Part shown: positions 1 through 64,000 of the stretch, piece after piece
Position numbering within the stretch: position 1 is the stretch's first letter
How the letters are laid out: each line of letters begins with the position of its first letter
Origin: Anaeramoeba ignava BMAN
Lineage: Eukaryota; Protista; Anaeramoebae
NCBI GenBank assembly: GCA_028826165.1
Contig: JAPDFW010000073.1
Location: 248,001 to 312,000 of the forward strand
Direction: 5' to 3'
Length of the DNA: 64,000 nt
Program-made: the position numbers and the translations under genes
Notes under the pieces: generated by a model
Told to the model about the DNA's origin: nothing
Seen by the model: the letters and a program-made list of their open reading frames with translations, nothing else
Database searches by the model: none

Positions 1-3000
1 TTGCAAATGCTCCGAAATATTGAAATCATGAAGATTAGTTGAGAACGAGATGCTGTGTTTGATGCCCAAGTCGTTATCCTTATTGTCAATCTCGATAACA
101 TTCTCATTATTTTCTTGTTGATTTTCCCAAACCTGTTTGAATATATCAAGTAAATTTCCAATATGATCAAATATATAATATATTGTTGCTTCCTGCTCAA
201 TTTTCACAGCGATTGCCAGTATTTGTGTTACCCATAACTTGACTGTGTTTTTGTTTGTGAATAAAATGGGCTTTTGAAATAATTCAAATATTGGATCAAA
301 TTGTTTCTTTTTGAATTGATAAATGAAAAATTCTCTATTCAATTCCGAAATCAATCCATGCAACAATTCAAGCGAGTTTTCCAAAAGAATTTCTCCGCTT
401 CTTAAATGCAGTTTGTTGTTTTGCGAGAGCAATTCCATCAATCTACCAACAACAACTTGCGAAATGTATTCTTTTTTCTTCTCTTGTTCATCCTTGGGTT
501 TCATTTTAATTGAAACCAAATCAATAAGAAATTCAACTACAATTTTGCAGTTTTGTTTGTATAAAATTTTCAGTAGCGGATTGATCGCATATTTGAAACA
601 AAGAGCATCGCTCATTATTTTGAAAACAGACAACAAACTTTCGCTCGCAATTTTCTCAATTGATTGGTCTTCTGATCGCAAAGTTTCAATTGCAAAAGGG
701 ATGATTTCCTCAAGAAAACATTTCATACCAAATCTTGATTTCACTAATTTTAAGAATTTTGGATCAAGTAAATCTTGTGATAATTCTTTGCATCCTGAAA
801 TTTGGAACAGTTTCTTCAACGGAACAATCAAATCTGTTATGGATTGGTTGTCTTCGATTTTTTTCAAAATTTGGAAAAATAAAGGGACTGATTTTTTTTG
901 TGTTTGTGGATTGTCAAAAAATTGTGTCAAAACAGGTAATATCATCCATGTTGCTTCTTTTCGTAACTTGAAAATTTCGTTTGAATTCGAAAGTGTGAAA
1001 TTGAACTTATCAAGTGGCGTTTTCAAAGAATGGAATTTTGAGAGAAAATCATATAATGGTTCAAAATAATCAGGAAACACATTTGATTGTAAAATTTCAT
1101 CAGCTGTCAATTCTCTTCTTTTACTGGAAATTAAAATATTTGTGATCATTTGTTTGATTTCATTTGGAATTTTTTTGAATTGGTGATCCGTAATTCTGCC
1201 TATTTTTTGGAACTTTTGTATTTGAGAAAATGTTAAAAAGGGTCTGTTTGTGAATAATTCAAGAGAAATACAACCGATAGAAAACAAATCTTGATATTTA
1301 TTTTCATTTTCATTTTGATTTTCATTTTCATAAAAAATATTATTATAAACAACCATATTATCTGAAAATGTTGGTTGAAGAAAAGAACTAAACTCATTTC
1401 TTGCCAATTCAATAAAATTTTGATTTGAGATTTGTTGTTTTTGAAAAGATACAATTTGTGCATATTTTTTTAGTTCTGCGTTATTATTGTTATTATTGTT
1501 ATTATTGTTGTTATTTTCGGAAAAATATTTATAATATTCATCTTCATCATCTTCATCTTCATGAATTCTAAAAATTCCTCGAATTGGATGAGGACTTGTA
1601 AATAATTGAACAAATCCATGTGTTGCGAAATTTGGAAAGGATAATTCAGCAATATTTTTTGCTTCAAATCCAGCCATTCCTGAAAGTTTGTATCCAAACA
1701 TGATATCAATCCAATTATGTAAATTATCAGAAATAAACTCGCTCTCAAGAACTTCCATGCTTATATGAATAAGTTCTTGATAGGAAGAGCACCAAGATGG
1801 CAATTCAATGTTGGGCATGTCTTCATGAATTGATTGAAATATTGATGAATCTGTAAAAAATTCTGGGATTGATTCATCGGGTGTCCAATGATACAATCTC
1901 TCCATTGAAACTGGGAATTCTCTGGGATCGTAATTAGAACGAACAAATTTCTTCAGAATATCAATCGGGGTTTGTCGCGCTTTATATACAAAAAATGATA
2001 CTTCTGACAATCCTTCTGAGATGTGATATCCATAAGACTTGAAAAAATAATCAAGCATTTGATCCCCTTTGTTGAGTCTGAATTTTGAAATGGTCAAATT
2101 TCGGAAAGATTTCCCAGAAGTATTCACACTTTCGTTTAGATTTTCATAGTAATTGATGAATTTCTTTGCTTTTTTTTCTGAATAATAAGATGTATATATG
2201 CGAGGATCGTGAGAAAAATTAAAAAGCCAAGGGAAGATCGGATGATTATCTGGATCTCCCATTCGACGGCCAGCGAAGTGGTTGAGATGTAAGAGATATT
2301 CGAAATTTGAAATTTCATGAGAATTCCACTTTTCAAAAATTGATTTATGGTCGTGAATATAATATTGGTCTGGTGTGATTGGGGATAAATTTAATCCAAC
2401 AATTTTGACCCATAAATCCTTTGGAGATGTGATAATAATATTGGACGGTTTGATAAACCCATGTGAAATATTGTTTGAGTGCAAATATGATACAGATTTG
2501 AGTAATTGATAGATAATGAAAAGTTTTTTGACAACTGATTGAATTAGAACTTGGTTGTATTGCAAAATATTTTGTAAATTGTAATTTGAATGGGAATAAA
2601 ATAAATAAACTGCTTGATTGGTTTCCACAATGTCTTGGACCTCAAAAACACCTGAGTTTTTATTTAAAATATTGATTATTTTTTCGACCAAAGATGTTGA
2701 AATTTGGTTGAAATTAATTGATAAATATTTTCCATTCGAATCACTTTCTGAATTTTTCTTGAATAAAATGGTTTCATCTTCAAATATATTTCCATATTCT
2801 TGAATTTGAGTTATTTTCCTTTTAACGAATTTGATTTTGCTTATATATTCCTCCAAATTAATTGAGTTTATATTTTGTTTCTTTTGATTTGAAAAATTTG
2901 TTTGAATTTCTTTTTGTCTTTTGAATTCTTTTTTTATTTCTTTTTGTTTTGGGATTATTTGAAGAATAAACGGAAAAATTGATTTCTCATCATTTTTTGA

Positions 3001-3183
3001 ATTTATATCTTTGGATAATTCTTTTGATTTTTGTGTTATTTTTAGATAATTTTCAAAAGTTGTATGACAAACAACTAAATTTCCATAATTATGACTAGAT
3101 TTTAAATAATGAAATTGAATAAGATTTTTAAAATCTGTTTCTAAATAAAATTTAATTTCTTTTCTTGTTAAAAGTTGACCCAT
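1..3183 (-). CDS. WDR81-like BEACH-domain protein, 5' part; runs off the window start
   Basis: Not in the ORF track because there is no stop in the window. Manual translation from ATG 3183 (MGQLLTRK) was open wherever checked and contains ISNFEYLLHLNHFAGRRMGD, SKFRLNKGDQMLD, ERLYHWTPDESIPEFF and LHNWIDIMFGYKL, matching the WDR81-type BEACH domain. Confidence 0.85.
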   Translation of the reverse strand, partial: MGQLLTRKEIKFYLETDFKNLIQFHYLKSSHNYGNLVVCHTTFENYLKITQKSKELSKDINSKNDEKSIFPFILQIIPKQKEIKKEFKRQKEIQTNFSNQKKQNINSINLEEYISKIKFVKRKITQIQEYGNIFEDETILFKKNSESDSNGKYLSINFNQISTSLVEKIINILNKNSGVFEVQDIVETNQAVYLFYSHSNYNLQNILQYNQVLIQSVVKKLFIIYQLLKSVSYLHSNNISHGFIKPSNIIITSPKDLWVKIVGLNLSPITPDQYYIHDHKSIFEKWNSHEISNFEYLLHLNHFAGRRMGDPDNHPIFPWLFNFSHDPRIYTSYYSEKKAKKFINYYENLNESVNTSGKSFRNLTISKFRLNKGDQMLDYFFKSYGYHISEGLSEVSFFVYKARQTPIDILKKFVRSNYDPREFPVSMERLYHWTPDESIPEFFTDSSIFQSIHEDMPNIELPSWCSSYQELIHISMEVLESEFISDNLHNWIDIMFGYKLSGMAGFEAKNIAELSFPNFATHGFVQLFTSPHPIRGIFRIHEDEDDEDEYYKYFSENNNNNNNNNNNNAELKKYAQIVSFQKQQISNQNFIELARNEFSSFLQPTFSDNMVVYNNIFYENENQNENENKYQDLFSIGCISLELFTNRPFLTFSQIQKFQKIGRITDHQFKKIPNEIKQMITNILISSKRRELTADEILQSNVFPDYFEPLYDFLSKFHSLKTPLDKFNFTLSNSNEIFKLRKEATWMILPVLTQFFDNPQTQKKSVPLFFQILKKIEDNQSITDLIVPLKKLFQISGCKELSQDLLDPKFLKLVKSRFGMKCFLEEIIPFAIETLRSEDQSIEKIASESLLSVFKIMSDALCFKYAINPLLKILYKQNCKIVVEFLIDLVSIKMKPKDEQEKKKEYISQVVVGRLMELLSQNNKLHLRSGEILLENSLELLHGLISELNREFFIYQFKKKQFDPIFELFQKPILFTNKNTVKLWVTQILAIAVKIEQEATIYYIFDHIGNLLDIFKQVWENQQENNENVIEIDNKDNDLGIKHSISFSTNLHDFNISEHLQ

Positions 3184-3287
3184 TTAAAATTATTTTTAAA
3201 ATGAAAATGAAAAATAAAAAAAAAATTTTTTTTTTAGAAATTTAATTTTTCATTTTTTTAATTTCGAAAATAAATAATAAAATAATT

Positions 3288-3665
3288 ATGAGACAAAGAA
3301 AACAACAAAAATCAAAAGAAAATAAAAATAATAATAAAAAAGAAAATAAAAACAATAATAAAAAAGAAAATAATAAAAAAAAGGAAGAAGAAAATATTAT
3401 TGAAGAAAATATTATTGAAGAAAATCAACAAGATCAACTTGATAGTGTTTTTTGGCTTGTTGTAAGACCATTAATTAAAGCAGCAATAATGATTCTTATT
3501 TATTTTGTGCTTAAAAAATTATTTGGAGTTTTATCAGAAAAAGGAATTATTCCGACACGTTTCAAAACTTTTAAATGCCCAGAAAATTTTTCAAAAGAAG
3601 AATGTGATAATTTAAAAGAAATGTATTCACAAGCTCAAGAAATGAATAAACATTTTAAACAATAA
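3288..3665 (+). CDS. Small single-pass membrane protein of unknown function
   Basis: 125-aa ORF with a K/N/E-rich N-terminus, one hydrophobic segment and a C-terminal Cys pair; TCATTTT motif upstream. Confidence 0.65.
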   Translation: MRQRKQQKSKENKNNNKKENKNNNKKENNKKKEEENIIEENIIEENQQDQLDSVFWLVVRPLIKAAIMILIYFVLKKLFGVLSEKGIIPTRFKTFKCPENFSKEECDNLKEMYSQAQEMNKHFKQ

Positions 3666-3846
3666 TTTTAAACAAAAATTTTTTTTTTAAAGAAAAATAA
3701 AAGAATAAAAGATTTTTTTTGGAAATGAATTTGAAGATTTAATTTTGTTTTTGTTTTTGGAAAGAATATTTTCCCGATAAAGAAAAAAAAAATTTTCTTG
3801 TTTGTTTTTTGCTTTTTGTTTTTTGTTTTTTGTTTTTTGAAAGGAA

Positions 3847-4818
3847 TTAAAATTTAAGAAGAATTTTTCCAATTGATTTTCTTGTTTCCATCATTTCATG
3901 AGCATCTTGTACTTTTTCGAAAGGAATAAGAGTTGTTTTTGGTTTAACTGCTCCATTCAAAATCCAATCAAAACAATCATTCATTTTCTTCTTATAAACC
4001 TCATAAGGAGAAACAAAATTGAAATACATTGGGAATGTAAGATTAAGAGAACCTAAAGAGCCCAATCTCATTATATCGAAGTTTTGTACACCACCAGAAG
4101 CATTGCCATAAAGAACATACCAACCTCTCATTTTAACACATTCAAGACCTTTATCAAAAACAGCTTTTCCAACAGCATCATAAACAACATCAACACCATT
4201 AGGGACAATTTTGCGAACTTCTTCTTTGAAATCAGAAACAGTATAATTGATTACATGATCAGCACCGAATTCCTTAGCAATTTTCATTTTCTCTTCTGAT
4301 GAAACTGTTGTGATCACAGTTGCCCCCAACATTTTACAAACTTGAACTAGCCAACCTCCAACACCTCCACTTCCTGCCATAACAAGAACAGTATCTCCTT
4401 TTTTGACTTGATAAACATCGGTCACCAAAAGTTGGGCTGTGATTCCTTGACCTGGAACAATGCAGGCATGTTCTAATGAAATTTTCTCAGGAATTGCTAC
4501 TAATGATTCAATTGGAATGAGTGAATATTCTGCATATGCTTGAGCTGTCATTGCGAAATATGCAACTTTTGTTCCTACTTTGAATTCTTCTCCTTTGTAA
4601 TCTTCTGGTACTGCTTCAACTATTCCTGTTCCTTCTGCTCCTGGTGTGAATGGAAGTGGCATTGGCCAAAATCCCTTTCTTATTGTAATATCCATATAAT
4701 TAAGTCCTGCAAATGCATTTTTAACAAGAATTTGTCCTGAAACTGGTTTTGGAATTTCTTTTTCTTCAATAACAAGTTTTTCTTTGCCTCCGTTTTCTCT
4801 TACAATAACTGCTTTCAT
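3847..4818 (-). CDS. NADPH:quinone oxidoreductase (zeta-crystallin/Qor-like, MDR superfamily)
   Basis: 323 aa, intronless; GLNYMD, PFTPGAEGTG, AGSGGVG nucleotide-binding motif, GVDVVYDAVG, C-terminal GKILL. Confidence 0.92.
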   Translation of the reverse strand: MKAVIVRENGGKEKLVIEEKEIPKPVSGQILVKNAFAGLNYMDITIRKGFWPMPLPFTPGAEGTGIVEAVPEDYKGEEFKVGTKVAYFAMTAQAYAEYSLIPIESLVAIPEKISLEHACIVPGQGITAQLLVTDVYQVKKGDTVLVMAGSGGVGGWLVQVCKMLGATVITTVSSEEKMKIAKEFGADHVINYTVSDFKEEVRKIVPNGVDVVYDAVGKAVFDKGLECVKMRGWYVLYGNASGGVQNFDIMRLGSLGSLNLTFPMYFNFVSPYEVYKKKMNDCFDWILNGAVKPKTTLIPFEKVQDAHEMMETRKSIGKILLKF

Positions 4819-4969
4819 TCTTTCTTTTTTTTTTTTTTTTTGAAAAGAAAAAAATGAAAAGCAACAAAAAAAAAATTTTTTTAATTAAAAAAAAAAAGGA
4901 AAAATAAAAGAAAAAATAAAAGAAAAATAAAAGGAAAAAGCAAAAAAATATTCTGCCATTTGTCATAAA

Positions 4970-5570
4970 TTTAAAATAAAAAAATAAAAGGAAAATAAAA
5001 ATAAAAAATAAAAGAAAAAAAGCAAATAATTATTTTATTATTTATTATTAAATTTAAATAATTATTAAATTTTTAATTATTTTTTGATCAATAAGAAAAT
5101 AAAAGGAAAAAGCAAAATAATTATTAAATTTCAATTAAAATTTATTAAATATTAATATTAAAATAAAAAATAAAAGAAAAAAAGCAAATAATTATTTTAT
5201 TATTTATTATTAAAATTAAATAAATATTAAATTTTTAATTATTCTTTGATCAATAAGAAAATAAAAGAAAAAAAGCAAAAAATTATTAAATTTCAATTAA
5301 AATTTATTTAAAAAAGCAAATAATTATTTTATTATTTATTATTAAAATTAATTAAATACATTAAAATTAAAATAAAAAATAAAAGGAAAAAGCAAATAAT
5401 TATTTTATTATTTATTATTAAAATTAAATATTAAATTTTTAATTATTTTTTGATCAATAAGAAAATAAAAGGAAAAAGCAAAAAAATTATTTTATTATTT
5501 ATTATTAAAATTAATTAATTATTAAAATTAAATTTCAATTAAAATTTAATTTAAAAAGCAAATAAAAATT
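4970..5570. repeat. Degenerate AT-rich tandem duplication
   Basis: The block TTTGATCAATAAGAAAATAAAAG recurs at about 5086, 5248 and 5452. Confidence 0.7.
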
Positions 5571-5572
5571 TT

Positions 5573-6723
5573 TCAAAAATCACAAAGAATCTTTTCATTT
5601 TGAAAAATTTGAAAATCCCTAACAACTTCATATTGAGTAATAAAAACCCAAAGTTCATTATTGGTTATTGAATTTAAATCTTGTCCACCAAATAAAATAA
5701 ATTTAGTAGGTGAAATTTTAACACAAGAAGCTCCAAATCTTTTTGAAGGTTGATTTGAATTTGTTAATTTTTTCCATTTCTTATTGTGAATATCCAAAAC
5801 CCAAAAATCTGAAGTATAACCTGATTTATCAGAAAACCCAGAAAAAACAAAGAAAAAATCTTCATAAATAAAACAACTTGAACCACTAAGAGGATCTGGA
5901 GCAATATTTTGTTCAGATAAATCTAATTTTGACCAAGAATTAGAGAATAAATCAAAAAAATAAACAGCATTTTCTCTTTGACGCAAAGAAATTCTTCCTC
6001 CAAATAAGATAATCTTATCATTATAAATTTCCATAAAATGTGAACTTCTTGGTTGAATAAAAACTCCTTTTCGTTCGAATTCTTTCCATTTTTTAGTATT
6101 TGTGTCAAATTCCCATAAATCATTTAATCTATTATTAAAAAAATTTATTCCTCCAAAAATATAAATTTTTCCTTTATAATAGACACTTGAATGTGAAAAA
6201 CGACCTTCAGGTTTTTTTGATTCAATTTTTTGATTTAATTCTTTTGATTCATTTTTTTGATTTAGTTTTTTTGATTTTGTTCTTTTGATTTTGTTGTTCT
6301 TTGATTTTGTTTTTTTGATTTTGTTTTTGATTTAGTTTTTGATTCAATTTCTTGATTTAATTCTTTGGATTCAATTTTCTTCCATTTTGATTTAATTGCA
6401 TTAAATTTATAAATTTCATTATCAAATTCAGAAAGTGATTCAAAAGTTCGACCTCCCCAAATCCAAAAAGTATCTTTAAATCCACAAAATGTATGAGCAC
6501 TTCTTTTAAATGGTTTTTTTCCTTTTGTTTTTTCTTTTTTCCATTCTTGAGTTGTTAATGAAAATGAATATAAATCATCAAATTGATCATCGTTTTCAAC
6601 TTGTTTTCCTCCAAAAAAATAGATTTTGTTTTGTGTAAATGAATAAGCAAGTTGTGTTTTGTTAACTGGTTGAGGCCAGAATTTATGTTTTTGTTCAAGT
6701 TTTTTCCAACCAACAAATTGCAT
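5573..6723 (-). CDS. Kelch-repeat protein, frameshifted near 6270-6330; ends at what looks like the start of a BTB domain
   Basis: ORFs 6262-6723 and 5573-6034 carry kelch motifs (YFFGG, WIWGG, ILFGG, RSAHT). The second frame extends upstream through EGRFSHSSVYYKGKIYIFGG. The frame changes inside a degenerate ESKELNQ repeat. Confidence 0.8.
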
Positions 6724-6789
6724 TTATAAAAAATAAAAGAAAAAAAATGAAATATTTTTTTTCATTTTTTCATTTTTTCTTTTTCGAAA

Positions 6790-8564
6790 ATGAATGAAAT
6801 TTTATTTTTTGGTGACAATCAATATTCAAAACTTTTCAAAAATAAACCAAATAAAATAATAAAACCAATTCAATTTAAATTTGAAAATGAAAATGAAAAT
6901 GAAAATGAAAAACAAATTAAACAAATTTCAACAGGTTATTTTTCAACAATTTTCCTTTTTGAAAATGGAAAAGCAATAGAATATTTAAATGAAAATATTC
7001 AAATCAAAATCCTGAAAAAATCCAAATTGAAAATATTCAAAAAGTAACTGTTGGTTTTCAAAATGAAGCTATTTTAACAAAAGAAGGAAATGTATTTGCA
7101 AAAGGAGAAGATATCAATCCAAATAATCCAAAAGAATTTATCAATATTTCATCATTAATTGAAGATCTAGATGATATAATAATTAAAGATGTTGTTTCTG
7201 GAATATTTTCAATTTATTTATTAACTTCAAATCAAAATGTTTATGGAATTGGTGATAATTCTTATGGTCAACTTGGTTTAGATTCTGAAACACTTAAAAA
7301 AACAGAAAAACCAATTTTAATGATGAAAAATGTTTCTAAAATATTTTCAGGAAACTTTTCACATAGAGTTTTTCTTTTAAATTCAAATCAAGAATTATTT
7401 GTATGTGGTTTAAATAGATTTGGCCAACTTGGATTAGGAGAATCAAGTAAAGAAGAAACAGAAATCCAAAAATTAACCAAAATCCAAAATATTCCAAAAG
7501 GTAAAATAATTGATATTCAATGTGGAAATTATCATTCAATAATGTTGATTGAAAATGAAGATGAAAATGAAAATCCAAAAAGAAAACTTTATTCATGTGG
7601 AGATTATCTATATAATGGACTTGGAAAAGATGAAGATACTTATGAATTTACTGAAATCAAATTATCTTTATTTGAAAATGATAATAATATTCTTGATTTT
7701 TCTTGTGGATGTGATCATACTTTGGTTTTAACTTCCAAAGGGAAATTAATAGTATTTGGGAATAATCAACAAGGTGAATTAGGAACTGGAGATACAAAAA
7801 ATAAATTTATCCCAATTCAAATTGAACTTCCTGAATTAAGATTTAATGAATATATTTCTAATTATCATGTTCATTGTGGATATCAAAAATCATTTCTTTA
7901 TTATTCTCCTCCTTCTTTTTCCAATCTTGAAGAAGATTTGATAAAACTATTTAGAAGAAAAGAATTTTGTAATATTTCATTTAAAACCAAAAATGGAGAA
8001 ATAACCAAAGCTCATAAATTAATATTGAAATATAGATTAAATCAAAATCAAAATGAAATTGAAAAACTTAAAGAAATCATTTCAAAAAAATCAATTAAAG
8101 AATCAAATCAAATATTTGAAATGATTTATTCAAATAGAATAATAAATCCAATATTATATTTTGAAATTAAAGAAATTATAAATTTAAATGAAAAAATTGA
8201 AGAAACAATGAAAAGAATTTATTTAAATGAAAATGAAAATGGAAAAGATTTTATAATTGAAAGAAAAGAAAAACAATATAAATTTCCTAAATTAATATTA
8301 ATAATGAGAAGTGAATTATATCGAGGAATGTTTTTATCTGTTACTGAAGATACTTCTAATAAAGTTACAGATTATAGTGAATTAAATAATAAATCATTTC
8401 AAATATTTGAATATTGGATTTATTCAAATCAAATTAAAGATGAAATTAAAATTACACAAGAAATAATTGATGAAATTAAAATTGGAATTGATTATTTTCA
8501 ATTAAATCAAACAAATCCAAATTTATTTGATTTATTAATTAATAAATTTAATAATCAAAATTAA
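6790..8564 (+). CDS. RCC1-repeat plus tandem BTB protein, copy 1; 1-nt frameshift near 6995 (pseudogene or consensus error)
   Basis: ORFs 6790-7047 and 7320-8564 are collinear with the intact paralogs. GAAAATATTCAAATC here versus GAAAAAGATTTAAATC in copy 6. Confidence 0.85.
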
Positions 8565-8655
8565 AATTAAAATTAAAATTAAAATTAAAATTAAAATTAA
8601 AATTAAAATTAAAATCAAAATTTAAAATTTAAAATTAAAATTAAAATTAAAATCC
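8560..8655. repeat. (AAAATT)n spacer between RCC1 copies 1 and 2
   Basis: Directly visible hexamer run. Confidence 0.9.
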
Positions 8656-8687
8656 AAAAATTTTTTTTCATTTTTTTCTTTTCAAAA

Positions 8688-10442
8688 ATGAATGAAATTT
8701 TATTTTTTGGTCAAAATGAAAAACCAATTCTTTTCAAAAATGAACCAGAAACAATAGCAAAACCAATTCAATTTAAATTCGAAAATGAAAATGAAAATGA
8801 AAATGAAAAACAAATTAAACAAATTTCAACAGGTTATTTATCAACAATTTTCCTTTTTAAAAATGGAAAAGCAATAGAATATTTAAATGAAAATCCTTCA
8901 AAAATCCAAATTGAAGAAAATATTCAAAAAGTAACTGTTGGTGAAGAAAATGAAGCTATTTTAACAATAGAAGGAAATGTATTTGCCAAAGGAGAAGATA
9001 TCAATCCAAATAATACAAATGAATTTATCAATGTTTCATCATTAATTGAAGATACAAATGATAGAATAATTCAAGATATTGTTTGTGGAGCTTATTCAAT
9101 TTACTTATTAACTTCAAATCAAAATGCTTATGGAATTGGTTTAAATAATTTTGGTCAACTTGGTTTTGATTCTAAAAAACTTAAAAAAACAGAAAAACCA
9201 ATTTTAATGATGAAAAATGTTTCTAAAATATTTTCAGGAAATACTTCAAGACATGTTTTTCTTTTAAATTCAAATCAAGAATTATTTGGATGCGGATATA
9301 ATCAATATAGTCAAATTGGATTAGGAGAATCAAGAAAAGAAGAAAAAGGAATTCAAAAATTAACCAAAATACAAAATATTCCAAAAAGCAAAATAGTTGA
9401 TATTCAATGTGGAGGTTGGCATTCAATAATGTTGATTGAAAATGAAGAAGAAAATCCAAAAAGAAAACTTTATTCATGCGGATTTTATCTATCTAATGGA
9501 CTTGGCAAAAATAAAGATACTTATGAATTTACTGAAATCAAATCATCTTTATTTGAAAATGATAATATTCTTGATTTTTCTTGTGGTGATTCTCATAGTT
9601 TGATTTTAACTTCCAATTCAAATTTAATTGGATTTGGAGATAATGAATATAATCAATTAGGAACTGGAGATACAAAATATCAATCAATTCCAATTCAAAT
9701 TGAACTTCCTGAATTAAGATTTAATGAATATATTTCCAATTATCATGTTCTTTGTGGTGATTATAAATCATTCCTTTATTATTCTCCTCCTTCTTTTTCC
9801 AATCTTGAAGAAGATTTGATAAAACTACTTAGAAGAAAAGAATTTTGTGATATTTCATTTAAAACCAAAAATGGAGAAATAATTGAAGCTCATAAATTAA
9901 TATTAAAATATAGATTAAATCAAAATGAAATTGAAATTGAAAAACTTAAAGAAATTATTTCAAAAAAATCAATTAAAGAATCAAATCAAATATTTGAAAT
10001 GATTTATTCAAACAGAATAATAAATCCAATATTATATTATGAAATTAAAGAAATTATAAATTTAAATGAAAAAATTGAAGAAACAATGAAAAGAATTTAT
10101 TTAAATGAAAATGAAAATGAAAAAGATTTTATAATTGAAAGAAAAGAAAAGCAATATAAATTTCCAAAATTAATATTAATAATGAGAAGTGAATTATATC
10201 GAGGAATGTTTTTATCTGTAACTGAAGATAAATCTAATAAAGTTACAGATTATAGTGAATTAAGTAATAAATCATTTCAAATATTTGAATATTGGATTTA
10301 TTCAAATCAAATCAAAGAAGAAATTCAAATTACACAAGAAATAATTGATGAAATTGAAAGAGGAATTGATTATTTTCAATTAAATCAAACATATCCAAAT
10401 TTATTTGATTTATTAATTAAGAAATTTAAAAATCAAAATTAA
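8688..10442 (+). CDS. RCC1-repeat plus tandem BTB protein, copy 2
   Basis: 584 aa; RCC1 motifs (GxNxxGQLG, CGxxHS) and BTB motifs (FCDISF, AHKLIL, RSELYRGMF). Confidence 0.9.
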   Translation: MNEILFFGQNEKPILFKNEPETIAKPIQFKFENENENENEKQIKQISTGYLSTIFLFKNGKAIEYLNENPSKIQIEENIQKVTVGEENEAILTIEGNVFAKGEDINPNNTNEFINVSSLIEDTNDRIIQDIVCGAYSIYLLTSNQNAYGIGLNNFGQLGFDSKKLKKTEKPILMMKNVSKIFSGNTSRHVFLLNSNQELFGCGYNQYSQIGLGESRKEEKGIQKLTKIQNIPKSKIVDIQCGGWHSIMLIENEEENPKRKLYSCGFYLSNGLGKNKDTYEFTEIKSSLFENDNILDFSCGDSHSLILTSNSNLIGFGDNEYNQLGTGDTKYQSIPIQIELPELRFNEYISNYHVLCGDYKSFLYYSPPSFSNLEEDLIKLLRRKEFCDISFKTKNGEIIEAHKLILKYRLNQNEIEIEKLKEIISKKSIKESNQIFEMIYSNRIINPILYYEIKEIINLNEKIEETMKRIYLNENENEKDFIIERKEKQYKFPKLILIMRSELYRGMFLSVTEDKSNKVTDYSELSNKSFQIFEYWIYSNQIKEEIQITQEIIDEIERGIDYFQLNQTYPNLFDLLIKKFKNQN

Positions 10443-10820
10443 AATTAAAATTAAAATTTAAAATCAAAATTAAAAATTAAAATCAAAATTAAAATCAAAA
10501 TTAAAATTAAAATTAAAATTAAAAATTAAAATTAAAGTTAAAATTAAAATTAATCAAAATAAAATTAAAATTAAAATTAAAATTAAAATTAAAATTAAAA
10601 ATTAAAATTAAAATAAATTAAAATCAAAATTCCAAAAATTAAAATTAAAATTAAAAATCAAAATTAAAATTAAAATTAAAATCAAAATCAAAATTAAAAT
10701 TAAAATTAAAATTAAAAATAAAATTAAAATCAAAATCAAAATTAAAATTAAAATCAAAATTAAAATTAAAATTAAAATTTAAATTAAAATTAAAAATTAA
10801 AATTAAAATTAAAATTAAAA
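10440..10820. repeat. (AAAATT)n spacer between RCC1 copies 2 and 3
   Basis: Directly visible hexamer run. Confidence 0.9.
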
Positions 10821-10856
10821 ATCCAAAAAATTTTTTTCATTTTTTTCTTTTCAAAA

Positions 10857-11975
10857 ATGAATGAAATTTTATTTTTTGGTCAAAATGAAAAACCAATTCT
10901 TTTCAAAAATGAACCAAATGAAATAACAAAACCAATTCAATTTAAATTCGAAAATGAAAATGAAAAACAAATTAAACAAATTTCAACAGGTTACTTTGGA
11001 ATAATTTTCCTTTTTAAAAATGGAAAAGCAATAGAATATTTATATGATGAAGATTCAAACCAAAATCCTCAAAAAATCCAAATTGAAAATATTCAAAAAG
11101 TAACTGTTGGTTATCTCAATGAAGCTATTTTAACAAAAGAAGGAAATGTATTTGCCAAAGGAGATGATATTAGTTCAAAAAATCCAAATGAATTTATCAA
11201 TATTTCATCATTAATTGAAGATACAAATGATAGAATAATTGAAGATGTTATTTCTGGTGCTTATTCAGTTTACTTATTAACTTCAAATCATAATGTTTAT
11301 GGAATTGGTTCAAATCTTTGTGGTCAACTTGGTTTTGATTCTGAAATACTTAAAGAAACAGAAAAACCAATTTTAATGATGAAAAATGTTTCTAAAATAT
11401 TTCCAGGAAATTCTTCTTATCATGTTTTTCTTTTAAATTCAAATCAAGAATTATTTGGATGCGGTGCTAATAGATTTACTCAAGTTGGATTAGGTGAATC
11501 AATAAAAGAAGATTGGAAAATTCAAAAATTAACCAAAATCCAAAATATTCCAAAAGGTAAAATAATTGATATTAAATGTGGATTTTATCATTCAATAATG
11601 TTGATTGAAAATGAAGATGAAAATCAAAATCCAAAAAGAAAACTTTATTCATGTGGTTATAATAAGGATAATGGACTTGGTAAAGATGATACCTATGAAT
11701 TTACTGAAATCAAATCATCCTTATTTGAAAATGATGATATTCTTGAAATTTTTGTTGGACAAGAACATACTTTGATTTTAACTTCTAAATCGAAATTAAT
11801 CGGATTTGGAGATAATGATTATGGTCAATTAGGAACTGGAGATACAGAAAGGCAATTAATTCCAATTCAAATTGAACTTCCTAAATTAAGATTTAATGAA
11901 GATATTTCTAATTATCATGTTTCTTGTGGATTTAACAAATCATTTCTTTATTATTCAAATCAAAATCAAAATTAA
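10857..11975 (+). CDS. RCC1-repeat protein, copy 3 (no BTB)
   Basis: 372 aa; ends FLYYSNQNQN* right after the propeller. Confidence 0.88.
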   Translation: MNEILFFGQNEKPILFKNEPNEITKPIQFKFENENEKQIKQISTGYFGIIFLFKNGKAIEYLYDEDSNQNPQKIQIENIQKVTVGYLNEAILTKEGNVFAKGDDISSKNPNEFINISSLIEDTNDRIIEDVISGAYSVYLLTSNHNVYGIGSNLCGQLGFDSEILKETEKPILMMKNVSKIFPGNSSYHVFLLNSNQELFGCGANRFTQVGLGESIKEDWKIQKLTKIQNIPKGKIIDIKCGFYHSIMLIENEDENQNPKRKLYSCGYNKDNGLGKDDTYEFTEIKSSLFENDDILEIFVGQEHTLILTSKSKLIGFGDNDYGQLGTGDTERQLIPIQIELPKLRFNEDISNYHVSCGFNKSFLYYSNQNQN

Positions 11976-12250
11976 AATTAAAATTAAAATTAAAATTAAA
12001 ATTAAAATTAAAATTAAAAATTAAAATTAAAATTAAAATTAAAATTAAAATTTAAAATTAAAATTAAAATTAAAATTAAAAATCAAAATTAAAATTAAAA
12101 TCAAAATCAAAATTAAAATTAAAATTAAAATTTAAATTAAAATTAAAATTAAAATCAAAATCAAAATCAAAATCAAAATTAAAATCAAAATCAAAATCAA
12201 AATTCAATTCAAATTCCCTTTTTAAAATTAAAATTAAAATTAAAATTAAA
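11970..12250. repeat. (AAAATT/AAAATC)n spacer between RCC1 copies 3 and 4
   Basis: Directly visible hexamer run. Confidence 0.9.
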
Positions 12251-12310
12251 AAAATTTTTTTTTTCATTTTTTTCATTTTTTTCATTTTTTTCATTTTTTT
12301 CTTTTCAAAA

Positions 12311-13423
12311 ATGAATGAAATTATATTTTTTGGTGAAAATGAAGAACCAATTCTTATCAAAAATGAACCAGATACAATAACAAAACCAATTCAATTTAAA
12401 TTCGAAAATGAAAATGAAAATGAAAATGAAAAACAAATTAAACAAATTTCATCAGGAAATAATTCAACAATTTTCCTTTTTAAAAATGGAAAAGCAATAG
12501 AATATTTAAATGAAAATCCTTCAAAAATCCAAATTGAAAATATTCAAAAAGTAATTGTTGGCCAAGAAAATGAAGCTATTTTAACAATAGAAGGAAATGT
12601 ATTTGCCAAAGGAGAAGATATCAATCCAAATAATACAAATGAATTTATCAATATTTCATCATTAATTGAAGATACAAATGATAGAATAATTCAAGATATT
12701 GTTTCTGGATGGTGTTCAATTTACTTATTAACTTCAAATCAAAATGTTTATGGAATTGGTTTAAATGATTGGAGCCAACTTGGTTTTGATTCTAAAATAC
12801 TTAAAGAAACAAAAAAACCAATTTTAATGATGAAAAATGTTTCTAAAATATTTTCAGGAAATTCTTCAAGACATGTTTTTCTTTTAAATTCAAATCAAGA
12901 ATTATTTGGATGTGGTGATAATCAATACAGTCAAGTTGGATTAGGAAAATCAAGAAAAGAAACAAAAATCCAAAAATTAACCAAAATCCAAAATATTCCA
13001 AAAGGAAAAATAATTGATATTCAATGTGGAATGGGGCATTCAATAATGTTGATTGAAAATGAAAATGAAAATGAAAATCCAAAAAGAAAACTTTATTCAT
13101 GCGGATTTTATCTATCTAATGGACTTGGCAAAGATGAAGATACTTATGAATTTACTGAAATCAAATCATCTTTATTTGAAAATGATGATAATATTCTTGA
13201 TATTTCTTGTGGTGATTCTCATACTTTGATTTTAACTTCCAAAGGGAAATTAATTGGATTTGGAGATAATGAATATAATCAATTAGGAACTGGAGATACA
13301 GAAAGGCAATTAATTCCAATTCAAATTGAACTTCCTAAATTAAGATTTAATGAAGATATTTCCAATTATCATGTTTCTTGTGGAAATTACAGATCATTTC
13401 TTTATTATTCAAATCAAAATTAA
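12311..13423 (+). CDS. RCC1-repeat protein, copy 4 (no BTB)
   Basis: 370 aa; ends FLYYSNQN*. Confidence 0.88.
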   Translation: MNEIIFFGENEEPILIKNEPDTITKPIQFKFENENENENEKQIKQISSGNNSTIFLFKNGKAIEYLNENPSKIQIENIQKVIVGQENEAILTIEGNVFAKGEDINPNNTNEFINISSLIEDTNDRIIQDIVSGWCSIYLLTSNQNVYGIGLNDWSQLGFDSKILKETKKPILMMKNVSKIFSGNSSRHVFLLNSNQELFGCGDNQYSQVGLGKSRKETKIQKLTKIQNIPKGKIIDIQCGMGHSIMLIENENENENPKRKLYSCGFYLSNGLGKDEDTYEFTEIKSSLFENDDNILDISCGDSHTLILTSKGKLIGFGDNEYNQLGTGDTERQLIPIQIELPKLRFNEDISNYHVSCGNYRSFLYYSNQN

Positions 13424-13830
13424 AATTAAAATTAAAATTAAAATTAAAATTAAAATCAAAATTAAAATTAAAATTAAAATTAAAATTAAAATTAAAATTA
13501 AAATTAAAATTAAAATTAAAATTAAAATTAAAATTAAAATTAAAAATTAAAATTAAAATTAAAAATTAAAATTAAAAATTAAAATTAAAATTAAAATTAA
13601 AATTAAAATTAAAATTAAAATTAAAAATTAAAATTAAAATTAAAATTAAAATTAAAATTAAAATTAAAATTAAAATTAAAATTAAAATTAAAATTAAAAT
13701 TAAAATTAAAATTAAAATTCAATTCAAATTCCCTTTTTAAAAATTAAAAATCAATTTAAAAATTAAATTTAAAATTAAAATTAAAAATTAAAATTAAAAT
13801 TAAAAATTAAAAATCAAAATTAAAAATTCC
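13420..13830. repeat. (AAAATT)n spacer between RCC1 copies 4 and 5
   Basis: Directly visible hexamer run. Confidence 0.9.
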
Positions 13831-13862
13831 AAAAATCATTTTTCATTTTTTTCTTTTCAAAA

Positions 13863-15638
13863 ATGAATGAAATTATATTTTTTGGTGACAATCAATATCC
13901 AAAACTTTTCAAAAATGAACCAGAAAAAATAAAATCAATTCAATTTAATTTTGAAAATGAAAATGAAAATGAAAATGAAAATGAAAAGCAAATTAAACAA
14001 ATTTCATCAGGTTTATTTTCAACAATTTTCCTTTTTGAAAATGAAAGAGCAATAGAATATTTAAATGAAAAAGATTCAAAACAAAATCCTTCAAAAATCC
14101 AAATTGAAGAAAATATTCAAAAAGTATCTGTTGGTTTTCAAAATGAAGCTATTTTAACAAAAGAAGGAAATGTATTCGCCAAAGGAAAAGATATCAGTTC
14201 AAATAATTCAAATGAATTTATCAATATTTCATCATTAATTGAAGATCTAGATGATATAGTAATTGAAGATGTTGTTTCTGGAATATTTTCAATTTACTTA
14301 TTAACTTCAAATCAAAATGCTTATGGAATTGGTGACAATTCTTATGGTCAACTTGGTGTTGATTCTAAAACACTTAAAGAAACAGAAAAACCAATTTTAA
14401 TGATGAAAAATGTTTCTAAAATATTTTCAGGAAACTTTTCACATAGAGTTTTTCTTTTAAATTCAAATCAAGAATTATTTGGATGCGGTTTAAATAGATA
14501 TGGCCAAATCGGATTAGGAGAATCAAGCAAAGAAGAAACAATCTATAAATTAACCAAAATCCAAAATATTCCAAAAGGCAAAATAATTGATATTCAATGT
14601 GGAAATTTTCATTCAATAATGTTGATTGAAAATGAAGATGAAAATCAAAATCCAAAAAGAAAACTTTATTCATGTGGTTATTATGAATTTAATGGACTTG
14701 GCAAAACTGAAAATACTTATGAATTTACTGAAATCAAATTATCTTTATTTGAAAATGATATTATTATTGATTTTTCTGTTGGAAATAATCATACTTTGAT
14801 TTTAACTTCTAATTCAAATTTAATTGGATTTGGAAATAATGAATATGGTCAATTAGGAACTGAAGATAGAAAGTCTCAATTAATTCCAATTCAAATTGAA
14901 CTTCCTAAATTAAGATTTAATGAAGATATTTTCAATTATCATGTTCTTTGTGGATATTACAGATCATTTCTTTATTATTCTCCTCTTTCTTTTTCCAATC
15001 TTGAAGAAGATTTGATAAAATTATTTAAAAGAAAAGAATTTTGTGATATTTCATTTAAAACAGAAAATGGAGAAATAATTGAAGCTCATAAATTAATATT
15101 GAAATATAGATTAAATCAAAATGAAAATCAAATTGAAAAACTTAAAGAAATTATTTCAAATAAATCAATTAAAGAATCAAATCAAATATTTGAAATGATT
15201 TATTCAAACAGAATATTAAATCCAAAATTATATTTTGAAATTAAAGAAATTATAAATTCAAATGAAAAAATTGAAGAAACAATGAAAAGAATTTATTTAA
15301 ATGAAAATGAAAATGAAAATGATTTTATTATTGAAAGAAAAGAAAAACAATATAAATTTCCTAAATTAATATTAATAATGAGAAGTGAATTATATCGAGG
15401 AATGTTTTTATCTGTAACAGAAGATAAATCTAATAAAGTTACAGATTATAGTGAATTAAGTAATAAATCATTTCAAATATTTGAATATTGGATTTATTCA
15501 AATCAAATTAAAGATGGAATTAAAATTACACAAGAAATAATTGATGAAATTGAAAGAGGAATTGATTATTTTCAATTAAATCAAACAAATCCAAATTTAT
15601 TTGATTTATTAATTAACAAATTTAATAATCAAAATTAA
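13863..15638 (+). CDS. RCC1-repeat plus tandem BTB protein, copy 5
   Basis: 591 aa; same motifs as copy 2. Confidence 0.9.
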   Translation: MNEIIFFGDNQYPKLFKNEPEKIKSIQFNFENENENENENEKQIKQISSGLFSTIFLFENERAIEYLNEKDSKQNPSKIQIEENIQKVSVGFQNEAILTKEGNVFAKGKDISSNNSNEFINISSLIEDLDDIVIEDVVSGIFSIYLLTSNQNAYGIGDNSYGQLGVDSKTLKETEKPILMMKNVSKIFSGNFSHRVFLLNSNQELFGCGLNRYGQIGLGESSKEETIYKLTKIQNIPKGKIIDIQCGNFHSIMLIENEDENQNPKRKLYSCGYYEFNGLGKTENTYEFTEIKLSLFENDIIIDFSVGNNHTLILTSNSNLIGFGNNEYGQLGTEDRKSQLIPIQIELPKLRFNEDIFNYHVLCGYYRSFLYYSPLSFSNLEEDLIKLFKRKEFCDISFKTENGEIIEAHKLILKYRLNQNENQIEKLKEIISNKSIKESNQIFEMIYSNRILNPKLYFEIKEIINSNEKIEETMKRIYLNENENENDFIIERKEKQYKFPKLILIMRSELYRGMFLSVTEDKSNKVTDYSELSNKSFQIFEYWIYSNQIKDGIKITQEIIDEIERGIDYFQLNQTNPNLFDLLINKFNNQN

Positions 15639-15820
15639 AATCAACAATTAAAATTAAAATTAAAATTTAAATCAAAATTAAAATTAAAATTAAAATTAAA
15701 ATTAAAATTAAAATTAAAATTAAAATTAAAATTAAAATTAAAATTAAAATTAAAATTAAAAATTAAAATTAAAATTAAAATTTAAATCAAAATTAAAATT
15801 AAAATTAAAATTAAAATTCC
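15636..15820. repeat. (AAAATT)n spacer between RCC1 copies 5 and 6
   Basis: Directly visible hexamer run. Confidence 0.9.
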
Positions 15821-15853
15821 AAATATCATTTTTTCATTTTTTTCTTTTCAAAA

Positions 15854-17638
15854 ATGAATGATTGTTTATTTTTTGGTCAAAATGAAGAACCAATCCTTTT
15901 AAAAAATGAACCAAATAAAATAAAAAAATCAATTCAATTTAATTTTGAAAATGAAAATGAAAATGAAAATGAAAATGAAAATGAAAATGAAAATGAAAAA
16001 CAAATTAAACAAATTTCATCAGGTTTATTTTCAACAATTTTCCTTTTTAAAAATGGAAAAGCAATAGAATATTTAAATGAAAAAGATTTAAATCAAAATC
16101 CTGAAAAAATCCAAATTGAAGAAAATATTCAAAAAGTATTTGTTGGTACTCGAAATGAAGCTATTTTAACAAAAGAAGGAAATGTATTTGCCAAAGGAGA
16201 AGATATCAGTTCAAATAATTCAAATGAATTTATCAACATTTCATCATTAATTGAAGATCTAGATGATATAGTAATTAAAGATGTTGTTTGTGGAGCTTGT
16301 TCAATTTACTTATTAACTTCAAATCAAAATGTTTATGGAATTGGTGACAATTTTTGGGGTCAACTTGGTTTTGATTCTAAAACACTTAAAAAAACACAAA
16401 AACCAATTTTAATGATGAAAAATGTTTCTAAAATATTTTCAGGAAACTTTTCACATAGAGTTTTTCTTTTAAATTCAAATCAAGAATTATTTGGATGCGG
16501 TTTAAATAGATATGGCCAAATCGGATTAGGAGAATCAAGCAAAGAAGAAGTAAATAAATTAACCAAAATCCAAAATATTCCAAAAGGTAAAATAATTGAT
16601 ATTCAATGTGGAAATTTTCATTCAATAATGTTGATTGAAGATGAAAATGAAAATACAAAAAGAAAACTTTATTCATGTGGTTATTATGATTATAATGGAC
16701 TTGGTAAAACTGAAAATACTTATGAATTTACTGAAATCAAATTATCTTTATTTGAAAATGATATTATTATTGATTTTTCTGTTGGAAATAATCATACTTT
16801 GATTTTAACTTCTAATTCAAAATTAATTGGATTTGGAAATAATGAATATGGTCAATTAGGAACTGGAGATACAAAATCTCAATTAATTCCAATTCAAATT
16901 GAACTTCCTAAATTAAGATTTAATGAAAATATTTCTAATTATCATCTTTCTTGTGGATATGATAATTCATTTCTTTATTATTCTCCTCTTTCTTTTTCCA
17001 ATCTTGAAGAAGATTTGATAAAATTATTTAAAAGAAAAGAATTTTGTGATATTTCATTTAAAACAGAAAATGGAGAAATAATTGAAGCTCATAAATTAAT
17101 ATTGAAATATAGATTAAATCAAAATGAAAATCAAATTGAAAAACTTAAAGAAATTATTTCAAAAAAATCAATTAAAGAATCAAATCAAATATTTGAAATG
17201 ATTTATTCAAATAATTTCATAATAAATCCAAAATTATATTCAGAAATTAAAGAAATTATAAATTTAAATGAAAAAATTGAAGAAACAATGAAAAGAATTT
17301 ATTTAAATGAAAATGAAAATGAAAAAGATTTTATTATTGAAAGAAAAGAAAAACAATATAAATTTCCTAAATTAATATTAATAATGAGAAGTGAATTATA
17401 TCGAGGAATGTTTTTATCTGTAACAGAAGATAAATCTAATAAAGTTACAGATTATAGTGAATTAAGTAATAAATCATTTCAAATATTTGAATATTGGATT
17501 TATTCAAATCAAATTAAAGATGAAATTGAAATTACACAAGAAATAATTGATGAAATTCAAATTGGAATTGATTATTTTCAATTAAATCAAACATATCCAA
17601 ATTTATTTGATTTATTAATTAACAAATTTAATAATTAA
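15854..17638 (+). CDS. RCC1-repeat plus tandem BTB protein, copy 6
   Basis: 594 aa; same motifs as copy 2. Confidence 0.9.
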   Translation: MNDCLFFGQNEEPILLKNEPNKIKKSIQFNFENENENENENENENENEKQIKQISSGLFSTIFLFKNGKAIEYLNEKDLNQNPEKIQIEENIQKVFVGTRNEAILTKEGNVFAKGEDISSNNSNEFINISSLIEDLDDIVIKDVVCGACSIYLLTSNQNVYGIGDNFWGQLGFDSKTLKKTQKPILMMKNVSKIFSGNFSHRVFLLNSNQELFGCGLNRYGQIGLGESSKEEVNKLTKIQNIPKGKIIDIQCGNFHSIMLIEDENENTKRKLYSCGYYDYNGLGKTENTYEFTEIKLSLFENDIIIDFSVGNNHTLILTSNSKLIGFGNNEYGQLGTGDTKSQLIPIQIELPKLRFNENISNYHLSCGYDNSFLYYSPLSFSNLEEDLIKLFKRKEFCDISFKTENGEIIEAHKLILKYRLNQNENQIEKLKEIISKKSIKESNQIFEMIYSNNFIINPKLYSEIKEIINLNEKIEETMKRIYLNENENEKDFIIERKEKQYKFPKLILIMRSELYRGMFLSVTEDKSNKVTDYSELSNKSFQIFEYWIYSNQIKDEIEITQEIIDEIQIGIDYFQLNQTYPNLFDLLINKFNN

Positions 17639-17830
17639 AATCAAAATTAAAATTAAGATTAAAATTAAAATCAAAATCAAATTAAAGATGGAATTAAAAT
17701 CAAAATCAAATTAAAGATGGGATTAAAATTAAAATTAAAATTAAAATTAAAATTAAAATTAAAATTAAATTTGTTAATTCTTTAATCCAAAAAATCAAAA
17801 TTAAAATTAAAATTAAAATTAAAATCAAAA

Positions 17831-18940
17831 TTAAATTTTTTTTTGATTTTGATCAATAAAAAGTTTAATATCGGGATTTTTTTGAATATTTGAAAGTGTA
17901 TGAGAAAGAACAGTTTGAAGATAATTAATTTGTTCTGAAATAAGAAGCTTTTCAGCATTGACAGCACGAAGTTTTGAAGTTAAATCAGCATTTTCCTTTT
18001 CCATTTTCTCAACAAAATTCTCAAGTTCTTGAATTCTTTCTTGTTGTCTCTTTCTGAAATTTCTTGAAGCGACTCTATTGACTTCAAGTCTTTTTTCTCT
18101 TAATTGTTCTTCAGTTAAATCACTCTCATTTTTTGGAGAAGATCTTTTTCTTGTTGATCTTGCTCGTTTTGGAAAGGGCGAAAGGGTATTATACTTAGGT
18201 AATTGGAAAACAGGTCTTTTAATTTTTGGAGGTGAAAGAAAAGAATTAAAAGCAAGTAAGCTTGGATTTATTGGTTGAATGATTTGATTTTCGTAGCTTT
18301 CATGTTCTTGATTATTTTCTTCCTGTTTTTCTAAATCATTATCTTTTTCCATTTCTTGTTCTTGTTCTTTTTCTTGATCTTTTTCTTGATCAGATTCCGC
18401 TTTGTATTTGTTTTTTTTGAGATTTGGTTTTTGGTATTTTTGCTTTTTGGATTTTTGTTTTTGGTATTTTTGTTGTTGTTTTTGCTTTTGTTTTTGTTTT
18501 TTATATTGAATTTCTTGATCGCTTTCTTGATCGCTTTCTTGTTGTTTTTGTTGTTTTTTTTGTTTGTTTTTTTTCTTTTCTTGTTTTGTTTCTTCTTCTT
18601 CTTCTTTCATTTCTTTTTCAACCATTTGTTCAATTTGTTCAAAATTTTCAAAACCAGTTAATAAATCATTTGTATTTTCTTTACTAATTGAAAGCAAAAT
18701 TTTTCTTGTAATTTCATTTTGTTTTTTAGCATCTTTATCTTCTAAATTTGAATGAATATCAAGTTTTTTTGTTTCTAAATCTTGAGTTGTTTGTGTTTCT
18801 GCTTCTACTGTTTGTGTTTCTGTTTCTGAATTATCACTTCCAAAAAAATCAACTTCTAATGTATTTGGTTGTTGTGAATGGATTTTGTGTTTTTGGTTTT
18901 GTTCAACTCTGTTTAAATGATTTTGTGGGTGTTGAGACAT
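17831..18940 (-). CDS. bZIP transcription factor
   Basis: C-terminal basic region KRLEVNRVASRNFRKRQ followed by a leucine zipper; Q/K/E-rich N-terminus. Confidence 0.9.
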   Translation of the reverse strand: MSQHPQNHLNRVEQNQKHKIHSQQPNTLEVDFFGSDNSETETQTVEAETQTTQDLETKKLDIHSNLEDKDAKKQNEITRKILLSISKENTNDLLTGFENFEQIEQMVEKEMKEEEEETKQEKKKNKQKKQQKQQESDQESDQEIQYKKQKQKQKQQQKYQKQKSKKQKYQKPNLKKNKYKAESDQEKDQEKEQEQEMEKDNDLEKQEENNQEHESYENQIIQPINPSLLAFNSFLSPPKIKRPVFQLPKYNTLSPFPKRARSTRKRSSPKNESDLTEEQLREKRLEVNRVASRNFRKRQQERIQELENFVEKMEKENADLTSKLRAVNAEKLLISEQINYLQTVLSHTLSNIQKNPDIKLFIDQNQKKI

Positions 18941-19139
18941 TTATTAATTATTTTAATTATTTTAATTATTTCTTTTTTTTTAATTAAATTAAAAACAAAA
19001 AAAAAATTAAAAAAAAAAAGTGTAATGATGAACAATAATTTGAAAATGGTTCGTCATTTTGATGAAAAAAAAATTTTTTTTAACCGTAAGAATGACTAAA
19101 AAATGAATTTTAATTAATAATTTTTATTCCAGTTTACTT

Positions 19140-21875
19140 AATTACATATTTATATCATTTTCTAATTAATAATTAATTTATATTATTTAATTATTTTATT
19201 TGATATAATATAATATAAAAAGATTATAAATTTAATTTAATTAATTATAATTAAAAAATATTATAAAAAATTAATAAATATTTTTAATCATATTTATATC
19301 ATTTTCTAATTAATAATTAATTTATATTATTTAATTATTTTATTTTATATAATATAATATAAAAAGATTATAAATTTAATTTAATTAAATGTAATTAAAA
19401 AATATTATAAATAATTAATAAATATTTTTAATCATATTTATATCATTTTCTAATTAATAATTAATTTATATTATTTAATTATTTTATTTGATATAATATA
19501 ATATAAAAAGATTATAAATTTAATTTAATTAATTATAATTAAAAATATTATAAATAATTAATAAATATTTTTAATTATATTTATATCATTTTCTAATTAA
19601 TAATTAATTTATATTATTTAATTATTTTATTTATTTTCATTTATTATATAGTATAAAAAGATTATAAATTTAATTTAATTAATTGTAATTAAAAATATTA
19701 TAAATAATTAATAAATATTTTTAATAATATTTATATCATTTTATAAATAACATTTAACTTATATTATTTAATTATTTTATTTTTATATAATATAATATAA
19801 AAAGATTATAAATTTAATTTAATTAATTGTAATTAAAAATATTATAAATAATTAATAAATATTTTTAATTATATTTATATCATTTTCTAAATAATATTTA
19901 ATTTATATTATTATTTAATTATTTTATTTTATATATATATATAATAAAAAAAGATTATAAATTTAGTTTAATTAATTGTAATTAAAAATATTATAAATAA
20001 TTAATAAATATTTTTAATTATATTTATATCATTTTCTAATTAATAATTAATTTTATATTAAAAATATTTAATTATTTTATTTTATATTATATAAAATAAA
20101 AAGATTATAAAAAGATTATAAATTTAATTTAATTAATTGTAATTAAAAAATATTATAAATAATTAATAAATATTTTTAATAATATTTATATCATTTTCTA
20201 ATTAATATTTAATTTATATTATTTAATTATTTTATTTTATATAATATAATATAAAAAGATTATAAATTTAGTTTAATTAATTGTAATTAAAAAATATTAT
20301 AAAAATTAATAAATATTTTAAATTATATTTATATCATTTTCTAAATAATATTTAATTTATATTATTTAATTATTTTATTTTTATATTATATAATATAAAA
20401 AGATTATAAATTTAATTTAATTAAATGTAATTAAAAAATATTATAAATAATTAATAAATATTTTTAATCATATTTATATCATTTTCTAAATAATATTTAA
20501 TTTATATTATTTAATTATTTTATTTTATATTATATATTATAAAAAGATTATAAATTTAATTTAATTAATTTTAATTAAAAATATTATAAATAATTAATAA
20601 ATATTTTTTAATAATATTTATATCATTTTCTGAATAATATTTAATTTATATTATTTAATTATTTTATTTAATATTATATAATATAAAAAGATTATAAATT
20701 TAGTTTAATTAATTGTAATTAAAAATATTATAAATAATTAATAAATATTTTAAATTATATTTATATCATTTTCTAATTAATAATTAATTTATATTATTTA
20801 ATTATTTTATTTTATAATATATAATATTTTTAAAATAAAAGATTTTATAAATTTAATTTAATTAATTGTAATTAAAAATATTATAAAAATTAATAAATAT
20901 TTTAAATTATATTTATATCATTTTCTAAATAATATTTAATTTATATTATTTAATTATTTTATTTTATATAATATAATATAAAAAGATTATAAATTTAATT
21001 TAATTAATTGTAGTTAAAAAATATTATAAAAATTAATAAATATTTTTAATTATATTTATATCATTTTCTAATTAATAATTAATTTATATTATTTAATTAT
21101 TTTATTTTATATTATATAATATAAAAAAGATTATAAATTTAATTTAATTAAATGTAATTAAAAATATTATAAAAATTAATAAATATTTTTTAATTATATT
21201 TATATCATTTTCTAATTAATATTTAATTTATATTATTTAATTATTTTATTTTATATTATATAGTATAAAAAGATTATAAATTTAATTTAATTAATTGTAA
21301 TTAAAAATATTATAAAAATTAATAAATATTTTTAATTATATTTATATCATTTTCTAATTAATAATTATTTTTATATTATTTAATTATTTTATTTTTATAT
21401 TATATAATATAAAAGATTATAAATTTAATTTAATTAAATGTAATTAAAAATATTATAAATAATTAATAAATATTTTTAATCATATTTATATCATTTTCTA
21501 AATAATAATTAACTTATATTATTTAGTTATTTTATTTTATATTATGTATTATAAAAAGATTATAAATTTAATTTAATTAATTATAATTAAAAAATATTAT
21601 AAATAATTAATAAATATTTTTAATTATATTTATATCATTTTCTAATTAATATTTAATTTATATTATTTAGTTATTTTATTTTATATTATATAATATAAAA
21701 AGATTATAAATTTAATTTAATTAATTATAATTAAAAAATATTATAAATAATTAATAAATATTTTTAATTATATTTATATCATTTTCTAATTAATAATTAA
21801 TTTATATTATTTAATTATTTTATTTTATATTATATAATATAAAAAGATTATAAATTTAATTTAATTAATTTTATT
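19140..21875. repeat. Tandem array A, ~144-bp unit, ~19 copies
   Basis: The landmark TATATCATTTT occurs at 19151, 19295, 19439, 19582, 19732 and 19876, and continues. Confidence 0.9.
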
Positions 21876-21902
21876 AAAATAAAACAAAAACAACAACAAC
21901 AA

Positions 21903-23534
21903 TCATTTCTTTTTTGAACTATTTTTCCAATTTTCCCAAAAAAAATGAATTGAATTCTCAAGAATTTGCATTTCCAACAAAGTATCACAAAATAATAAAA
22001 CATAATCAATTTTTTGGAAATTTGGGGATATTTTCATCATTCTTTGATCACCTCTCAAAAGAAAGTGATCCAAATTACGTTGGAACTTTTGGAACTGGAT
22101 TGTACGATAATGATTATCGACACAAATACCAATTTTAAACCCATTTTCGCGGATTTTAATGTAACCAGGAACAAATTTTCCAGTGAAAAAAACACCAGTT
22201 AAAAAAGTGACTTTTCCCTCTTTCAAAAAATTCTTGAGATAAACATCCTTGTTATCAACACTCTGCATATTAGAAAGTGTTTTGAGATTCTTTGAGACGT
22301 GTTTGGGAAGATTAGGATGAGACTCTCGAGCATTCAGTGGTATTTTAGGCAAGGGGAATTTTTGCGACCGAGTTTCGTTGAAGATTTTAACTGTTTCGAT
22401 CAAAGTGTCTCTCTGAAGAAAATCCTCCATCATCAACAAGAAATGGTGGTCTGGATTTTCATCGAGAGCAATATGGATCATTTTGGACTTTGGTTCATGC
22501 AATCCAATCTTCAAATTAGGACTCCAATCAGTAGTGACAATGACACCGAGCAAATTGTGTTCTAAAGAGATTCCTTTTGATCTAAGACTCAAAATGTAGC
22601 CTTTTTGCGGGATTTTTTCCTCTTGGGGAAGAATCAAATGGATCACAAAATCCGCCTTTCCTGTTCTTGCAAAATTGACAACCGAATTGATGATGATTTG
22701 ATTTTTCAGTTCGAAGAGATCAGTGATATTTTTCATTGAATTCAACTCTGAATGAAGGTTCCATCTCTGCGGAGTCATTGACAAATAAATCTCATCCAAA
22801 GCAAACAGTTCGTCTGTTGATTCATTCTTGTCGTTTTCTGTCAAGTCAACACTAAACGGATTGGGCGAGAATTCCATCCCAATCTTCGGCAAACTAGCCT
22901 TTTTGCGATGGACATGAGACGGCGATTCAAAGGCATTTGGTTTGCTCTCAAACTCCTGAAGCTTTTTGCTGAGAAGAACAATCGCATCGAGTTGTTTTTT
23001 ATTATTATTTTTTTCCGTTAAATTTTTTTGATTTTTTTCAATAAGCTCAATGATGTCTTCGTCTGAAGAAGACAATCCAGTAGGCAACTTGAACATCTGG
23101 GGCTCTGAATCTTCCTCCTTTTTTTTCTCGCTCTCTTTTTTCTCGATGCTTAATATAATTGTCTTTATTTGCAGATGATATAAAGAGGTGACAAGATCAA
23201 GTCTTGCTTTTTGATCTTTTTCAATTAGTTTAATTGTATTTGAAACTGTAAGTGTTTCTATTTCAAAATTTATTTCCAATTGCCTGCGAAAATTCGACAG
23301 ATTATCAAGTTGTTGCTTTTTATTTGGGGATTGATATATTTTCGGTATTGTTGTTTCTGGATATGTTAGTTTGTTCATTAATTTACACAACAAAATTCCA
23401 TTTGGATTGATTATTTCTTCTTCTTCTATTTTTTTATCTTCAAGTATTTCTTGAATCCATTTTGTTGCTTGTGTAAGTTTTGTTTGAAAATCAAGCGGTT
23501 GATAAAAGAAATTTTCATTTGTATTCATCCACAT
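21903..23534 (-). CDS. Protein with an N-terminal calponin-homology domain and possible PH-like C-terminal domains
   Basis: Probable start MWMNTN at 23534 (TCATTTT upstream; the earlier part of the called ORF is F-rich intergenic sequence). CH motifs ATKWIQEIL, NGILLCKLMNKL and LDNLSNF. Confidence 0.75.
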   Translation of the reverse strand: MWMNTNENFFYQPLDFQTKLTQATKWIQEILEDKKIEEEEIINPNGILLCKLMNKLTYPETTIPKIYQSPNKKQQLDNLSNFRRQLEINFEIETLTVSNTIKLIEKDQKARLDLVTSLYHLQIKTIILSIEKKESEKKKEEDSEPQMFKLPTGLSSSDEDIIELIEKNQKNLTEKNNNKKQLDAIVLLSKKLQEFESKPNAFESPSHVHRKKASLPKIGMEFSPNPFSVDLTENDKNESTDELFALDEIYLSMTPQRWNLHSELNSMKNITDLFELKNQIIINSVVNFARTGKADFVIHLILPQEEKIPQKGYILSLRSKGISLEHNLLGVIVTTDWSPNLKIGLHEPKSKMIHIALDENPDHHFLLMMEDFLQRDTLIETVKIFNETRSQKFPLPKIPLNARESHPNLPKHVSKNLKTLSNMQSVDNKDVYLKNFLKEGKVTFLTGVFFTGKFVPGYIKIRENGFKIGICVDNHYRTIQFQKFQRNLDHFLLRGDQRMMKISPNFQKIDYVLLFCDTLLEMQILENSIHFFWENWKNSSKKK

Positions 23535-23715
23535 TTTAATTTTAAAGAAAAAAAAATGAAAATTCAAAAAAAAAAATTCTTTTTGATTTTCTAAAAAAAA
23601 AAAATTTTTTTTAATTGATTGGAAAAGATTAAAAAAAAACAATTGAGGAAGAAAAAAAGAAAAAAAAGAAATTGGGAAAAAATTGGGAAAAAAAAAAGTG
23701 TCAAAAAAAAAAATT

Positions 23716-26700
23716 TCAATTTTGATCCAATTCAGTTGAAAAATTTTGAGGATTAGTTTCAGTGCTTGTATCTGAAAAAGTAGTATCTTCTTGATTATCA
23801 AAAGAGCTTTCAGAAAGCCAAAGATTTTTTAAACATTCAGCAGGCGAAATTCTATTTTGGTAATCATAACTCAACATTGGGAGCAAGAAAGAGCAAATTT
23901 GGTCAGAATCTTGAGGAGTAAAATGATATTTTGAAACAAGAATATCTTTTAAAGGCAAGTAATAAATTCTGCTGATATTTTTCAGTTTTCCGTTAGAATT
24001 AAAAAATTTTTCCGATTTCGGTCCACCAAGTGCTAATTCTTTTGGAATATCACCAATAAGTTCCATAATCAACGCTAAATGTTCTTCATCTTTTGAGCAA
24101 TATTCCCTTTTTTTGGGATTGAAAAGAAAATCCCCAGTCAGAAGCTCAAAAATCATGCATCCCAATGACCAAGTGTCTGCAGATTCTGTATATTCGTATC
24201 CCAGAATAACTTCTGGTGACCGATATTGTCGTGTTTGGATATTTGGCGCAAAATGCTTGTCTACCCAGCATGCATTTCCAAAATCAATAATTTTGCATTT
24301 GATTGGTTTTTCTTCCAATTTTTGTTTTTTCTTTGAATTTGTTGTTTTTTGTGTTTTTGTTTCGTTTGAATTTTCTTCGTCTTTTGTTGATTTATTTGAT
24401 TTGGAATCACTTGAATCAATTTTATCAGTGCTTGTTGACTTTGTGATTTGTTTTGTTTCCTTTTTATTTTTATTTTTATTTGTATTTTTATTTTTATTTG
24501 CATTTGCATTTGTATTTTTATTTTTATTTTTTTCATTTTCTTGATTCTTTTTGAATTTTTGTAATCTTGATTTAAAAGGATAAAGATTTTTTGATTGAAC
24601 TGTTTTTTTGTTTTTTGTGTCTTTTGTATCTTTTGGAATTGCAAATGATGTGATTTTTTCTGTTGAAAGTTTTGGTTTTCTTAAAACTCTTGGTTTCAGC
24701 ATAGATGATTTTGTGATATTGAATGAACTATGATTCAAAGATATTTTGGGCAAAGAATCATTTGATATTTCAACTTTTTTTTCTTTTTCTTTTTCTTTTT
24801 CTTTTTCTTGATTTTGATCTTGATTTTGTGATTTCCATGATTTTTGATTTTTTTTTCCTTTTAATTCTATTCCCATTTCTGATATAGTTTTTAATATTTG
24901 AATTTTGGATGAGGAATGAATTGGCTTTTTTAATTCTTTTTTGGCAACTGTTTTTTTTTCTGGTATTTTTTTATTTGCAACTGGTTTTGTATTTTGTTTT
25001 GGAGGTTTAGGAGAGGTTGATTGAAGGTTGCGAATTGGTGATTTAGATGGAATTTTGGCAGGTGGAGGTGAGGAATCACTATTTTGTTTTTCTCTTAAAG
25101 ATTTTTTCATTTCCATTCTTTTTTGAATCAATCTTTTTCTTTGATAATATCTTTCTGTAAAACTAGTTCCTAATTTTTTGAGTGCTGTTTTTGAAAAGGA
25201 GCCAACTTTATAATAAAGCATAACATTTTCGGGTTTTATATCGGTATGAATAATTTTGCATTTTGTTTGAAGATAGTCTAATCCTATTAGCATTTGTTTG
25301 CTTAAACTTTTAACCATTGGAACTGGGAGTCCTAAATAATGGTATTCTTTGATTAATCCTAGTAGATTTTTATCTCCAAGCAGCTCAAAAACCATGCAAG
25401 GATCTTTTCAATTTTTTAATTTATAATTTTTTAATTTATTGATTTGAATTAAATTCGAAATAAATGTAATATATATACGTGTTCCATTTGGTCCTTTTAT
25501 GAAAAAATGATCAAATAAACGAACTACATGATTTTTTCCTTCTCGATCTTCTATATAAATTTTTTTTAAAATACTAATTTCATCTTGAACAGCAACTTGA
25601 TATTCTTTGCCACTTTTTACAATTTTAAGAGCAACATATCGACTTTTTTGGAAATCATCTGCTGCCCAAACTGTTGAAAATTGTCCCCATCCAATTTTGC
25701 ATAATATTTTGTATCTTTTATAATAAACATCACCAACTTTCACTGGATGATATCCACCTTTTTTGTTTTGAATATTAAATATTGAATTTTGAATATTGAA
25801 TTTTAAATATTGAATTTTGAATATTGAATTTTAAATATTGAATTTTAAATATTGAATTTTAAATATTGAATTTTAAATATTGAATTTTAAATATTGAATT
25901 GAATTGAATTGAATTGAATTGAATTGAATTAAATATTGAATTGAATCGAATATTAAATTGAATATTGAATTGAATATTGAATTGAATATTGAATTGAATA
26001 TTGAATTGAATTAAATTGAATATTGAATTGAATTGAATTGAATTGAATTGAATTGAATTGAATTGAATATTGAATTGAAAAATTTGAATCGAATATTAAA
26101 TTGAATTAAATATTGAATTGAATTGAATTAAATTGAATTGAATATTGAATTGAATTTTGAATTGAATTGAATATTGAATTGAATTGAATTGAATTGAATT
26201 GAATTGAATTAAATTGAATTGAATTGAATTAAATTGAATTGAATTGAATTTTGAATTGAATTGAATTGAATGTTGAATTGAATTGAATTTTGAATTGAAT
26301 TGAATTAAATTAAATATTAAATTGAATATTGAATTGAATATTAAATTAAATATTAAATTGAATTAAATTGAATTAAATTGAATTGAATTGAATATTGAAT
26401 TGAATATTAAATTGAATGTTGAATTAAATTAAATTGAATTGAATTAAATTGAATATTAAATTAAATTGAATTAAATTGAATTAAATTTTAAATTGAATTG
26501 AATATTAAATTGAATTGAATATTAAATTGAATTGAATATTAAATTGAATATTAAATATTAAATTGAATATTAAATTGAATTTGAATTGAATTGAGTTGAA
26601 TTGAATTAAATTAAATTAAATTAATTTGAATTGAATTGAATATTAAATTGAATTGAATTGAATTGAATATTGAATTGAATATTGAATTAAATTGAATTAA

Positions 26701-26943
26701 GTTAAATTAAAAAAAATGAAGCAAGTAAAACTTCAAGATGAAAATAATCTCTATACCAGGTTTATATTCAGACTGATCTTCTTGATCAGATTCACTTGAA
26801 GTTTTTGCAATTTGTGCTTGTAAAGGAACTTTCTTTTTAATAAATTTCTTTGTAATTTTTTTTTTCGATTGTCCAGTTGTTTTTTTTGATTGTAAATTCG
26901 ATTTTGTAATTAAATTTGACTTTGATTTTTTTTTCGGAATCAT
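23716..26943 (-). CDS. SRPK-family (SR protein) kinase; 3 exons, introns 25758-26756 and 25404-25478
   Basis: The spliced product reads YKPGGYHPV, IGWGQFSTVW, GPNGTHPCMVFELLG, IIHTDIKPEN, DFGNACW and IQTRQYRSPE, with the K-rich spacer typical of SRPKs. Confidence 0.93.
25765..26705. repeat. (TTGAA)n-type repeat filling SRPK intron 1
   Basis: Directly visible. Confidence 0.9.
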
Positions 26944-27523
26944 TTAATTATTGTGATTATAATTATAATTATTATTATTATTGTTTTTTTTTGTTAAATT
27001 AATGTTTAATGTTTAATGTTTTATGTTTAATGTTTAATGTTTTTTTCCTTCGCTTTATTTATAAAAAAAAATTTTTTAAAAAAAAAATTTAACAAATAGA
27101 AAAAAAAAAAAGTTAGAAGAAAGTAAAAAAATGAAATTGAAAAATTTGAAAAAAAAAAAAAAATTTAATTATGAGAAAAAAGAAATCTTAAAATTAATTT
27201 AAAAGAAAGAAAAAATCATTTTATTTTATTTTAGAAAGAAAGCAAATAAATTTTAATTTTAATTTTAATTAAAAGATTATTTTTTTTTTATTTTTTATTT
27301 AAATTTTTTTTTTAGAAATTTTTATTTGAAATTAAAAAAAAATTATTGAAAATGAAAAAATGAGAAAAAAAAAAAAGGCAAAATTCTCTTGTTAATCCCA
27401 GAAACGAAAAGAAACAAGAGACCAAAAAAAATATAAAAAAGAGAAAACAGCAAAATGATTAGAAATAGTGGATATTTTTTTTTGACTAGTGAACCGAAAA
27501 CAAAAAAAATTTTTTTTTTAGGA

Positions 27524-30500
27524 TTAAAGAATGATACAACAAGATTTAGATTGAGAAGGTGTTGGATCATCTGTAACAGCTGGTTTTGATTTATATTCTT
27601 TAATCCTTCTCACAAGTGCTTCAAAACAAAGAGCAACATTTGTTCCAGTTTTTGCAGAACTGAATAATAAATTAATAAAATAATAAAATAATAAAATAAT
27701 AAAATAATAAAATAAATTTACAAATCAGAAAATAAGTATAATTTAAGAAAAATACCATTCAAAAAACTTTGCTTGATATTGATCTGCAAGTTCTTCTCCT
27801 TGTTTTGGTTCAATTTTTCTATCTTGTTCGAGATCTATTTATAAATTCGAAATTCAATTCAAATCAATATTCAATTCAAAATTTAATATTTAATTCAAAA
27901 TTCAAATTTAATTCAATTTAATTCAATTCAATTCAATTCAATTCAATTTAATATTCAATTCAATTCAACATTTAATTCAAATCAATATTCAATATTTAAT
28001 ATTCAATTCAATTCAATTCAATTTAATATTCAATACAATATTCAATTCAATTTAATATTCAATTTAATATTCAATACAATATTCAATTCAATTTAATATT
28101 CAATTTAATTCAAATCAATATTCAATTCAATATTTAATTCAATTCAATATTCAATTCAATATTCAATTCAATTCAAATCAATATTCAATTCAATTCAATA
28201 TTCAATTCAATTCAATTCAATTCAATTCAATACAATTCAATTTAATTCAATATTCAATACAATATTCAATTCAATTTAATATTCAATTCAATATTCAATT
28301 CAATATTCAATTCAATTTAATTCAATATTCAATTCAATTCAATATTCAATTCAATTCAATTTAATTTAATTCAATTTAATTCAATTCAATTCAATTCAAT
28401 TCAATTCAATACAATTCAATATTCAATTCAATATTTAAAATAATACTTACCACTTTTATTTCCAGCAATAACGATAGGAATTCCTAAACTCCTTGTTGTT
28501 ATAATTGATTGAAGAAGTTTAGTTGCTTTTTGTAAGCTTGTAAATGATGTAATACTATAAACAACAACAAAACCATCTGAATTTTGAAGATACTATTTAA
28601 AAATTTTTCAAAAAAAAAATAAATTTCAACCATTATTACAAAAATTTTTTATAAGAATTCCTTTCTATAATTGATCAAGCCTCAAGAAAATCCTTTTTTA
28701 AATATTTATATTTATATTTATATTTATATTTATTTCATATTTATATTTATATTTATAATTTTATTTATAATTTGATATTTATATTTATATTTATATTTAT
28801 ATTTATATTTATATTTTATAATTTAATATTTTAATATTTATATTTATATTTATATTTTATATTTAATATTTATATTTATATTTATATATATATTATATTT
28901 TATATTTATATTTATATTTAATTTTATATTTATTTTATATTTAATTTAATTTTATATTTATATTCATATTTATCAATTCAATTTTATATTTATATTTTAT
29001 ATTTATATTTATGTTTTAATTCAATTCAATTTTATATTTAATTAAATTTATATTTTAATTCAATATTTAATTTATATTTTAATTTAATTTTCAATTTATT
29101 TTATTTATATTTTATATTTTATATTTATATTTTATAATTATATATTTAATTTAAATTTTATGTTTATATTTTATATTTATATTTGATTGAAGATTTTTAG
29201 TTGCTTTTTGTAAGTTTGTAAATGATTTATATTTTTATAATTATAACATTTTTTATATTTTGAATTTTATATTTAAAATATTTTCAAAAATTTCAATTTA
29301 TTATATTTAAAATTATAATTTTCATATATTTTATATTTATATATTTTATATTTATCATTTTATCAAGAATTTATTTTATATTTATATTTATATTTATATT
29401 TATATTTTATTTATATTTATATTTATATTTAATATTTATATTTATATTTATATTTATATTTAAATTTTTATTTTATTTTTATATTTATTTTATATATTTA
29501 TATTTTATATTTATATTTATATTTTATTTTAAATTTATATTTATATTTATATTTATATATTTATTTTTATTTTTTTTTTATATTTATATTTATTTTATAT
29601 TTATATTTATATTTATATTTTTATATTTATATTTATATTTTATTTATATTTTTATATTTATATTTTATATTTATATTTTATATTTATATTTATATTTATA
29701 TTTATATTTTATATTTTATATTTATATTTATATTTATATATTTATATTTTTATTTTATTTTATATATATTTTATATTTATATTTATATTTATATTTATAT
29801 TTATATTTATATTTATATTTATATTTATATTTATATTTATATTTATATTTATATTTATATTTATATTTATATTTATATTTATATATTTATATTTATATTT
29901 ATATTTATATTTATATTTATATTTATACTTATAATTAATTGTATTCTAAACTTGAAAATTTAAAAAAGTTTAAAATGGAAGAAAAAAAATTTTTTTTTTG
30001 ATAAATAAATTAAATAATAAACAAATCGATCAATTTTAATCAGGATAAAAAAGGATTTTCTTGAAAAAAATAAGAAAGGATAAATAAGTATAAGAAGAAT
30101 GAAGAATAAATACACGGTCCATGACTGAATGAAACTCTTCCTGACCAGCAGTATCTCTTAGCTCTAAAAGAAAGGGTTCTTCATCTATCATAATATTTTT
30201 GCGATAAAGTTCCTCTTTGGAAATTATAAAAATCAAAAATAACCAATAAAAATGATTCAAAAAGTTTCAAAGAGTTTTTTTTTCTAATTATTTTACCAAT
30301 TGTTGGATGATAATCTTCGGAAAATTTATCTTGTAAAAATCTTAAAGTCATACAAGATTTTCCAACTTGATTTTTTTTAAAAAAGAAAAAGAAAAAAAAA
30401 AGAGAAAAAGAAAAAATTAATGTATTAATTTGGGGATTAATTATTAATTAAATTAAATTAAATTAAATTAAATTAAATTAAATTTAATTTTATTTTTGTG

Positions 30501-30585
30501 TGTTTTAATAAAAAATAAATTTATTTTTGTTTAATTTACCTGCTCCATCTCCTATTATTGCTGCACTGTATTTAGTTGGTTCCAT
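27524..30585 (-). CDS. Ras-family small GTPase, 6 exons
   Basis: Manual splicing gives MEPTKYSAAIIGDGAVGKS, YHPTIEE, DTAGQEEF, NKSD, ECSAK and a C-terminal CCIIL CaaX. All introns are GT-AG; the long ones are 28593-30113 and 27835-28450. Confidence 0.92.
27845..28440. repeat. (TTCAA)n-type repeat filling Ras intron 4
   Basis: Directly visible. Confidence 0.9.
28700..29930. repeat. (TATATT)n repeat in Ras intron 3
   Basis: Directly visible. Confidence 0.9.
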
Positions 30586-31076
30586 TTTAATAACAAAAAA
30601 AAAATGAAATTGAAATAAAACAAAAATAAAAAAAGAAAAAAAAAATTAACTGAAAAAAAAATGATTTTTTTATAAAGCAAAATTCAATTAAAAAAAATTT
30701 TGTTTTAATTTTTTTCTTTTTCCTTTTTTTAAAATTTTTCTCTTTTTTTTTTTTTCAATTTAAAATTTATCTTTTAAAATCGATCAAAACAAAATACAAA
30801 CATAAATTTGGATTAAAAACAAAAAAAAAAGAAGAAAAAAAAAAGAGGAAAAATTATTTTTCATTCTTTTTTTTTTTCAATTTTTTAATAAAGAAGAAAA
30901 TAAAATTTATCAATAATTTGAATTAAAATTGTTTTTTAATCTTTTTTTTATTTTTAAATGTCAAATTTCCTCTTTTATTCCACTTTTTTAAAATTTAAAA
31001 GAAAAAAAAAATATTTTTTCATTTTTCATTTTTCATTTTTTTCATTTTTTTCATTTTTTTCATTTTTTTAATTAAA

Positions 31077-32734
31077 ATGTTATTGGCAATTAAAAATAAA
31101 GATATTGATTCTTTAAAAAAATATACTACAAAACAAAATCTCTTTCTTCCAGTAATTAAATCATTAAGAAAAAATAATAATTTTCAAAAAAATTAATTTT
31201 TGTTTTATAAATAGAATGTAAATTATTAAATAAATAATTTATTTCAATAAAAATTAATTTCAAAAAATTAAACAGAATAATTCACCACTTCATGTTGCAA
31301 TTTCATCTAAATCTGGAATACAGATTTTAAGTTATTTACTTAGTTTAGGATATAATATTAATGAAACTAATGTATTTTTGTTATTAATTTTGTTATTTTA
31401 TATTTTGAATTAAATATTTTTTTATTCACAATAAAAAGGAAGTAAAAATGAAATTAAAATTTATTCAAAATAAAAAGGAAGTAAAAATTAAAATTAAAAT
31501 TTATTTTAAAATTTAAATTTACTTTAAAATTAAAATTTATTTTAAAATTTAAATTTATTTGAAAATTAAAATTTATTTGAAAATTGAAATTAGTATTAAA
31601 AATTATTTGAAAAAAAAGTTTTTAAAATTTTATTTTTTCCAATTTGAAAATTAAAAATTTCCTTTTTAGAAAAATATGTAAATATACATTTTTTATGCTT
31701 GTATTCCTTTTTTTTTTACATTATGCTTGTATTTTTGATGATGTTGATGCAATTTCATTTCTTTTAAAAAATGGAGCAAATCCAACTTGTGTTAATGTAT
31801 ATATTTTTTAAAATTAAATTTAAATTTAACAATAAAAATAAATATAAATATAAATATAAATAGATGGTAAAAATATAAGATGAACTTCCAAAAAAATTGT
31901 TTCAAAACTAATTTAACCAATTCTTTTTGAAAATATTTATTTTTAGTTTGTAAGTATTTTAGAAAATATAATAAAGAAATAAATTTGAAAAAATAATTAT
32001 AATAATTATAATAATAATTATAGGGACAAACAGCAAATGATTTAACATATGGAAGAAATACAAATGAAATTATTCTAAGTTTTATGAGTGTAGTTGATGA
32101 TATTTCAAAATTATTTACAAATCAAGAATTAACTGATTTAGAAATTAAAACAGCAAGTGAAAGTGTTTTTGCACATTCATTGATAGTAAAATTAAGATTA
32201 GAAATAGATGATTTAACAACATTATTAATCATATTGAAAAGTTATTTGGCAAACGAAGTGAAAATATTTATGAAATGGGTTTATGGAGAAACACCAAATG
32301 AAGAAGAAACAGAGAAAATATGTTCAATATTAGAAAAAATAGGGATAAATAAAGAAAAATTCAATGAAAAGACAGGAAGAAATGGATTATTAAAGGATTT
32401 AATAAGATTATTTCAAATTGAAGAATCAAAAGATTTCAAAATTATATCAGAAGGAATTGAAATTAATATTCACAAAGTGATTTTACTTGCCAGAAGTGAA
32501 TTATATCGAGGAATGTTTTTGAGTGTTAATGACAAATCAAACAAAGTATCTGATTATAGTCGCAAAAAGCCTGAAACTGTTCAAGCTTTGGTTAATTTTT
32601 TATATACTGAAAATTTGGATCCAAATTTACCAAAAGATATTTTGGAAGAATTGCATGATGCTCATGATTATTATCAACTTTCTCCTCATTCTTCTCTTCC
32701 TTTTCTTCTTGATTCTCTTCTTGATTCAAATTGA
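31077..32734 (+). CDS. Ankyrin-repeat plus tandem BTB protein with 3-nt microexons
   Basis: Exons 31077-31151, 31276-31371 (NNSPLHVA...GYNINETN), about 31716-31796 (LHYAC...GANPTCVN; acceptor unclear) and 32024-32734 (GQTA... HKVILLARSELYRGMF). Candidate microexons 31215-31217, 31439-31441, 31864-31866 and 31947-31949. Confidence 0.85.
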
Positions 32735-32846
32735 ATCTTTCTTTCTTTTTTTCTTTTCTTTTTTTTCCTTTTTTTTCATTTCCATTTTGATTTTTAAATT
32801 TTAATAAAAAAATTTTTCTTTTTATTTTTCTTTTTCTTTTTCTTTT

Positions 32847-35811
32847 TCATTGATTTTTTTTTGTTTTTGAAATTTCTTTTTTTTTACTGAGCAAATCAAG
32901 TGAATTTTTTGAATTGAGATCATTTTGTATTTTTTTCTTAAATTTGTCATAAATTTTTTGGAATTCAAGAATTGTTTTTGGATTTTCTTTGATCCAAATT
33001 GAGTTGAATTCAACAAATAATTTTGAATAAATTTCATTAAATTGAATAAATTGAATTCCATTGATATAAAAATGAGGATCAAGAGTATGATTGTTCAATA
33101 AATCCAAAGCAAATGAAGTTATATTGAATCCAGTTGCTGCAAAAGGATAAAATGAACGTGATTCAGTATCATAAGAACTTTCTAAAGCGAATTTTGCTAA
33201 AGATGGGTATTTTTTAACAAAAAAAGCTAAATTTCGAACACCTAATAATCCCATTCCTCTAAAATCAGTTGTTGGATCATTTCTTTGGAATCCTTTTTAA
33301 ATCATTTATAAATAAATTTTATATCAATTTTAAATCAATTTTAAATCAATTTTAAATCAATTTTATATTAATTTTATATCAATTTTATCAATTTTAAATC
33401 AATTTTATATCAATTTTAAATCAATTTTAAATCAATTTTATATTAATTTTATATCAATTTTAAATCAATTTTATATCAATTTTAAATCAATTTTAAATCA
33501 ATTTTATATTAATTTTATATCAATTTTATATTAATTTTATATCAATTTTATATCAATTTTAAATCAATTTTAAATCAATTTTATATCAATTTTATATCAA
33601 TTTTATATCAATTTTAAATCAATTTTATATCAATTTTATATTAATTTTAAATCAATTTTATATTAATTTAAATCAATTTTAAATCAATTTTAAATCAATT
33701 TTAAATCAATTTTATATCAATTTTATATTAATTTTAAATCAATTTTATATCAATTTTATTAATTTAAATCAATTTTAAATCAATTTTAAATCAATTTTAA
33801 ATCAATTTTATATCAATTTTATATTTTTTATATCAATTTTATATCAATTTTAAATCAATTTTAAATCAATTTTAAATCAATTTTAAATCAATTTTAAATC
33901 AATTTTATATCAATTTTAAATCAATTTTATATCAATTTTATATTAATTTTAAATCAATTTTTTATATCAATTTTAAATCAATTTTTAAATCAATTTTAAA
34001 TCAATTTTAAATCAATTTTATATCAATTTTAAATCAATTTTAAATCAATTTTATATCAATCAATTTTAAATCAATTTTATATCAATTTTATATCAATTTT
34101 AAATCAATTTTAAATCAATTTTATATCAATTTTAAATCAATTTTATATTAATTTTAAATCAATTTTATATCAATTTTAAATCAATTTTAAATCAATTTTA
34201 AATCAATTTTAAATCAATTTTAAATCAATTTTATATCAATTTTATATCAATTTTAAATTAATTTTAAATCAATTTTTAAATCAATTTTAAATCAATTTTA
34301 TATCAATTTTTTAAATCAATTTTATATCAATTTTAAATCAATTTTATATCAATTATCAATTTTATATCAATTTTTAATTTTATATCAATTTTAATCAATT
34401 TTTAAATCAATTTTTAAATCAATTTTAAATCAATTTTATATCAATTTTAAATCAATTTTTATATCAATTTTAAATCAATTTTAAATCAATTTTTATATCA
34501 ATTTTTAAATCAATTTTATATTAATTTTAAATCAATTTTTAAATCAATTTTAAATCAATTTTTATATTATCAATTTTAAATCAATTTTAAATCAATTTTA
34601 TATTAATTTTAAATCAATTTTAAATCAATTTTATATCAATTTTAAATCAATTTTAAATCAATTTTAAATCAATTTTATATTAATTTTAAATCAATTTTTA
34701 AATCAATTTTATATCAATTTTTATATCAATTTTATATCAATTTTAAATCAATTTTAAATTAATTTTAAATCAATTTTAAATCAATTTTAAATCAATTTAA
34801 ATCAATTTTATATCAATTTTAAATCAATTTTATATCAATTTTAAATCAATTTTATATCAATTTTATATCAATTTTAAATCAATTTTAAATCAATTTTAAA
34901 TCAATTTTAAATCAATTTTAAATCAATTTTATATCAATTTTATATCAATTTTAAATCAATTTTTAAATCAATTTTATATCAATTTTATAATTTTAAATCA
35001 ATTTTAAATCAATTTTATATCAATTTTATATCAATTTTATATCAATTTTAAATTAATTTTAAATCAATTTTAAATCAATTTTATATTAATTTTATATCAA
35101 TTTTATATCAATTTTAAATCAATTTTAAATTAATTTTAAATCAATTTTAAATCAATTTTAAATCAATTTTAAATCAATTTTATATCAATTTTAAATCAAT
35201 TTTAAATCAATTTTAAATCAATTTTATATCAATTTTATATCAATTTTATATCAATTTTATATTAATTTTAAATCAATTTTAAATTAATATTGATTAATTG
35301 ATAAGCTACCAAGTCTTTTCCATTTTCTATCCAAAATAAACGTTTCATCAGAATCATCAATAAAATTTTCCCAAACACTTGATAATAATTCTAAGTGAGT
35401 ATTTTTTGTTGGATCAAATTTCTCTGCTCGATATTGTTCAATATTTGTTCTTAATAAATTCATTTCTGAAATATCTTGCAAACATTTAATAATATTTTCA
35501 TTTAAATTTTTATTTACTTTTTCCATTTTTTTTAATTTGATAATTTCATTCTTAATTTTTTCAAATTTGATTGTTTTTTCACAAAAAATTTTATTTCTAA
35601 TCTCTTCAAATACAACAGAATTTAATAAAAATTTTGTAAATTTAATTGACATTTCTTTTGTGTAATCATTTTTTTCTAAAGTTAATTGTATTTGTGATTT
35701 TCCAGTTATTAATTGTATTAAAAAGTTTAAAATCAATTTATATTTCTTTAAAAATAAAAATAGAATTAAAAAAAATAAAAAATATTTAAAAAAATAGAAT
35801 AAAGAAAACAT
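32847..35811 (-). CDS. ELMO-domain protein (ELMOD-like Arf/Arl GAP); 2 exons, intron 33293-35309
   Basis: The splice joins WKRLG|FQRNDPTTDFRGMGLLG; YPFAATGFNIT; N-terminal LIQLITGKSQIQ resembles ELMOD proteins. Confidence 0.9.
33320..35285. repeat. 11-bp minisatellite (AAATCAATTTT/ATATCAATTTT)n filling the ELMOD intron
   Basis: Directly visible. Confidence 0.92.
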
Positions 35812-36931
35812 TCAAAAATGAAAAAAAAAATGAAATTTTTTATTATTGTAAAATTGATTCGAAATTTATGAGTTTTGTTGTTACAGAAGACAAGGAAAAA
35901 GCAAGAAAAAAAAGAAGAACTTTTTTCTTTTTCCTTCCAAAAAAAAATTAAATTGAATTAAATTGAATTGAATTGATTTATAAAATTGAATTAAATTATT
36001 AAATTAAATGAAATTGAATTAAATTATTAAATTGAATTGAATTAAATTAAATTAAATTAAATGAAATTAAATTAAATTATTGAATTAAATTAAATTTATT
36101 AAATTATTAAATTATTTTTCAAATTTAAATTGTTTTTGAATTGAATTTTATTTTATTATTAAATTGAATTTTATTAAAATTTTAAATTGAATTAAATTAA
36201 AAAATTAAATTAATTTTTAAAAATTAAATAAATTTTGAATTAAATTGAATTAAATTAAAATTAAAAAAATCAATTGAATTAAATTTAAAAAATAAAATTA
36301 AATTAAAAATAAAAAATTTAAAATTAGAATTATAAAATTAAATTAAAAATGAAAATTGAAAATTGAAATTTTTGAATTGTAAAATTTATGAAATTAAATT
36401 AAATTGAATTAATTTGAATTAAGGAAAAAAATTAAATTGAATTGAACTTTTTCTTTTTGAATTAAAAAATTAAATTATTAAATTAAATTGAATTAAATTA
36501 AATTAAATAAAATTATTAAATTAAATTGAATTGAATTAAATTAAATTGAATTAAATTAAATTGAATTAAATTCTCTATAAAATTAAATTAAATTAAATTA
36601 AATTAAATTAAATTAAATTAAATTAAATTAAATTATTAAATTATTAAATTATTAAATTAAATTATTGAATTGAATTGAATAAAATTAAATTGAATTAAAT
36701 TGAATTAAATTAAATTAAATTAAATTGAATTAAATTAAATTATTAAATTAAATTGAATTAAATTGAATATTAAATCGAATGAAATGAGTTGAATTGATGT
36801 TGAAAAAATAAAAGAGGATCAAGTTATTAAAAGTAAACATTAAGAAGCAAGGAAAAAAGAAAAAGTCATCAATTAAGAAAAAAAAACTTGAAGGAAAATT
36901 AAAACGAAAATGGAAACGGAAAGTTTTTTTT

Positions 36932-39900
36932 TCAAAAAAGTCTCCATTGAAACACCGACATATCCTTGCTTCCAACGGAAATAATATGAGATTTGCCAAG
37001 ACATCTAACATTAGGAACAGAAGCACCATGACCAGAATACTTAGTAACTTGAGATAAATCAAGAGAAGGATAAGGATAAGTAATAATTAAAGAAGATGAA
37101 TTTTTAGTTGAAACTAAACATGCGCCCAAAATATCAAAATCAGAAGAATCTGGAAGTTTTTGTGAAATTTCGCAAGTATTAGTTTCCCATTGAATTCCGT
37201 TGATATTATCAAGAGGTTTTCCTCTATCGGCTGAAAAATAATAAGTTTGTTTTCCATTCGAAACACGGAATTCAGTTGAAGTATTTGACCAATCAATAGC
37301 AGTAACTGATCCGTTAATATGAACATCAAACGATTTTCGGAATTTTGTTTCCGATCTGTAATTTGCAACTGTTCCGTCTTCAAATCCAATTATTAAATAT
37401 GACATGTTTGATGAAAATTTGATAATTGTTGTTGATGTTGTCATGTCTTTTCGATTTGCAACTTGCTTTAAATCAGATGTAAACACTAAAAACTCTCCAT
37501 CTCGAAGTCCTATTGCAATTAATGAACCATCTGGTGAATATGCAACTGACCGAGGTTGTCCGTTAATGCTCATTTTTGTGATCATTTGTTTTGTTATACT
37601 GCTCCAACTTAAAACAGTTCGATCATCACTTACTGTTACAAATTCAGGTTTTGTTGGATGTGTTGCTACTCCCCATACTTCATCTCCATGTGGCTTTTTA
37701 TTTCCAATTTACAAATTAAAATTAAAATTAAAATTAAAATTAAAATTTAAATTTAAATTTAAATTAAAATAAAATTAAAATTAAAATTAAAATTAAAATT
37801 AAAATTAAAATTAAAATTAAAATTAAAATTAAAATTAAATATTAAAATTAAAATTAAAATTAAAATTAAAATTAAAATTAAAATCAAAATTAAAATTAAA
37901 TATTAAAATTAAAATAAAAATTAAAATTAAAATTAAAATTAAAATTTAAATCAAAATTAAAATTAAAATCAAAATAAAAATTTAAAATTAAAATTAAAAT
38001 TAAAATTAAAATTAAAATTAAAATTAAAATTAAAATTAAAATTAAAATTAAAATTAAAATTAAAATTAAAATCAAAATTAAAATTAAAATTAAAATTATA
38101 ATTTAAAATTAAAATTAAAATTAAAATTAAAATTTAAATTTAAAATTAAAAATTATTTACTTGAATAATAGGTGTTGCAAATCCTGTTGATAATTCAGCT
38201 TCCCAAATTTGGTTTTTATTAGTTCCTGCAACAACTCTTCCATTACTATCAAAATCAACAGCACGAATAGGACCAGCAACAATTGAATCAACACGACTAA
38301 CTTGTGTTAAATTTTTTTCATCCCAAAGACAAACTTTTCCATCTTTCCCACCTGAAACAAAATAAGTTGAAGAAGAACTATGAAGAGTTAAACAAGGACC
38401 CTAATTTCAATAATTAAAAATTTCAATTAAAAAATTTCAATTAAAAATTTCAATTAAAAAATTCAATTAAATTTCTTTTTGTTTTCTTTCTTTCATTTTC
38501 AAAATAGAACTTACAACATGTGCTCTAAAAGTTTTCTCAATTGCATATTTTGAAGACCAAACATATACTTCTCCTGTTTTTGTTCCTGTTAAAGTTTTCC
38601 CAAATTTACTAACAAGTAATGATAATAACATAGTTTTTTGCTTATTTACAAAGTTTCCTTCATGAAAACTTAAATTTCCTGAATCGGAAAGTTGCCAAAA
38701 TCTAACATGAGAAATTCCACATGTAACAAATTTTGATGGATCATTTGGATTACATTCAACACATAAAACCTTAAATATTTGAATATTTGATTTAAGTATT
38801 TTATTTTAATATTTTATTTAAATATTTGATTTTAATATTTAATTTAAATATTTTATTTTATTTTAATATTTGATTTTAATTTAAATATTTGATTTTAATA
38901 TTTAAATATTTGATTTTAATATTTGATTTAATATTTGAATTGAATATTTAATTTGAATATTGAATTAAATATTTAATTTGAATATTGAATTACTTTGTTT
39001 TCATGTCCTGATTGAGATGCAAGTAATTTTTTATTTTCCCAATCCCAAACTTCAACTGTATGAGAATCATTTCCAAAAACAGCATGAAGCCATTTTCCAT
39101 CACTAGAAAAAGATAAAGCAACAACATCACCACTTTCTTTAGAATTAAAACTTGTTAATAACTCAACATTAGTTGTATCCCAAACACAGATTAAAGGTTG
39201 ATTACCCTCTTGTCCAGAAGCAACATACTTTTTATTAGGATGAATAGCATTACTAAATAATAATTATAATAATTTCAATTTTAATTTTAATTTTAATTTT
39301 GATTTTAATTTTGATTATAATTTTGATTTTAATTTTGATTTTCATTTTCAATTTGATTATAATTTTAATTTTGATTTTAATTTGAATTTTAATTTGAATT
39401 TTAATTTTAATTATAATTTTGAATTATAATTTTGAATTTGATTTTCAATTTTAATTTTAATTTTAATTTTGATTTTAATTTTCAATTTGATTTTGATTAT
39501 AATTTTGATTTTGATTTTGATTTTAATTTTAATTTTAATTTTGATTTTAATTTTGAATTTAATTTTAATTTTGAATTTGATTTTGATTTTAATTTTAATT
39601 TTAATTTTGAATTTAATTTTAATTTTGAATTTAATTTTAATTTTGAATTTGATTTTAATTTTAAATTATAATTTTAATTTTAATTATAATTTTAATTATA
39701 ATTTTGAATTATAATTTTAATTTTAATTTTAATTTTAATTTTCATTTTCAATTTGATTTTAATTTTAATTTTAATTTTAATTTGAATTTTAAATGAATTT
39801 TAATTGATTTACGATGAAATTAATGCTGTATGACCAAGAAAAATTTTTTGAGTACGAGAACGTAGATTAAAAACAACACCAACTTGTGCAGTATAATAAA

Positions 39901-42900
39901 CAATATCTTTATTAACAGTATAATGGATATTATTTCTACTTTCAACACCATGATAACCATAAACAAACTCAATTTGTAACCCCATTGCATTTTGAGGTAT
40001 ATGTTGATTATGATTAAGAGAAGTTTTGTGATGCTTTTTATGTTGAACTTTTTGTGTTTGACTGTTTTGAATTTCAAAAGCAATTTGTGAATCAGATTGT
40101 GATCTTTGTCTTTTATCAAGTTTAGTCGGCGTTGAAAGTTGTACTTCTTCTTGTGGTTTGTATTTATTCATCAAATTTCGCAAATATTCTTGGGTTGATA
40201 ATTTCGGACTTGATTCTTCAGATTTTACTGGGGTTTGTTGATAAGGAACATCTTTTCTTTCTACAAGTGATGATTTTCTATTCGGTTCATTAACAGAAGT
40301 TGTTTCTGAATCAAAAGAACTGTGTCTTGGAACCCCAAGATCACTCCGCAAATTGTTTGGTTTGTCTTTCTTTTCGAGACTGTATCTTCTTTTGATTTCA
40401 TCAATTTTTGATTGTGTATCTTTTAGTTTAGATAAATTTATTGGTGAATTTGAAAGGTTTGAATATTCAGAATTTGTTTGATTTTGATTTTGATTTTGAT
40501 TTTGATTTTGATTTTGATATTGATTTTGATATTGATTTTGATATTGATTTTGATATTGATTTTGATATTGATTTTCATTTTCATTTTGATATTGATTTTG
40601 ATATTGATTTTCATTTTCATATTGATTTTCATTTTCATATTGATTTTCATTTTCTATTGGTTTTTGTATTTTTTGTGAATCTCCATTTTGTGCTCGTATT
40701 TTATCAAGATATGCCTCATAAAATGGTTTATCTTTTGTTTTTGGTGATGTTGATATTGGTGATGTTGTAATCGATGGTTTTCTTTGAGTTTCATCAGATT
40801 TTGCTGTTGTTTTCCAATTGTGATCTTGTATTGTGTGAATTGATTTTGGTTCTGGTGTTTTTGGTAATGGTCGTGTTTTGCTTGTTTTGTGTGATTTCAT
40901 TTCTGAATGTGGATGAACCGATTTTTGATGTTTAGTTGGAGTTTTCAATGAATAATCAGTTACTTCTTGGTTTGGTGAATGTGATTTAATTTCTTCATGT
41001 TTTGGTGAATGTGATTTAATTTCTTCTTGTTTTGGTGAATTTGATTTAATTTCTTCATGTTTTGATGAATGTGAATGTGAGTGTGAATGCGAATGTGAAT
41101 GCGAATGCGAATGTGAATGTGAATGTGAATGTGAATGTGATTTAATTTCTTCATGTTTTGGTGAATGTGATTTAATTTCTTCTTGTTTTGGTGAATTTGA
41201 TTTAATTTCTTCTTGTTTTGGTGAATTTGATTTAATTTCTTCTTGTTTTGGTGAATTTGATTTAGTTTCTTCTTTTGGTGAATTTGATTGTACTGGTAAT
41301 TCATTAGTTTTTGGAAATTCGAATTGTTTAATCACATCCTTTTTATATTTTTTTTCAAAAGAAATAATTCAATTTATTTTTATTTTTATTTTTATTTTTA
41401 TTATTATTTACACTTTTCTTTTGCATTGTCTCAAATATATGGATCATGTATTCTACTGTAATTTCTGATTTCCCTGTTTTAAGTGAAAATGTTTCTCGTT
41501 TGAAATTTTCTGGTTGAAAATCTAAAAGTGGAATTTCATGTCCGCCAATTTTAATTTCCCTATTTTTATTCATGATTATTTATTAATAAATTCCTATAAT
41601 TGATTAATATTTTTATTAATGAAATTTAACTTACGTATCACCTGCATGCCAAACTTCAAGTAAACAAAGTCGAGGTTGTGTTGCAAGTCCAAAATAAAAA
41701 GTCTATTAAAATTAAAATTATATTTAAAATTAAAATTAAAATTAAAATTAAAATTAAAATTAAAATAAAATTAAAATTAAAATTAAAATTAAAATTATAA
41801 TTAAAATTAAAATTATATTTAAAATTATATTTAAAATTATATTTAAAATTAAAATTAAAATTAAAATTAAAATTAAAATTAAAATTAAAATTAAAATTAA
41901 AATTAATATTAAATTATAATTAAAAATTAAAATTATAATTAAAATTAAAATTAAAATTAAAATTAAAATTAAAATTAAAATTAAAATTAAAATTAAAATT
42001 AAAATTAAAATTAAAATTAAAATTAAAATTAAAATTAAAATTAAAATTATTATAATTAAAATTAAAATTAAAATTAAAATTAAAAATTAAAATTATAATT
42101 AAAATTAAAATTAAAATTAAAATTATAATTAAAATTAAAAATTAAAATTATAATTAAAATTAAAATTAAAATTATAATTAAAATTAAAATTAAAATTATA
42201 ATTAAAATTAAAATTAAAATTAAAATTAAAATTAAAATTGAATTAATTAAAATTAAAATTAAAATTAAAATTAAAATTAAAATTAAAATTAAATTAAAAT
42301 TAAAATTAAAATTAATATTATAATTAAAATTGAAATTATAATTTTATAAAATATAATTAAAATTAAAATTAAAATTAAAAAAATTAAAATTAAAAAATTA
42401 AAATTAAAATTAAAAATTAATAAAATTAAAATTATAATTAAAATTATAATTAATTAAATTAAAATTAAAATTAAAATTAAAATTATTAAAAATTAAAAAT
42501 TAAAATTAAAATTAAAATTAAAATTAAAATTAAAATTAAAATTAATATTAAAATTAAAATTAAAATTATAATTAAAATTAAAATTAAAATTAAAATTAAA
42601 ATTAAAATTAAAATTAAAATTAAAATTAAAATTAAAATTAAAATTAAAATTAAAATTAATATTAAAATTAAAATTAAAAAATTAAAAATTAATATTAAAA
42701 TTAAAATTAATATTAAAATTAAAATTAATATTAAAATTAAAATTAATATTAAAATCAAAATTAATATTAAAATTAAAATTAAAAATAATATTAAAATTAT
42801 AATTAATATTATAATTAAAATTATTATAATTAATATTAAAATTAAAGAGATACTTCATCCCAAATAGGATCAGATGAATCATTTTTGACCGAAGTTTTTT

Positions 42901-43239
42901 CAGTCATTGTAGAACCGAGAAAAACTGAACAAAAAGAAGTTTTGACAGGAAGATTTTTTGCACTATGAACATTTATAATAAACCAATTAAAGTATATTTT
43001 TTCTCAATTGTAATAGGTTTTTTATTACAACAACATTTTGAGTTTCTATTAAAAATTGGAGGTGAAGTTTTCCATTTTGTTTTATTAGTTTTGCCCGCGT
43101 CTTTACTTGTTGTTTTGCCTGCTTTTTTTTTCGCTTGTCTCTTTGACTGTTTTTCTTTTTGTAATTGTTTTTCTCTTTTTAATTTCTCTTTTTTTGCTTG
43201 TTCTTTTCGTTTTGCAATTTTTTTTTGCATTGAAGACAT
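36932..43239 (-). CDS. EML (echinoderm microtubule-associated protein-like) HELP/WD40 protein with an N-terminal C2-like domain; multi-exon
   Basis: HELP motif LQIEFVYGYHGVESRNNIHY, then AIHPNKKYVASGQ, HGDEVWGVATHP and SVGSKDMSVFQW. Upstream exons AKNLP...DPIWDE|TFYF...LLEVWH are C2-like. The first exon has an unresolved frame break near 42970-43030. Confidence 0.85.
41705..42845. repeat. (AAAATT)n repeat filling an EML intron
   Basis: Directly visible. Confidence 0.9.
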
Positions 43240-43751
43240 TTTAATTTATCGAAAAAAAAAATGAAATCTTGATTTTCAAAATAAAATTTTTTTTAATTTT
43301 TTTTTTTTAATTTAATTACAAATCTTTTAAATTTAAAAAAAAAATTAAAATAATACTGATCAAATTTCGAATAAACAATTTTAATAAATAATTAATAAAT
43401 TAAATAAATAATAAATAATAGAAATAAATAAGGGAAATAAAAGGGAAAAAAAGTTTTTATTTATTTTTTTTTTTCTTATTTTTTTTCTTATTAATTTTTT
43501 TAATTTATTTTGCCAGATTTTATTTTTCTTCTTTTTTTAATTTAATTTAAATAAAAAAATTAATCAAATTAAAAATAAAAATAAAATAAATAAAGATCAG
43601 TAATTTTAAGTAAAGTTTCATCAGATTTTTATTTTATTATTTTATTTTATTTTCTTTTTATTGATTATTTTCGCTTTTAAAAAAAAAAGAAAAAAAAAAA
43701 CTGGAATGAAAAAAAAATTTTTTCTTGATCTTCTTTTTTTTTTGAAAATGT

Positions 43752-46543
43752 TTATAATTCTTTTTCTGTTCCACAAGCAGCAGGTTTTGTTCCTTTATAT
43801 CTTTTACAAACTTCTTGAATAAAAGATTCTGTATCAGAAAAAGGACATTTATTCTATAAAAAAGAAATCAATTAATATTTTGGATTAAATTAATATTTTG
43901 GATTAAATTTATATTTTGGAATAAATTAATATTTTGGAATAAATTTATATTTTGGAATAAATTAATATTTTGAATTAAATTTATATTTTATTATTTTGGA
44001 ATAAATTTATATTTTGGAATAAATTTTTATATTTTAGAATAAATTTAATATTTTTGGATTAAATTTATATTTTGAATTAAATTTATATTTTTGAATTAAA
44101 TTTATATTTTGGAATTTAAATTTTTATATTTTGGAATAAATATATATTTTGGAATTAAATAATATTTTTGAAATTTATATATTTTGGAATAAATTAAAAT
44201 ATTTTGAATTAAAAATTTTGAATTAAATATATTTTGAATTAAATTTAATTTTTTAAATATTTTGAATTAAATTTATATTTTGAATTAAATTAATATTTTG
44301 GATTAAATTTATATTTTTTTGAATTAAATTAATATTTTGAAATAAATTTATAAATTTTATTTTTTGAATTAAATTTATATGAATTTTGAATTTTAAATTT
44401 ATATTTTTTGAATTTTGAAAAAATTTATATTTTGAATAAAATTTTGAATTAAATTTATATAAATTTTATTTTGAATTAAAATTAAATTTTGAATTAAATT
44501 TATATTTTGGAATAAATTTATATTTTGAATTAAATTTATATTTTGAATTAAATTTATATTTTGGAATAAATTTATATTTTGGAATAAATTAATATTTTGA
44601 ATTAAATTTATATTTTGAATTTAATTAATATTTTGAATTTAATTTACAAGATTCCATTCGCAAACAGATTCATCATCAATGAAAATTGTTGGAGCCCAAG
44701 TTGCTTTTAAATTTTTTGCTCTTGATGATGATTGGAATAATAATTTTGATGATTCTCTCTTTTTACATTCTTTGAGAATTTTCCAATCCATTCCAACTTC
44801 TTCTGCACATTTTTCTGCATTTTCTGGAATTGATGGTCTATCTCTTCCTAAACATCTTGCAAATTGTAGATAATGAAAGTTATCTGGATATTTATCTTGT
44901 GCACATAAAATTAGTTTATCTCCATCACATTCTGTTTTTCCTTTTTGACTTTTTATTGTTTCAAATATAGAATTGATTTAAAATTAATTTAAATTTGATT
45001 TATAATTAATTTAAAATTGATTTATAATTAATTTAAAATTAATTTAAAATTGATTTAAAATTGATTTAAAATTGATATAAAATTGATTTAAAATTGATTT
45101 AAAATTGATTTAAAATTGATATAAAATTGATATAAAATTGATATAAAATTGATATAAAATTGATTTAAAATTGATATAAAATTGATTTAAAATTAATTTA
45201 AAATTGATATAAAATTGATATAAAATTGATTTATAATTAATATAAAATTGATTTAAAATTGATTTAAAATTGATTTAAAATTGATTTAAAATTGATATAA
45301 AATTGATTTAAAATTGATATAAAATTGATTTAAAATTGATTTAAAATTGATTTAAAATTAATTTAAAATTGATATAAAATTGATATAAAATTGATATAAA
45401 ATTGATTTAAAATTGATTTAAAATTGATATAAAATTGATTTAAAATTGATTTAAAATTGATTTAAAATTGATTTAAAATTGATTTAAAATTGATTTAAAA
45501 TTGATATAAAATTGATATAATATTGATATAAAATTGATTTAAAATTGATTTAAATTTGATATAAAATTGATTTAAAATTAATTTAAAATTAATTTAAAAT
45601 TGATTTAAAATTGATATAAAATTGATTTAAAATTGATTTAAAATTGATATAAAATTGATTTAAAATTGATTTAAAATTGATTTAAAATTGATATAAAATT
45701 GATATAAAATTGATATAAAAATTAATTTAAAATTGATATAAAATTGATTTAAAATTGATTTAAAAATTAATTTAAAATTGATTTAAAATTGATTTAAAAT
45801 TGATTTAAAATTGATTAAAATTGATATAAAAATTGATATAAAATTGATATAAAATTGATATAAAATTGATATAAAATTGATATAAAATTGATATAAAATT
45901 GATATAAAATTGATATAAAATTAATATAAAATTGATTTAAAATTGATTTAAAATTTAATTAAAATTGATATAAAATTGATATAAAATTGATTTAAAATTG
46001 ATTTAAAATTGATTTAAAATTGATTTAAAATTGATTTAAAATTGATTTAAAATTGATTTAAAATTGATTTAAATTTGATTTAAAATTGATATAAAATTGA
46101 TTTAAAATTGATTTAAAATTAATTTAAAATTGATTTAAAATTGATTTAAAATTGATTTAAAATTGATTTAAAATTGATTTAAAATTGATTTAAAATTGAT
46201 TTAAAATTGATTTAAAATTGATTTAAAATTGATTTAAAATTGATTTAAAATTAATATAAAATTGATATAAAATTGATATAAAATTAATTTAAAATTGATT
46301 TAAAATAAAATACCATTTAAAAGCAATTTGAGATTTATCTCCAACTTCAATTTGAGTAATAAATCCAATATTAGCAGTGAAAATATCTCCAATAGCTTCA
46401 GTAGCTGACCACATTTTTTCAATAAATTCAGAAGTATCTTTACATTTACTCATTCCAAAAACTTCTACTTTTACTTTTTCTTGAGAAAAAACATTTTGGA
46501 AGAAAAGAATTTGAATTAAAAATAAAATGGTTAAAAATTTCAT
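43752..46543 (-). CDS. GILT-like thiol reductase (IFI30 family), 3 exons, signal peptide
   Basis: MKFLTILFL signal; MSKCKDT; spliced FKC|QKGKTECDGD; WAPTIFI; ends CGTEKEL*. Long introns at 44949-46313 and about 43854-44647. Confidence 0.88.
44970..46305. repeat. 11-bp minisatellite (AAAATTGATTT/AAAATTGATAT)n filling GILT intron 1
   Basis: Directly visible; reverse complement of the ELMOD intron repeat. Confidence 0.92.
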
Positions 46544-46669
46544 TTAAAAAACAAAAAGAAAAATGAATTGAAAAAATTGAAAATCCAAATAATTTCCTTT
46601 TTTATTTTAAATCTTTTATTTTTTTTAGGGGATTCTTTTGACTATTCCACGTGTTTAAAATAAATAAAT

Positions 46670-47700
46670 AAAAATTAAAATTAAAATTATTTATCAAAAA
46701 TTTATCAAAAAAATTCAATTAAAAATTCTAAATTGAAAATATAAATTTATTTAATTCAAAAATTTAGAATTAAAATATAAACTAATATCAAATTAAAATA
46801 ATATCAAAAATAGATTTTTCTTTAATTAAAATTATTTATCAAAAATTTATCAATAAAATTCAATTAAAAACTCCATTTTGAAAATATAATTTTATTTAAT
46901 CCAAAAATTTAGAATTAAAATATAAATTAATATCAAATTAAAATAATATTAAAAATAGATTTTTCTTTAATTAGAAATTATTTATCAAAAATTTATCAAT
47001 AAAATTCAATTAAAAATTCTAAATTTAAAATATAATTTTATTTAATCCAAAAATTTAGAATTAAAATATAAATTAATATCAAATTAAAATAATATTAAAA
47101 ATAGATTTTTCTTTAATTAGAAATATTTATCAAAAATTTATCAAAAATATTCAATTAAAAACTCCATTTTGAAAATATAATTTTATTTAATCCAAAAATT
47201 TAGAATTAAAATATAAACTAATATCAAATTAAAATAATATCAAAAATAGATTTTTCTTTAATTAAAATTATTTATCAAAAATTTATCAAAAATATTCAAT
47301 TAAAAACTCTAAATTGAAAATATAAATTTATTTAACCCAAAAATTTAGAATTAAAATATAAATTAATATCAAATTAAAATAATATCAAAAATAGATTTTT
47401 CTTTAATTAAAATTATTTATCAAAAATTTATCAAAAATATTCAATTAAAAATTCTAAATTGAAAATATAATTTTATTTAATCCAAAAATTTAGAATTAAA
47501 ATATAAATTAATATCAAATTAAAATAAGATTAAAAATAGATTTTTCTTTAATTAGAAATATTTATCAAAAATTTATCAATAAAATTCAATTAAAAACTCT
47601 AAATTGAAAATATAAATTTATTTAATCTAAAAATTTAGAATTAAAATATAAACTAATATCAAATTAAAATAATATTGAAAATAGATTTTTCTTTAATTAG
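46670..47700. repeat. Tandem array B, 145-bp unit, ~7 copies
   Basis: The landmark TAGAAT occurs at 46765, 46910, 47056, 47201, 47346, 47491 and 47636. Confidence 0.92.
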
Positions 47701-48020
47701 AAAAATGGACAGAAAAAATTAAAAAAAAATTTAATTAAAAATGATGTCTCGAAACAGAAAATCATTAAATTTATTTGAATTCTCATTCTTTTTTTTTTCC
47801 CAATTAAAATTTTTTTTTTTATTAATTTTTTAATCCCTTTTGATCTTTTTTTAATTTTATTTTTTTAATTTTCAAAAAGATCATTTTTTTCTTTCATTTT
47901 TTTTTATCTTATTTTTATTTTTATTTTCTCTTTTTTTTTTATTAAATTATTTTTGAACACCCTTTTTTTTATCTATTTGAATTGTTTTTTTATATTTTTT
48001 AAATTTATTTTATAAACAAA

Positions 48021-49084
48021 ATGATCAAAAATGAAATTAAAATTAATGAACACATCAATTATTTTCAAAAAGAACAAAAAGAACAAAAACAACATAAACA
48101 AAGAAAAATAGTAATACTTGGATTTCGAGGAGTTGGTAAGTGATTTAAATTCCAAATCAGACAAATAAATCAAAATTAAATCAAAATCAATTAAATCAAA
48201 ATCAAAATCAAAATTAAATCAAAATCAAAATTAAATCAAAATTAAATCAAAATTAAAATCAAATTCAATTAAATCAAAATTAAATCAAAATTAAATCAAA
48301 ATTAAATTAAAATAGATCAAAATTAAAATTAAAATTAAATTAAATCAAAATTAAAATCAAATTAAAATAAAAAAAATCAAATAAATATTTAAAAATTTTA
48401 GGTAAAACTTCTATTACAACAAGATTCATTTCAGGTTTCTTTGAAAAAAAATATCAACCTACAATTGAGAACTCTTATAAAAAAACAATAGAATTTTTTG
48501 GAAATGAATATTTAGTTGAAATTGTTGATACACCAGGACAAGTAAGAATAAAATTCCCAAAAAAGAAAAAAAGGAAAAAAAGAAAAATTAAAAAATAAAA
48601 ACTAAAATTGTTTTTTTTCATTTCAAATCCAATATTGAATAGGATGAATCAACAATACTTCCATTTGCTTATAATATAGGAACTGATGCCTTTGTTTTTG
48701 TTTATACAATTTCTTCAAAAACTTCTTTTAAAATAATGAAATCATTAAAAGATAAAGTAACAGAAAATTATGGAAATATATTAAAAATTATAGTTGGAAA
48801 TCAATGTGATAGAAAAAATCAAAGAGAAGTAAGTTTTGAAGAAGGAATAGCTTTAGCAAGAGAATGGGAATGCCAATTTCTTGAGTGTTCAGCAAAAGAA
48901 GATTATAATACAAGTAAGAATTATAAATGAAAAAAAAAAAGAGAAAGAAAAATTTTATTTTTTTATTGATTATTTTTATTTTTTTTTTTTTTGATTAGTG
49001 AAAGTTTTCTTGTCAATTTTACAAGAAGTTGAAAAAAAAATGAATCCAATAATAAAAAAAAGAAAAGAATGCACAATTTTGTAA
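48021..49084 (+). CDS. Rheb-like small GTPase, 4 exons
   Basis: RKIVILGFRGVG|KTS (Arg at the Ras G12 position, typical of Rheb), YQPTIEN, DTPGQ|DE, NQCD, ECSAK and a C-terminal CTIL CaaX. Confidence 0.88.
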
Positions 49085-49290
49085 ATAAAAAATGAATAAG
49101 AAATAAATAAGAAATGTCCACTTTTTTTTTTGGAATATAAATTTTTTTCTGTTATATTTTTTGTTTTACTTTTTAATGAATAAAAAAAATAGAAATAAAA
49201 AATGTTTAATTTAATTTTTTAATTTAATTTTTTTATTTAATTTTTTATTTTTATTTAATTTTTTTTAATTTCATTTTTTTCTTTTTAAAA

Positions 49291-49899
49291 ATGAAACTTT
49301 TTTTTCTTCTTTTCTTACTTTTTCCGTTAACTTTTTGCCAAGACCCAGTCAACTTACATCTCTATGCAATGTCCAAATGTCCCGATTGCACGAGCTGGGA
49401 GACAGTTTTCTCACCTGTAGTGAGTAAAATTCCAACAATTTTCACACTCGACATTGATTTTTTCGGGTCATACGAATCAAGCGAAGACGGGATCACATTT
49501 ACCTGTCCACACGGAGAAACAGAGTGTATAGGAGACATGTACGAGCTTTGTGCGCGCAAGTATTTTGAAGACGATTTCGTATTTTTTGCTTTTATTATGT
49601 GTTTAGATGAAGATCGCGAAAATATCCCGAATAACGTCAGAGCTTGCGCAGAAAATACGACTGGAATGAGCTGGACGACACTTGCAAAGTGCTACAATTC
49701 TGAGGGTGAAACGCTTCTTAAGAATTCTATTGATAATACTAATAATGCTGGTGTTGATTGGGCTCCCACTATCTTTTTGCAAGGAAAAAAATACTGTGAA
49801 TGGCATCAATATTGTCCTGTTGATGATTGGCAAGGTTTTAGAGACGCAATTTGTAATGCTTATACTGGCACAAAGCCTTCCGGTTGCTATGGTTCTTGA
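49291..49899 (+). CDS. GILT-like thiol reductase, intronless, signal peptide
   Basis: MSKCPDC active site, CPHGETECIGD and WAPTIF. Confidence 0.92.
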   Translation: MKLFFLLFLLFPLTFCQDPVNLHLYAMSKCPDCTSWETVFSPVVSKIPTIFTLDIDFFGSYESSEDGITFTCPHGETECIGDMYELCARKYFEDDFVFFAFIMCLDEDRENIPNNVRACAENTTGMSWTTLAKCYNSEGETLLKNSIDNTNNAGVDWAPTIFLQGKKYCEWHQYCPVDDWQGFRDAICNAYTGTKPSGCYGS

Positions 49900-50039
49900 T
49901 CCAAAAAATTTCTTTTAATTTCTTTTCATTTCTTTTCAATTTTCTTTTCAATTTTCTTTTAATTTCTTTTCATTTCTTTTCAATTTGAATTTGAAACAGA
50001 ATAAAAATCCAATTGATTTTCATTTCAATTTTAATTTTT

Positions 50040-50570
50040 CATTTGGATTTTGATTTTTATTTCTTTATTTAATTTTAATTTTAATTTTAATTTTAATTTT
50101 AATTTTAATTTTAATTTTAAATTTGATTTTAAATTTAATTTTGATTTTAATTTTAATTTTAATTTTAATTTTTGGATTTTGATTTTCATTTTAATTTTAA
50201 TTTCAATTTTTGGATTTTGATTTTAATTTTGATTTTAATTTTAATTTTGATTTTGATTTTAAATTTTAATTTTAGATTTTAATTTTAATTTTAATTTTGA
50301 TTTTTTCATTTTTCATTTTTATTTTAGATTTTAATTTTAATTTTAATTTTAATTTGGATTTTGATTTTAATTTTGATTTTGATTTTAATTTTGATTTTAA
50401 ATTTTAATTTTAATTTTGATTTGAATTTTAATTTTGATTTTAATTTTGATTTTAATTTTGATTTTGATTTTAATTTCAATTTTGATTTTAATTTTATTTT
50501 TAAATTTTAATTTTGATTTTCATTTTTCATTTTTCATTTTTCATTTTTCATTTTTCATTTTTCATTTTTT
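50040..50570. repeat. (AATTTT/GATTTT)n repeat grading into (CATTTTT)n
   Basis: Directly visible. Confidence 0.85.
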
Positions 50571-50573
50571 TAA

Positions 50574-51252
50574 ATGGTTTTTCATCCAAATTTTCATCTC
50601 TTTGCTATTTGTGCTGATTTAACAATCCTTACAAAAGCATTCTTTTCAAATTACATTACAATACATTTTCTCAATTACTTCCCAAATTACTTATTAATAA
50701 TACATTTACTATATTTTATACTTTTACTTTTAACTGATATTAAAAAATTTAAATTAATCCATCAAAAAAAAAGCACTTATAATCAATTATCAAGTTTTCC
50801 ATTCACACTTTTAAATTACTTAATAATATCATATTCAATTCAAACAATCATATTTATTAAAATTTTCAACAAACATTCACGAAAAACCAAATTCAAAAGA
50901 ACCATTTTATTTTGATTTTGAAGTTTATCTTCAATTTATTCCTTTATTGATTTTAATTGTTGATTTTTTTGTTGAACCTTCTTTTAATTCTCCTTTACCT
51001 CCAAAATGGAAAGACTCTCTTTTCTATGTTTTGATTAATTTATCTTATTCGTTTTGGATTTATTTTGTTAAATCAACTCCTGGTTTACGAACTTATAAAG
51101 TTTTAAAACAAATGAAAGATGAAAATTTTGATTCATTTTTTGTATTTTGGATTATTTTTAATATTCTTTTATGGATTCCAGGAAGAATTATTTTAAGTTT
51201 AAGATTTAAATTTGCTTCAAAAAGATTTTTTTCATCAAAAAAAAAAAAATAA
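50574..51252 (+). CDS. Multi-pass membrane protein, possibly FAR-17a/AIG1-like; frameshift near 50830-50880
   Basis: Two hydrophobic ORFs in different frames. The second frame extends upstream as IHEKPNSKEPFYFDFEVYLQFIPLLILIVDFF and ends KKKK*. The family call rests on topology only. Confidence 0.55.
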
Positions 51253-51317
51253 ATTAAATTAATAATTAAAAAATTCTTTCAAAATTTTCTTTTTATTTTA
51301 AAGAAAAAAAAAAGAAA

Positions 51318-54300
51318 TTAATTTTGAGAGAAAAATTTAAGTATTTGATAAAGAGGTTTTGTATAATTTTGAGTTCCTTTTAATTCTTTCATTATTTTTG
51401 GAATTTGGTTTGTTTGATCTAAAGTATGAAGAAAGTTAGCCAAAACCTAAATAATTTAATAAATAAATATATTAATAATTTTATATTTAATTTTATAAAT
51501 AATTTAATAAATAATTTTATAAATAAATTTATAAATAATTTTATAAATAATTTTATAAATAATTTTATAAATAATTTTATATTTAATTTTATATTTAATT
51601 TTATAAATAATTTTATAAATAATTTTATTAATAAATATATTAATAATTTAATAAATAATTTTATTAATAATTTTATAAATAATTTTATAAATAATTTTAT
51701 AAATAATTTTATAATAATTTTATATCGAATTTTTTACAATAAATGATCTCCCAAAATCTTTTTTATCCAAACAATAAAGATTCAAACGATGAATTTGAAC
51801 AAAAAATCCTCCTTTTATAAAAAATTCAACAAAAGATTGTAAATTCTTCTTAACTCCTTTTGGATTTGAACCATCAACTGTAATGGGATCTTTTTGTTTA
51901 CTCGACAAATCAGCTTGAAGAATCATATTAAAAATTCTGGTAAGAAATTGAAGAACATGAATAGAAACAGTAGTATTTCTTGAAGAAATCATACCAACAA
52001 TATTTACTAAAACTTGTTGACTTGAACCAAAAAAAGATTTGAGAGATTTTGGATGTTGAACAATTGAATCTGAAAAAAGATGAAATAAATGATGAATAAG
52101 TTTTTCGTTTTTTGTTTCTGAAAAAAGTGTTTGGATTTCCTGATAAAAATTTGGATAATTATGAATCAACAGGAAAATTTGTTGATTTTTAATTAAGTGT
52201 CTTAAAGAAGAAATTAAATGTGATTTCATCTCATCAAGAAACGGGTTTTTTTGAGTAAGAATAAACAAAATTGTTCGAATATGTAAATTTGAAAAAATCC
52301 AATTTGCAGTATTTGATTTGGGTTGTTTTTTGGCTTCTGCCGCGATTGAATTCACTCTGATTAATGCTTTTGTGGATAATAAAAAAATCTTTGCAATTTC
52401 AATCAGATTTTCTGAATTCGAATTGATTTCTAATAGTTTTTTCATTAGTTCAAGTAATTGTCCAGGAATTCCAACAGAAATTGATTTAGCTTTCATTCTG
52501 GATGATGATCTTAATACATTTTGATAAAATTCCCTTATAAAAACTGGGAGTTTTGATCCCCGATGAATGTTTTCTGTTGAGTTTCTTGTTGAATAAATAT
52601 CGGGTGTTAAATCCACTATTAATTGATTTATTCGCTCAGAATATTTATTCATCACAAAATTATTCCATGTGGTTGATTTTTGCATTCTTCTCCATAAAAT
52701 TATGTATGCAAAATATACATGTCTAAATCGAAATATTGTTTTTTCTTCATCTTGTGTTTCTTTTATTGATTCGTTTGGGATTTTCTTTGTTGTTTTGTTA
52801 TAAGTGTTTGTTTTTGATAAATATTCAGGATCTTGTTTGCCTTTTCTTTTGGTTTCTCTGAGTTTTTGGAAGAGATTTACAGTATCTGATTGAAGGATAT
52901 CCTAATAAATTTTTAATTTTTAATAAATTGATTTTTAATTTTTAATTTAATTGAATTGAATTGATTTTAATTGAATTTAATTGAATTGAATTGAATTTAA
53001 TTTGATTTGATTTTGAATTAAATTGAATTTGATTTGAATTGAATTGATTTGATTTATATTGAATTGAATTTAATTGAATTAAATTGAATTGAATTGATTT
53101 AAATTGAATTGATTTGAATTGATTTAAATTGAATTGAATTAAATTGAATTGAATTGAATTGATTTGATTTGAATTTAATTTAATTGAATTGAATTTGATT
53201 TGAATTTGATTTGAATTGAATTGATTTGATTTGAATTGATTTGAATTTGAATTGAATATTGAATTTAATTGAATTGAATATCGATTTGATTTGATTTAAT
53301 ATTGATTTACATTAGTTATCTGTGTCTTCAATTTTAACATTTGTGTGAAAATAAATAAATAATAAGTGGAAAGACGGAAAGAACGAGAAGTAAAACATTG
53401 AAAAATATAATCAAAATAACCTTTATCTTGAGTAATTTGTTTTTCAATTTTCAAATTTAAGAAATGAATTTTTTTTTGAATAATTTCATAATTAGCTTCA
53501 AATAAAGGACGATCTTTTTCAGGAATTGAATGATCCATAATATCCAAATAATATAAAGCAAATAAAGATTTTTCTAATGAAATATATGCTGGATTTATAT
53601 GCTAATTTTTTTAATTTAAATTTGAATATTTAATTTAAATTTGAATATTTGATTTAAATTTTTACAATAACATGAAATTCTTTAAAAGTATGTGGACATG
53701 GAAAAATAAAATTTGAATTATTGCTTGAACAATTAAATGCATAAGCTAAGTAATAAAGATGATATAAATCGATATCATCATCATTATCATCATTATCCAA
53801 ATTACCTTGAAATTTTCCAAGATATTTTTTGAAAAATTCAACTGAACGAGGAAAACGAAGAAATAGCATAATAAATGATCCCAACTTAAAATATTAAATT
53901 GAATTGAATTTTGAATTAAATTGAATTAAATTAAATTAAATTGAATTAAATTGATTTGATTTAAATTGATTTGAATTGAATTGAATTGAATTAAATTTTG
54001 AATTAAATTGAATTAAATTAAATTGAATTGAATTGAATTAAATTGATTTGAATTAAATTAAATTTTGAATTAATTTGAATTTTGAATTGAAATAAATTGA
54101 TTTGATTTGAATTAAATTGAATTGTTTTACTTTTGCATGAAATAAAAAATTTCTTGAAACATTAAATAATTCTAAAACTTCATTAAATTGATTAAAAGTA
54201 ATAATTGATTCAATCACTCGAATTCTCATTTCATTATTAAATCCAATTTTTGTTAATAAAAAATGAAGAAAACTATCAAGATACATATCAGCAGTTAAAG

Positions 54301-57300
54301 CTTTGAGAAGATCATTTATTTTAAAAGTTCCTCCTAAAGCAAACAATAATTGAATTGAAGTCATATCCTAAATTATATCCAAAAAAATTAAAAATAAAAA
54401 AAACAAAAAGGAAATTTTTAAATTATTTAAAAATGGAAAAAAATTTTCACATTTTTTTGAAAACGTGGATGATTTGATTCAAGAAGTTGTGAAAATTCAT
54501 ATTCTTTGTCAATATCAATTATTTGTTGTATTAAATGTGGAATTTCAGAAACTTGAAAATCTTTTAGATTAAAAGAATGATAAGGTTCATATTGAGGAAC
54601 TTGAAATGAAACAGTTTTTCCCTTTTAATTTTTCAATTTTAATTTTAATTTTAATTTTAATTTTAATTTTAATTTTAATTTTAATTTTAATTTTATAAAT
54701 GAATTTTAATTTTAATTTTTAATTTTGATTTTTATTCTAATTATATTCAGATACATCAATATTTGAAGGACAATCAATTGATTTTTGGATTAAAAAAACA
54801 GAAATATCACTTCTTCTAAGGGAATCATTAAAAAAAGAATCATCTTGTTTATTTTCTTTAAAAGAATTTGAAAAAGTTGTAGATTGAGGAAAATAACCAT
54901 GCAAAATACCCATTAATGGAGCATTTTTTTGGTGATATTTCTGAGTATTTTTCTCATAAATATTAATCACACCGGAAATAAATGCTTGGATTGATTTACA
55001 AGTTTCTTCTGGAAGAGAATGCCATTTACTTGAATTGCGGATTTTACTAAAATTTTCCATTTCTTCTCTATCAATATTTGAATCCATATGAAGAAGAATT
55101 GGCATTTCTAATTGGGATATTTTTTCACTATTATTTTCTTGATTTTTAATTATTTCTTCTTGAATAATTATTTCTTTTTTTTCTGTGTTTTGTAATTTGG
55201 GAATTGTTAAATTTAATGGTGTTTGTGGAAGTTTAATTGGTGAATCTAAAGAAAGAAAACTTCCAATTCGAGAAATCCATTTAAAATTATGAATATCAGG
55301 AATAATTTGAAGATTTTTGCGTTGTGATAATTGTTCCTAAAATTAAAATTCATTTATAAAATTAAAATTCATTTATAAAATTAAAATTCATTTATAAAAT
55401 TAAAATTCATTTATAAAATTATTTATAAAATTCATTTATAAAATTAAAATTAAAATTAAAATTCATTTATAAAATTAAAATTCAAATTAAAATTAAATTT
55501 GATATTAAAATTAAATTTTACTCGTAATAATCTTCCTGTTTCAATTTCCTTTCTTTCTTGTTCTTTTTTCTGTCTTTCTGCTTTTGTTGTTAATCCATGT
55601 ATTGATGCTAATTGTCTTGCATGTGGTGGAATTATTTTAAGAGATTTTGCAGTAATTTTTGACCATCTTTGAAAAGCAAATTGAAATTCTGAAATTTATA
55701 ATTGATAATTTATAATTGATAATTTATAATTTAAATGTAAATTGGTTCGAAATCAGAAAAAAAATATTATTTGACTTTTTTTTTGTGCAAAAAAACCTTC
55801 AAAAGTTTTATAATTCATTGGATCTGGTTCAGGAAGAATAAGTTGATGATCCCAAATTATAATTTGAGTTTTTTTTTCTTTAAAATTTATTGAAGAATGA
55901 AGTGAAATATTCTAAAAAATTATTATTAAAATTATTATTAAAGTTATTATTAAAATTATTATTAAAATTATTAATAAAATTATTATTTGATTTATTATTA
56001 AAATTATTATTAAAATTATTATTAAAATTATTATTAAAATTATTATTAAATTTATTATTTAATTTATTATTAAATTTTATTGTTAAATTTATTATTAAAT
56101 TTATTATTAAAATTATTATTTAATTTATTATTAAAATTATTATTAAATTTATTATTAAATTTATTAATAAAATTATTATTAAAATTATTATTAAATTGAT
56201 TATTAAAATTATTATTAAAATTATTATTAAAATTAATATTAAAATTAATATTAAATTTATAAATAAAATTATTATTAAAATTATTATTAAAATTATTATT
56301 AAAATTATTATTAAAATTAATATTAAATTGATTATTTAATTTATTATTAATTTATTATTATTAAATTATTAAAATTATTATTAAAATTATTATTAAATTT
56401 ATTATTAAATTTATTATTAAATTTATTATTAAATTTATTATTAAATTTATTATTAAATTTATTATTAAATTTATTATTAAATTTATTATTAAATTTATTA
56501 TTAAATTATTATTAAAATTATTATTAAAATTATTATTAAATTTGTTAATTAAAATTATTATTAAAAATTATTATTAAAAATTATTATTAAAATTATTATT
56601 AAATTGATTATTAAATTTATTATTAATATTATTATTAAATTTATTATTTAATTTATTATTAAAATTATTATTAAATTTATTATTTAATTTATTATTAAAA
56701 TTATTATTAAATTTATTATTAAAATTATTATTAAAATTATTATTAAATTTATAAATAAAATTATTATTAAAATTATTATTAAAATTATTATTAAAATTAT
56801 TATTAAAAATATTATTAAAAATTATTATTAAAATTATTATTAAATTTATTATTAAAATTATTATTAAATTTATTATTAAAATTATTATTAAAATTATTAT
56901 TAAAATTATTATTAAATTTATTATTAAAATTATTATTAAAATTTATTATTTAATTTATTATTTAAATTTATTATTAAATTTATTATTAAATTTATTATTA
57001 AATTTATTATTAAAATTATTATTTAATTTATTATTAAATTTATTATTAAAATTATTATTAAAATTATTATTAAATTTATTATTTAAATTTATTATTAAAA
57101 TTATTATTAAAATTATTATTAAATTTATTATTTAAATTTATTATTAAAATTATTATTAAATTTATTATTAAAATTATTATTAAAATTATTATTAAAATTA
57201 TTATTAAATTTATTTATAAATTTATTATTAAAATTATTATTAAAATTATTATTAAATTTATTATTAAAATTATTATTAAAATTATTTATAAATTTATTAT

Positions 57301-58684
57301 TAAATTGATTATTAAAATTATTATTAAATTTATTATTAAATTTATAAATAAAATTATTATTAAAATTATTATTAAAATTATTTATAAATTTATTATTAAA
57401 TTGCTTGAAATCAATCTATAAAAAAATCTTATATACAGGATGTAATAAACTTGACTTTTTCATTTTAATAGAATTTTCATCAACAATTTCATCAGAATTT
57501 TCATCAAATTTTTCATCAACTTTATCCAATTTATTAACAGGATGAAGTTGAATATTAAATTTCTAAAGAAAAAAGAAAGGAATAAATTTAGAATCAAAAA
57601 AAGGAACAAATTTAGAATAAAAACAATCACTTCTTTTAAATCAATTCTAGGTCTATCATAAGCTCTTCCAATAATATTTGGTAAATGAGTATAACCAAGA
57701 TAAGAATCAACTTGAGATCTCCAATCAACAACTGCTTGTTCAAAATCGGAAAAATCCGAAAAATCATCTGGTTTAGGAAATTTTGGAAATGCATTGTTTA
57801 ATTTGGGTAAGTTTTCTTCAACAAGTTGTGGAAATTTTAACTTGTTGAAATTTAATTTTGATGATCGAAAATATTTTCCTTCAATTTTTTGAAAATAAAC
57901 ATCATAAGTATTTCCATTTGAATCAAAATAAAATGGTATGCCTGCTTTTGGTGTTTTAGTTGATGAAACTTTTTTTTCAGAAATTATTGGCCCTTCATAT
58001 TCTTTTCGATCTAAAACATTTTATTTTTAATTTTGATTTTAATTTTTAATTTTATTTTGATTTTGATTTTAATTTTTAATTTTAATTTTAATTTCAATTT
58101 TAATTTTAATTTTAATTTTAATTTTAATTTTAATTTTAATTTTAATTTTAATTTTAATTTTAATTTTGATTTTAATTTTGATTTCAATTTTGATTTTGAT
58201 TTTGATTTTAATTTTAATTTTGATTTTGATTTTAATTTTGATTTTGATTTAATTTTAATTTTAATTTTATAAATGAATTTTAATTTCAATTTTAATTTTA
58301 ATTTTAATTTTAAATTTTAATTTTAATTTTAATTTTAATTTTAATTTTGATTTTAATTTTAATTTTAATTTTAATTTTGATTTTAATTTTAATTTTAATT
58401 TTAATTTTAATTTTAATTTTAATTTTAATTTTAATTTTGATTTTAATTTTAATTTCAAATTCATTTAAAAATTTGATTTAGATTTTGATTTGAAAATTTG
58501 ATTTTAAAAATTTACTTGAAGTTGAGAAAATATTGCGAATTAATTTTTTATCACTTGTTTTAATTGATGTTGTTTTCGTTAAAAAATCAAATGAACTTTC
58601 TGGTCTTTTTAACATTTTTTTTTCTTGAACTTTTTTTATTCTTTGGTCTTTTGAAACTTTTCTTGATAAATTTGTTTTACTCAT
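51318..58684 (-). CDS. Large multi-exon (about 12 exons) helical-repeat protein resembling the Sca1/ScaA scaffold family
   Basis: GT-AG introns chain open exons from MSKTNLSRK to FFSQN*. Repeated motif PKPDDFSDFSDFEQAVVDW / PEPDPMNYKTFEEFQFAFQRW; ARM-like C-terminus. The family name is from recall and unverified. Confidence 0.65.
55915..57400. repeat. 12-bp (AAAATTATTATT)n repeat filling an intron
   Basis: Directly visible. Confidence 0.9.
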
Positions 58685-58827
58685 TAAAAAAAAAAGCAAA
58701 ATTAAACAAAAATTAAACAAAAATTAAAAAGAAAATTAAAAGAAAAAAATGAAAAAAAAATTTTTATGATTTATTTTTTCCACTTTTTTTTTTCTTTTTT
58801 AAAAAATAAAAAAAATAAAAATTTAAA

Positions 58828-59082
58828 TTAATTTTTATCCAATCCAAGAAGTTGATAAATTTTTAAAATCCAAATTCTTCTCTCTAGTTCAATTTTTTGG
58901 CGAATTTTTTCTGAATAATTTTCTTGAAATTGTACTTTATTTTCAAAAGTAATTGGTTCAATAGATTCATCATCTGTTTCAGAATCAGCTGAATTTTCTT
59001 GTGAAATAGAATTTGATTCATAATCTGATTCAGAATCTTGTTCTGAATCAGAACTATATTGTTTATTTTTTTTGTTACTCAT
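58828..59082 (-). CDS. Small acidic Ser-rich protein of unknown function (84 aa)
   Basis: MSNKKNKQYSSDSEQDSESD...; AAAATG start context with TCATTTT upstream. Confidence 0.6.
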   Translation of the reverse strand: MSNKKNKQYSSDSEQDSESDYESNSISQENSADSETDDESIEPITFENKVQFQENYSEKIRQKIELERRIWILKIYQLLGLDKN

Positions 59083-59134
59083 TTTAAAGAAAAGAAAAAA
59101 ATGAAAAAAAAAAAAGGAAAAAAATTTATTCAAA

Positions 59135-60610
59135 AATTGAAATAAAAATTGGAATAAATTGAAATAAAAATTTATTTAGAAATTGAAATAAAAATTGAAA
59201 TAAAAATTGAAATAAAAATAAATAAAAAATGGAATAAAAATTGGAATAAAAATTGGAATATAAATTGAAATAAAAATTGAAATAAAAATTGAAATAAATT
59301 GGAAATAAAAATTGAAATAAAAATTGAAATAAAAATTGAAATAAAAATTGAAATAAAAATTTAAATAAAAATTGAAATAAAAATTGAAATAAAAATTGAA
59401 ATAAAAATTTAAATATAAATTGAAATAAAAATTGAAATAAAAATTGAAATAAAAATTGAAATAAAAATTGAAATAAAAATTGAAATAAAAATTGGAATAA
59501 AAAATGGAATAAAAATTGAAATAAAAATTGAAATAAAAATTGAAATAAAAATTGAAATAAAAATTGGAATAAAAATTGAAATAAAAATTGAAATAAAAAT
59601 TTAAATAAAAATTTAAATAAAAATTTAAATAAAAATTGAAATAAAAATTGAAATAAAAATTGAAATAAAAATTTAAATAAAAAATGGAATAAAAATTGAA
59701 ATAAAAATTGAAATAAAAATTGAAATAAAAATTGGAATAAAAATTTAAATAAAAATTTAAATAAAAATTGAAATAAAAATTGGAATAAAAATTTAAATAA
59801 AAATTGGAATAAAAATTGAAATAAAAATTGGAATAAAAATTGAAATAAAAATTTATTTAAAAATTTATTTAGAAATTATTTAGAAATTTAAATAAAAATT
59901 TAAATAAAAATTTATTTAGAAATTGAAATAAAAATTGAAATATAAATTGAAATAAAAATTGAAATAAAAATTGAAATAAAAATTGAAATAAAAATTGGAA
60001 TAAAAATTGGAATAAAAATTGAAATAAAAATTTAAATATAAATTGAAATAAAAATTGAAATAAAAATTGAAATAAAAATTGAAATAAAAATTGAAATAAA
60101 AATTGGAATAAAAATTGGAATAAAAATTTAAATAAAAATTTAAATAAAAATTGAAATAAAAATTGAAATAAAAATTGAAATAAAAATTGAAATAAAAATT
60201 GAAATAAAAATGGAATAAAAATTTAAATAAAAATTGAAATAAAAATTGAAATAAAAATTGGAATAAAAATTGAAATAAAAATTGGAATAAAAATTGAAAT
60301 AAAAATTTAAAAAAAAATTTAAATAAAAATTGAAATAAAAATTGAAATAAAAATTTAAATAAAAATTGAAATAAAAATTGGAATAAAAATTGGAATAAAA
60401 ATTGAAATAAAAATTTAAATAAAAATTGGAATAAAAATTGAAATAAAAATTGAAATAAAAATTGGAATAAAAATTGAAATAAAATTTGAATAAAAATTGG
60501 AATAAAAATTGAAATAAAAATTGAATAAAAATTGGAATAAAAATTTAAATAAAAATTGAAATAAAAAATTGAAATAAAAATTGGAATAAAAATTTAAATA
60601 AAATTCATTT
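59135..60610. repeat. 12-bp (AAAAATTGAAAT)n intergenic minisatellite
   Basis: Directly visible; lies between divergent genes. Confidence 0.92.
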
Positions 60611-60718
60611 AGAAATTTATTTCGAAATTGATTAGGAATTGAATTGAAAAAAAAAATAATTTTTTCATTTTTCATTTTTTCATTTTTTCATTTTTTTAGA
60701 TTTTTTTTTAGATTTTAA

Positions 60719-62113
60719 ATGAATAAACTCAAACTAACAACTTTATCAAACGGAATTCGAATAGCAACATTCCCACTGAAAACACCACTTACAACAATTG
60801 CATTAGCTTCATTTGCAGGATCTCGATATGAAACAACAAAAGAATTAGGAATATATAGAATATTAGAAAAAATGATGCTGACAAAAACAAAAAAAAGAAG
60901 CACAGAAGAAAGAGAAGAGACAATAAACCGACTGGGCGGATATATCGACACCAAAATATCCGCAGAAGCATTTCTTATGCACGGTTCAGTTATCTCAAAC
61001 CGCTCAGATTTGCTTATCGAGATTTTTCAAGACTCGATCCAAAATTTAGTTCATTCACAAAAGGAGATCAACTCAAAAATTCAACAATACATTGAAAAAT
61101 CAAAAGAGACCCGTTTAATCGGCAGGGAAATAATCGATGATCTTGTTCATGCAGCCGCATATGCTCCCAAAAAACTCAAAATTCTTAAAGCAAATGAATA
61201 TCATTTCTCAAATTTAGGATTGGCTCAAAATTCAAAATCACTACTTTTTTCAGAAAAAAAACTGAAATCAATAACGTCTTCCAAACTCAAAAACGCAATG
61301 AAAAAAGTCTTTTATGGCGAAAATATGGTTTTTTCAAATGTGGGAATGGATCACGATCTTTTCTGCAAGAAAATCGACAACGCATTCGGAAAAATGCCCA
61401 AAAAACCGCCTCAAAATCTCCCCCAAAACAGGAGTTCTTATAAAGGCGGATATATAAATTATCCACAGAAAATAGTGGATGATCAAAACACAACTGTTTA
61501 TATCGATGGAAAGCTTCCACTCAACGCAGAAATGTCGTATCTTGGGTGGTTCTATCCAGGCGCAGATCTTTTTTCAGATGATATTTTCGCCTATTTTGTC
61601 CTCCAATTTATCATCGGCGATGCTGCCTCTTTCTCTTCTGGCGGCCCAGGAAAGGGAATGTATTCAAGATCATGCAGAAATATCATGTCTAAACACTTCT
61701 TTATTGACTCAATCGAGGCAAAAAACTTCTCTTATTCAGACTCTGGATTGTTCGGAATTGTTGCTGGTCTTAATTCACAATTTTTGGAAAACGGTTGCGA
61801 AATTATTCACAATGAATTCCTTCAATTGGCAAACGTTCCTGTCCCGAATCAAGAATTGGAACGCGCCAAAAATAGGTTGAAAATGATGCTTTTTATGATT
61901 CTTGAAGAGAGAGAAGTCTTTGCTGAGGATATCGTCCATCAGATTTTGTTTTACGGATATTGGATGAATCCTGATTATATTTGCAAAAAAATTGATAGTG
62001 TAACCCAAAAAGATATTTTGCGCATTTCAAATAATTGTTTAAATTCTCCTTTAACTTTGGCTGCTTGGGGTGATACTACTTCTTTAAAGAATTATGAAAA
62101 ATATTTGAAATGA
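60719..62113 (+). CDS. Mitochondrial/hydrogenosomal processing peptidase alpha subunit (M16B)
   Basis: TTLSNGIRIA, AGSRYE, degenerate HxxEH (RILEK), glycine-rich loop SFSSGGPGKGMYSR and YSDSGLFGI. Confidence 0.92.
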   Translation: MNKLKLTTLSNGIRIATFPLKTPLTTIALASFAGSRYETTKELGIYRILEKMMLTKTKKRSTEEREETINRLGGYIDTKISAEAFLMHGSVISNRSDLLIEIFQDSIQNLVHSQKEINSKIQQYIEKSKETRLIGREIIDDLVHAAAYAPKKLKILKANEYHFSNLGLAQNSKSLLFSEKKLKSITSSKLKNAMKKVFYGENMVFSNVGMDHDLFCKKIDNAFGKMPKKPPQNLPQNRSSYKGGYINYPQKIVDDQNTTVYIDGKLPLNAEMSYLGWFYPGADLFSDDIFAYFVLQFIIGDAASFSSGGPGKGMYSRSCRNIMSKHFFIDSIEAKNFSYSDSGLFGIVAGLNSQFLENGCEIIHNEFLQLANVPVPNQELERAKNRLKMMLFMILEEREVFAEDIVHQILFYGYWMNPDYICKKIDSVTQKDILRISNNCLNSPLTLAAWGDTTSLKNYEKYLK

Positions 62114-62149
62114 TTTTTTCAATCAAAATAAAATTTTCAAAATTTAAAA

Positions 62150-63770
62150 AAAGCGAATAAATTAATTTAAAAATACAATTTAATATTTAACATAAAAATA
62201 TAAAAAATAAGAATAGATTTAATTTAATATTTGATTTATAAATTAATTTAAAAATATAATTTAAATAATTAATTCAATTATTAAAATAATAATTTATTGT
62301 TTTAGATTTAAATATTTTATTATTTAAATATTTAACATATAAATATAAAAAATAAGAATAGATTTAATTTAATATTTAATTTATAAATTAATTTAAAAAT
62401 ATAATTTAATAATTAATTCAATTATTAAAATAATAATTTATTGTTTTAGATTTAAATATTTTATTATTTAAATATTAAACATATAAATATAAAAATAAGA
62501 ATAGATTTAATTTAATATTTAATTTATAAATCAATTTAAAAATATAATTTATTATTTAAATTTATGTTTAAAATAATAATTTAATGTTTTAGATTTAAAT
62601 ATTTTATTATTTAAATATTTAACATAAAAAAATAAAATACAAGAATAGATTTAATTTAATATTTAATTTATAAATTAATTTAAAAATATAATTTAATATT
62701 TAATTTCATTATTAAAATAATAATTTAATGTTTTAGATTTAAATATTTTATTATTTAAATATTTAACATATAAATATAAAAATTGAAAATAAGTTTAATT
62801 TAATATTTAATTTATAAATTAATTTAAAAATATAATTTAATATTTAATTCTATTATTAAAATAATAATTTATTGTTTTTAGATTTAAATATTTTATTATT
62901 TAAATATTTAACATAAAAATATAAAAATAAGAATAGATTTAATTTAATATTTAATTTATAAATTAATTTAAAAATATAATTTAATATTTAATTTCATTAT
63001 TAAAATAATAATTTAATGTTTTAGATTTAAATATTTTATTATTTAAATATTTAACATATAAATATAAAAATTGAAAATAAGTTTAATTTAATATTTAATT
63101 TATAAAATAATTTAAAAATATAATTTAATATTTAATTTTATGTTTTAAAATAATAATTTAATGTTTTAAATTTAAATATTTTATTATTTAAATATTTAAC
63201 AAATAAATATAAAAATAAGAATAGATTTAATTTAATATTTAATTTATAAATTAATTTAAAAATATAATTTAATATTTAATTTTATTATTAAAATAATAAT
63301 TTATTGTTTTAGATTTAAATATTTTATTATTTAAATATTTAACATATAAATATAAAAAATAAGAATAGATTTAATTTAATATTTAATTTATAAATTAATT
63401 CAAAAATATAATTTAATATTTAATTTTATTATTAAAATAATAATTTAATGTTTTAGATTTAAATATTTTATTATTTAAAAATTTAACATATAAATATAAA
63501 AATAAGAATATATTTAATTTAATATTTAATTTATAAATTAATTTAAAAATTTAATTTAATATTTAATTTTATTATTAAAATAATAATTTAATGTTTTAGA
63601 TTTAAATATTTTCTTATTTAATTATTTAACATAAAAATATAAAAAATGAGAATAGATTTAATTTAATATTTAATTAATAAATTAATTTAAAAATATAATT
63701 TAATATTTAATTTTATGTTTAAAATAATAATTTATTGTTTTAGATTTAAATATTTTATTATTTAAAAATA
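62150..63770. repeat. Tandem array C, ~144-bp unit, ~11 copies
   Basis: The landmark GAATAG occurs at 62211, 62356, 62499 and 62643, and continues. Confidence 0.9.
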
Positions 63771-64000
63771 TTTTGAAAATTGATTTTTGAAATTAAAATT
63801 TTATCTTTTTTTTTGAATTAAATTGAATTAATATTAATTTGGAAATTTGTTTTTAAATTTAAATTTATTAATAATTTTTAAATTCAAAAAAAAAATAAAT
63901 TAAAAATTAAATTAAAATAATTTTCCTTTTTTTTTAATAAAAAAAATTAATAAAAAATAATAATAATTTATTAATAAATTAATTTAAAATAATAAATTAA

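Follow-up and report, generated by a model that had tools for sequence, protein, structure and literature searches.

The window, i.e. the whole 64,000-nt stretch of DNA that was analysed, is extremely rich in A+T and contains gene M0811_08521 of the anaerobic amoeba Anaeramoeba ignava, which combines ankyrin repeats with a BTB domain and occupies positions 31077-32735 on the plus strand. Exon 1 (31077-31151, 75 nt) encodes MLLAIKNK...NLFLP, corresponds to residues 1-25 of the public protein P0001 (NCBI M0811_08521, 338 aa) and is followed by the donor gtaatt. Intron 1 contains a candidate 3-nt exon, AAT (N), at 31215-31217 (aaatag-AAT-gtaaat, exon in capitals), leaving sub-introns of 63 and 58 nt; this layout agrees with that of the paralog family, and the public model lacks the AAT. 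Exon 2 (31276-31371) encodes ankyrin sequence, reads NNSPLHVAISSKSGIQILSYLLSLGYNINETN and is 96 nt long, which is the modal exon length of the ankyrin-BTB family (70 of 102 exons). Between exons 2 and 3 another candidate 3-nt exon, GAA (E), can be found at 31439-31441 (aaaaag-GAA-gtaaaa). It is part of a tandem duplication (31421-31505, period 39, 2.2 copies, 93% matches) that has created a second GAA triplet at 31478-31480. As the two copies are only 36 nt apart, their joint use in one transcript is improbable.

Exon 3 (31670-31796) contributes the ankyrin part LHYAC...PTCVN (31716-31796), its tail being ...LHYACIFDDVDAISFLLKNGANPTCVN, and ends with ...tgt gtt aat at 31796, directly followed by gtatat. 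Exon 4 (32024-32735, 712 nt) encodes the capping half-repeat GQTANDL..., a linker and the BTB domain and terminates with a TGA stop codon; its product is identical (100%) to residues 103-338 of P0001. The domain assignments are supported by Pfam, i.e. residues 76-102 of P0001 match Ank (PF00023) with 38.4 bits (cut-off 21.1) over profile positions 6-32 of 33, and residues 132-220, encoded by exon 4, match BTB (PF00651) with 52.1 bits (cut-off 20.5). From this architecture and from what is generally known of BTB proteins we infer that the product may act as a cullin-type (Cullin-3) substrate adaptor, although no data on cullin or substrate binding are available.

Exons 3 and 4 are separated by 227 nt (31797-32023) that contain merely 15 G and that the public model removes as one piece, fusing ...PTCVN directly to GQTAND without M and F. 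This stretch can, however, be read as three introns that enclose two exons of a single codon each. Sub-intron a (31797-31863, 67 nt, gtatat...aaatag) precedes ATG (31864-31866, tag-ATG-gtaaaa), whose Met would be the first loop residue and occupy Pfam Ank position 33. Sub-intron b (31867-31946, 80 nt, gtaaaa...tttttag) precedes TTT (31947-31949, tttttag-TTT-gtaagt), whose Phe would be the second loop residue, i.e. position 1 of the capping repeat. Sub-intron c (31950-32023, 74 nt, gtaagt...attatag) then leads to the acceptor at 32022-32023 in front of GGACAAACAGCA (GQTA). Thus, both triplets meet what is demanded of a 3-nt microexon, namely canonical AG and GT borders and introns of viable length (67, 80 and 74 nt). 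As LHYAC...CVN covers Ank positions 6-32, the direct join of the public model omits positions 33 and 1.

An earlier note, based on the sequence alone, had proposed exactly this subdivision into GT-AG introns of 67, 80 and 74 nt, and in this respect it is fully confirmed. Its statement that M and F restore an ankyrin period of 33 aa also holds at this site, as 33 residues lie between the L at position 6 and the N of GQTA-N, but it fails as a family rule, since most repeats comprise 34 residues, resulting from a 96-nt exon plus two codons. It had further predicted that gene predictors miss such exons, which is correct for the public model of M0811_08521.

We regard ATG and TTT as probably genuine single-codon exons of the ankyrin-BTB gene, their inclusion in its own mRNA being inferred. 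This assessment rests on the paralogs of the gene. The A. ignava genome contains at least 152 matches to the last exon at E <= 0.001, out of 2,142 first-look candidates, and in the protein library it is matched by 795 cluster representatives. In all, 60 paralog loci were retrieved; the comparisons below rest on 38 paralogs that have an intron at the repeat-BTB junction and on 21 intronless ones. The earlier note had suggested a scan of ankyrin genes for AG-NNN-GT, and we carried it out for the family on 75 kb upstream of the 38 intron-bearing paralogs, using the antisense strand and dinucleotide shuffles as nulls. AG-N3-GTAA occurs 187 times in sense orientation, compared with 6 antisense sites and 7.2 +/- 3.1 in the shuffles. 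Spacings of 0-2 and of 4-12 nt hardly rise above background, if at all (no more than 17 sense sites vs 6-8 in the shuffles), and spacing 0, i.e. AG directly abutting GT, is even depleted in these paralogs (1 observed vs 12 expected). Stop codons are absent from the 187 triplets, although 19.7 would be expected (P ~1e-9); they mainly encode N, K, D, S, F and Y, but also E.

The number of triplets per repeat border corresponds to the number of residues found in genes that have no introns. In the 21 intronless paralogs, where repeat units were located by a profile of the 96-nt exon, the next 32-aa unit starts exactly 2 aa on in 102 cases, and in the intron-bearing paralogs exactly two triplets lie between successive repeat exons in 47 of 67 cases, the median length of the sub-introns being 70 nt. 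At the junction between the last repeat and the BTB exon two triplets are present in 19 of 28 loci, and in 8 of these 19 the second residue is F or Y. The splice sites are strong, as the acceptor is TAG in 77-79% of cases beside microexons vs 53% at large exons, and the donor is GTAA in 81-83% vs 53%. Hence the triplets keep the frame, contain no stop codons and have a conserved position among homologs, i.e. they behave as coding microexons should. The sequence signals of the microexons, their conservation across the family and the coding constraint acting on them are thereby shown.

For two paralogs, inclusion in mRNA can be followed directly. The A. ignava entries of EukProt EP01156 have TransDecoder-style headers ('ORF type:complete'), and, based on these headers and on general knowledge of the resource, we take them to be ORFs from a de novo transcriptome. 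EukProt P0153 (374 aa) equals NCBI P0011 (366 aa) plus the dipeptides QE, KV, YM and MF, each of them located at a repeat border. At the corresponding locus a chain of 13 exons, all bordered by canonical AG/GT sites and separated by introns of 58-127 nt, yields P0153 residue for residue. Eight of these exons measure 3 nt and come as four pairs of neighbours, the last of which, ATG followed by TTT, stands in front of GKTPRDSA, i.e. codons and position are the same as in the window gene. Similarly, EukProt P0151 (616 aa) equals NCBI P0087 plus K-S between ...GDLNYRD and LKRPIDY, and the underlying genomic gap of 241 nt contains tttag-AAA-gtaatt and then attag-AGT-gtaaaa. All 10 microexons predicted for P0153 and P0151 are thus present and none is skipped. 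Provided that the EukProt entries are what we take them to be, inclusion of 3-nt exons in mRNA is shown for these two paralogs, and the proposal of the earlier note that loop residues are encoded one amino acid per 3-nt exon is supported by the family statistics, the intronless paralogs and both transcript ORFs, inclusion in the mRNA of the window gene itself remaining an inference. A single-sequence structure model of residues 1-175 of P0153 (mean pLDDT 68.8, below 50 around the loops) places the residues in question between the helix pairs of successive repeats.

P0011 and P0087 are the only ones among 30 paralog models looked up for which a transcript-derived partner exists. In the protein collection, a query with exon 4 of the window gene matched only the public model, which forms a one-member cluster, and the first 100 aa of exon 4 gave no transcript-derived protein or fragment; a search for sequencing runs returned a single one, of unspecified kind. 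P0011, P0153, P0087 and P0151 are also among the proteins with the least A+T-biased amino-acid composition of the 150 listed family members, which fits higher expression or stronger constraint.

The omission of single-codon exons is not restricted to M0811_08521. The public family proteins (P0004-P0150) are bimodal, showing gaps of 0 residues between repeat units in 106 cases and gaps of 2 residues in 147. All 0-gap proteins that could be placed, at 20 or more loci, come from intron-bearing genes whose large exons have been joined directly, and the 2-gap proteins stem from intronless genes; therefore, the annotation error is systematic. Genome-wide, TAG-N3-GTAAA occurs 2,597 times vs 645 times for N2 and 361 times for N4, these two spacings having been substituted for a reversed-pattern control that exceeded the hit count and was thus no useful null. 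As 47% of the family's microexons conform to this strict motif, scaling gives a rough estimate of ~4,000 or more sites in the genome.

Some triplets occur outside the usual arrangement. At one locus (G000:C1:409000-413400, minus strand) runs of at least 10 TAG-NNN-GTAAA sites, 68-79 nt apart and without a large exon between them, sit in a 73-75-nt tandem repeat (21-37 copies, 83-87% matches), and similar triplet runs are found at C1:942330-942793 and C1:1058077-1058594. The runs at the first locus could be arrays of consecutive single-codon exons or, alternatively, a minisatellite born from a unit of one 3-nt exon and one intron. It is conceivable that such units can multiply by tandem duplication, similar to the doubled GAA in the window gene.

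As for the origin of the layout, the sole homolog examined from Anaeramoeba flamelloides, P0037 (JANTQA010000032.1, gene 6001-11253), has its loop codons within ordinary exons, its introns being located elsewhere and one of them being ~3.7 kb long. The layout is therefore not universal in the genus, of which another species, A. pumila, has hardly any introns (10.64898/2026.04.11.717937). Amino-acid composition failed to separate A. flamelloides from A. ignava proteins. The paper describing the A. ignava genome gives the A+T content as 80.65% overall and as 91.86% for introns and describes RNA-seq data mapped with Hisat2, and its main text mentions neither microexons nor ankyrin or BTB proteins; RNA-seq data of A. 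ignava BMAN were used in PMC11550330.

The 5' end of exon 3 deserves a separate comment. Positions 31670-31774 lack any AG, which leaves the AG at 31668-31669 as the sole canonical acceptor of this exon, and from 31670 on the exon carries an aberrant, non-ankyrin, hydrophobic stretch, KICKYTFFMLVFLFF, where x-G-x-T-P is expected. The public model includes KICKYTFFMLVFLFF as well and needs an odd donor at 31380. When all AG...GT pairs in 31372-31800 were listed, no canonical acceptor or small exon restored an x-G-x-T-P start of the third repeat. Region 31670-31730 contains two near-copies of acatt...atgcttgtatt, ~30 nt apart and in different frames. Thus, a near-duplication of local sequence may have damaged the 5' end of exon 3, or an assembly error may be present at 31670-31730; either is possible.

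How two acceptors and two donors that lie so close to each other are handled can only be inferred. Introns of about 70 nt fall into the size range where introns rather than exons are recognised. Each microexon is framed by a TAG acceptor and a GTAAA or GTAAGT donor, both close to consensus, and in our model the three introns of ~70 nt are most likely recognised intron by intron. A donor site spans the last three bases of the exon, which here are the entire microexon, abutting the upstream acceptor. Since a U1-type donor site would overlap the whole 3-nt exon, neighbouring introns could hardly be engaged together and sequential removal, one by one, is probable; both the order and the mode of splicing remain inferences. 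The two codons would supply the residues that link the last full repeat (...GANPTCVN) to the capping half-repeat (GQTANDL...). The layout of one 93-99-nt repeat exon followed by two 3-nt exons is inherited and recurs at most repeat borders in hundreds of paralogs, where it probably spread via duplication of repeats and genes, and the automatic public annotation leaves the single-codon exons out.

Several other explanations have to be weighed against this model. Short splice-like motifs arise randomly in an A+T-rich intron, and when the interior of the gap 31797-32023 is shuffled a mean of 0.13 AG-NNN-GT[AT] sites remains, so that one or more such sites are expected with P = 0.12. Two or more, as present here, have P = 0.007, and the strand- and spacing-specific excess over the paralogs, which is 26-fold, together with the complete lack of stop triplets leaves virtually no room for chance. 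Alternatively, the public model might be right, i.e. the 227 nt might be a single intron whose inner AG-NNN-GT sites are unused and serve as decoys or as intermediates resembling recursive splicing. In favour of this reading NCBI M0811_08521 links VN to GQ directly, but the public models P0011 and P0087, which are of the same kind, are contradicted by transcript ORFs, the triplets avoid stop codons, and true recursive sites consist of AG and GT without a spacer, the very arrangement that is depleted in the family. We thus consider a single intron very unlikely.

Regulated skipping is a further option, in which cassette exons of a single codon would vary the length or identity of the loop and thereby diversify the binding surface. 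The exons are symmetric and in phase 0, so that the frame survives skipping, and they fall in inter-repeat loops, positions of which are randomised in designed ankyrin binders. The earlier note had raised this idea as a speculation. However, we find no evidence for it, as both transcript ORFs hold every one of the predicted microexons, the protein clusters of P0153 and P0151 contain no shorter RNA-derived isoform, intronless paralogs have two fixed residues at the loop, and the splice sites exceed the average in strength, which is what constitutive exons would show. Hence skipping is unlikely, and the same is true for a bolder version, according to which single-codon exons, in pairs or perhaps in longer runs, are routinely spliced by the thousand in A. 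ignava, the units of one 3-nt exon and one ~70-nt intron having spread by tandem duplication, and the amoeba varies the target-binding loops of ankyrin-BTB receptors by frame-neutral inclusion or skipping; if true, it would amount to splicing-based diversification of a very large ankyrin-BTB receptor family. Finally, the triplets may be, or may have been, real microexons in a copy that is decaying or silent, which would reduce them to remnants without a role in a functional protein. The lack of an AG in 31670-31774, KICKYTFFMLVFLFF in place of x-G-x-T-P, the Pfam Ank match limited to positions 6-32 and the tandem duplications inside the gene point in this direction. No transcript-derived protein was found for the window gene, as compared with two of the 30 paralogs checked that have one, and in a family of hundreds of members dead copies are to be expected. 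On the other hand, exon 4 is an intact frame of 236 codons despite a genome of ~81% A+T, every splice signal of the ATG and TTT microexons is intact, and that the gene is missing from a single transcriptome says little about whether it is silent. Decay thus remains a possibility for this copy.

We prefer the reading of ATG and TTT as genuine single-codon exons, and several implications follow from it. So far, 3-nt exons have been known as rare, isolated curiosities, whereas in A. ignava they form a standard element that occurs twice per ankyrin repeat, and there are probably several thousand of them in the 43-Mb genome. The public proteins of a very large family are systematically wrong, the affected repeats being devoid of their loop residues, which distorts domain, structure and phylogeny work on the public protein set. 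As to splicing, the spliceosome has to cope, repeatedly within one pre-mRNA, with an acceptor and a donor only three bases apart, so that A. ignava lends itself to studies of the smallest possible exon and of ordered splicing under intron definition. In evolutionary terms, one has to ask by what route, and for what reason, introns came to flank individual codons where a repeat protein has its binding loops. In the literature searched we found no mention of microexons in Anaeramoeba or in ankyrin arrays and no description of a family-wide array of paired single-codon exons at the loops of repeat proteins. What is new, and shown in two paralogs, is RNA-level evidence that paralog single-codon exons are spliced into mRNA.

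Compared with known systems, the arrangement resembles recursive splicing in that acceptor and donor stand almost back to back within an apparently single intron, but it differs from it in that three bases are kept in the mRNA, spacing 3 is the one enriched 26-fold, and the introns are short. The sites do not qualify as recursive splice sites, for three bases separate AG and GT and the triplets of paralogs appear in transcript ORFs. There is also a likeness to the micro-exon genes of Schistosoma, an expanded gene family that likewise carries series of tiny exons which are symmetric and preserve the frame. Most of the coding sequence of these genes lies in exons of 6-36 nt, they are alternatively spliced and their products are secreted. 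In A. ignava, by contrast, microexons account for only 6 of the ~102 nt of a repeat, there was no sign of alternative splicing, and large exons (75-712 nt) carry nearly all of the coding sequence, so that the gene is not a micro-exon gene of the Schistosoma type.

With respect to the ankyrin consensus and designed ankyrin repeat proteins, the A. ignava residues correspond to Ank positions 33 and 1 in the inter-repeat loop. In the C-terminal capping repeat of the designed proteins G-K-T-A-F-D is preceded by an aromatic residue, much as F precedes GQTAND here. To our knowledge, no other ankyrin genes encode these loop residues outside ordinary exons.

Microexons of 3 nt are described in animals, e.g. 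in cytohesin-1 (PMC6314551), in MAP4K5 (PMC8632122) and in a Drosophila survey (PMC8042270). The A. ignava exons are like them in being exactly 3 nt long and in adding one residue in frame. The animal examples, however, are single and often regulated cassette exons in exon-defined genes with long introns, whereas those of A. ignava are consecutive, apparently constitutive and flanked by introns of ~70 nt. A parallel may also be drawn to plants, where coding microexons of 1-15 nt are pervasively misannotated and where, in rice, two adjacent microexons (5 nt + 12 nt) have been validated (PMC8831610). Both systems have in common tiny coding exons between canonical introns that are absent from annotations and conserved in position, and in both some homologs are intronless, the microexon being absorbed in a larger exon (PMC8831610). 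Yet plant microexons are isolated and form ~45 conserved clusters of single genes, whereas in A. ignava almost all repeat borders of a huge family carry pairs of 3-nt exons, amounting to eight microexons in one protein of 374 aa and to an estimated few thousand per genome.
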